Positions 1 through 51,158 of a stretch of 51,158 nt of DNA are shown here, piece by piece. The DNA lies in assembly GCF_006345805.1 (NCBI RefSeq), contig NW_021834148.1:1-51158 (forward strand). Direction: 5' to 3'. Every line of letters begins with the position of its first letter. The stretch's first letter is position 1. The DNA is from Octopus sinensis (Eukaryota). A program made the translations under genes and the position numbers. A model generated the notes under the pieces. The model saw nothing but the letters and a program-made list of their open reading frames with translations, was not told the origin of the DNA and ran no database searches.

Positions 1-102
1 TGTTGTATGTATGATATAACGCGTGCGTACGTGTATGTGTTGAGTGTATCGAATGGGTGTATGTACGTGCTAATGAGGGTGCGTGTGGGAACGAGTACTT
101 GC

Positions 103-154
103 CTTCTAGTAGACAGACAATTTGGACATGCTGCCATCGCCAGGATCCTTAGCT
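103..154 (-). CDS. Candidate exon of a divergently transcribed gene (ATG at 137-135, MAACPNCLSTR..., GC-AG intron)
   Basis: Minus strand reads ttttgttatctttgtcgctag|AGCTAAGG...ACTAGAAG|gcaagt: a pyrimidine-rich acceptor and a consensus GC donor (AAG|GCAAGT). Upstream GTAAGT donors lie at 723/719. Product not identified. Confidence 0.35.
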
Positions 155-221
155 CTAGCGACAAAGATAACAAAAGTAATAAATGAAGATAATAAATTAA
201 ATTAGGGAATGGCCTGTATGG

Positions 222-226
<5 letters not shown>

Positions 227-319
<93 letters not shown>

Positions 320-410
320 GTATGTGTATGCGTGTATGTGTAGGTATGTATAGGCACACATGTGTACGTATGTGTGTGTGTATTATATGTGTTTATTGTA
401 TGTATGTGCA
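227..410. repeat. (TA)n/(TG)n microsatellite
   Basis: Directly visible dinucleotide run. Confidence 0.95.
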
Positions 411-751
411 CACATTTTATTTTTTTATTTTTTTATTTTTTATTTTTTATTTTTTATTTTTTATTTTTTTATTTATCTATCTTTCACCTAACTTACCTCT
501 GACTCCTTGACCACTCCCCCAAGTATGATATGTTGCGCTATGCCTACCCCAAAAAAGTCCCCCACCACCACTCCTTTAAACCTGCCTAAATGTATAAATG
601 CTAATACAATTCTTGTTAAATAGCTTCCTGAAGATTTCCTTGAATGAAACAGTACTAGTCCTGTAGAAGCTCCTTCTATATAATAAATAATTTTACTCTG
701 CTATGTATTGAGTACTTACTTACTGTGGTTACCCCGGATCAACCCGGGACC

Positions 752-796
<45 letters not shown>

Positions 797-798
797 TA

Positions 799-874
799 TA
801 TCCAGTGTGGGTCTCGAACGCACGACCCATAGATTAAGATTCTCGTGCACTAACAACTACGGAGCTAGCCCGAC
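799..874 (-). pseudogene. Degenerate tRNA-Lys(CTT)-like sequence
   Basis: Reverse complement GTCGGGCTAGCTCCGTAGTTGTTAGTGCACGAGAATCTTAATCTATGGGTCGTGCGTTCGAGACCCACACTGGATA aligns by eye to eukaryotic tRNA-Lys-CTT. B-box GTTCGAGAC is intact; acceptor, anticodon and T stems carry mismatches. Confidence 0.7.
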
Positions 875-1094
875 TCTGACTTTCTTTTTTTTTTTATCTA
901 TCAATAACAGTCCCTTCCTCCCCGGTCGACGCATCGTGTTGGAGGTGGGCACTTGGTCGTTATTCGAACTGCGTGTGTAGATGGTCGTGTTACACGTTAA
1001 TACTACAAGTTCCTGGTAACGCGAAGGTTGTTGATGTGAAATCATTCGAGATTTGCTTTCGTGACTTTAAGTGTGAGGGAGAGAAAGAGAAAGG

Positions 1095-1160
1095 CGGGCG
1101 GGCAGGCAGGCAGGCAGGCAGGCACGTGACAGGAAGTTAGGATATTGACGCCATTCCTTT
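1095..1160. promoter_or_regulatory. Promoter-like module (GC box-like GGGCGG, E-box CACGTGAC, ETS CAGGAAGT, YY1-like CGCCATT)
   Basis: Motifs are visible in a CpG-containing stretch near the left edge. Confidence 0.45.
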
Positions 1161-1662
1161 GTGACGGTTGGCGTGGAATGAGGTGAATTGGTAATGCTGA
1201 TAATAATAATATGATAATGATGATAAATCTTTTCTGCTGTAGACACAAGGCCTGAAATGTTGAGGGAGGGGGTAAGTCGATCGCATTTGACCCCGAAAGG
1301 ACGAAAAGCAAAGTCGAATATTAACTCTGATCGTAAAGAGCCGGAAGAAATGCCGCCGAACATTTTGTCCGGCGCTCTGACAATTCCTCCACCTCGCCGT
1401 CTTAGTTGTAGTAGTAGTAGTAGTAATAATAATGGCTTCAGATTTTGCCACAAGGGTAGCGATTTAGGGAGGCGAGGAGATGTGTCGATTACATCGACTC
1501 TCCGTGTTCAACTGGTACTTAGTTTTATCGACCCCGAAAGGATGAAGGGTAAAGTCGACCTCGGCGGAATTTGAACTCAGAACTTCGCGGCAGGCGAAAT
1601 GCCCCTAAACATTTCGCCCGGCGAAAGTGATTATTGACATGGCCTTATTTATATATATATAT

Positions 1663-1895
1663 ATATTTCTTTGCTACCCACAAGGGGCTAAACACAGAGG
1701 GGACAAACAAGGGCAGACAAAGTGATTAGGTCGATTACATCGACACCAATGCGTAACTGGTACTTAATTTATCGACCCCGAAAGGATGAAAGACAAAGTC
1801 GACCTCGGCGGAATTTGAACTCAGAACGTAACGGCAGACGAAATACGGCTTCGCATTTCGCCCGGCGTGCTACCGTTTCTGCCAGCTCGCCGCCG
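1663..1895 (-). mobile_element. tRNA-derived SINE family B (Meta-domain-like core)
   Basis: Reverse complement of the family B unit, with core GACTTTGCCTTTCATCCTTTCGGGGTCGATAAATTAAGTACCAG; degenerate copies at about 1275-1620. Confidence 0.8.
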
Positions 1896-2046
1896 CCTTC
1901 AAACTCCATTCTTCATCAAGTGCCACATATTAGAGGAGGCTCCTAGTAATAAGTGTAGCGCGAAACGGCGGTGCATCAGCATGGCCGCAGCTCTGAGCTG
2001 AAACTTTATATATACAGTATATTCGAAGTATTGGGACGATGTACAG

Positions 2047-2084
<38 letters not shown>

Positions 2085-2085
2085 G

Positions 2086-2210
2086 CATATTTGTCATTTG
2101 AATATGGCTAACCCCTAAGGGTGGATGCTACTGTGGTTTGTAGCCCCAGGAAGATATCTCCTCCAGTGGCATCCACCCTTGGGGGTTAGCCATATTCAAA
2201 TGGAAAATAT
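2086..2210. repeat. Foldback inverted repeat with about 40-bp arms (MITE-like)
   Basis: CATTTGAATATGGCTAACCCCTAAGGGTGGATGCTACT pairs with AGTGGCATCCACCCTTGGGGGTTAGCCATATTCAAATG. Confidence 0.85.
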
Positions 2211-2529
2211 CCGTCACGATGTGTTACCGCTACTGTTTATAACTCGCTCTGAGATTTATCATTATATATATATATATAGATATAGATATATATATATATA
2301 TAGATAGATATATAGATATATATATATAGATACATACATACATACATACATACATACATACATACATACATACATACATACATACATACATACATACATA
2401 CATAGAGAGAGTATGAAATCAACGTCCCCCTCTTTCTCTCTCCCATTTATATGTGAGAAACGTTGTTTCATTCTCTCAGCTATGAAAATGTTCGCAATGA
2501 GTGAATGGGATTAAATTACCCAGAGGCGG

Positions 2530-2615
2530 CTTCTTGACTGTGCTCAAACCACGTGACAGGAAGTGGCGTTCTTTTGTAATTTTTTCCTTTTTAGTTTAGT
2601 TTCACTTTCTCGTTG
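2530..2615 (+). promoter_or_regulatory. Probable ataxin-2 core promoter / 5' UTR
   Basis: CACGTGACAGGAAGT (E-box + ETS) at 2550-2564 followed by a pyrimidine tract, CpG-rich, just upstream of an ATG. Confidence 0.5.
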
Positions 2616-2686
2616 ATGTATCGACGTAACTTCGTGCGGGGCGGAATGGCCTTTCGAGGAATCAACCGTTATCCCTCAAAGACAAG
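2616..2686 (+). CDS. ATXN2: Ataxin-2 exon 1 (MYRRNFVRGGMAFRGINRYPSKTR; alternative ATG at 2646)
   Basis: ATG after the promoter motifs. It ends in phase 2 at AG|gtttcg (weak donor), the phase needed to join the downstream exons. No homology support for this peptide. Confidence 0.5.
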
Positions 2687-2804
2687 GTTTCGTATTCTAC
2701 TCTCGTTCTTTTCTATTAATTTTTATACGCCGAATGAGTGGAGCGTGTGTGATACGTATAGGGTAGTCTGTGTGTGTACTTACGTATATATATATACTTT
2801 TCCG

Positions 2805-3312
2805 TGTTTCAGTCATTTGACTGCGGCCATGCTGGAGCATCGACCTTTTGTTGAAGAAATCGACTCCGGGGCTTATTTATTATGCTTTGTACTTATTCTA
2901 TCGTTTTTTTTATGCCGAACCGCTAAGTTACGAGGACGTAAAACACATTAACGGCGGTTGTCAAGCGATGTGGAGTAGACGCACACACGCTCACATATAT
3001 AAACGACGGGCTTCTTTCAGTTTCCGTCTACCAAATCCACTCAAGGATTCGGTGGGACTGAACCCTGAATCATGTGGTTGGGAAGCAAGCTTCTTATCAC
3101 AGCCGCGCATGGGTGTGTTTATATATATAATTATATGTGTGCGTGTTACCCCACCATCGCTTAACCGATGGTGGTGTATTTACGTCCCCGTAACTTAGCG
3201 GGTCGGCAAAAGACCTCGATAGAATAAGTACTAGGCTTACAAATAAGATTTGTTTAACTAAAGGCGGTGCTCTAGCATGGCCGCAGTCAAATGACTGAAA
3301 CAAATAAAAGAA
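2805..3312. mobile_element. Two partial SINE family A copies in opposite orientation
   Basis: Antisense copy about 2805-3112 and sense copy about 3120-3312 of the ...GGCGGTGCTCCAGCATGGCCGCAGTCAAATGACTGAAAC family. Confidence 0.75.
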
Positions 3313-3466
3313 TATGCATACATATACACACCGTGTGTTTGTACATTTTCCATAAATTACCTTTACAATTAGAAAATGAAATTGAGGAAAACTCAGTAGG
3401 TTGTGTGCAACCAACGGCACCCTGCCTGGAAGTGCTTTAGTGTTTCATATAAAAACTTTGCCTATA

Positions 3467-3921
3467 TCTCTCTATATATAAACGGCAGTTTGTCTGTCTG
3501 TGTGTCTGTCAGGTTGTACCCTCACCCTGACCACGGCTTTCAACCGATTCTGATGAAACTTGACACACACATAGCCCAATGTCATAATTCAAAACTAACG
3601 CAGCGAAAATTTTGAAAAGTTCCCCCAGTTCTGAAAAAATCGATAAATTCGACATGGGGTTGAGAATCTAAGCTTTTTATATGCAACACATTTTCTGGGC
3701 TGATCACGCGTTGGGAGGCACAATGATGTTTTCATGTTTTCGCCCAAAGGGACAGCTAGGAACATCGTATACACAGAAGTATTCGAGTGAAGAGAAGACA
3801 TTGCAACCTACACATGCGCCTTCGTTCCCTAGAGGGAAAGGACTAGATTGGGATTAGTCGTTGCCTACTAGGGGCTATTACATACCCGGGCAATGCCGGG
3901 CAATGCCGGCTATGCTGCTAG
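3467..3921 (+). mobile_element. Non-autonomous Helitron (family H2)
   Basis: A|TC 5' end (TCTCTCTATATATAAA), 3' CCCGGGCAATGCCGGG hairpin, CTAG|T end, no TSD; paralog at 31620-32052. Confidence 0.8.
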
Positions 3922-4289
3922 TTTTCTAATAAACTTAACTGGATTCTTTTCTTCAAATAAATTTTTCAAATTGTAATACTAATTTATGGACACGTGTATG
4001 TGCATGTCTATTCATTCTCCTGAAAACTCAAGGTGGTGCCCCAGCATGGCCGCAGTCTGATGACTGAAACAAGTAAATTATCAATTATATATATATATTA
4101 AATTAGAGATAAAACCACTATTAGGGAAATCAAACAGTGAAAAACATAGAAATAAAATTAATTAATATAATATACAAAATATATAAAATATGTATATTAT
4201 ATTAATTAATTTTATTTCTGTGTTTTGGTTTATGTTTTTCACTGTTTGATTTACCTCATGGTGGTTTTATCTCTAATTTTATATCTCTC

Positions 4290-4487
4290 TCTTTTTACTC
4301 TCTTTTACTTGTTTCAGTCATTTGACTGCGGCCATGCTGGAGCACCGCCTTTAGTCGAACAAATCGACACCGGGACTTATTCTTTGTAAGCCCAGTACTT
4401 ATTCTATCAGTCTCTTTTTTGCCGAACCGCTAAGTGACGGGGACGTAAACACACCAGCATCGGTTGTCAAGCAATGTTAGGGGGACA

Positions 4488-4525
<38 letters not shown>

Positions 4526-4539
4526 ATACATACACATAC

Positions 4540-4613
<74 letters not shown>

Positions 4614-4772
4614 TATACGACAGGCTTCTTTCAGTTCCGTCTACCAAATCCACTCACAAGGCATTGGTCGGCCCGGGGCTATAGCAGAAGACACTTGCCC
4701 AAGATGCCAGGCAGTGAGACTGAACCCAGAACCATGTGGTTGGTTAGCAAGCTACTTACCACACAGCCATCC
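4290..4772 (-). mobile_element. tRNA-derived CORE-like SINE family A
   Basis: Near full-length antisense copy with A/B boxes, CCTTGGGCAAGTG core and an internal microsatellite. Confidence 0.85.
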
Positions 4773-4777
4773 CTACA

Positions 4778-5060
4778 GTGAGTGGATTTGGTAGACGGAA
4801 ACTGGAAGAAGCCCGTCGTATATATGTATATATATATGTGTGTATGTATGTATATGTTTGTGTGTCTGTGTTTGTCCCACCCACCATTGCTTGACAACCG
4901 ATGCTGGTGTGTTTACGTCCCGTAACTTAGCAGTTCAGCAAAAGAGACTGATAGAATAAGTACTCGGTTTACAAAGAATAAGTCCTGGGGTTGATTTACT
5001 CGACTAGAAGGCGGTGCTCCAGCATGGCCACAGTCAAATGACTGAAACAAGTAAAGAGAG
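4778..5060 (+). mobile_element. SINE family A, 5'-truncated
   Basis: Sense copy immediately adjacent to the antisense copy. Confidence 0.85.
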
Positions 5061-5312
5061 GTGTCTTATTCTTGAATATGTGCATTTTAGTGGACAGGAT
5101 TAGAACTGACCATCTCTACAGTGTATTTTTGTAATGTTTTTCATCTATAACCAGTTTGATCAGAGATGCTCATCGGGTGTCTTATTCTTGGATGTGTAAT
5201 GATTTCAAATCTGGATTGATAAATACCAATGGAATACTGGAGTCAGGTTAATTGATTGCACCTATCCCCCAAAGCTGCTTCTGTTAGAAATTACGAATAA
5301 ATATGACATATT

Positions 5313-5925
5313 TACTTACTTGTACTTGTGGTGACATTCACCCTGGGCAGGTTGAGTCAGCTTCTTCTACTCGTGGAAGAAGTTTCGTGGGAATATGTGG
5401 ATTTCACAAGTGGTCCCCAACAATCCCGCATGTAGAAACATCCTGTTTGCCACAGATTGTCCGCAGACGCAGGAACAGAATGACCGAGGAGCCGCCGGTT
5501 GCCGAAACAGACACTCCGAGGATTTTCACCAGTGTATTTTTGTAATGTTTACATCTATAACCAGTTTGATCAGTGATGGTCATCGGGTGTCTTATTCTTG
5601 GATGTGTAATGATTTCAAATCTGGATTGATAAATACCAATGGTTGTGGCCCTAATACCACTCGGTGTTTGCCGCAGATTGTCTGCAGACGCAGGGAAAGA
5701 ACGACCAAGGAGCCGCCGGTTGCCGAAACAGACACTCCGAGGATTTTCACCAGAGCCCCGTCTGCCGGGTTGTGGCCCTAATACCACTCGGTGTCAGACC
5801 AATCCGCCTTGGGTAGCCCTACCAGGAACCGGAGTTCTCGACGGCATAGCGCTGACACTACCCGTTGCCAGCGTCCCCACCACGGTAAGGAAGGGATGGA
5901 CTTTGGGGACCCGACATATTTGCTA
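5313..5925 (-). mobile_element. Bipartite non-autonomous RTE derivative (RTE-like 5' head + CAAGTA tail), internally rearranged
   Basis: Tail 5313-5366 matches the 3' end of the RTE fragment ending at 17060. Head carries CCTTACCGTGG...AGGGCTACCCAAGGC, resembling BovB/Expander 5' ends as I recall them. Confidence 0.6.
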
Positions 5926-6069
5926 ACAACTAGAAGACTATGAGTCTTGGTTGTTGTAAAAAGAACTACCTTAGTTATGTACACTACACTTATAACACCA
6001 TGGATGAATTTTCTTGAGCAGAAAACATGTTTCGTCTCAAGACCAACACTCTACCAGCCCCTATGAAGA

Positions 6070-6410
6070 TGTTCTGATACATCAAGAGACCCCTAGCCAG
6101 TGGCAGTACAGTAACTTGTACAAACTCTTCTGACCTTGATGTTGGGAGGCAAATACAGTCTGCCAGAAAGGCGTTTGTCTCTCTTAAGTGACTTAGGAGC
6201 TGCCATGACATTACTCACAACACAAAGATAAAGATGTATAGTGTCGCAGTGTTCCCTTGCCTCCTTTGTGCCACAGAATGCATGGCCCTCTACTGCAGGA
6301 ACATCAAGGCTCTGACATGAGTCCAACTTTGTCATCTGTACTCCATCTTGCATATCAGATGACAGGATCGCATTCCTGTTGTGAAGGTCAAGTGTCATGT
6401 GTAGAGGCCC
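6070..6410 (+). pseudogene. Decayed RTE-BovB-like reverse transcriptase C-terminal fragment
   Basis: Translates with stops to DLDVGRQIQSARKAFVSL...TKIKMYSVAVFPCLLCATEC...ILHIR*QDRI, the post-RT pattern of the RTE clade. Confidence 0.7.
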
Positions 6411-6444
6411 TGAAAGAATCCTGTCGTATATATGTATATATATA

Positions 6445-6728
6445 TATTTGGTAGACGGAAACTGAAAGAAGCCTGTCGTATATATAAATATATATATGTA
6501 TATGTATATGTATGTGTTTGTGTGTCTGTGTTTGTCCCCCTAGCATTGCTTGACAACCGACGCTGGTGTGTTTACGTCCCTGTCACTTAGCGGTTCGGTA
6601 AAAGAGACCGATAGAATACGTACTGGGCTTACACAGAATAAGTCCCGGGGGGTCGATTTGCTCGACTCAAGGCAGTGCTCCAGCATGGCCGCAGTCAAAT
6701 GACTGAAACAAGTAAAAGAGTAAAGAGT
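6445..6728 (+). mobile_element. SINE family A, 5'-truncated
   Basis: Matches the family A 3' part ending GAAACAAGTAAAAGAGTAAAGAG. Confidence 0.85.
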
Positions 6729-7104
6729 AACCCTGGGTGATAGAGCATTCATACTGATCTAAGGTCAATGCCATGCATATATTTTTAACAGATGTCCGTG
6801 ACAACAGCACAATGTCCATTAGTCATGTGATTATGATTCACTTCCCAAAATGGTTGTGGTGTGTCGTAAATAAAAAAAATTTCTTTACCCTTTTAATACT
6901 AACCTTCTTTAGACTGCCACTAGCTTTGTGATACAAACTTCTTTTGAAGTGATGGAAATTAAAACCTATTTATTTTCCAAGTACCATCTTGATAACAACA
7001 GTTAATGTTTTAAATTCGTTATTTTCAAAATTAATTGAAACAAAGCTAACGATCATATGATTAAGCTTATAAATCTTTGTCATGTTTGTCTTAGCATTTA
7101 AACC

Positions 7105-7441
7105 AGCTCAGCGCCGCCCTGACTGGCCTCCGTACCGGTGGCACGTAAAATGCACCATCCGATTGTGGCCGTTGCCAGCCTCGTCTGGCACCTGTGCAGG
7201 TGGCACGTAAAAAGCACCATCCGATCGTGGCCGTTTGTCAGCCTCGTCTGGCACCTGTGCAGGTGGCATGTAAAAAACACCCACTACTCTCACGGAGTGG
7301 TTGGCGTTAGGAAGGGCATCCAGCTGTAGAAACACTGCCAGATCAGACTAGAGCCTGGTGCAGCCTTCTGGCTTCCCAGACCCCAGTTGAACCATCCAAC
7401 CCATGCTAGCATGGAAAACGGACATTAAACGATGATGATGA
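7105..7441 (+). mobile_element. RTE-tail short element family C
   Basis: Repeated GTGCAGGTGGCACGTAAAAAGCACC modules, then GGCGTTAGGAAGGGCATCCAG and a (GAT)n tail. Confidence 0.85.
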
Positions 7442-7605
7442 TTATCCAGCCAAAATATATTTGTTTTATGTTCAAACTGGCCACATCTGGTCTCTCACAC
7501 CTCCCCTACAATGTCATACTAAAACTAAACCATCACATCGTGATCTATATTCACAAACTTAGCAAAGTTTTGTATTTGATCCATACACCAAATTGTACTC
7601 TTGCT

Positions 7606-8055
7606 CTCTCTCTTTTACTTGTTTCAGTCATTTGACTGCAGCCATGCTGGAGCACCGCCTTTAGTCGAGCAAATCGACCCCGGTACTTATTCTTTGTAAG
7701 CCCAGTACTTATTTTATCTGTCTCTTTTGCCGAACCGCTAGGTGACGGGGAAGTAAACACACCAGCATCGGTTGTCAAGCAATGCTAGGGGGACAAATAC
7801 AGACACAAACATACACACACACACTCACACACACACATGTATATGTATGTGTGTGTGTTTGTGTGTCTGTGTTTGTCTCCCTAGCATTGCTTGACAACCG
7901 ATGCTGCTTTCAGTTTCCGTCTACCAAATCCACTCACAAGGCTTTGGTCGGCCCGAGGCTATAGTAGAAGACACTTGCCCAAGATGCCACGCAGTGGGAC
8001 TGAACCCGGAACCATGTGGTTGGTAAGCAAGCTACTTACCACGCAGCCACTCCTG
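7606..8055 (-). mobile_element. SINE family A
   Basis: Antisense copy. Confidence 0.85.
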
Positions 8056-9570
8056 TAGCGAGTTTTTTTTTTTTTGGTCACCATAAATAAGTACTGGGTT
8101 GGGATCAAAAAGATTAATCTATGTTCCAAACACTGTTATTTTACTAAATTCATTGTAAACATCATTTGAAAGAACGGCATCATAATACTGCAGAAATATA
8201 GTAATAAAAGGGTTAAATTAACTAATAACACTGTTTAATAGCTAAATGTTGCCTTCTGTTTTTGTTTTTTTTTTCCTTTTGGATACATGCCAATATGACT
8301 ACTAATACTACACATGTTGATATTAGTCACACAAAGATTAAGCAAACCGGATGCCTAGGTGAAGGTGGAGGATGTTGAATGTGTTGTAAACAAGAAGTTA
8401 CTTCGTTAACTGATACAATCTAATGACAACAAGAGCACTCAGAGACTGCAAACCTCTGCCAAGGCAACACCAACGTCCTCTTAACGATTAGCCGGAGATG
8501 ATTTTTAAAATGAGAATATCTGGAATAAACTTGAATGCTAAGAATGAACCTGACCACTCTCAAAAATTAAGTAAGAAAAAAAAATGGAAAAATAATCCAG
8601 AATCCTTGTCCGGTATCGGATTGATCCCAAAATCTAATCAGTGTGTGCCAGCCACAAGGCCAAATATCCCTGAAAGTTTTATCTGAATCCATCCTGCGGT
8701 TCTCGAGATATCTTGTCCACAAACAAACAAACAAACGTGACTGAGAACAATACAGAAATTGCTAGAATCATCCTAAATCCATCATATACTCTCAATTAAT
8801 AGCTCCCTAATAGTAATTAATTATAAAATAATATACTACATTACCTACCATTAATTACAATATTCATTTTCATATCAATACATAATTACATTGAAAGTAA
8901 TTGGCTGCCAATTAATCAGTTATTTGTCGATAAAGCATCACTGATTAATCGTTAATCAGCCATTTTGCTTATCAGTACTGCATCCTTAAAGTCATTAACA
9001 AGGTCTTTTACCAACCAGCAACACTGGCGTTTCTCTCACTTGTTGACTCCGTCCCAGTTCCCCTGCCCGCCTCATACATCCCACCCTCATGTCTTCAGGT
9101 TTCTTTTGTTTTTAAAAACGCAGTTTCCTCTTTGTTTACATCACATATTTTGCATTCCTCTTTGATCAGAATACTGTATGTGTGTGTGTGTTTGTGGATT
9201 TCTTATGTGAATTTGTGTTTTTAGTTATTTGCATATGTGTGTCTAATATTTATGCACATGTATATGAGTATATTTTCTCTACATCTCTTCTCTCTGTATC
9301 TGTCTATATGTGTGTGTATATGTTTATTTGAGAGACAGAGCCAGGCATACTTAGGCTGAACAACAACAGTGAGTAGGAAACAGGATTGTTTTTAATCAGT
9401 AGGTAACTGTGAGCTAATAAACATTGTTTACTCAGTGGCAGCCTTCCTTCCTTAAAATATTAAATCTCCATGGAGTATTATCATTAAAGGTTGTTGTTGT
9501 TGTTGTTTTTAATGGACAACAGATTGGTAGAAATATTAGTGTCAGACAAAACTTGCCTTGTAGCATTTAA

Positions 9571-10348
9571 CCCTTTAGTGTTCAGAATACTCTGTTAAAT
9601 ATAATACTTTTTTTCTCAAATTGTTTTGAATTAATCATGCATTATCTTATCGCCCACAACATCATAAGCGGAAAGTGTAACCTCTCGAAAGAGCTGTTCT
9701 TCACTCCTGCTCCAGAGCGTCGGCTGCGGGGTCATTCTGAAAAGCTCTACCTGCGACGATTTCATCTCGATCGAAGGAGAGAAGCTTTCTCCGTCCGGGT
9801 TGCGGATCCGTGGAACAAGCTGCCAGACGAGATGGTGAAGATGCCGACGACCGCTTTGTTCAAAGCCTCCCTTGACCTCAAGTGGCCTGAACTCTTTACA
9901 TGAACACCACCCTGTACTTAACTCCATGTCCCCCTACATGGCCTTGCTATTTGCTTTTGAGCCAAATTAACTAACTAACTAAGCTTTGAGGTTTCAATGA
10001 TGTGATTGTTTATTTTCAGAATGGCATTGTAGGTTAGGAGTGAGAGGCTAGATATCGCCAGTTTGAATATAAAACATGTAGAATATATTGGGCCGGATTT
10101 GGCCGGTTTAAACACTAAGGAGTTTAACCCTTTAGCATTCAGATTACTCTGTCAAGTGTAAAGCCTGTTTAATCACATTGTTTTAAATTAATTGTACAGC
10201 ATCTTGTAACTCTGAGATTTTGATGAGGTCCCTGTTTATTTTTGGAATGACTTTGTAGGGTAGGTGTGAGAGGTCAGAGCTGGCTGGTTTGAGCATAAAA
10301 CAGGAAGACAAATTTGGGACTGATATGGCCGGTTTAAACACTATAGGG
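9571..10348. mobile_element. Two head-to-tail TTAA MITEs (piggyBac-like family D); the first is interrupted by a CR1 fragment
   Basis: TTAA|CCCTTTAG...AGGG|TTAA termini at 9567-9570, 10124-10127 and 10349-10352. Confidence 0.75.
9651..9982 (+). mobile_element. 5'-truncated CR1-clade LINE 3' end
   Basis: ORF ...RGHSEKLYLRRFHLDRRREAFSVRVADPWNKLPDEMVKMPTTALFKASLD (CR1 C-terminal motif) followed by a (CTAA)n tail. Confidence 0.85.
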
Positions 10349-10610
10349 TTAATTCTATCCCTTTTAATATTCTGATCTTAAAACCCCACCGTCATCATAA
10401 TCATTGTCATCACATCTTATTCCATGCTGGCATGGGTGGGATGAAGTTTACTGAGGAAGCATTCAGTTAGCCTTCCTATCACTGTTTTTTTTCAAGTAAG
10501 GGTTTTTTAGGGTTTACAAACCACAGGAGAATTGTTTGTAAGAGAAATGAAGTGTTTACTGTGCTTGAATCAGTGTAAAAACATACACAGACATATATGT
10601 TATATATGTA

Positions 10611-11281
10611 TGGGCTGCAACCATGATTAGACCCAGGTGGTCCCATTTTTGGGCCCCTTATATTTTACTTCAGAAATTGGTCCATTACTCTGTCAATGTA
10701 CCATATTTTAACATGTATAAGGAATCCCCTAATTTTGGGGGGCTTAAAATTTGGGAAAAGGTTTTGTAAGGGATTATAATGCTATCCATGTATAAGAAAC
10801 TCCCATATTTTTTAACCTACTTTTTGACAAGAAAATGGACTGCAGCCATGATTAGACCCAGGTGGTCCCATTTTTGGGCCCCTTGTATTTTACTTCATAA
10901 ATTGGTCCATTACTGTCAATGTACCATATTTTAACATGTATAAGGAATCCCCTAATTTTGGAGGGCTTAAAATTTGGGAAAAAGGTTTTGTAAGGGATTA
11001 TAATGCTATCCATGTATAAGAAACTCCCATATTTTTTAACCTTATTTTTGACAAGAAAATGGACTGCAGCCATGATTAGACCCAGGTGGTCCCATTTTTG
11101 GGCCCCTTGTATTTTACTTTAGAAATTGGTTCATTACTCAATGTACTGTATTTTAACATGTATAAGGAATCTCCTAATTTTAGGGGGTTTAAAATTTGGG
11201 AAAAAGGTTTTGTAAGGGATTATAATGCTATCCATGTTTAAGAAACTCCCATATTTTTTAACCTAATTTTTGACAAGAAAA
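10611..11281. repeat. Tandem triplication of a 224-225-bp unit
   Basis: Unit starts TGG(G/A)CTGCA(A/G)CCATGATTAGACCCAGG at 10611, 10836 and 11060. Confidence 0.95.
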
Positions 11282-11656
11282 GGGTTCTTTGTACAAGTTA
11301 AAATACGGTAAATCCCTGCTAATTTGTAACGTTCCCTGTCTTTGACCATTGTTTTACTTGTTCAATATCGTTATTAACAATACCAGAATCACCACCACCG
11401 TCCAGTTAATAGCCTATGAAGCAGTGTTTCTTTTAGTTTGGTTAGATTTGGGGATCTGAGAGGATTATCTCTTTAATCCGACTATTTGTCTTTGTGAAAC
11501 AGGTTGAGAAGCTTTCTTCGCGATCATGTGGTCTTGGAGTTTGTTCCATGGTGCTGCACCTAGGGCCATATAATATTGGGGGTGGGGTCCACAGCAAAAT
11601 AGTAAATAGGGGATCCACAATAGTATTTTAAGAGCCCCCGAAAATATTTTGCTTTT

Positions 11657-11926
11657 TTGCCAGCTCTGTCTGGCCCCCGTGTCGGTGGCACGTAAAAGCA
11701 CCATCCGTTCGTGGCTGTTTACCAGCTCTGTCTGGCACCTGTGCGGGTGGCACATAAAAAGCACCCACTACACTCACAGAGTGGTTGGCGTTAGGAAGGG
11801 CATCCAGCCGTAGAAACACTGCCAGATCTGACTGGGCCTGACGAAGCCTTCCAGCTTCACAGACCCCAGTTGAACCGTCCAACCCATGCTAGCATGGAAA
11901 GCGGACGCTAAATGATGATGATGATG
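11657..11926 (+). mobile_element. RTE-tail short element family C
   Basis: Modules plus (GAT)n tail; flanked by fragments of a hAT-like MITE (TTGAGAACCCCTG ends). Confidence 0.8.
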
Positions 11927-13288
11927 AATGTATTGGTGTGAATTGCAAGAAAACAGCTGGGTTTCTTTAACATTTTACATAGTTCAACTGCAAAATAGGA
12001 ATTTTGAAAGAAGTTTCTATGAAACTAGTTTTTAAACATCGAATGGGGGTCCACCAGAATAAAATAGTAATCAAAGGGGTCCATTGATAAGAAATGGTTG
12101 AGAACCCCTGCTTTAGATGTATGTATTGGTTATGTATTGCAAGAAACAGCTGGGTTTCTTTCTCTAACATTTTACATTGTTCAACCTACACAAGTTAATG
12201 TGTGGAAAACAAAATAGGAATTTTGAAAGATTTTTCTAGGAAACTAGTTTTTAAACATCGAATGGCTGTGGGGGTCCACCAGAATAAAAGAGTAATCAAA
12301 AGGGTCCATAAATAGAAATGGTTGAGAACCCCTGGGTTAAATGGTGAAAGAGGCAGGAATTTGTGATTGGAATGAAGTGTAACTAGTGAGGGAGGTGATT
12401 GGTGTGAGCTCTTTAGGGAGAAAGATGGTTGGTGTGAGAGGTGGCATAAATATGAAGGGTTATTTTTCGTGGGGTGACTTTGTTGCTGTGAGAGATGGCA
12501 TGAGGCACAAGGGAGAGAGATAGTTGATGTAGGGTGCAGCGTACTTTGAGATTGATTGGGGAGAGGTAGTTGGCATAAGAGGCAGCATAAGGTATGAGAC
12601 ACTAAGTGTGAAACGGCAGCATGGGGTATGGTTTTTTCTCTTTTTTTGGAGGGTTCAAGAGTAATGTGGTGGTAGGGAGGTGGGTGATATGAAGGGTAGC
12701 ATATCGTATAAGCTTTTTAGGGAGAGAGAGAGTTTCTGCGAGACATGGTCAGTGGAAAACCTGGCACTATAGTTTATATTAACCATTTACTTCCAGCTTT
12801 GGCAATCTGATAAGCACTTTACTCCCTTAACCCTTTAGCATTTAAACCGGCCATATCCGGCCAAAAATCTTCTACCTGTTTTATGTTCAAACTGGTCAGA
12901 TCTGGTCTCTCACACCAACCCTACAATATTGTTTTAAAAATTAACAGCTACCTCATCAAAATCTCATAACTACAAGATGACCCAATAGGCTGGTGGCAGT
13001 GGTGTGGAGGATATTCTCGACCACTGAAAATCTTAGCATCCACAACCATCTGGCTATTCTCATTTCCTGGAGTAAAGAAAGTTTTTTTTTTTAAATATTT
13101 GACCAGTGTTCACCGGTTATGAGAGTGTTCAATATCTATCACTATATCACTATGTATTGTTAGATAAATTAATAAATATAAAGGATCAAATCACATTAAC
13201 ATCATGAAATTATAGTTTACGTATTTACTAGCATCTTGTATTCTTTTGTTTGTTATTTGACTGTGGCCATGCTGGAGCACTGCCTTAA

Positions 13289-13510
13289 CCCTTTAGCATT
13301 TAAACCGGCCATATCCGGCCAAAAGTATTCTGCTTGTTTTATGTTCAAACTGGCCGGATCTGGTCTCTCACACCAACCCTACAATGTTGTTTTAAAAATT
13401 AACAGCTACCTCATCAAAATCTCAAAGCTACAAGATTAATGAATGATTAGTTCAAAACAATGTGGATGAAAAAGGATTAATTTTGGTAGAATAGTGCGAA
13501 TACTACAGGG
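13289..13510. mobile_element. TTAA MITE family D
   Basis: TTAA at 13285-13288 and 13511-13514; same body as 29095-29315. Confidence 0.85.
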
Positions 13511-13689
13511 TTAAAATAAGACTCTCACATTCACAGTATCCCACCCCCTTTCTCACCAACATTTTTATAATTTGTTTTTTAAAAACATCCTCCATTCTTG
13601 CCCTTGTGGCATAAATATTGTTTTTGTTATTTAGTTGTGATTGTGTATGTATTATATTCTATTTTCTGTCTTTTTCTTCTTCTTCACAG

Positions 13690-13737
13690 ATGGAGGGCAT
13701 CTACACAAAATGAACCATGGGGTTTGCCCACTCCAAG
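13690..13737 (+). CDS. ATXN2: Ataxin-2 candidate exon 2 (48-nt micro-exon, (R)WRASTQNEPWGLPTP(R))
   Basis: Long pyrimidine tract + cacag acceptor, AAG|gtattt donor, open in the phase 2-2 frame; no homology support. Confidence 0.5.
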
Positions 13738-13779
13738 GTATTTATCCAAAACATTTGATTTTATATTTACTATTACTCT

Positions 13780-14348
13780 TTTACTCTTTTACTTGTTTCT
13801 GTCATTTGACTGCGGCCATGCTGGAGCACCGCCTTTAGTCGAGCAAATCGACCCGGGGACTTATTCTTTTGTAAGCCCAGTACTTATTCTATCGGTCTCT
13901 TTTGCCGAACCGCTAAGTGACAGGGACGTAAACACACCAGCATCGGTTGTCAAGCAATGCTAGGGGGACAAACACACACACATACACATATATATACATA
14001 TATACGACTGGCTTCTTTCAGTTTCCATCTACCAAATCCACTCACAAGGCTTTGGTCGGCCCGGGGCTATAGCAGAAGACACTTCCCCAAGATGCCACGC
14101 AGTGGGACTGAACCCGGAACCATGTGGTTGGTTAGCAAGCTACTTACCACACAGCCACTCCTGCGCCTATATATACATATATACGACGGGCTTCTTTCAG
14201 TTTCCGTCTACCAAATCCACTCACAAGGCTTTGGTCAGCCCGGGGCTATAGCGGAAGACACTTGCCCAAGATGCCACGCAGTGGGACTGAACCCGGAACC
14301 ATGTGGTTGGTTAGCAAGCTACTTACCACACAGCCACTCCTGCGCCTA
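13780..14348 (-). mobile_element. SINE family A, one full copy plus a duplicated 5' part
   Basis: Antisense copies 13780-14168 and 14180-14348. Confidence 0.85.
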
Positions 14349-14430
14349 TTGTGCGCATCTCTTGCAAATCTTCCCAGTTAATTTGTTCTTGCATGTGGCC
14401 ATCCACTACTATGGTATGTGCTAGTGTGTG

Positions 14431-14461
<31 letters not shown>

Positions 14462-14703
14462 AGGAATTGCATCAAGCCATAGAAACTAAGCTGTAGCTGA
14501 CAGTAGAGCTTGGTGCAGTCTTCTGACTCACCAGCTCCCGTCAAGCTGTCCAACCCATGCCGGCATGGAAGGCAGGCCTTAAATGATGAGTGTGTGTAGT
14601 TTTGTTTTGAACTGTGCTTAATGAGTGTTTATAACGCACTTTTATTTTTTACCATTCATTACATTGAGAATGTGTGTGTATGTGTAAGAGTATGTGTGTA
14701 TGC

Positions 14704-14741
<38 letters not shown>

Positions 14742-14762
14742 ATGTATGTATATATCTATGTA

Positions 14763-14950
14763 TGCAGGAACGTTAGCGCGCCAGCCGAAATGCTTTGCGG
14801 TATTTCGTCTGTCGTTATGTTCTGAGTTCAATTTCCGCCGAGGTCGACTTTGCCTTTCATCCTTTCGGGGTCGATATAATCGACTTAATCCCTTTATCTG
14901 TCCTTGTTTGTCCCCTCTATGTTAAGCCCCTTGTGGGTAGTAAAGAAATA
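14763..14950 (+). mobile_element. SINE family B
   Basis: B-box GAGTTCAATTTCC, Meta-like core, GTAAAGAAATA end. Confidence 0.8.
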
Positions 14951-16265
14951 TATATGTATGTATATATATATATATATACGTACATACATACACACACACA
15001 CACCATAGTAAACATCATGATTAGCTATTGCTTCTGTGTTCATATAGAAGACCTGATTCCTTTGTCCGGTCTACACGTATGCAGACGTGCAGTGCATAGT
15101 GGTTTTCCATTTGAAGCCGTTCACAGCATAGAAGAAATTCTACATTGTGGACCGTTACACCAGATGTTATAAATATAAATATAAAAAAACAAAATGGTTT
15201 GTTTACTGAACACTCGTTACTAATGTTTGTTAAGATTAATTAGCCAGAACTTGTCTTTGACAAGGTGCAGGGTTTCCCCTTGTATTATTTATTGGATTTT
15301 TAACAATCTATATTGTTTTGGTCAATATTTTATGTCAACACTGTGATTAGTTAAATATTTTCAATCTCCAGATACGACGGGGGTGTTTTATTTGGAGATG
15401 TGTTCACAATACCTGACTAGATTTGCATTAGAGACCTTTGTTTCTCACCTAATTCTGAGTAATGGTGTCCTTATCTATTAATAGCAGCTCCCTCCTACCC
15501 TTATATTAGTCCTTTTTGCCCGTCTTCTATTTTTAACCCTTTTCATACCATATTTCTGTTTGAATAAACTGCCTTTCTTTCAATTTATTATATTAATTTA
15601 TTATCATCATCATCATCATCATTATTATTATTATTATTAAGGCAGCGAGCTGGCAGAATCGTTAGCATGCTGGAGAAAATGCTTAGCGGTATTTCGCCTA
15701 TTGTTACGTTCTGAGTTCGAATCCTGCTGAAGTCAACTCTGCTTTTTATCCTTTTGGGGTCAATAAATTAAGTACCAGTGAAACACTGGGGTCAATGTAA
15801 TCAACTAGTCCCCACCCTCAAAATGTCGGACCTTGTTCCTTTAGAAAAGATTATTATTATTATTTATTATTATTATTTATAATTTATTATTATTATTTAT
15901 TATTATCATTATTATTATTATAGCAAGCTGGCAGAATTGTTAGTATACTAAGCAAAATGTTTAGCAGAATTTTGTGTCTTTATGTTCTGAGTTCAAATTC
16001 CAGCAAGGTTGACGACTTTGCCTGTCATCCTTTCAGAGTCAATAAATTAAGAACCAGTGGAGCACTGGGGTCAATGTAATAAATTACAATAATACTAATT
16101 AAAATATTTATACAGATTTTTCCTTTCCTAAAGTGTGAATACTTTTTTTTTTTGTACTCCATATACAATATGTCTGTATGTATCAAGAGGTGTCAGTGCT
16201 GTCAGCAAGTTGATTATGGGGGATCTTCAGTTGACTCAGTTTTTTTCTGACATTCTTACACATTC

Positions 16266-16673
16266 ACTCTTTTACTCTTTTACTTGTTTCAGTCATTTGA
16301 CTGCGGCCGTGCTGGAGCACCGCCTTTAGTCGAGCAACTCGACCCCGGGACTTATTCTTTGTAAGCCCAGTACTTATTCTATCGGTCTCTTTTGCCGAAC
16401 CGCTAAGTAATGGGGACATAAACACACCAGCATCGGTTGTCAAGCAATGCTGGGGGGACAGACACACAAACATACACATACACACACATATATATATATA
16501 CATATATACGACAGGCTTCTTTCAGTTTCCGTCTAACAAATCCACTCACAAGGCATTGGTCGGCCCGGGGCTATAGCAGAAGACACTTGCCCAAGATGCC
16601 ACGCAGTGGGACTGAACCCTGAACCATGTGGTTGGTTAGCAAGCTACTTAGCACACAGCCACTCCTGCGCCTA
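16266..16673 (-). mobile_element. SINE family A, full length
   Basis: Antisense copy ending ...CCTGCGCCTA. Confidence 0.9.
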
Positions 16674-16704
16674 TGATGTTACCAAAGTAATTTGTTTTGG
16701 ATCT

Positions 16705-17060
16705 TTCTCTCGAGCATTTGCCGTTTATTTCTGCAACGGCGCTTGCGGTGGTTTGGCCATGCATGTAGGCGTCCAGTGGGTGAACTGAGCCACGATGTCC
16801 TTCTCCCAACTCCACTTCCCAACTGGCAGAAACGCGCGGGCGGGCGGCTGAAGACCTGGGCTACGATGGTCAAGGAGGACCTCTCTGTGCTCACGGGTCC
16901 ACAGGTGGTGGGCCTGCGCCGATGGAACCATGACTGGCTCGCTATCTCAAGTGAACTGGCGCAGGACCGTCGTGCGTGGGTTGCCATGGTTTGAGACGCC
17001 TCGAGGGTGGTAGAAGCCGACTCAACCCGCCCAGGGTGAATGTCGCCACAAGTACAAGTA
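16705..17060 (+). mobile_element. 5'-truncated RTE-clade LINE 3' end with (CAAGTA)n tail
   Basis: QRRLRWFGHACRR...GGRLKTW...ELAQDRRAW is the RTE ORF C-terminal motif. Confidence 0.85.
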
Positions 17061-17191
17061 TTTATCTTTCCTTCTAGTAATAGTTTTTGCATACCTTGTG
17101 CTCTTACTATGCAACCAAAGTGTATTTGCCAGTCAAAGCACTTCTTCATTTTCTGTTTAGTCAAAGAGACAAATCTGTGTATAAACACACA

Positions 17192-17222
<31 letters not shown>

Positions 17223-17754
17223 CATACATGCTATGGGCTTCAGTACAGTTTCTGTCTACCACTTCCACTCAGAAGATGGTGTATTGTGGCCAATTCAGAA
17301 AGACAACAAGTTTCAATACATGACCAATGCTTTGTTTCATTGACCCTGGCAGGTTTTGAACTCAGAACACAATTTAGCCAAATTACTTTTTAATCAAAAC
17401 ACTAATTAGACGTAAGTATATTAAATTTTTAAAAAAACTTATTTGATGCATGGTGTAGATGTTAATTAGTCACATGTTTTTGGGTGGCTGTTGTTTTTTT
17501 AATTATGAAAAGATAGATTGTTTATTAAATGTCTAAAAATATCTTTAGTTGAATTTGTTAATTAGATTACAACCATTTTCTCTAATTAAACTCCTACCAT
17601 CTGTAGGAATGAAACCATTGAATCCATCAAAACATTTAATGTAGATATGTTATATTATGATCAGTTATCTGATTCCAGGATGGCATTTGAGCTATATTTG
17701 TTGAGGTTTAGCCCCCTTGTGGGCAGTAAAGAAGTAAGAGAGATATCTTTCTTT

Positions 17755-17953
17755 CTTTTCTTTTACTTGTTTCAGTCATTTGACTGCGGCCATGCTGGAG
17801 CACCACCTTTAATTGAGCAACTCAACCCTGGGACTTATTCTTTGTAAGCCCAGTACTTATTCTATCGGTCTCTTTTGCCGAACCGCTAAGTGACAGGGAC
17901 GTAAACACACCAGCATCGGTGGTCAAGCAATGCTAGAGGGACAAACACACCCG

Positions 17954-18005
<52 letters not shown>

Positions 18006-18168
18006 ACGGGCTTCTTTCAGTTTCCGTCTACCAAATCCACTCACAAGGCTTTGGTCGGCCCAAGGCTATAGTAGAAGACACTTGCCCAAGGTGCCACGCA
18101 GTGGGACTGAACCTGGAACCATGTGGTTGGTAAGCAAGCTACTTACCACACAGCCACTCCTGCGCCTA
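17755..18168 (-). mobile_element. SINE family A, full length
   Basis: Antisense copy. Confidence 0.9.
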
Positions 18169-18662
18169 TATGCTAATATTTTTTTGTATTTGGTTTAAGA
18201 ACCTGAGACTAGTGCCAATGTCAAGGGTCCATCCCCTGTAGCCAGATCAAGTGGAGACTTATGTACAACCAACATAGATAGATATGTTGGCTGAGGCTTT
18301 GACCTAGTGGAAGTAGATCGTTGACAGCTGAATGGAACATTGTACCATCTTGAGTGGTGTTTTGCATTGAGGTGACCTTTTGACATTTGACCGAGCCATT
18401 GACAAACTGAGATATGTTCCAGGAATGTCAGTCTATCTCACTGGCTATGTATAAACTATAGGTGTTTATAGAGCAGCTGGTGAACAGGGGTGGAAGCTGT
18501 GAGAACCAGAAAGTATGTGGTGAGGAAGCAATGGCCTCGACAGCACAGTCACACCTGCACCTTAAATATTGCATCCTTGGGTGGACTCAAGCCACCACAT
18601 GCGCACGTGCGCGCGCACACGCAAACATACATGCATAAGTGTGTATGGTCTAGTGGTTAGGG

Positions 18663-19287
18663 CAGTGGTTTTCAACCAGGGTTCCGCAAGAAGTTACAAA
18701 ACTGCTAAATTCGGCAGTAATTTTTACTTCTCCTGTGCAGATATGTGTGCATAAGACTATTAAATTATTGCACACGGGTTCCTCGAGCCAGTGGAATGTT
18801 TCCTTGGGGTTCCGCTCCAGCAAAAAGTTTGAAAAGCACTGATATAGGGGATTCACAAAATCAACATTGATACAGGTATACTGCTGTGAACACAAATGGG
18901 TAGGGCTAAAAAGAGATCAAACTGTCCAGGCAGTGCAACAGGAAACTAGGGATACCTGACTGGCTGAATATATAGGGCAGTGGTTTTCAACCAGGGTTCC
19001 ACGGAACCTTAGGTTTCCGCCAGTACAGTTCAGGGGTTCCGCAAGAAGTTAGAAAACTGCTAAAATCGGCAGTGGTTTTCAACCGGGGTTCCACGGAACC
19101 TTAGGGTTCCGCCAGTACAGTTCAGGGGTTCCGCAAGAAGTTACAAAACTGCTAAAATCGGCAGTAATTTTTAATTCTCCTGTGCAGATATGTGTGCATA
19201 AGACTATTAAATTATTACACAGGGGTTCCTTGAGCCAGTGGAATGTTTCCTTGGGGTTCCGCTCCAGCAAAAGGTTGAAAAGCACTG
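18663..19287 (+). mobile_element. Composite hAT (Buster-like) insertion: MITE E1 (18663-18841) + 136-bp captured DNA + MITE E2 (18978-19287)
   Basis: TIRs CAGTGGTTTTCAA/TTGAAAAGCACTG. The 8-bp TSD GGTTAGGG flanks the whole unit (18655-18662, 19288-19295), which interrupts the tRNA head of a SINE. Confidence 0.85.
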
Positions 19288-19908
19288 GGTTAGGGTTTCA
19301 CACTAACAATCACGAGATCGTTGTTTCAATTCCCAGACCGGGTGGTGCATTGTGCACTTGAGCAAAAACACTTCATCTCACATGACCCTATGCAATCACT
19401 TTGACACCTGATGCATGACACACCATGCACCTGTTCAGACCATGTCGATTTGATGGAGGGAATGAGATAATGTGCAGCGCATGCATTCGATCACCATAAA
19501 CAAATCATTTGTGCAGGTCATTCGACAATTCTGAACAGTCAGAGGTGCAGTTCACCCACTGGACCTTAGGCGCAGGAGTGGCTGTGTGGTAAGTAGCTTG
19601 TCTACCAACCACCAACGCTTACACCAACCTGCACCAACCTATAATTAATTACTACCTCATCTATTTACTCGCCAAATATGTTCCTCAACAACTCCAATGC
19701 CAACGTCAGCCACATTCATTTACCATTCACAACAGTTGTATCTTTGTTAGAGACTCTTGTAGCCAATATCACCACTCAACCATAACGACAACAACAACAT
19801 GAACCAAGCCAGCCAGAAGGCCTCTGTCTTTCTATGATACTGTTTAACTTGTTAGAAATAGCAGCCAATACCCCTTTCATTTCATGCTCTACCTACATAT
19901 ATATATAT

Positions 19909-20460
19909 ATCATCATCATCATCGTTTAACGTCCGTTTTCCGCGCTAACACGGGTTGGACGGTTCGACCGGGGTCTGGGAAGCCAGGGGCTGCACCAGGC
20001 TCCAGTCTGATCTGGCAGTGTTTCTACAGCTGGATGCCCTTCCTAACACCAACCACTCCGCGAGTGTAATGGGTGCTTTTTACGTGACACCGGCACAGGT
20101 GCCAGAGGGGTCTGGCAATGACCACGATCGGTTGGTACTTTTAACGTGCCACCGGCATGGAAGCCAGTCAAGGCATATATATATATATATATCATCATCA
20201 TCATCATCGTTTAACGTCCGTTCTCCATGCTAGCATGGGTTGGACGGTTCGACCGGGGATCTGGGAAGCCTGAAGGCTGCACCAGGCTCCAGTCTTATTT
20301 GGCAACGTTTCTACAGCTGGATGCCCTTCCTAACGCCAACCACTCCAAGAGTGTAGTGGGTGCTTTTTACATGCCACCGGCACAGGTGCCAGGGAAGTCT
20401 GGCATCGGCCACGATCGGTTGGTACTTTTAACGTGCCACCGGCATGGAAGCCAGTCAAGG
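19909..20460 (-). mobile_element. Two tandem family C elements
   Basis: Two (CAT)n-headed antisense copies, each followed by GGAAGCCAGTCAAGGCATAT. Confidence 0.85.
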
Positions 20461-20705
20461 CATATACATATATATATATCCACTGGCAGTGTCCCAGCAT
20501 GGCCACAGTCTTTGAGTTGAAACAATATATATATATATATATATGGTATGTGATGTGTGTAAATATGACTAAAAAACTAAATTCAGCTGAGATTATCCAA
20601 GCAATGAGTAAACAAAACTCCCTCTTGTATTTGGAACTCTAGAGGAATAGAATCAGTTGACTGAAATTTTATTAGCAATGTCTCTTTGTTCTCCCACAGA
20701 TGATA

Positions 20706-21212
20706 TCTATCTATATATATAAAACTGTAGTTGTGTGAGTGTCTGTCCCCTTCGATTTAGATTCCTAACTACTCCCACATTTTGCGGTGCAGTTTAACCA
20801 AATTCGGGTATCTTATAGTCGTGATTCATATCAAGCCCGTCTGGCTATTAGCGCGCGTCTACGATTTTAAAAATAATTTAACATCATTTTTTTATTCCAT
20901 TTTAATGCATAATTTTTCGTGTGTCGATGGCGGCGGAGTTGGCGTCCATGGTCACACCTGCACCTGTTTGCTTCTCCCCCTTCTTCCCTCCCTCGTGAAG
21001 CTGTGGGGAAGGGAGTGTAAGGAAATCAACGTCGTAAAGCGTTGTCAAGGAGACCAGCGTTCTTTTAGAACAACGACTTCATGGCTTGAAGACACCAAAA
21101 CAGAAATGGCTAAGAAAGCCCGAATTGGCATCTATAAGGGAAGTAACTCTCTAAAAATGCTTATATAGTTATTTCCCTTACAAACCCGAGCAACGCCGGG
21201 CGATACTGCTAG
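20706..21212 (+). mobile_element. Non-autonomous Helitron (family H1)
   Basis: A|TCTATCTATATATATAAA start, CCCGAGCAACGCCGGG hairpin, CTAG|T end. Confidence 0.8.
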
Positions 21213-21229
21213 TATTTAAATATATATAT

Positions 21230-23707
21230 TGCAAAGTCCCTTCCAGACCTAGAATTACGTGGTGGTGGAATAGTGCAGTAGATAAAGCCATCTGTGAAAA
21301 GAGACGGGCCTGGAAAGCCTGGAAGGATGGGGGCAGCAGGGAACTGTACCAGATAGCCAAAAGGGAGGCTGGGCGGCAGGTATACATTGCCAAAGATGTA
21401 GCAGAAAAGAAGTTTGCCAATGTCCAGCGTCGCGAGGATCAAAGAGCTGAAGTATTTCGGATTGCCAGACAGTGTGTCAGAGAAAATAGCGATGTTATAG
21501 GAGAGAAATGTGTCCGCATGGATGATGGGGCACTTGCTTTTACTACTAGTGAAAAGAAAGAGGCTTGGAGAAGCCATTATGAAAGACTGCTGAATGAGGA
21601 GAATGAATGGGAGGAGGAGAGCCTGCCAAATGTTGACCCAGTAGAGGGACCAGCTACCCGAATAGACAGCTCCCTTGTAGATAAGGCAATTAAGGATATG
21701 AAACCAGGCAAAGCCCCTGGCCTATCAGGAATCACTGCTGAGATGCTTAAAACAGCTGGCTATGTGGGCTATGCCATAGTCACCCGCATTGTAAACCAGG
21801 TAGTTCACAATGGAGTCATACCCAATGACTGGTGCAGCAGCACCATAGTCAACTGCTACAAGGGTAAGGGTGATGCTCTAGATAGAAATAACTACAGAGG
21901 TATCAAACTGTTGGACCAGGTGATGAAGGTCTCAGAGAAGGTCATAACCAATCTCATTAGGGAGAGAATTTGTTTAGATGAAATGCAGTTCGGTTTTGTA
22001 CCAGGTAGAAGCACCACTGATGCTATATTCCTGGTCCGACAACTGCAGGAGAAGTACCTAGCTAAAGATAAACCCCTCTACATAGCTTTTGTAGACTTGG
22101 AGAAAGCCTTTGACAGGGTTCCCCGTTCCCTTATCTGGTGGTCGATGCGGAAACTGGAGATTGAAGAATGGCTAATAAGGGCTGTACAGGCTCTATACAG
22201 AGAGGCTGTCAGCAAGTTAGGATTGGCAACGAATATAGTGAAGAATTCTGGGTAGAAGTAGGTGTGCACCAGGGCTCAGCCCTCAGTCCCCTTTTATTCA
22301 TCATAGTCCTTCAGGCAATAACAGAGGAATTCAAAACGGGATGCCCCTGGGAGCTCCTCTATGCCGATGACCTAGCTCTCATAGCAGAATCACTACCGGA
22401 ACTAGAAGAGAAATTTCGGGTGTGGAAGCAAGGGTTGGAATCAAAGGGCCTTAGAATAAATGTAGCAAAGACCAAAGTATTAGTAAGCAGCAAGAGGTAC
22501 TCAGCACACATCCCTCGGGTAGGTGGCCCTGCTCAACCTGTAGGAAAGGTACAGGTAGAAACTCCATAAGATGCACCCAATGTAAGTTATGGACACATAA
22601 GAGGTGCAGCAACATTAAAGGGAAATTAACAGATAAGATAGCTTTCATGTGCGGCAGATGCACAGGGACAATAGACACAACAGACACTCAGAAAACAGAT
22701 TCCATCACACTCCAGGGAGAGAAACTAGAAGTAGTTGATAGTTTCCGCTACCTGGGTGACCAAGTTAGTAGCGGAGGTGGATGCACAGAGAGTATCACCA
22801 CTAGAATACGAATAGCCTGGGCAAAGTTCAGAAAGCTCCTACCCCTACTGGCAACAAAAGGTCTCTCCTCAGAGCAAAAGGTAGATTGTATGATGCATGT
22901 GTGCGAACTGCCATGCTTCACGGTAATGAAACATGGGCTGTGACTGCAGAAGACATGCGTAGACTTGAAAGAAATGAAGCTAGCATGATCCGCTGGATGT
23001 GTAGTGTCAGTGTGCACGCAAAACAGAGTGTGTATCCTGAGAGAAGTGCTGGATATAAGAAGCATCAGATGTGGTGTGCAAGAGCGACGCTTGCGATGGT
23101 ATGGTCATGTGCTGCGGATGGATAAAGAGAGATGTGTGAAGAAGTGCCACTCCCAAACAGTTGAAGGTATCAGGGGGAGAGGTAGACCCAGGAAGACATG
23201 GGATGAGGTGGTCAAGCATGACCTCAGAGCATTGGGCCTCACTGAGGCAATGGCGAAGGACCGAGATCTCTGGAGATATGCTGTGACTACAAAGACCCGG
23301 GCTGCTTTCTGCAGCAATTCCACATACCCCCTACCCATTCTAAGTACCCCGGATCCCCAAAGTACCCCGGATCCCCAAAGTACCCCGGATCCCCAAAGTA
23401 CCCTGGATCCCCAAAGTACCCCGATCCCCAAAGTACCCCGGACCTCGTTGCCCCCGTGCCACTGACACGTTAAAATGCTCGAACCGATCGTGACGATGCC
23501 GGACCCTCCGGCCCCTGTGCAGGTGGCACGTAAAAAGCACCCAATCCACTCACGGAGTGGTTGGCGTTAGGAAGGGCATCCAGCCGTAGAAACTCTGCCA
23601 GATTCAGACTGGAGCCTGGAGCGGCCCCTGGCTTCCCAGACCCGGTCGAACCGTCCAACCCGTGCTAGCGCGGAAAGCGGACGTTAAACGATGATGATGA
23701 TGATGAT
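21230..23707 (+). mobile_element. 5'-truncated RTE-clade LINE with RT domain, frameshifted; 3' UTR and (GAT)n tail
   Basis: Motifs KAPGLSGI, NYRGIKLL, QFGFVPGRSTTDAIF, FVDLEKAFDRV, GVHQGSALSP, LLYADDL, FRYLG, RRLRWYGH; frameshifts near 22215, 22515 and 22870. Confidence 0.95.
23342..23443 (+). repeat. 18-bp minisatellite (AAGTACCCCGGATCCCCA) x about 5.7 at the end of the RTE ORF / 3' UTR
   Basis: Directly visible. Confidence 0.95.
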
Positions 23708-24171
23708 ATAGTTTCAGTCATTAAACTGTGGCCATGCTGGAGCACTGCCTTGAACATTTAGTCAAATATATTTACCCCAGTACTGATTTTTTGTTAAACC
23801 TCATACTTATTCTATCAGTCTCTTTTGCCGAACCACTAAGTTACAGGGATGTAAACACACCAACATTGATTATCAAGTGGTACTGTGGGACACACGCATA
23901 GACTTATGCACGACAGCTTCTTTCATTTTCTGTCTGCCAAATCTACTCACAAGGTTTTGGTCAGCCCATGGCTATAGTCGAAGACACTCGCCCAAGGTGC
24001 TATGCAGTGGGGACGACAAACCCAGAACCAGGTGGCTGGGAAGCAAGCATCTTGCCACACCCTTTAACATTCATGTTCTATGCTGGCATGGGTTGGAGGT
24101 AGTCAGGCTGGCCCAGGCAATCGGCCTGTCTGGATGATGCCTTGATAAAAAAGAGAGAGAGAGAGAGAGAG

Positions 24172-24506
24172 AGACCCCCTTCGGTCAGACACTGACCATG
24201 GGTTTTGCACCTAGAGAGTTACCCTCTGAGGCACAAGCCTGGGCAAGGTTGTTTTATGGAAGACCAGCAGTCGCCCATGCATACCGGCCTCCCCTCTCCA
24301 CGTCACTGATGTTGTCCAAGGGAAAGGCAAGGGCCGATACAGCTTGGCACCTGTGACGTCGCAACTCATTTCTACAGCTGAGTGAACTGGAGCAACGTGA
24401 AATAAAGTGTCTTGCTCAAGAACACAACACGCAGCCCAGTCCAGAATTCGAGCTCACAACCTCACGATCGTAAGCTCGACGCTCTAACCACTGAGCCACG
24501 CGCCTT
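24172..24506 (-). mobile_element. tRNA-derived SINE family H
   Basis: Reverse-complement match to 50573-50910; A-box TGGCTCAGTGG and a B-box-like motif. Confidence 0.85.
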
Positions 24507-24959
24507 GATAAAAAAAGAATGTATTCAATACTAGTGTAATAGATTTTAAATAGACTAATGGCGAAGCCTTTACAAGGCTGCTCAACTGATTCTGTCATCT
24601 TGAAAAAATAAATACTGGGCATTAGATCATATTGTATAACAGAATGGTCACAGGTAGACTTAGTTGTTCAATGTCCGCCCATTGGTTAGTCATGGTTGGG
24701 TTGTCTTTGATCATGAGTAAGCAACCTATCTACTGGTATTTGACCTAGTTAGGTTTTGGACTTTGACATAATGGAGCCACTGGGAGTGGTTAATCTCTGT
24801 GCCCCCTCTCTCTCCACCAGCCAGTAATGAACGGCAGGGGTGGTTGAGGTGGCAGTCACTGTTTGCACTCAGTTGAACTCACTCAGAAATATTTCCTCCC
24901 TGGAGCGCACAGATTATTTCTTAAATGAATCAAGTCAAATCGAATCAAATCAAATAGAT

Positions 24960-25441
24960 GAACATCAATGGAATTTGTATCCTTGTGGTACCAGTGCCGG
25001 TGGCACATAAGAAAACCATTCGAACGTGACCGTAGCCAGTACCGCATCGACTGGCCCCGTGCTGTGGGCACGTAACAAACACCATCCGATCATAGCCGTT
25101 CGCCAGCCTCGTCTGGCACCTGTGTCGGTGGCACATAAAAAAAACACCATCCGAACGTGGCCGTCTGCCAGCCTCGTCTGGCACCTGTATCGGTGGCACA
25201 TAAAAAACACCATTCGAGCATGACCGTCTGCCAGCCTCGTCTGGCACCTGTGTCGGTGGCACATAAAATCACCCACTACACTCTCGGAGTGGTTGGCGTT
25301 AGGAAGGGCATCCAGCTGTGGAAACACTGCCAGATCTGACTGGGGCCTGGTGCAGCCTTCGGGCTTGCCAGACCCCAGTTGAACCGTCCAACCCATGCTA
25401 GCATGGAAAGCGGACGTTAAACGATGATGATGATGATGATG
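24960..25441 (+). mobile_element. RTE-tail element family C, long form
   Basis: Several modules plus (GAT)n tail; 5' extension shared with 26438-26905. Confidence 0.85.
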
Positions 25442-25694
25442 AATCATATTTATGGCAGTCTTTAAACCCTTTAGCTTTCAGATTACTTTATCAAAATGTA
25501 ATGCTTATCTATTCACATTGTTTGGAATTAATTATACATCATTTCATAAACATCAAGATCTCAGTGGTGTTTTATTTTCATTATTTTTAGAATGACATTG
25601 TGGGTAGGTGTGAGAGGTTGAATCTGGTCGGTTTGAACATTAAATAGGCAATATTTGAGCCAGAGACGACCAGATTAAATGCTAAACGGTTAAG

Positions 25695-26011
25695 TGTCAA
25701 CCGGCTTCTGTGCCGGTGGCACATAAAACCACCATCCGAACGTGGCCGATGCCAGCGCCGCCTTGACTAGCTTCTGTGCCGGTGGCACGTAAAAAGCACC
25801 AACCGATCGTGGCCACTGCCAGACACCCCTGGCACGTAAAAAGCACCCACTACACTCACGGAGTGGTTGGCGTTAGGAAGGGCATCCAGCTGTAGAAACA
25901 CTGCCAGATCAGACTGGAGCCTGGTGCAGCTTCCTGGCTTCCCAGACCCCGGTCGAACCGTCCAACTCGTGCTAGCACGGAAAACGGACGTTAAACGATG
26001 ATGATGATGAT
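25695..26011 (+). mobile_element. RTE-tail element family C
   Basis: Modules plus (GAT)n tail. Confidence 0.85.
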
Positions 26012-26437
26012 AGCTCTGCAATTAAGGAACTTGCTTCCCAACCATGTGACTCCGGGCCAACTGACGCCTGGTATGTATGCAAATGTGTGTGTGTTGTGTT
26101 CATCATTTAGCGTCTGCTTTCCATGTTGGCATGGGTTAGACAATTTGACTAACTGGTAAGATGGAGGGCTACACCAGGTCCAAATCTGATTTGCCAGGGT
26201 TTTTACAGCTGGATGCTCTTCCAAACGCCAGTCACTTTACAGTGTGCACTGGATGCTTTTTACATGGTAATAGTTGGATTGGGAAAATCTTTAGTGTTGG
26301 TCAGTATCAACATCCAACCTTTCAGTTGTTACACTGGCCAGATCTGGCCTCTTAAACCTACTCTGCAATGTCATTTTAAAAATAAACAATTACATTATCA
26401 AAAATGTTGAAGCCATGGGATAATTCCTAATTCAATA

Positions 26438-26905
26438 CATCATCATCATCGTTTAGCGTCCGCTTTCCATGCTAGCATGGGTTGGACGGTTCGACCGGGA
26501 TCTGGGAAGCCAAAAGGCTGCATCAGGCCCAGTCTGATCTGGCAGTGTTTCTACGGCTGGATGCCCTTCCTAACGCCAACCACTCCGTGAGTGTAGTGGG
26601 TGCTTTTTACATGCCAGACGAGGCTGGCAAACGGCCACGATCGGATGGTGCTTTTTACGTGCCACCGGCATGGGGGCCAGGCGAGGCTGGCAACGGCCAC
26701 GATTGGATGGTGCTTTTTACATGCCACCGGCACGAGGCCAGGCAAGGCTGGCAATGGCCACAATCGGATGGTGCTTTTTATGTGCCACCGGCACGAGGCC
26801 AGTCGGGGCGGCGCTGGCAACAGCTACGTTCGGATGGTTCTCTTATGTACTACCAGCACTGGTATCACAGCTGCAATTTCCGTTGATGTTGATCAATTTC
26901 GATTT
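26438..26905 (-). mobile_element. RTE-tail element family C, long form
   Basis: Antisense copy. Confidence 0.85.
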
Positions 26906-27411
26906 TGATCAATACAATGTGAATAAATAAGCATTACACACGACAGTCCACTGTGTGGAGTGGTCAGTGTGAGGGAGGGCCCGGCCATAAAACCATGCCA
27001 AAACAGAAGCAAAAGTCTGGTGCAGTCTTCTGCCTGGCCAGCTCCTGTCAAACCATCCAATCCATGCTGGCATGGAAGGTAGACATTAAGTGATGATGTG
27101 ACTAATCTGAATGCTAAAGGGTCAATGCCAGTTTTCTATACTGGCATGGGTTGGATGGGTTGATAAGAACTGCAAATCCGAAGGACTACATTCAGCTCCA
27201 CCATCATCTTTTGCATCATTTCTGCAGCTGGATAATCTTCCTATAACTAAATAATTTACAGATTGTACTGGGTGCTGTTGAATTTGTAGCATGGGAAAGC
27301 TTCTCTGTCATTTGGGTAACATGGACTTGCCATCCAGATGGCTAGTTTGGTTATTGTGGTTGGGTTTCCCTTGCCCTGTGTGTGTGTGTGTTAAACAGTA
27401 TTCAAATTAAA

Positions 27412-27820
27412 CAGCTGGCAGAAACGTTAGCACGCCGGGCAAAATGCTTAGCAGTATTTCGTCTGCCGTTATGCTGTGAGCTCAAATTCTGCCGAGGTTG
27501 ACTTTGCCTTTCATCCTTTCGGGGTCGATAAATTAAGTACCAGTTACGCACTGGGGTCGATGTAATCGACTTAATACCTATGTCTATCCTTGTTTGTCCC
27601 CTCTATGTTTAGCCCCTTGTGGCTAATAAAGAAATAGGTATTTCGTCTGCCGTTACGTTCTGAGTTCAAATTCCGCCGAGGTCGACTTTGCCTTTCATCC
27701 TTTCGGGGTCGATAAATTAAGTACCAGTTACGCACTGGTGTCAATGTAATCGACTTAATACCTATGTCTATCCTTGTTTGTCCCCTCTGTGTTTAACCCC
27801 TTGTGGGTAATAAAGAAATA
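27412..27820 (+). mobile_element. SINE family B dimer
   Basis: Second unit starts GTATTTCGTCTGCC at 27638, directly after AAAGAAATAG. Confidence 0.9.
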
Positions 27821-27857
27821 AGTATTCAAATTCTTCTTCAACCTTTGTGTTTTCCAG

Positions 27858-27894
27858 AGGAAATCCTGCTTCGAACCCATCAAGAAATCCTGTC
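27858..27894 (+). CDS. ATXN2: Ataxin-2 exon 3 (37 nt, (R)GNPASNPSRNPV)
   Basis: ctttgtgttttccag acceptor and gtaagt donor; converts phase 2 to 0. Size and phase match vertebrate ATXN2 exon 2 as I recall it. Confidence 0.7.
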
Positions 27895-28074
27895 GTAAGT
27901 AGTGTCTGTTTTTCTTTATTTTCTTTTTAATATACTGGATTGTTTAAAGATAAAATTTTGGGCTGTGTTTATCGTAATATTCCACTGCTTTTTAGCTTGT
28001 GTGTCTAGAGCAGTGGCAAGCAACTGGCTGTTCATGGCCCACGGGTAACTCAGTCCAAGGATTTTCTGTTGGCT

Positions 28075-28652
28075 ATTCTCTCTTTTACTTGTTTCAGTCA
28101 TTTGACTGCGGCCATGCTGGAGCACCGCCTTTTAGTCGAGCAAATCGACCCTGGGACTTATTCTTTGTAAGCCGAGTACTTATTCTATCGGTCTCTTTTA
28201 CCGAACCGCTAAGTGACGGGGGACGTAAACACATCAGCATCGGTTGTCAAGCAATGCTAGGGGGACAAACACACACACATATACTCCTTTACTTGTTTCA
28301 GTCATTTTGACTGTGGCCATGCTGGAGCACCGCCTTTTAGTCGAGCAAATCGACCCCGGGACTTATTCTTTGTATGCCCAGTACTTATTCTATCGGTCTC
28401 TTTTGCCGAACTGCTAAGTGACGGGGACGTAAACACACCAGCATCGGTTGTCAAGCAATACTAGACAAACAGACACACACACATATATACGACAGGCTTC
28501 TTTCAGTTTCCGTCTACCAAATCCACTCACAAGGCATTGGTCGGCCCGGGGCTATAGCAGAAGACACTTGCCCAAGATGCCACGCAGTGGGACTGAACCC
28601 GGAACCATGTGGCTGGTTAGCAAGCTATTTACCACACAGCCACTCCTGCGCC
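28075..28652 (-). mobile_element. SINE family A, partial plus full tandem copies
   Basis: Two antisense copies. Confidence 0.85.
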
Positions 28653-28921
28653 TACCAACCTTTTCTAATAAAAATTGCTCAAATTCAATGTATTAATGAA
28701 CTGTTGGGCAGTTGATAGCTTTTAGATGCCCTTTCGTGTCATGGTTAACCCATAAATACCCCTGGTTGAGTTTTCGCAATGCAAAACCTGCTCCTACTTA
28801 TTTCGACATGAACTCACCAGGAAGCGTCTGACCAAACATACGAAATGTCCAGTAGGTAGTCGACACCCATAGCTAACCGTTGCTTACTGGTCTTCTAGAT
28901 TGTGAAGGCTTACCATAACGT

Positions 28922-29487
28922 TTAATCTAAATACAGTGAAAGACCTCATTTTCTTTATGGGCTTGTATTGGTTAACCGTTTTATTACCATACTAGCAGTA
29001 TCGCCCGGCGTTGCTCGGGTTTGTTTCGACCCTTTAGAATTGGAAATTTTGAAAAGTAAAAATTTTGCATTATGTAGCTTGTTATTCTCTTTAACCCTTT
29101 AGCATTTAAACCGGCCATATCCGGCCAAAAGTATTCTGCCTGTTTTATGTTCAAACTGGCCAGATCTGGTCTCTCACACCAACCCTACAATATCATTTTA
29201 AAAATTAACAGCTACCTCATCAAAATCTCATAGCTACAAGATAATGCAGGATTAGTTCAAAACAATGTGGATGAAGAAGCATTAATTGTGGCAGAATAAT
29301 GCAAACACTAAAGGGTTAATCTAAATACAGTGAAAGACTTCATTTTTTTATGGGCTTGTATTGGTTAACCGTTTTATTACCATACTAGCAGTATCGCCTG
29401 GCGTTGCTCGGGTTTGTTTTGACCCTTTAGAATTGGAAATTTTGAAAAGTAAAAATTTTGCATTATGTAGCTTGTTATTCTCTTTAA
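28922..29487. repeat. 173/172-bp direct duplication (contains a Helitron 3' end on the - strand) flanking a TTAA MITE
   Basis: 28922-29094 matches 29316-29487 with about 4 differences. Confidence 0.95.
29095..29315. mobile_element. TTAA MITE family D (piggyBac-like), intact
   Basis: TTAA|CCCTTTAG...CTAAAGGG|TTAA. Confidence 0.9.
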
Positions 29488-29570
29488 GTGAACATTTTTA
29501 TCTGGTTGAAATACACTGAAAAATGGCGACACAGCAGTCTAAAAATCGTTAAAAAATAGGGAGTTTCATA

Positions 29571-29940
29571 GTTCCGGATTTAGTCCCATTGCATAACACC
29601 TTGGGCAAGTGTCTTTAGTATAGCCTTGGGCCGATCAAAGCCTTGTGAGTAGATTTGGTAGACGGAAACTGAAAGAAGCCCATTGTATTTATGTATGTAT
29701 GTATGTATATATATATACATATATATATATATGTGTGTGTGTGTGTCTATGTTTGTCCCCCCCAACATCACTTGACAACCGATGGTCATGTGTTTACGTC
29801 CCTGTAACTTAGTGGTTCAGCAAAAGAAACCGATAGAGTAAATACTAGGCTTACAAAGGATAAGTCCTGGGGTCGATTTGCTTGACTAAAGGCGGTGCTC
29901 CAGCATGGCTGCAGTCAAATGACTGAAACAAGTAAAAGAG
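29571..29940 (+). mobile_element. SINE family A
   Basis: Sense copy lacking the A-box. Confidence 0.85.
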
Positions 29941-30667
29941 TATATATAAGACGGAGGTTGACAATTTGACATATAAAACAATAATACTTATGTTCTAAAA
30001 ACTGTCATTATCATAAGCAGCCCAATCATTAGTTCCAAATATCATGATCATGAGAAGGTTGTCAAGTAGTGGCAGGACACACGGACACACACATATAATC
30101 TGGTTCTCATTGAGGAAATGACAAGTGGCTGGGCGTTGTGGCGATTTGGTGTACTTGATAAGACACGTCAAGCTAAATAAGATCATTGTTTTCCACACAT
30201 ACAGGCGTGGCCTTTCAGGTGCTGGTGCTACGTAAAAAGCATCCAGCGCACTCAACTAAGCAATGTTGTTGTTGGTTTAGCAAAAGAGATCAATAGCACA
30301 AGTACCAGCCTTAAAAATAAAGTGCTACAGTCAATTTCTTTGGCTAAATCCTTCAAGCTAGTGTCCAAGCATAAATCCTTAAAAATGTTTCAGCCCGAAG
30401 GCTGCGGCCATGCTGGGGCACCACCGTTGAATGAGCTGCACTAGTATGTGAAACCGCTTCTGATACGTGGCACTTGATCAACAAGGGAGTTTGATGCCGC
30501 TGCCCGCATCTGTGTTTCCTGCCGAGAGGTAGGTTCATCTGGGACCCCTGACAAGAAGAGATCCAGTTTAGTTTTAAAGAAATCCACACCCTGCATATCC
30601 ATAATCTAATGGCCAAAACTGAAACAGGTCAAAATAAGACCTGCTTGTGGGTGTATGTTTATATACA

Positions 30668-31020
30668 CACTCTTTTACTTGTTTCAGTCATTTTGACTGT
30701 GGCCATGCTGGAGCACCACCTTTAATCGAGCAACTCGACCTCGGGACTTATTCCTTTGTAAGCCCAGTACTTATTTTATCGGTCTCTTTTGCTGAACCGC
30801 TAAGTAACGGGGACATAAACACACCAGCATCGGTTGTCAAGCAATGCTAGGGGGACAAACACAGACACACAAACATATACATACATACACATATATATAC
30901 ATATATACGATGGGCTTCTTTCAGTTTCCGTCTACCAAATCCACTCACAAGGCTTTGGTCGGCCCGAGGCTATAGTAGAAGACATTTGCCCAAGGTGCCA
31001 CACAGCCACTTCTGCGCCTA
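30668..31020 (-). mobile_element. SINE family A
   Basis: Antisense copy with an internal deletion. Confidence 0.85.
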
Positions 31021-31201
31021 TAACACTTTTACATATAATACACTAATGTATGTCTGCATACATTTCTCTTTATGGATACATTAAGTCTTATCTATGAATG
31101 CGTGTACTCATGTAAGTATTTGCATTTCTAGCGATGTATATTATTGTGTTTATATATTAATGTATGTTTGTATTCTATTTTTATTTCCTCTTTGATTTTA
31201 G

Positions 31202-31240
31202 GATTCATTGAAGTTTGGTAAAATGAGGCTATCTCCTGAT
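31202..31240 (+). CDS. ATXN2: Ataxin-2 candidate exon 4 (39-nt micro-exon, DSLKFGKMRLSPD)
   Basis: ttcctctttgattttag acceptor and GAT|gtaagt donor; only phase 0 is open, which is the required frame. Confidence 0.6.
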
Positions 31241-31619
31241 GTAAGTATATTTCCCATCAATTCAACTACGGCTTCTACCACCACATCCCAACGTTTTCGG
31301 TCTATGCAGCGACTGGCTTATTTCTTGAGAAGTAGGAAAAGAGAACTTGGAACAGCCTGTGACACTGTGTGTGTGTGTGTGTTGGTTCTTTGTTTTGTCA
31401 TTGCATGATAGGTGTAAAAGAGAGTCACTGCCAGCCAGTGATATCCTTCATTTTCGGTCTTCCATAAAAAACATTGTGCGGTCGTTGCAAGTGGATAACA
31501 AAGAATTTAGCTTTCAAAGATGTTCTTTCCTAAGACTGCACCTTCAGTACCATCTTCGAACTTTACTCCTTCTCAGGAATCAAATGCTTTGAAGAAAAAT
31601 CAAAAGCAGATTTTCAAAA

Positions 31620-32052
31620 TCTCTCTCTATATAAACGGGCAGTTTGTCTGTCTGTGTGTCTGTCATGTTGTACCCTCACCCCGACCACGGCTTTCAACCG
31701 ATTCTGATGAAACTTGACACACACATAGCCCAATGTCATAATTCAAAACTAACGCAGCGAAAATTTTGAAAAGTTCCCCCAGTTCTGAAAAAAATCGATA
31801 AATTCGACATGGGGTCGAGAATCTAAGCTTTTTATATGCAACACATTTTCTGTCTAGGGGACACAACTCGACCTTTTTATCGCCCAAAGAGACAGCTAGG
31901 AACATCGTATACACAGAAGTATTCGAGTGAAGAGAAGACATTGCAACTTACACATGCGCCTTCGTTCCCTAGAGGGAAAGGACTAGATTGGGATTAGTCG
32001 TTGCCTACTAGGGGCTCTTACATACCCGGGCAACGCTGGGCTATGCTGCTAG
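31620..32052 (+). mobile_element. Non-autonomous Helitron (family H2)
   Basis: A|TC start, hairpin + CTAG|T end; paralog of 3467-3921. Confidence 0.8.
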
Positions 32053-32850
32053 TAAATTATATATTTTGTCAGTGCAGGCATGGCTTTATAGTAATGGACT
32101 TTGTTTCCCAATGATGTGGTCTAGTGTTCAAACCCGCTGCGCCGTTTCTAAGCAAATGTATTCTGTAGCCTTGGGCTGACTAAAGCCATGTGAGTGGATT
32201 TAGTAGGTAGAGACTAAAAGAAGCCTATCTTCATTTGGGTTTGAACCCTGGAGTTTACTGGAGTATATGCTCATAATTGCAGACAAGGAGAATAGAGAGC
32301 AAGTCTTTTTGCTGCATCAATCTACAATTGTTTCATCTGAATTCAGTCTCCTCAATCTTGCCATATTATACAATAATACATACAGCTATTGATTACTCTC
32401 TAAGTACCATTGAAATTATACAATTCTGAAGAGTCTGATTCAGCATGTTATTTCTGTGGCACTCAGAGTGTAAGCAATAGCTGCATGTATTATTGCATAA
32501 TATGGTAAGATTGATGCGATCAAATTCAGATGAAACAAAAACAATTGTAAATTGATGTAAAAAGACTTGTTCACTCCATTCTTGTCATTTAATATAGATA
32601 TGTGTGTAACCTTGCCTAGACATTGTCATACATGCGATGTTATGTTTCCAGTCTTTCATGAAAAACATGACTAATAGGAAATATTGCCTTGCTTGGGGAC
32701 AATTGAGGATTGGCAACAGAAAGGGCGTCTAGCCATAGAAAATCTGCCTCGGTAAATTCCGTCTGACCCATGCCAGCATTGGATAAGTGAACAATTATTA
32801 AGGTGATAATTCACTGCAAACTTAGAACAATCACACAGTTTTCAAAATAG

Positions 32851-33255
32851 TCTCTTTACTCTCTTTTACTTGTTTCAGTCATTTGACTGCGGCTATGCTG
32901 GAGCACCGCCTTTAGTCGAGCAACTCGACCCCGGAACTTATTCTTTGTAAGCCCAGTACTTATTCTATCGGTCTCTTTTGCCGAACCGCTAAGTAACGGG
33001 GACGTAAACACACCAACATCGGTTGTCAAGCAATGCTAGGGGGACAAACACAGGCACACAAACACACACTTATATATATATACATATATATGACAGGCTT
33101 CTTTCAGTTTCCGTCTACCAAATCCACTCACAAGGTATTGGTCAGCCTGGGGCTATAGCAGGAGACACTTGCCCAAGATGCCACGCAGTGGGACTGAACC
33201 CGGAACCATGTGGTTGGTTAGCAAGCTACTTACCACACAGCCACTCCTGCGCCTA
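32851..33255 (-). mobile_element. SINE family A, full length
   Basis: Antisense copy ending 111 bp before exon 5. Confidence 0.9.
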
Positions 33256-33366
33256 GTGGAATTTTCCATGACAACTGCTGGTGGGAGATGGTTAAATTGC
33301 ATTTTGCGTATCTCTTCTACTATGGACCATTTTAACCTGTAATAAATGAATTCTGTTATCTTTCAG

Positions 33367-33420
33367 ACCGAAGGCGTGTACAATAACAGCCGGTTTATTT
33401 ATGTTGGAGTTTGTTTACTA
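33367..33420 (+). CDS. ATXN2: Ataxin-2 exon 5 (TEGVYNNSRFIYVGVCLL; start of Lsm domain)
   Basis: tttcag/gtaagt; corresponds to the ataxin-2 DGIYANMRMVHILTSVV segment. Confidence 0.9.
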
Positions 33421-33456
33421 GTAAGTATAACTTTGTTTGCTAACAGACCTGTCAGC

Positions 33457-34115
33457 CTGCTAGAAATAGCAACTAAACTTCTTTCAAATTCCTCTTCTAC
33501 TTACCCCTCCTTTTCATATTACCCATGTGTTCCAACCCATCCCAGGCCCCACCCTAAGCACTATGTATCAATCCTTCCTTCCTTTTGGAGTTCCCTTCCA
33601 GTTACGACCATCATATCTTTTATCCAGACAGTATCCCTTGTTATTATTTAGCTCCAGGTTATTCCTGACATATGATTGAATGTGCTCCAGCTATGACCAT
33701 CCTGTCTTTTAAGATCTGGTATATCTAGGACCACATTGCCTAATGTTTCTGTTGTTTAGCCCAAGGTTAGTCCTTATCCAGCAGACTGCTAGAAATAGCA
33801 ACTAAACTTCTTTCAAATTCCTCTTCTACTTATCCCTCCTTTTCATATTACCCATGTGTTCCAACCCATCCCAGGCCCCACCCTAAGCACTATGTATCGA
33901 TCCTTCCTTCCTTTTGGAATTCCCTTCCAGTTACGACCATCATGTCTTTTATCCAGACAGTATCCCTTGTTATTATTTAGCTCCAGGTTATTCCTGACAT
34001 ATGATTGAATGTGCTCCAGCTATGACCATCCTGTCTTTTAAGATCTGGTATATCTAGGACCACATTGCCTAATGTTTCTGTTGTTTAGCCCAAGGTCAGT
34101 CCTTATCCAGCAGAC
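33457..34115. repeat. Near-identical 329-bp tandem duplication
   Basis: CTGCTAGAAATAGCAACT at 33457 and 33786. Confidence 0.95.
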
Positions 34116-34523
34116 TTATGGCCAAAGGTGTTTCACCTATAATCATCCTGACTTTAATCCACTGTATCTGATGTGTCCCTCCTTGTTTAGTCCCAGATTA
34201 GTCCTGACCTGGCAGACCTATGATCAAAGATGTTCCAGCTGTGACCATCCTAACTTTTATTCAGGCACAGTATATCTAGGAGTTCATTATTTTGTCTTTC
34301 CTTGTTGTTTGGCCCCTTGTTGGCATTGTTGAGACAGACCCTGATAAGCTTCAGTCGTAATTTATTTTCATGCATCTAATATTACATTATCCCAATTTGT
34401 CTGCTGTTTCTAGCACCGACTGATGTGGTAACCTTTACGTCATCACTTGCTGTGCTGGAAATAGCAGCTAACTGTCCCTCAAATCACACCCTGCCATCTT
34501 CAATGTATTGTTTATTTTTTTAG

Positions 34524-34595
34524 GGTAATCCTGTTAGTATCCAAGTGAAGAATGGAAATGTGTATGAAGGTGTTCTACTCACCTTTTCGCATAAG
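34524..34595 (+). CDS. ATXN2: Ataxin-2 exon 6 (GNPVSIQVKNGNVYEGVLLTFSHK; Lsm)
   Basis: tttag/gtaagt; Lsm motif VKNGxxYEGV of ataxin-2. Confidence 0.97.
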
Positions 34596-34668
34596 GTAAG
34601 TTAATTGCTGTTGTTGAAATCTGATGGGACAGATTCTGCATATCATTTTGCTTGCCCAATTTACTTTC

Positions 34669-35226
34669 TGCACGTAAAAAGCACCATCCGATCGTAGCCG
34701 TTTGCCAGCCTCATCCGGCACCTGTGCCGGTGACACATAAAAAGCACCATCCGATCGTGGCCGTTTGCCAGCCTCGTTGGCACCTGTGCCGGTGACACGT
34801 AAAAAGCACCATCCGACCGTGGCCGTTTGCCAGCCTCATCTGGCACCTGTGCCGGTGGCACGTAAAAAGCACCATCCGACCGTGGCCGTTTGCCAGCCTC
34901 ATCTGGCACCTGTGCCGGTGACACGTAAAAAGCACCATCCGACCGTGGCCGTTTGCCAGCCTCATCTGGCACCTGTGCCGGTGACACGTAAAAAGCACCA
35001 TCCGATCGTGGCCGTTTGCCAGCCTCGTCTGGCACCTGTGCCGGTGGCACGTAAAAAGCACCCACTACACTCACGGAGTGGTTGGCGTTAGGAAGGGCAT
35101 CCAGCCGTAGAAACATTGCCAAATCAGACAGGGGCCTGGCGCAGCCTTCTGGCTTCCCAAACCCCAGTTGAACCGTCCAACGCATGCTAGCATGGAAAGC
35201 GGATGCTAAACGATGATGATGATGAC
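34669..35226 (+). mobile_element. RTE-tail element family C with six 62-63-bp modules
   Basis: GCACCATCCG recurs at 34681, 34744, 34806, 34869, 34932 and 34995; (GAT)n tail. Confidence 0.95.
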
Positions 35227-35875
35227 TGTGTATAGAGGATAGCAGCATTCATACTGTGGCTCATCATATTTTCAGGGTGTATCGCATTTTTCAGAGTAAG
35301 TCTGTCACATTTTCACAGGGTCAGATGACCTCATCTTTTGTAAAGTAAGACGGTGGCTGCATTTCGTTGGGTATGAAGGGCAGTGGCGTTTCGTTATTGT
35401 AAAGGTGACACCTAACTTCAAGGAGTACCCTTTCATTATTGTCGAGTGTCATCTAACACCAGGAAGTAACATATTTCTTTATTATGGAATATTAAAACTG
35501 TTGATATACCTGTGTACATCCATATATATGTATATATATAATCTATTTTTGTTTCTCTTTCTTCAGTGTGCATTACTGGCACACACACACACACACACGT
35601 GTGTGTATAAGAGGTACATCTGTGTATATAATCTAATATGCACACATCATGTCTAATCTCTATTGTACATACATACATACATAACCTATATAATATATAC
35701 ATGCACACTACATACATACAGCATCTCTCTTCAAATGGACATTGTTGTCAATAGCATGTGTATATATACACATCTATATAACCTAAATAATATATACACT
35801 CATATTTAATCTCTATCTCTTCAGATAAACACTGTAGTCAATGGTACATATATATTCTTGTGTATATAATATAAA

Positions 35876-36270
35876 TAGGCACAGGAGTGGCTGTGTGGTA
35901 AGTAGCTTGCTTACCAACCACATGGTTCCGGGTTCATCCCACTGCGTGGCACCTTGGGCAAGTATCTTCTACTATAGCCTCGGGCCGACCAAAGCCTTGT
36001 GAGTGGATTTGGTAGACGGAAACTGGAAGAAGCCCCTCGTATATATGTATGTGTGTATATGTTTGTGTGTCTGTGTTTGTCCCCCCACCATTGCTTGACA
36101 ACCGATGGTGGTGTGTTTACGTCCCCGTAACTTAGCGGTTCAGCAAAAGAGAATGATAAAATAAGTACTGGGCTTACAAAGAATAAGTCCTGGGGTCGAT
36201 TTAATCGACTAAAAGGCGGTACTCCAGCCTGGCCGCAGTCAGATGACTGAAACAAGTAAAAGAGAGTAAG
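35876..36270 (+). mobile_element. SINE family A, full length
   Basis: TAGGCACAGGAGTGGCTGTGTGG head. Confidence 0.9.
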
Positions 36271-36740
36271 ACATTTATTTAATCAGGCTGGTGTAGAAGG
36301 AGGCTTGCTTCTCAAGCACAAGGTTTCTGGTTCGGTACCACAGCATGGCACCTTGGGCAAGTGTCTTCTGCTATATCCTTGAGCCATCCAAAGCCTTATG
36401 AGTGGATTTGGTGGACGGAAACTGAAAGAGGCCTGTTGTGTGTGTGTAGATATAGATATGTTTGTGTCTGTGTTTGTCTCCCACCACCAAGTGGTGTTGG
36501 TGTGTTTATACCCCTGTGACTTGGCAGTTTGGTAATGAGACCAATAGAATAATTACCAGGCTTTAAGAATAAAAGACCGGGGACAGTTCATTCGACTAAA
36601 ATTTCAAGGCAGTGCCCCAGCATGGCCACAGTCTAATGACTGACACAAGTAAAAAAAAAAAAAAAAAAATACACACACCCGTTTTTAAATCTCTCTCTCT
36701 CTCTCTCTGGACACTATAGCATTGATATTACTTCTATACA

Positions 36741-37147
36741 TAGGCGCAGGAGTGGCTGTGTGGTAAGTAGCTTGTTTACCAACCACATGGTTCTGGGTTC
36801 AGTCCCACTGCGTGGCATCTTGGGCTAGTGTCTTCTACTATAGCCTCGGGCCGACCAAAGCCTTGTGAGTGGATTTGGTAGACGGAAACTGAAAGAAGCC
36901 CATCGTATATATGTATATATATATATATGCGTGTGTGTGTCTGTGTTTGTCCCCCTAACATTGCTTGGCAACCGATGCTGGTGTGCTTATGTCCCCGTTA
37001 CTTAGCGGTTCGGCAAAAAGAGACCCATAGAATAAGTACTGGGCTTACAAAAAGAATAAGTCCCGGGGTCGAGTTGCTCGATTAAAGGCGGTGCTCCAGC
37101 ATGGCCGCAGTCAAATGACTGAAACAAGTAAAAGAGTAAAAAAAGAG
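36741..37147 (+). mobile_element. SINE family A, full length
   Basis: TAGGCGCAGGAGTGGCTGTGTGG head, GGTTCAGTCC B-box, GAAACAAGTAAAAGAG tail. Confidence 0.9.
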
Positions 37148-37228
37148 TGTGTATATATATATATATATAGCCTGTGTGATGTCCTACACATTCATGTATT
37201 TAATTTCTCTCTCTCTCTCTCTCCCCAG

Positions 37229-37394
37229 ATGGACATTGTGTTGTCAATGGCACATAAAGTTGATGATCGGTTGGCTCCTAACTGTAATTCCGTTATTCCA
37301 AATAAGGAAAACATCATCGATAATCTTATAATAAAGTCTTCAGAAATTGTCAAATTAGAAGCCAAAAATGTAGATTTGGAGTATGCAGTAAAAG
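37229..37394 (+). CDS. ATXN2: Ataxin-2 exon 7 (MDIVLSMAHK...VDLEYAVK; Lsm)
   Basis: (ct)n ccccag / gtaagg; phase 0 to 1; matches the DLVLDAAH...MDSSYAKR segment. Confidence 0.95.
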
Positions 37395-37628
37395 GTAAGG
37401 TACTTTACCATCCTCCTTTAGCCCCCTTCCTCGGCCTCTCTCGTCTCTGGTTGGCCTGATTGTTCAATTAGGTGTTTGTTCCTTTATTTTCTTTTTCCTA
37501 AAGCCAGGAACTTTTCAGCACCCCCTCCTTGTATATATATGCATACCTTACTCCCTCCCTGTTACTCTCAACATTTATTTTCACGTGAGTAGCCATGAAG
37601 TTCCTCTATAGAAAAACAAAACACCTGT

Positions 37629-37864
37629 TCTGTACTGGCGGAACCCTAAGGTTCCGTGGAACCCCGGTTGAAAACCACTGCCGATTTTAGCAGTTTTCTA
37701 ACTTCTTGCGGAACCCCTGAACTGTACTGGCGGAACCCTAAGGTTCCGTGGAACCCCGGTTGAAAACCACTGCCGATTTTAGCAGCTTTCTAACTTCTTG
37801 CGGAACCCCTGAACTGTACTGGCGGAACCCTAAGGTTCCGTGGAACCCTGGTTGAAAACCACTG
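37629..37864 (-). mobile_element. hAT MITE left end only, about 92-bp unit x2.5
   Basis: GGTTGAAAACCACTG repeated three times; no right TIR. Confidence 0.85.
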
Positions 37865-38342
37865 CTCTATATATTCAGCCAGTCAGGTATCCCTAGTTTC
37901 CTGTTGCACTACCTGGATCCTTCTTTTATACTTTTTTTTATCACCTAACATAAAGTCACTTCCCATTTGCAGAAGGACCCCACATGCTCGAAAGGGATTG
38001 TAGCCTTCTGAGCTGCACAGCAACCTCCTTGCTGTTAATACCATGTAAAAAATTTACAAAGAACGCTGGAAAGTAGTTGGCATTTGGAAGAGTACCTAAC
38101 CACAGAAACTATTGGGTCATTCCATAAATAATGCGTTGTTTTTTTTTTTCATTTGAATTAACTAAAAGTCAGAGGGGAATGGGATAAACTACCTGCATCA
38201 ACTTGCTATCAAAGCAGGTAATAATTTTACCCTGCCCTTAGTGCGAGTTTTAAAGAGTGCAGTTTGATTTTAAGTTTTTTCATGCTAGCATGGAGAACAG
38301 ACGTTAAACGATGATGATGATGATATTTTCTTCTCTTTCCAG

Positions 38343-38458
38343 ATAATTATTCTGAATCTTCTTCCCGATTTAATGGCCAGTTAGGTGATAAAGACTTGAC
38401 CCCATGGGAAGGGGACTTAGAAGACGGGAAAATGACCAGTCTCGATAGTGATGCATCT
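38343..38458 (+). CDS. ATXN2: Ataxin-2 exon 8 ((D)NYSESSSRFNGQLGDKDLTPWEGD...DAS)
   Basis: ttctctttccag/gtaagt; phase 1 to 0; NG...KDLxPW motif. Confidence 0.95.
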
Positions 38459-38480
38459 GTAAGTATTTTTCATGTTTTAA

Positions 38481-39193
38481 CCCTTTCAATACCAACCCGG
38501 CTGAAACCGCCTCTGGTTCTGTAGTACAAATGTCTTGTTTTCCTAAGTTTTGAATTAAAATCTTCCACCAAACCTTAGTTACAATTTATCTTCCTAACAC
38601 CAGCTTATTGATAACAAAGTTATTTTACTAAATTCTTTGTAATATTTAAAATTAATTGAAAGAAACACAGAGCATCTCAACAGAAATACAGTAACAGAAG
38701 GGTTAAAGTCACCATGATATTTTTAACCCTTTTGATACCAACTCGGCTGAAACCACCTCTGGTTCTGCAGTACAAATGTCTTGTTTACATAAGTCCTGAA
38801 TTAAAATCCTCCACCAAACCTTAGTTACAATTTATCTTCCTAACACCAGCTTATTGATAACAAAGTTATTTTACTAAATTCTTTGTAATATTTAAAATTA
38901 ATTGAAAGAAACACAGAGCATCTCAACAGAAATACAGTAACAGAAGGGTTAAAGTCACCATGATATTTTTAACCCTTCTGATACCAACTCGGCTGAAACC
39001 ACCTCTGGTTCTGCAGTACAAATGTCTTGTTTACATAAGTCCTGAATTAAAATCCTCCACCAGACCTTAGTTACAATTTATGTTCCTAACACCAACTTAA
39101 TGATAACTAAGTTATTTTACTAAATTCTTTATTATTTTTAAAGTAATTGAAAGAAACGGAGAGCATCTCAACAGAAATACAGTAATGAAAGGG
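38481..39193. mobile_element. Three tandem TTAA MITEs (second family), 246-bp period
   Basis: Copies start at 38481, 38727 and 38973, separated by identical TTAA-AGTCACCATGATATTT-TTAA; solo inverted copy at 49058-49279. Confidence 0.9.
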
Positions 39194-39423
39194 TTACACA
39201 ATTTGTCTCTACCTTTGTTTTTTTTCCAGACCTTTTTTTATCTTGGACTATCTAATGCATCCTTTCTTGTTTAGCCCCAGGTCTACTATTTCAGCTATCC
39301 TGAATTTACTCAAGCCATGGCTTATGTATATCTGGGGTTACATTAATCAATGTGTCCTTCTTTACAGTTGTGGTCCATGCCAGTGGCATGTAAAAAAAGC
39401 ACCCTTTGAATTTGGGGCCTCAT

Positions 39424-40202
39424 AGAGCTGGCAGAAATGTTAGCAAGCCGGGCGAAATGTGTAGCCGTATTTCGTCTACTGTTACGTTCTGAGTTCAAAT
39501 TCCACCGAGGTTGACTTTGCCTTTCATCCTTTCGGGGTTGATAAATTAAGTACCAGTTACGCACTGGGGTCGATGTAATCGACTTAATACCTATGTCTAT
39601 CCTTGTTTGTCTCCTCTGTGTTTAACCCCTTGTGGGTAATAAAGAAATAGGTATTTCGTCTGCCGTTACGTTCTGAGTTCAAATTCTGCCGAGGTCGACT
39701 TTGCCTTTCATCCTTTCGGGGTCGATAAATTAAATACCAGTTACGCACTGGGCTCGATGTAATCGACTTAACCCGTTTGTCTGTCCTTGTTTATCCTCTC
39801 TGTGTTTAGCCCCTTGTGGGTAGTAAAGAAATACGTATTTCGTCTGCCGCTACGTTCTGAGTTCAAATTCCACCGAGGTCGACTTTGCCTTTCATCCTTT
39901 CGGGGTCAATAAATTAAGTACCAGTTGCACACTGGGCTCGATGTAATCAACTTAACCCGTTTGTCTGTCCTTGTACGTCCCCTCTGTGTTTAGCCCCTTG
40001 TGGGTAGCAAAGAAATAGGTATTTCGTCTGCCGCTACGTTCTGAGTTCAAATTCCACCGAGGTCGACTTTGCCTTTCATCCTTTCGGGGTCAATAAATTA
40101 AGTACCAGTTGCACACTGGGCTCGATGTAATCAACTTAACCCGTTTGTCTGTCCTTGTACGTCCCCTCTGTGTTTAGCCCCTTGCGGGTAGAAAAGAAAT
40201 AG
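39424..40202 (+). mobile_element. SINE family B tetramer, 184-bp period
   Basis: GTATTTCGTCT at 39467, 39651, 39835 and 40019. Confidence 0.95.
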
Positions 40203-40921
40203 CTAACGGTAAGTGACGGAGACCTTTGGTGATATGCTGTATTTGAGAAGATCTGTCAGGCCCAGTGAAACCGTAGTTGTGGCCAGTGCTGGTATCTTGT
40301 ATTTGGCACCCATTCCACACTTGTAGTGGTTGGCATCAGGAAGGGCATCCAGCCATAGAAACCAAGCCAAAATCAGACTGGAACCTGGTGCAGCTTACCG
40401 GTTTCAGTCAAATCATCTAACTCGTGCTAGCATGGAAAGCAGGTGTTAAAATGATGTTGTTTAGCCCTAGCTCAGTCCTGAATCCAGCATACCTGTGACC
40501 ATCCGGTTATTTAGATACAGTACATCTAGGATTACATTGTCTAATGTATCCTTCCGTGTTGTTTAGCCCCGGATTAGTCTGGTCCATCACACCTGATCAA
40601 AGGTGTTCCACCTGTGTGATCATCCTGTCGTTATACACTATGTATTCAGGCATAGTGTATCTAGGACTACATTATCTGTGTTGTTCCTTTCCTTGGTTAG
40701 CCTTAGGTCAGATCCTGATCCAGCAGACTTATACTCATAATCAAAGGTGGTCCAGCTGTGACCATCCTGTCTTTAGACATTGTATATCATGGACAATAGT
40801 ATCTAATGTGCCCATACTTGTTGCATTTGCTGTTGAAGCCAGCCTTTGATCAAAAGTATTCCAACCATGACCCTCCCATTGACTTTTTTTTTTTTTTTTT
40901 TTGTGAACTTCCCTCTTTCAG

Positions 40922-41010
40922 AATGGTTGGGATCCTTCCGACATGTTCAGAACTAATTATGAGCAATTCAATGTGATATCTACATATGATGAAAACTTAT
41001 CACAATACAC
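40922..41010 (+). CDS. ATXN2: Ataxin-2 exon 9 (NGWDPSDMFRTNYEQFNVISTYDENLSQY(T); LsmAD)
   Basis: ctctttcag/gtgagt; LsmAD signature NGWDxxDMFxxN...STYD. Confidence 0.98.
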
Positions 41011-41039
41011 GTGAGTTCTCCACTGGTTTTCTTTCTTTC

Positions 41040-41430
41040 TCTCTCTGTCAATCCCCCTGCCTGTCAGTCCCCCTGTCTGTCAGTCCCCCCTGTCTGTCAG
41101 TCCCCCCTGTCTGTCAGTCCCCCTGCCTGTCAGTCCCCCTGTCTGTCAGTCCCCCCTGTCTGTCAGTCCCCCCTGTCTGTCAGTCCCCCCTGTCTGTCAG
41201 TCCCCCCTGTCTGTCAGTCCCCCCTGTCTGTCAGTCCCCCCTGTCTGTCAGTCCCCCTGTCTGTCAGTCCCCCCTGCCTGTCAGTCCCCCCTGCCTGTCA
41301 GTCCCCCTGCCTGTCAGTCCCCCCTGCCTGTTCAGTCCCCCTGTCTGTCAGTCCCCCTGTCTGTCGGTCCCCACTGTCTGTCGGTCCCCCTTGTCTGTCA
41401 GTCCCCCTGCCTGTCAGTCCCCTTGTCTGT
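41040..41430. repeat. 16-17-bp C-rich minisatellite, about 23 units (CTGTCAGTCCCCC[C]TG[T/C])
   Basis: Directly visible; fills most of the 499-bp intron 9. Confidence 0.97.
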
Positions 41431-41509
41431 ATTTCTCCTTCTCGTCCGTTTTTAATCAAGTTTTCATATGTGTGTCCCCCCCCTTTTTTTTTCTCTTCCT
41501 CTGTCGCAG

Positions 41510-41731
41510 GACTCCATTAGAAAGACGTGATACTAAGGAATATAAAGAGCGAGAAGAAGCTGCTGCAAAACTGGCTGATGAAATTGAGAGAAGTGACAGT
41601 TACAAACACAGGATATCGTTAGAGAATGGCGAAGGGGAAGACGAGGAGAAATTTGCAGCCGTCGTCAAACCAGAGCAACAACAACAACAACAGCAGCAGC
41701 AGCAACAACAAAGCAGTAACGCCCCTGGAAG
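41510..41731 (+). CDS. ATXN2: Ataxin-2 exon 10 (TPLERRDTKEYKEREEAAAKLADEIE...EEKFAAV + Q12; LsmAD)
   Basis: tcgcag/gtatgc; phase 2-2; LsmAD motif AxxLAxEIE...EEKFxAV. Confidence 0.98.
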
Positions 41732-41850
41732 GTATGCTTAAAACAGTTTATATGATTTTAAGCTTGTCGCTGTCTTTCTTTTTAGCCCGACCCATTTGTG
41801 TTCACACCAGTATCCCTGTATCGATGCTGATTTTTGTGAATCCCCTATAT

Positions 41851-42038
41851 CAGTGCTTTTCAAACTTTTTGCTGGAGCGGAACCCCAAGGAAGCATTCCG
41901 CTGGCTCGAGGAACCCCTGTGCAATAATTTAATAGTCTTATGCACACATATCTGCACAGGAGACTTAAAAATTGCTGCCGATTTTAGCAGTTTTGTAACT
42001 TCTTGTGGGACCCCTGGACTGTACTGGCGGAACCCTAA
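41851..42038 (-). mobile_element. hAT MITE lacking its left end
   Basis: CCCTATAT|CAGTGCTTTTCAA; the body matches E1/E2. Confidence 0.85.
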
Positions 42039-42105
42039 TTCAGTTATCATTGAATGCATTGTCGTTTTAATTGTTGTTTATTTCTGTCTCTGTTTGGTTT
42101 TCCAG

Positions 42106-42887
42106 AAATGCAGTCCCCCTGCGCAAAGTCCCCAGTCGAGGCGGAATGGTAGGCACCGGTAGTACTGGTGTCCGTGGGAGCAGCCTGTCTCCGAACAACA
42201 TGAGCACTAGTCAAGCACTGAGCAACAGTAGTAGTAGTAGTATTAGCAGCAGCAACAGTAACAGCATTAGCAGCAGCAGTAGTATCAGCAGCAGCAGCAG
42301 CGTTAGCAGCAGTAACAACACAACCAACAACATCACTACTACTACTACTACTGCAACTAGCAGCAACAACAGCAACCGGGAGGCTCTGTGCAATCCAAGC
42401 CAGAGTGGTGTCGGTGGTGGTGGTGGTGGTGGTGGCGGCGTTGGTGGAGGAAGTGGTGGAGGTGGTAGTGGCGGCAGTAGCAGCAGCGGAGGCAGTGTCG
42501 TCGGAGGAGGGGGTGTGAGCAGCAACAGCAACAGTGCCGCTACGAACAGCAGCAGCAGTGGTGGTAGTAGTAGCAGCAGCATGGCCGCGTCGTCCGTGAC
42601 CGCACCGACCACCATGACCCACCATCATCAGCAACAGCAGACGCCGTCACAGCAGCAGCCGCCGGCCACGGCCACCGTCGCCGATCCGAGCCCGCAGACG
42701 TCTAATGTTGCCCAGCAGATAACCTCAATGTTGCCACTGCAACTTCAACAGAATCACAGTAATTACAACCCTCCTCGAGAAGCGCTGCCCTCACAGCCAC
42801 AGTCCCTGCCCCTACAAACGCAAATCGCAAAGAGCCACGACTCCCCTTCCGATTCATCAAATATGGAACAACTCAAAGTGAATGGAT
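42106..42887 (+). CDS. ATXN2: Ataxin-2 exon 11 (782 nt, Ser/Gly/Asn/Thr/Gln low-complexity region)
   Basis: ggttttccag/gtaagt; phase 2 to 1 fits both neighbours; stop-free. Confidence 0.85.
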
Positions 42888-43780
42888 GTAAGTTTGGTCA
42901 AATTCTTTATTTACACTTTGTGATTCTTTATATTCTCTTGCTTGTTTCAGTCATGTCACTGTGACCAAGCTGGGGCACCGCCTTGAAAAGCTCAGTGCCA
43001 CCTGACTGGCACCCATGCCAGTGACACGTAAAAAGCACCATTCAAGCGTGGTTGATGCCAGTGGCGTGTAAAAAGCCCCCGCTACAGTCTCAGAGTTGTT
43101 GGCGTTAGGAAGGGCATCCGGCTGTAGAAACTTTGCCCGATCAGATCGGAGCCTGGTGCAGCCTCCTGGATTGCCAGTCCCCAGTCAAACTGTCCAACCC
43201 ATGCCAGCATGGAAAGCAGACGTTAAGTGGTGATCATGAGGATGAAATCTATCAAGGACTTGTATCTTAAGCTTTGTACTTACTTTATCATACTCTTTTG
43301 CTAAACCGCTAAGTTACGGGGATGTAAACACCCCAGCACTGGTTGTCAAGCAGTGATGCGAGGCGGGTGGCTAACATCCAAAATGGAAGCTGGTCCCTTT
43401 GAATTACAGGTACAACTCATTTTTGCCAGCTGAGTGGACTGGAGCAGCGAGAAATGAAGTGTCTTGCTCAAGGACACAACACACTGCCAGGAATTGAACT
43501 CGGGATCTTATGATCATGAGCCAAATATCCTAACCATGATGAATGCATGTCCATGTATTTACGTGTGTGTGTGTGTGTGTGTAAAAGTATGTAATATATA
43601 TATATATATGTGTATATTTTGTAGCTTCTGAGAAGGAAGACAAAGAAATCCTCAGCAACCGGTCTCATATTGTGCCTGCCGATAACAGAGAAATTGTACC
43701 TGCTTCTCCTTTATCAAGCCTCGATGAATCAAGAAGGAATTCAAATTCAAAAGGTTATTATTGTTGTCATTATTAGGCTA

Positions 43781-44147
43781 CTAGCAGTATCGCCTGGCGT
43801 TGCTCAGGTTTGTAAGGGAAATAACTATAAAGCATTTTTAGAGAGTTATAGCCAAAAAATAGCAAAAAAATGGGGGGGAAATGATGGTAAATTTTTTTTG
43901 AGAGTTAAAAAGGTCGAGTTGCGTCCCCTAGACAGTCTGTGGTTTGTGTTTCTGATTCTCGACCCCATGTCGAATTTATCGATTTTTTTTCAGAACTGGG
44001 GGAACTGTTAGTTTTGAATTATGACATTGGGCTATGTGTGTGTCAAGTTTCATCAGAATCGGTTGAAAGCCGTAGTCAGGGTGAGGGTACAACCTAACAG
44101 ACACACAGAAACACACACAGACAAACTGCCGTTTATATAGAGAGAGA
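43781..44147 (-). mobile_element. Chimeric non-autonomous Helitron (H2 5' part, H1 3' end)
   Basis: 5' part matches 31620 onward; last about 70 bp match 21140-21212. Confidence 0.8.
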
Positions 44148-44164
44148 TTACATGCTATATTAGT

Positions 44165-44330
44165 TAAGAGATGTTGTCTTGAGGCTTGGTGACAAGTTTC
44201 CTCAAACCTTAAGAATCTTTCATAGGAATTTTTTTTTCTTAAAATACAAGATGACAGTATTCTGAAGGTCAACTGTGCAGGTCTCAGTTCCAATATCCTT
44301 CAGCCCCTTCGACAGCAATCAACTGCTCTT
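44165..44330 (-). pseudogene. Possible decayed 3' end of an R4/Dong-like non-LTR element
   Basis: LLSKGLKDIGTETCTVDLQNTVILY resembles the LQKTVILxSARI terminus of restriction-like-endonuclease LINEs. Confidence 0.35.
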
Positions 44331-45584
44331 GGCAGTTCACGCACCTCTTTATTTATTGAAATTCGTTAGTCCACCTCCAGTCATGTGGGGGTGTACAGGA
44401 TTCTCCCATAACTATTATTCTTAGCAGCATTTCTTCCAACCCCATCACATTTTGCCAAGGCCAGCTTTGCCCTTCATCCTTGTCAGGGTCAATAAACTAC
44501 GTAAACTGTTGAGCACTGGGGTTGATGTAACCAACTTAGCCGTGCCCCTAAAAGTGCTGGCCTTAAGCCAAATATTGCAACCATTAGAAGTCGTAATAGT
44601 AATGTATACTTATCACTACTTCCCCACTTGTTCCCATATCTTATCTATTTATGCTTACATATCTTAAGATGTACGTTTGTGTATATATCTTATCTTTAGG
44701 TACATTTTTGTGTTTGCCCATAAAAACATGTACTTAGGTTTTTATCTCAGATTACCAGATAACTTCGTGTGAACATAGTTAATATGGAGGCACTAACAGT
44801 TACCTGCAAAATTAATCATAATTTTTTTTTCTTCTCTCTCTCTCTGCATTTTCCATGCTGGCATGAGTTGGACCCCCTTGAAGCAGCACTCTGTGAACAG
44901 ATCCCTATCCTGTCACTGATCCTTATTGTCCTTCATGAAAGGCCTTTTTTTTGTACCCCCTTAACCCCTTGATATTCAGGTTTTTCTGTCAAACGAAATG
45001 CGTTTTTATTCATATTGTTTTGAATTAATCCTGCATTATCTTGTAGCTTGGGGATTTCAATGATGTGATAGTTTTTTTAGAATGACATTGTAGGGTATGT
45101 TTGAGAGGCCAGCTCTGGCCAGTTTGAATGCTAAAGGACTAATCGGCTTATCTTCACATGTCTAATGTACCAAGCTACAGAGCATATGTTTATAAGTGAC
45201 ATTAAAATAGTAATAAATATTTGCATGCATACCAGTAAGCTCAATGGGTTGGGGCATCACACTAATAACACAAATGTCATGGGTTCAAGCGACACACTAG
45301 GCAGTTATTACTTTTTTGGGTATAGCCATGGCTGTGTCAAAAAATTTGCTCTGCAAGGTTTCAAGGGTTTGGAGCTTGGGATCATTGTGTGGCATCTTGG
45401 ACAAATGTCTTCTATAGCCCCCAGCCAAAAGTCCTGGGTACAACTTGTTTATCTGAAATGCACAAAAGATATATATTGGCTAGGCTTCTGCACAGTTTCC
45501 ATCTACCAATTCCATTGACAAGACATTGATCAACCCATGGACACTTGCTGAAGATGTAATGCAGTGGGTCCAAGCCCATAACTA

Positions 45585-45791
45585 TTGGGTTGGTGCTTAA
45601 TTATTGCGGCTTTTTTTCAACAAATTTTATTCAACAAAAACATCATTAAATGATTATTCTGGAGCATATTCACCATCTACCTCAATCACTGCTTCCCATT
45701 TGCTTGGCAGATGGTCAGGCCATCATTTAAAGATGTTTTTGTTGAATAAAATTTGTTGAAAAAAAGCCGCAATAATTATACACCAACCCAA
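45585..45791. mobile_element. Mariner-type MITE, TA TSD, about 70-bp terminal arms
   Basis: TA|TTGGGTTGGTGC.TAATTATTGCGGC resembles Hsmar1/Made1-type TIRs; the arms differ at 3 positions. Confidence 0.85.
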
Positions 45792-45964
45792 TAAATTGTT
45801 AGAAAATGAGTTTTTGTGGGTGGAGAAGGGTGGTTTTGGATGAGACTTTTTTTTTTTTCTCTTAACATTTTTATTTTAAAAAGGTGGTTTTTTTTTATAT
45901 ATATTAAACATGGAATTATACATAGTTGTCATACAACCTTATCTATTTCTTTCTCTCTCAACAG

Positions 45965-46014
45965 ATCGAGCTTCCGAAATAGAAGCCTACAAAACATTTA
46001 GTTCACATATTAAG
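45965..46014 (+). CDS. ATXN2: Ataxin-2 exon 12 ((Y)RASEIEAYKTFSSHIK)
   Basis: ctctcaacag/gtaagt; phase 1 to 0; resembles the ataxin-2 IxxLKxFxxxFKL motif. Confidence 0.85.
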
Positions 46015-46354
46015 GTAAGTTGGTTTTGATTCTTCTTCTTCTGGTACCAACCTTTATCTGGCTCTGGGACCTTGTCTGGTTCTCTCTTGTGCAGTTGTCC
46101 AATTCAAAGTGTTTCTATTTGAAGGAAGGGCATCCAGCTGTAGAAACCATGCCACAACAGACAACCGGAGTCTGGGCAGCTGCTCACCTGGCCAGCCCCT
46201 GTCAAACCATCCAACCCATGCCAGCATGGAAAATGGTCATTAAATGATGAGCACCTGTCATTTTGTGTGTGTGTAGGGATGTATGATTAAGATATTTGCT
46301 TTCCAATGGCATAGTTTCATATTGATGTGTGTATAGACCTGTATGTATACTATT

Positions 46355-46746
46355 TACTCTTTTACTTGTTTCAGTCATTTGACTGCGGCCATGCTGGAGC
46401 ATCGCCTTTAGTCGAGCAAATCGACCCCGGGACTTATTCTTTGTAAGCCCAGTACTTATTTTATCGGTCTTTTTTGCCGAACTGCTAAGTTACAGGGACA
46501 TAAACACACCAGCATCAGTTGTCAAGCAATGCTAGGGGGACACACACACACACACACCACACACACATACATATATATATACATACACACATATATACGA
46601 CAGGTTTCTTTCAGTTTCCGTCTACCAAATCCACCCACAAGGCATTAGTCGGCCCGGGGCTATAGCAGAAGACACTTGCCCAAGATGCCACGCAGTGGGA
46701 CTGAACCCGGAACCATGTGGTTGGTAAGCAAGCTACTTACCACACA
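46355..46746 (-). mobile_element. SINE family A
   Basis: Antisense copy. Confidence 0.9.
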
Positions 46747-47384
46747 GGGCTCATAAAATAAATATTCACACTAATTTTTCCATTTCCCCCATAAACAAAA
46801 AACAAAATATCCTGTACATATGATACAACCTTTAAATGGCATTTATATACCACATATATAAATAAGCATGAATATTTCACGGAATTGCACTTATGTGCAT
46901 GCAGTAAGTGATAGGTGATATAAAAAACTTTTTTTTTAAATACACTTTTATACAATCGCCATCTCTACCATCATCATTATCTTTCTCTCTAACGTCACCA
47001 TCAGAACATCACCCCTCTGCTAAAGTTATATTTTCAATTTTCCTCTACCTTCAACTAACATATTTAACCACATAATAAGTGTTACATTCCCCCTACCTCA
47101 CATCATGGACACTTTTCTTTCCCTTTTGTTCTTTCTCCCTCTTTCTGTTTCACTCTTTGCCTTATCCTCTTTTTGTCTTCTTTCTCCCCTCTTTCCCTTC
47201 AACTAATCACATGAATACATTACAATTACATTCCATCTACTTCATGTCGTCAACGCTTCTCTCTCCCTCTTTTATCTCCCTCCCTCTCTTTTTCTAATCA
47301 TGTGAAAGTGTTACGAATGTGCTAAGTTAATGCAATGACAAGCAGAATTATTATAAGAATATCTCTTATGCATATGTGTGTATG

Positions 47385-48050
47385 CACCTGAATGTATAGA
47401 TCTATACGTATGAGTATATGTATGTGTATATTACATATGTATATATACATATATATATATGTGTGTATATATGTATATGTGTGTATATTTGTGTATGTGT
47501 GTGTATATTTGTGTATATATATATATATGTGTGTGTATATATGTATATATATATGTGTGTATATATGTATATATATATATGTGTATATATGTATATATAT
47601 GTGTATATATGTATATGTGTATATATATGTGTATATATGTATGTATATATATGTGTGTATATATGTGTATATATATATGTGTATATATGTATATATATAT
47701 ATATGTGTGTGTATATATGTATATATATATGTGTGTATATATGTATATATATATATGTATGTATATATATATGTGTATATGTATATATATATGTATATAT
47801 ATATATGTATATATATATTATGTATATATATAGTGTGTATATATGTATATATATATGTATATAATATGTGTATATATGTATATATATTATGTATGTATAT
47901 ATGTGTGATATATGTATATATATATGTATGTATATATGTGTGTATATATGTATATATGTGTGTATATATGTGTGTATATATGTGTATATATATGTGTGTA
48001 ATATGTATATATGTATATATTATATATATATGTGTGTATATATGTATATA

Positions 48051-48115
<65 letters not shown>
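47385..48115. repeat. About 730-bp compound (TA/TG) microsatellite
   Basis: Directly visible. Confidence 0.97.
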
Positions 48116-48201
48116 TCACCTCTGTGTATGCATAGAATATTTATATGAATGTATGTTACGTACGTGTGTATGTATAACGTTTTTATGTATGCACATTTCA
48201 G

Positions 48202-48320
48202 TTAACTGGAAGTTATAAAGACAAAGAAAAGGGAGAGAAAAGTGAACGTCAGGAGAAATCAGAGGAGAGGAAAGATGTGGAGAAGAGCAAAGAATTTGAG
48301 AAAACTGATAAACTATCACA
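48202..48320 (+). CDS. ATXN2: Ataxin-2 exon 13 (LTGSYKDKEKGEKSERQEK...DKLS(Q); K/E-rich)
   Basis: catttcag/gtgagt; phase 0 to 2 links exon 12 to the PAM2 exon. Confidence 0.8.
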
Positions 48321-49057
48321 GTGAGTACTGCTCCATGGTGATCATCATCATGATTGAATATATTCCACTTGCGACCATCCTGACTTTCATTCAGACACAG
48401 TGTATTGAGGACTGCATTGTCTAATGCAAAGGTTTTCAACAGGGGCCATGTGGAGCTTGAGTGAGCGGGGGGGGGGGCATTTTGGAGCAAAGGGGCCCTC
48501 TAGTACGAAAGAGCACTCTTTCGATAGACAACACGTTGATCTCATAAGCATGGAAAGCAGATGTTAAATGATGATGATATTTTTATGAGTAAATATTATT
48601 AGTTTTATAAAAGATTAAAATATTTTGTGCATTGGTAGAAGTATAACCAACATAATTTAAACAGCAAAATCTTATATAGACCCCCTCAAGGGTCATGTGG
48701 ACACTGGTTTAGAACCACTTCCCTAGGAAAAAAAAAATCATGGGCACGGCCATCTCTCCTTACTAAGACATAAAACAGCTGCCAGTTCACTGCAAAGTGG
48801 GTAGCATTAGGAAGGGCATGAAGCATTAAAAACCATGCTGAGGTGGACAGTGGGTTTTGGTGCAGTCCTCTGGCATCTGTGAAACTGTCCCAATACCTGC
48901 CAGCATGGAGAGTGAATGTTAACCCAATAACGCTCAAACTGGCCAGATCTGGACTCTTGCATCTGTCGTACAATATCTTTCTAAAACTAAGCAATCGCAT
49001 CATGAGAATATCTTAGCTACAAGATAATTCAAAACAATGTGAATACTAATGGTTTAA

Positions 49058-49279
49058 CCCTTTCGTTACCGTATTTATTTTGAGATGCTCTGTGTTTCTT
49101 TCAATTAATTTTAAATATAACAAAGAATTTAGTAAAATAACTTAATTATCATTAAGCTAGTGTTAGGAACGTAAATTGTGACTAAGGTTTGGTGGAAGAT
49201 TTTAATTCAAAACTCATGAAAACAAGACATTTGTACTACAGAGCCAGAAGTGGTTTCAGCCGGGTTGGTAACAAAAGGG
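49058..49279. mobile_element. TTAA MITE, inverted copy of the 38481 family
   Basis: TTAA|CCCTTT...AAAGGG|TTAA. Confidence 0.85.
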
Positions 49280-49333
49280 TTAAATGATGATGATGGTGGT
49301 AATTTACTTAAAGATTTTTTATTTTTCTTTCAG

Positions 49334-49397
49334 GAAAGTCAAAAATTCTACCTTAAACCCGAATGCAAAGGAATTTAATCCCAAGACCTACCCACAG
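49334..49397 (+). CDS. ATXN2: Ataxin-2 exon 14 (KVKNSTLNPNAKEFNPKTYPQ; PAM2)
   Basis: ttctttcag/gtgtgt; PAM2 motif STLNPNAKEFNP. Confidence 0.97.
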
Positions 49398-49516
49398 GTG
49401 TGTTTTAATTTTAATTTATTTTTTTCATTTTTTCATTCTCTACAACTCCTTTGTACCTGCTAAAAAGACGCTGGCAAACTAGACATAGACAGAATATCAG
49501 GTATTATGATATTTCG

Positions 49517-49810
49517 AAGGCGGCGAGCTGGCAGAAACGTTAGCGGTATTTCGTCTGCTGTTACGTTCTGAGTTCAAATTCCGCCGAGGTCGACTTTGCC
49601 TTTCATCTTTTCGGTGTCGATAAATTAAGTACAGTTACGCACTGGGGTCGATATGATCGACTTAGTCCGTTTGTCTGTCCTTGTTCGTCATCTTTTCGGT
49701 GTCGATAAATTAAGTACAGTTACGCACTGGGGTCGATATGATCGACTTAGTCCGTTTGTCTGTCCTTGTTCGTCCATTCTGTGTTTAGCCCCTTGAGGGT
49801 AGTAAAGAAA
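49517..49810 (+). mobile_element. SINE family B with internal duplication
   Basis: AAGGCGGCGAGCTGGCAGAAACG head; the core segment is repeated. Confidence 0.9.
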
Positions 49811-50071
49811 CAGATGGAAACTGAAGGAAGCCCATTTCGGGCTTAGAACCTGTGGACCTCATTGATGTCTGTTTTACTTGGATGGATCCCTGATAAGAAG
49901 CTTGTGCTTCCCACTTAGCAATGACATGGCACCTTGAGCCAACCAAAGCCTTGTGAGTTGATTTGGTTGACAGAAACTGAAAGAAGCACGTTGCATATAT
50001 GTGTGTGTGTCTGCGTTTGTCCTCCTGCCCCCATCACCACTTGAAAACCAGTGTTGATATGTTTTCGTTCA

Positions 50072-50460
50072 TAGGCGCAGGAGTGGCTGTGTGGTAAGTA
50101 GCTTGTTTATCAACCACACGGTTCCGGGTTCAGTCCCACTGCGTGGCATCTTGGGCAAGTGTCTTCTACTATAGCGTCGGGCCGACCAAAGCCTTGTGAG
50201 TGGATTTGGTAGACGGAAACTGAAAGAAGCCCGTCGTGTATATATATATATATATATATGCGTGTTTGTGTGTCTGTGTTTGTTCCCCTAGCATTGCTGG
50301 TGTATTTATGTCCCCGTCCTTTAGCAGTTCGGCAAAAGAGACCGATAGAATAAGTACTGGGCTTACAAAGAATAAGTCCCGGGGTCGAGTTGCTCGATTA
50401 AAGGCGGTGCTCCAGCATGGCCGCAGTCAAATGACTGAAACAAGTAAAGAGTAAGAGTAA
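50072..50460 (+). mobile_element. SINE family A, full length
   Basis: Complete head and tail. Confidence 0.9.
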
Positions 50461-50572
50461 CTAAGGATGTGCAGGCTTCTGGACATGTTCTATGATCTTT
50501 GTGAACAAAAGGTTTGTCCAAATGGTGTCATTTGTTCCCAGTCCTTCATGTAACCATATCCAAGCTCTCTTG

Positions 50573-50910
50573 AAGGCGCATGGCTCAGTGGTTAGAGTGT
50601 CGAGCTTACGATCGTGAGGTTGTGAGCTCGAATCCCGGACCGGGCTGCGTGTTGTGTTCTTGAGCAAAACACTTTATTTCACGTTGCTCCAGTTCACTCA
50701 GCTGTAGAAATGAGTTGCGACGTCACGGGTGCCAAGCTGTATCGATCTTTGTCTTTCCCTTGGATAACACTGGTGGCGTGGAGAGGGGAGGCCGGTATGC
50801 ATGGGCGACTGCTGGCCTTCCATAAGCAACTTTGCCCGGACTTGTGTCTAGGAGGGTAACTTTCTAGGTGCAATCCCATGGTCATTCATGACCGAAGGGG
50901 GTCTTTACCC
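50573..50910 (+). mobile_element. tRNA-derived SINE family H
   Basis: GGCGCATGGCTCAGTGGTTAGAG head; matches 24172-24506. Confidence 0.85.
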
Positions 50911-51158
50911 CTTACCCTTTATTGTTTTATAGACTAGAAGCAGGTGGGGACTAGTGAAAGGGAGGGTAGGAATGGCAATGGTTGACTGAGGGGACAGTAG
51001 CAGGCTGGACAGTATGGCAAATTTCCCAGGGTTGGAACATAATGCCCACGATGGTCGAGGGATTACTGTACTCCTGAATTGTTCTTTCTCTTGCACTGCT
51101 ACCTTTCAGAATTAAAAAGGCAGTGCCAGACAAATACTAGATCAATGTAATTGACCCC

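What the first reader, a model, noticed from the sequence alone, without database searches (positions are those of the whole stretch)
18655..19295. Composite hAT insertion carrying intron fragments from two sites about 19 and 23 kb downstream in the same gene
SEEN: the layout is GGTTAGGG [E1] ATATAGGG...ATATAGGG [E2] GGTTAGGG. The outer 8-bp TSD brackets both MITEs, and removing the unit restores a continuous tRNA-SINE head (TGGTCTAGT-GGTTAGGG-TTTCAC...TTCAATTCC), so it inserted as one piece. The 136-bp interior is a reverse-complement mosaic. 18842-18914 matches 41777-41850 (about 6 differences), 18915-18924 is a 10-nt filler, and 18925-18977 matches 37865-37917 (2 differences). Each fragment is still attached to the same MITE end it abuts at the donor site. 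E2 also shares the diagnostic left-end duplication with the 37.6-kb copy. KNOWN: hAT/Buster elements make 8-bp NNNTANNN TSDs, and maize Ac/Ds alternative transposition yields composite insertions carrying flanking DNA. INFERENCE: this is a fossil of alternative transposition, or of a dimerised MITE-plus-flank circle, in an animal gene.
Basis: partly seen in the sequence, partly recalled or inferred. Interest (0 to 1): 0.8.

Follow-up and report, generated by a model that had tools for sequence, protein, structure and literature searches.

The report
Two-MITE composite insertion carrying intron scraps
Two small non-autonomous hAT-type transposons, which sit on either side of one exon of an ataxin-2-like animal gene, were copied as one piece into a SINE about 19 kb upstream, and the copy still holds 110 bases of the intron DNA that lay between them; this is a tidy natural fossil of a process known mainly from maize genetics, not a new kind of element.

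Summary
Window 18663-19287 is one insertion into a tRNA-derived SINE. It is bracketed by a single 8-bp duplication, GGTTAGGG, and removing it restores a SINE that aligns without gaps to two other copies. It consists of two non-identical MITEs in direct orientation around 136 bp. That interior is ATATAGGG, 65 nt matching 41777-41842 (reverse complement, 5 substitutions and 1 indel), 10 nt of filler, 45 nt matching 37873-37917 (1 substitution), then ATATAGGG. Each fragment is still attached to the MITE end it abuts at its source.

The captured DNA lies between the two source MITEs and is joined to their inner ends. That is macrotransposon geometry (outer ends of a directly oriented pair), not the reversed-ends composite-insertion geometry of maize Ac/Ds. 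A dimer of one element is also unlikely, because E1 and the 41.85-kb copy share a derived terminal change that E2 lacks.

My best reading is local macrotransposition followed by a 3.86-kb internal deletion. The main rival is homology-directed copying into a resident MITE.

Two things remain unexplained. Both source copies now lack their outer ends, and their inner 8-mers are near-identical.

It is a new member of a known kind, of moderate interest.

The parts
18640..18662 (+). Left part of the tRNA-derived SINE that received the insertion (A-box region TGGTCTAGTGGTTAGGG)
   Evidence: The joined flanks align gaplessly with SINE copies at 50560-50700 and 24380-24515.
18655..18662 (.). Outer target-site duplication GGTTAGGG, left copy
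   Evidence: Identical 8-mer at 19288-19295. The SINE consensus has a single GGTTAGAG here.
18663..18841 (+). E1: 179-bp MITE with a single left unit. It has a 40-nt deletion between GGGTTCC repeats. Its right end GTTTGAAAAGCACTG is as in the 41.85-kb copy.
   Evidence: Alignment; TIR scan.
18842..18849 (.). Inner 8-mer ATATAGGG, a copy of the 8-mer next to the right end of the 41.85-kb MITE (41843-41850, CCCTATAT on +)
18850..18914 (-). a': captured intron fragment, reverse complement of 41777-41842 (5 substitutions, 1 indel)
   Evidence: E=4e-17; alignment.
18915..18924 (.). 10-nt filler GATCAAACTG at the a'/b' junction. Its reverse complement CAGTTTGAT matches 38260-38268 (9/9), which lies inside the missing interval in the same orientation.
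   Evidence: I estimate roughly a 3-5% chance of such a match, so this is only suggestive.
18925..18969 (-). b': captured intron fragment, reverse complement of 37873-37917 (1 substitution)
   Evidence: E=4e-19.
18970..18977 (.). Inner 8-mer ATATAGGG, a copy of the 8-mer next to the left end of the 37.6-kb MITE (37865-37872, CTCTATAT on +; 1 difference)
18978..19287 (+). E2: 310-bp MITE with the 92-bp left-end unit twice (18978-19069, 19070-19161). It keeps the ancestral right end GGTTGAAAAGCACTG.
   Evidence: TRF; alignments.
19288..19295 (.). Outer target-site duplication GGTTAGGG, right copy
19296..19400 (+). Remainder of the interrupted SINE (B-box region GTTTCAATTCCCAGACCGGG and tail)
37604..37611 (.). 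CTCTATAG, a third near-copy (7/8) of the inner 8-mer. It lies 18 nt outside the truncated end of the 37.6-kb MITE and may be that element's other TSD copy.
   Evidence: The chance of such an 8-mer within 40 nt is 2.4%.
37630..37864 (-). Source copy E_B: only the left-end part survives, as 2.6 tandem 92-bp units ending in the left TIR. The right half is missing.
37865..37917 (+). 8-mer CTCTATAT plus intron fragment B, the source of b'
37918..41776 (+). 3,859-nt interval between the two source fragments, absent from the composite. It contains the LsmAD exon (41510-41731) of the ataxin-2-like gene.
   Evidence: Exon identified (PF06741). Colinear with the related-species locus L001. Splice sites read.
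41777..41850 (+). Intron fragment A, the source of a', plus 8-mer CCCTATAT. It starts 46 nt after the exon's 5' splice site.
41851..42038 (-). Source copy E_A: only the right-end part survives, from the right TIR to CTGTACTGGCGGAACCCTAA. The left end is missing. It overlaps E_B's surviving part by 20 nt of element sequence.

Best explanation
Two copies of a roughly 200-400-bp hAT-type MITE sat in direct orientation in the two introns flanking the LsmAD exon of an ataxin-2-like gene. E_B was at 37.6 kb and E_A at 41.85 kb.

Proposed steps:
1. A transposase synapsed the outer ends of the pair (the left end of E_A and the right end of E_B).
2. It moved the whole MITE-intron-exon-intron-MITE unit, about 4.5 kb, as a macrotransposon.
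3. The unit landed about 19 kb upstream in the head of a tRNA-derived SINE and made one 8-bp duplication, GGTTAGGG.
4. The source stayed in place, as happens when hAT elements jump from replicated to unreplicated DNA.
5. The new copy then lost 3,859 nt of its interior. This could have happened during synthesis-dependent gap repair after a later excision, or by ordinary end joining. What remains is 65 nt next to E1's right end, 45 nt next to E2's left end, and a 10-nt filler.

Shown:
- The single-piece insertion and its TSD.
- The identity and orientation of each fragment and its attachment to the same MITE end as at the source.
- The direct orientation of the sources, with the captured DNA lying between them.
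- E1 and E2 are not two copies of one element.

Inferred:
- A transposase made the move.
- The sources were complete at the time.
- The interior was once full length.
For: - One insertion: a single 8-bp TSD sits at the outermost MITE termini, and the SINE is restored gaplessly when the unit is removed.
- The target fits the family. GGTTAGGG fits nnnTAnnn plus G/R/S, seen in 57 unique family flanks, and the same 8-mer is the flank of an unrelated copy, L049. Canonical single copies L057 and L089 have 8-bp TSDs.
- Continuity of MITE and flank: 237 nt at 93.7% across E1, the 8-mer and a', and 250 nt at 96.8% across b', the 8-mer and E2.
- Geometry: in element orientation the sources read [E_A right end]-8mer-a'...3.86 kb...b'-8mer-[E_B left end], and the composite reads [E1]-8mer-a'-filler-b'-8mer-[E2]. 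It is the same order and orientation with the middle missing.
- E1 and E_A share the derived right-end change GGTTG to GTTTG. E2 keeps GGTTG, which equals L089 and gives a perfect TIR.
- E2 and E_B share the A-then-G pattern of left units.
- The reverse complement of the filler matches 9/9 at 38260-38268, inside the missing interval, colinear and in the same orientation.
- The retained tracts measured from the outer ends are similar in length (about 252 and 363 nt), as expected for synthesis from both ends.
- Copies differ from their sources by 2-9%, so the event is old and not a chimeric assembly.
- Precedent in maize Ac/Ds: macrotransposons mobilise up to 100 kb (PMC3260210), and they excise and reinsert while the original copy is retained (PMC9910405).
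Against: - Neither source copy has its outer end today. E_A lacks its left end and E_B lacks its right half. The pair could not move now, and their completeness at the time is an assumption.
- The two inner 8-mers are identical in the composite and match 7/8 at the sources. For two independent insertions of this family that has a probability of about 0.45% (position-matrix estimate), and 0.5% among observed pairs. A third near-copy lies at 37604. The two surviving halves are complementary with a 20-nt overlap. The simple 'two independent MITEs' picture explains none of this.
- No full-length version of the composite, and no empty-site allele, could be examined.
- No transposase of the family was found.
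Confidence: 0.5

Rival explanations
1. Homology-directed copying into a resident MITE. Under this reading a solo MITE already sat in the SINE with TSD GGTTAGGG. A break inside it, or its excision, was repaired by synthesis-dependent strand annealing or gene conversion from the nearest cis copies.

The left end copied from E_A (right half) and ran off through the right terminus into the 8-mer and a'. The right end copied from E_B (left units) and ran off through the left terminus into the 8-mer and b'. Alternatively, the whole interval was copied and later deleted. The two new strands were then joined by end joining with a short filler.
For: - It needs only the half-elements that exist today.
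- Each broken end can find homology in only one of the two halves, which explains why two different templates were used.
- E1's 40-nt 'deletion' sits exactly at a GGGTTCC microhomology. That is where an invading end could have annealed to E_A.
- E2's second unit switches from the E_B-like state to the canonical GTTAC state at the same point.
- The filler matches sequence inside the template interval, as in template-jumping repair.
- The same class of event could explain why MITE plus a few flanking bases seems to be present twice at the source locus.
Against: - Normal strand annealing would restore a clean single MITE, because the copied right half is complementary to the other broken end. The composite therefore requires a failed annealing step.
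- It needs an extra, unobserved resident element.
- The outer TSD and perfect termini are explained equally well by one transposase-made insertion.
Confidence: 0.25
2. Termini from two elements, or from one element on sister chromatids, insert into unreplicated DNA. The elements and their flanks are re-replicated, the forks abort and the ends fuse, giving a composite insertion.
For: - The overall form matches the composite insertions of PMC4270019: transposon termini at both ends next to one 8-bp TSD, element-plus-flank segments inside, and an internal junction with little or no homology.
- The near-identical inner 8-mers would be the two TSD copies of one source element.
Against: - In that model the captured flanks lie outside a pair of ends that face each other. 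Here they lie between the source copies and on their inner ends.
- For the single-element (sister-chromatid) version the two fragments should flank one MITE. They are 3.86 kb apart and in the reverse order.
- In the single-element version E1 and E2 should be the same element, yet E1 and E_A share a derived terminal change that E2 lacks.
- No tandem duplication or reciprocal deletion is visible in the window.
Confidence: 0.07
3. A small circle (MITE plus about 50-70 nt of each flank, closed by end joining) either dimerised and was transposed, or recombined with a resident MITE.
For: - A circle b'-8mer-[MITE]-8mer-a'-filler integrated by recombination into a MITE gives exactly the observed order.
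- The size (about 450 nt) is in the range of small extrachromosomal circles.
- The inner 8-mers are identical in the composite.
Against: - It requires the two fragments to flank one element at the source, which is not the present arrangement.
- The dimer version predicts E1 = E2. They differ in unit number, in the 40-nt deletion and at a polarised terminal site.
Confidence: 0.05
4. It is not a capture at all. Either the 'fragments' are part of a dispersed repeat or of a longer member of the family, or the structure is an assembly artefact.
For: The genome of this species could not be searched, so uniqueness is shown only within 51 kb.
Against: - Neither fragment occurs elsewhere in the window.
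- Neither occurs in 88 loci (about 0.4 Mb) that carry family members from other genomes.
- Canonical copies are about 195-220 bp with nothing like a' or b' inside.
- Fragment A begins 46 nt after a conserved coding exon and runs into it at the source.
- The copies differ from their sources by 2-9%, which a chimeric assembly of the same reads would not give.
Confidence: 0.05

Closest known systems
Ac/Ds macrotransposons of maize (Huang and Dooner 2008; Wang et al. 2022, both as cited in PMC3260210 and PMC9910405)
   Same: - Two hAT elements in direct orientation.
- Transposase uses the outer ends.
- The intervening host DNA moves with them.
- There is one 8-bp TSD at the new site.
- The original can be retained, and the hop is local.
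   Different: - Here both partners are MITEs of about 200-400 bp in an animal.
- Only 110 of about 3,970 nt of the intervening DNA survive.
- The source copies have since lost their outer ends.
- The event is an old fossil inferred from sequence, not observed genetically.
Composite insertions from reversed-ends transposition with re-replication (Zhang et al. 2014, eLife, PMC4270019)
   Same: - Transposon termini bracket element-plus-flank segments.
- The segments are fused at an internal end-joining junction.
- There is an 8-bp TSD.
   Different: - The captured flanks are on the wrong side for that model: they are inner, not distal.
- No linked tandem duplication or deletion is seen.
Internally deleted hAT elements made by interrupted gap repair, and Ds-like elements with filler DNA (Ds-del and Ds-l4 classes, PMC3260210). 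The abortive gap repair model is cited from my own knowledge of Rubin and Levy 1997.
   Same: - Retention of both ends.
- Loss of the middle.
- A short filler at the junction that resembles nearby template sequence.
   Different: The deleted unit is a two-element composite with host DNA inside, not a single autonomous element.
P-element hybrid element insertion and ectopic gap repair in Drosophila (my own knowledge; the term appears in PMC3744419)
   Same: - It shows that animals do undergo transposition with ends from different copies.
- It shows that ectopic cis copies are used as repair templates.
   Different: - It belongs to a different superfamily.
- It is documented in crosses, not as a fixed genomic fossil with captured intron DNA.

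Membership tests
hAT-superfamily non-autonomous element (MITE), Buster-like target | 8-bp target-site duplication | tested here: met
   GGTTAGGG on both sides of the composite. L057 has GTCTACAC/GCCTACAC and L089 has CTTTTGGA/CTCTTGGA.
hAT-superfamily non-autonomous element (MITE), Buster-like target | Central TA in the target (nnnTAnnn) | tested here: met
   In 57 unique left-end flanks from 88 loci, T is 77% at -5 and A is 70% at -4. There is further bias to G, R and S at -3 to -1.
hAT-superfamily non-autonomous element (MITE), Buster-like target | Short terminal inverted repeats beginning CAG | tested here: met
   CAGTGGTTTTCAACC / GGTTGAAAAGCACTG, 15 nt, 14/15 complementary.
hAT-superfamily non-autonomous element (MITE), Buster-like target | A cognate hAT transposase with matching termini | tested here: inconclusive
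   There was no protein-database hit to element-derived ORFs. The loci contain no transposase ORF, only host genes. The species' genome is not available.
Macrotransposon (two-element composite hAT transposon) | Two elements of one family in direct orientation at the source | tested here: met
   E_B (37630-37864) and E_A (41851-42038) are both on the minus strand.
Macrotransposon (two-element composite hAT transposon) | The DNA carried is the inter-element DNA, joined to the inner ends | tested here: met
   The order is E1 right end, 8-mer, a', then b', 8-mer, E2 left end. This is the same order and orientation as at the source.
Macrotransposon (two-element composite hAT transposon) | One TSD at the outer termini of the pair at the new site | tested here: met
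Macrotransposon (two-element composite hAT transposon) | Source elements possess the outer termini that were used | tested here: not met
   Both outer ends are absent today. Whether they were present at the time cannot be told from this window.
Macrotransposon (two-element composite hAT transposon) | The whole inter-element segment is present in the transposed copy | tested here: not met
   Only 65 + 45 nt of 3,970 remain. A secondary deletion has to be assumed.
RET composite insertion (Zhang et al. 2014) | Captured segments are the flanks distal to two termini that face each other at the donor | tested here: not met
   The captured segments lie between the donors, on their inner ends. The definition is from PMC4270019.
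RET composite insertion (Zhang et al. 2014) | Internal junction made by end joining (0-9 bp homology) | tested here: met
   A 10-nt filler with no homology at 18915-18924.
Sister-chromatid transposition or dimerised circle of one element | Both copies descend from the same element, and the two fragments flank that element at the source | tested here: not met
   E1 and E_A share the derived GTTTG while E2 has the ancestral GGTTG. The fragments are 3.86 kb apart in reverse order.

The most novel reading that the evidence does not exclude
The source locus may itself be a product of aberrant transposition or templated repair.

Observations behind this reading:
- The right end of one MITE piece and the left end of the other face inwards.
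- They sit across the LsmAD exon and carry what looks like one and the same target duplication (CCCTATAT / CTCTATAT).
- The two pieces are complementary halves of one element.
- A third near-copy of the 8-mer lies just outside.

This could record one of two events. One is a reversed-ends transposition back into the excised inter-element circle, which would have permuted intron DNA around an exon. The other is a copy of 'MITE plus about 10 nt of flank' made by templated break repair. The composite would then have followed. If so, the window holds a multi-step natural series of alternative hAT reactions in an animal gene.
Probability: 0.15. Interest if true: 0.7.

Novelty: new member of a known kind. 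Interest (0 to 1): 0.45.

Why it matters
Movement of host DNA between two closely linked hAT elements is well documented in maize crosses. It is rarely seen as a fixed, base-resolved fossil in an animal genome, and gene-fragment capture is described as rare for the hAT superfamily (PMC3260210).

Here the pair brackets a coding exon, so the unit that moved would at first have carried a spare exon of an ataxin-2-like gene into an upstream region. That is the raw material for exon duplication or shuffling, even though this copy has since been deleted.

The locus also gives a concrete test case. It could help separate transposase-made composites from homology-directed copying between MITEs, once related genomes or population data are available.

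Tried and rejected
1. Same-species or orthologous empty sites.
- The LsmAD exon peptide found only a related species (85% identity, locus L001) and a more distant one.
- L001 is colinear at four blocks, but its introns are too diverged to show the empty sites. It has no copy of the MITE.

2. Family members through spurious ORFs. There was no protein hit.

3. Autonomous partner. There is no transposase ORF in the 88 metagenome loci.

4. Filler templated from 41743-41756 (ACAGTTT..GAT). Such a 7-mer match is expected by chance about 6-20% of the time (my estimate from the k-mer counts), so I did not rely on it. The 9/9 match at 38260 is better but still only suggestive.

5. The two source sites as copies of an older repeat. 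The arms on either side show no similarity beyond the 8-mer and a few adjacent bases (local alignment score 12 against a shuffle mean of 11).

6. Reversed-ends reinsertion with 37604-37611 as an old TSD. This predicts another copy of that 8-mer inside 37918-41776, and none is there.

7. Star phylogeny of the three right halves. Pairwise distances are all about 4.5-5%, so distances alone do not separate the models. Only the polarised terminal site does.

8. A hairpin at the shared breakpoint. There is a 7-bp stem, CGGAACC/GGTTCCG, but the fold is only modestly better than shuffles (z = -1.8). About 8 of the 57 family copies lack this segment (my reading of the listing; a cruder automatic count gave 12, with false positives). 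It is therefore a plausible deletion hot spot, not a proven one.
Full report
WHAT IS THERE

- GGTTAGGG (18655-18662).
- E1 (18663-18841).
- ATATAGGG (18842-18849).
- 65 nt, a' (18850-18914).
- 10 nt, GATCAAACTG (18915-18924).
- 45 nt, b' (18925-18969).
- ATATAGGG (18970-18977).
- E2 (18978-19287).
- GGTTAGGG (19288-19295).

E1 and E2 both begin CAGTGGTTTTCAACC and end ..TTGAAAAGCACTG, a 15-nt inverted repeat. A self-comparison of the window finds this element family at only three places: here, at 37630-37864 and at 41851-42038.

The alignment to 41.8 kb runs without a break from inside E1, through its right end and the 8-mer, to the end of a' (18679-18914 against 42013-41777; 93.7% of 237). 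The alignment to 37.8 kb runs from b', through the 8-mer and the left end, into E2 (18925-19174 against 37917-37668; 96.8% of 250).

Taken alone, a' matches 41842-41777 with 5 substitutions and one 1-nt indel (E=4e-17). b' matches 37917-37873 with one substitution (E=4e-19). Neither occurs anywhere else in the window.

ONE INSERTION INTO A SINE

Joining 18662 to 19296 gives TGGTCTAGTGGTTAGGGTTTCACAC...GTTTCAATTCCCAGACCGGG. This aligns without any gap across the junction to two other copies of a tRNA-derived SINE, at 50560-50700 and 24380-24515. Those copies have a single GGTTAGAG at that point. The whole 633-bp unit therefore entered as one piece and duplicated 8 bp.

THE ELEMENT FAMILY

A scan of public metagenome contigs for the left end (CAGTGGTTTTCAACCNGGGTTCC) returned 88 loci from animal DNA in host-associated samples. 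They are relatives from other species, at most 87% identical.

- The 57 distinct left flanks show T at -5 (77%) and A at -4 (70%), that is nnnTAnnn, with further bias to G, R and S at -3 to -1.
- GGTTAGGG itself is the flank of an unrelated copy, L049.
- The nearest complete relatives, L057 and L089, are about 195-220 bp. They have one left unit and 8-bp duplications.
- None of the loci contains anything like a' or b'. The fragments are therefore not the normal interior of the family, as far as can be tested without this species' genome.
- No transposase was found. 'hAT, Buster-like target' rests on TSD length, the central TA and the termini only.

THE SOURCES

The gene is ataxin-2-like and on the plus strand.
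- The exon at 41510-41731 encodes an LsmAD domain. Its peptide hits PF06741 proteins, 85% identical in a related species.
- An SM-ATX exon lies near 37226-37400.
- The next exon starts at 42106.
- The related-species locus L001 is colinear at 37226-37399, 38327-38464, 40913-41017 and 41507-41675.

The two source MITEs thus bracket exactly one exon. E_B lies about 230 nt into the upstream intron. E_A lies 111 nt (plus its 8-mer) into the 374-nt downstream intron. Both are on the minus strand, so they are in direct orientation.

Both are incomplete.
- E_B keeps only the left-end part: 2.6 tandem copies of a 92-bp unit ending in the left terminus.
- E_A keeps only the part from the right terminus to CTGTACTGGCGGAACCCTAA.
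- No exon was identified upstream of 18.6 kb, so whether the composite lies in an intron of the same gene or just upstream of it is not settled.

GEOMETRY AND WHAT IT EXCLUDES

Written in the element's own orientation:
- The source region is [E_A ... right end]-ATATAGGG-a'-(3,859 nt including the exon)-b'-ATATAGAG-[left end ... E_B].
- The composite is [E1]-ATATAGGG-a'-filler-b'-ATATAGGG-[E2].

The composite is therefore the source segment with its middle missing and with complete elements at both ends. The termini next to the outer duplication are the outer ends of a directly oriented pair. That is the definition of a macrotransposon.

In the maize composite insertions produced by reversed-ends transposition and re-replication, the captured DNA is the flank on the far side of two ends that face each other (PMC4270019). 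Here it is the near side, so that model does not fit the present source arrangement.

Models that start from one element (sister-chromatid transposition or a dimerised circle) need the two fragments to flank a single MITE, and need E1 and E2 to be the same element. Using L057 and L089 as outgroups, and the symmetry of the inverted repeat, gives this result:
- E2's right end GGTTGAAAAGCACTG is ancestral.
- E1 and E_A share the derived GTTTGAAAAGCACTG.
- E1 and E2 also differ in unit number and in a 40-nt deletion.

This is one polarised site, so the exclusion is not absolute.

AGE AND ARTEFACT

The copies differ from their sources by about 2-9% in the flanks and 3-6% in the elements. The three right halves are about 4.5-5% apart. 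This is an old, fixed event and not a chimeric assembly of identical reads.

THE INTERNAL JUNCTION

The 10-nt filler has no convincing nearby template at the breakpoints. Its reverse complement, CAGTTTGAT, does match 9/9 at 38260-38268. That is inside the missing interval, in the same orientation and in colinear order between B and A. The chance of this is roughly 3-5%.

If real, whatever made the junction had access to the missing interval. That could be a deletion within a once full-length copy, or template-jumping synthesis.

The retained tracts measured from the outer ends are about 252 and 363 nt. This is compatible with synthesis from both ends that stopped early.

BEST EXPLANATION AND MAIN RIVAL

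I favour this sequence, with confidence about 0.5:
1. Two linked MITEs acted as a macrotransposon.
2. The unit made a local hop of about 19 kb into a preferred target in a SINE.
3. The source was retained.
4. The interior then lost 3.86 kb.

Maize gives direct precedent for each step (PMC3260210, PMC9910405).

The main rival (about 0.25) is that a solo MITE already sat in the SINE and was repaired from the two cis half-elements, each broken end using the only half that carries matching sequence. Synthesis ran off into the flanks and the ends were joined.
- In its favour, this rival needs only what exists today.
- It accounts neatly for E1's 40-nt gap at a GGGTTCC microhomology and for the state switch in E2's second unit.
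- Against it, it needs an unobserved resident element and a failure of the normal annealing step.

Both readings agree on the higher-level statement: the composite is a copy of the MITE-intron-MITE segment with most of the middle gone. I hold that statement at about 0.75.

WHAT REMAINS UNEXPLAINED

- The two inner 8-mers are identical in the composite and match 7/8 at the sources. For two independent insertions of this family the probability is about 0.45% from the position frequencies, and 0.5% among observed pairs.
- A third near-copy, CTCTATAG, lies at 37604-37611, 18 nt outside E_B's truncated end. The chance of this is 2.4%.
- The sequence after E_A's truncated end starts TTCAG, like the ATTCAG that follows the 8-mer at 37873.
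- The two surviving pieces are complementary halves overlapping by 20 nt. The overlap falls at a short palindrome (CGGAACC TTAG GGTTCCG) where E1 and about 8 of the 57 relatives also have deletions (my reading of the listing).
- The arms beyond these few bases are unrelated.
- A reversed-ends reinsertion with 37604 as an old duplication predicts a further copy of that 8-mer inside the interval, and none is present.

Possible readings:
- Two deletion derivatives of one unit 'MITE plus about 10 nt of flank' that had been copied 4.2 kb away by templated break repair.
- A reversed-ends reinsertion into the excised inter-element circle.
- An abortive second macrotransposition, in which the cleaved segment was trimmed back to the palindrome at both ends and re-ligated in place.

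I cannot choose between these with one window.

VERDICT

This is a new member of a known kind and of moderate interest.

Noticed in passing
window 37604-37872 and 41843-42050: Three near-identical 8-mers occur: CTCTATAG at 37604, CTCTATAT at 37865 and CCCTATAT at 41843. The two truncated MITE pieces are complementary halves overlapping by 20 nt. Both left arms end in TC, and both right arms start with (A)TTCAG. This looks like one insertion unit present twice or split, and it is not explained.
   Followed up: partly
window 21518-23465 (+): ORFs with reverse-transcriptase motifs (FVDLEKAFDRV, YADDLALIAES). This is a fragment of a non-LTR retrotransposon lying between the composite and its sources.
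   Followed up: no
window 11990-12335: Two tandem right-end pieces of a second hAT-like MITE family (termini CAGGGGTTCTCAACC on the minus strand at 12096-12110 and 12320-12334). Their flanks CTTTAGAT and GGTTAAAT also have a central TA.
   Followed up: no
window 38475-39196, 39467-40202, 41044-41430: Three tandem arrays lie inside the interval between the sources: 246 bp x 2.9, 184 bp x 4.0 (SINE-like unit) and 17 bp x 23. The last lies immediately upstream of the LsmAD exon.
   Followed up: no
L007-L094 (JGI metagenome contigs such as Ga0056115_*, Ga0209568_*, Ga0056116_*, Ga0056132_*): The same MITE left end (23 nt, exact) occurs in 88 contigs of host-associated metagenomes. They sit beside ordinary animal genes (for example an SLC13-like transporter in L057 and a glutamate-receptor-like ORF in L042). 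The family is therefore widespread in other animals.
   Followed up: partly
L049, about 540-580: An unrelated family copy from another genome has exactly the same flanking 8-mer, GGTTAGGG, as the composite. This points to a recurrent preferred target.
   Followed up: no
window 5135-5180 and 5545-5590: Two copies of a local repeat about 410 bp apart, each containing the 10-nt filler sequence (reverse complement) exactly. This is probably coincidental.
   Followed up: no
window 41676-41715 and 42221-42300: CAA/CAG (polyglutamine) and AGC repeats occur in the coding exons of the ataxin-2-like gene.
   Followed up: no
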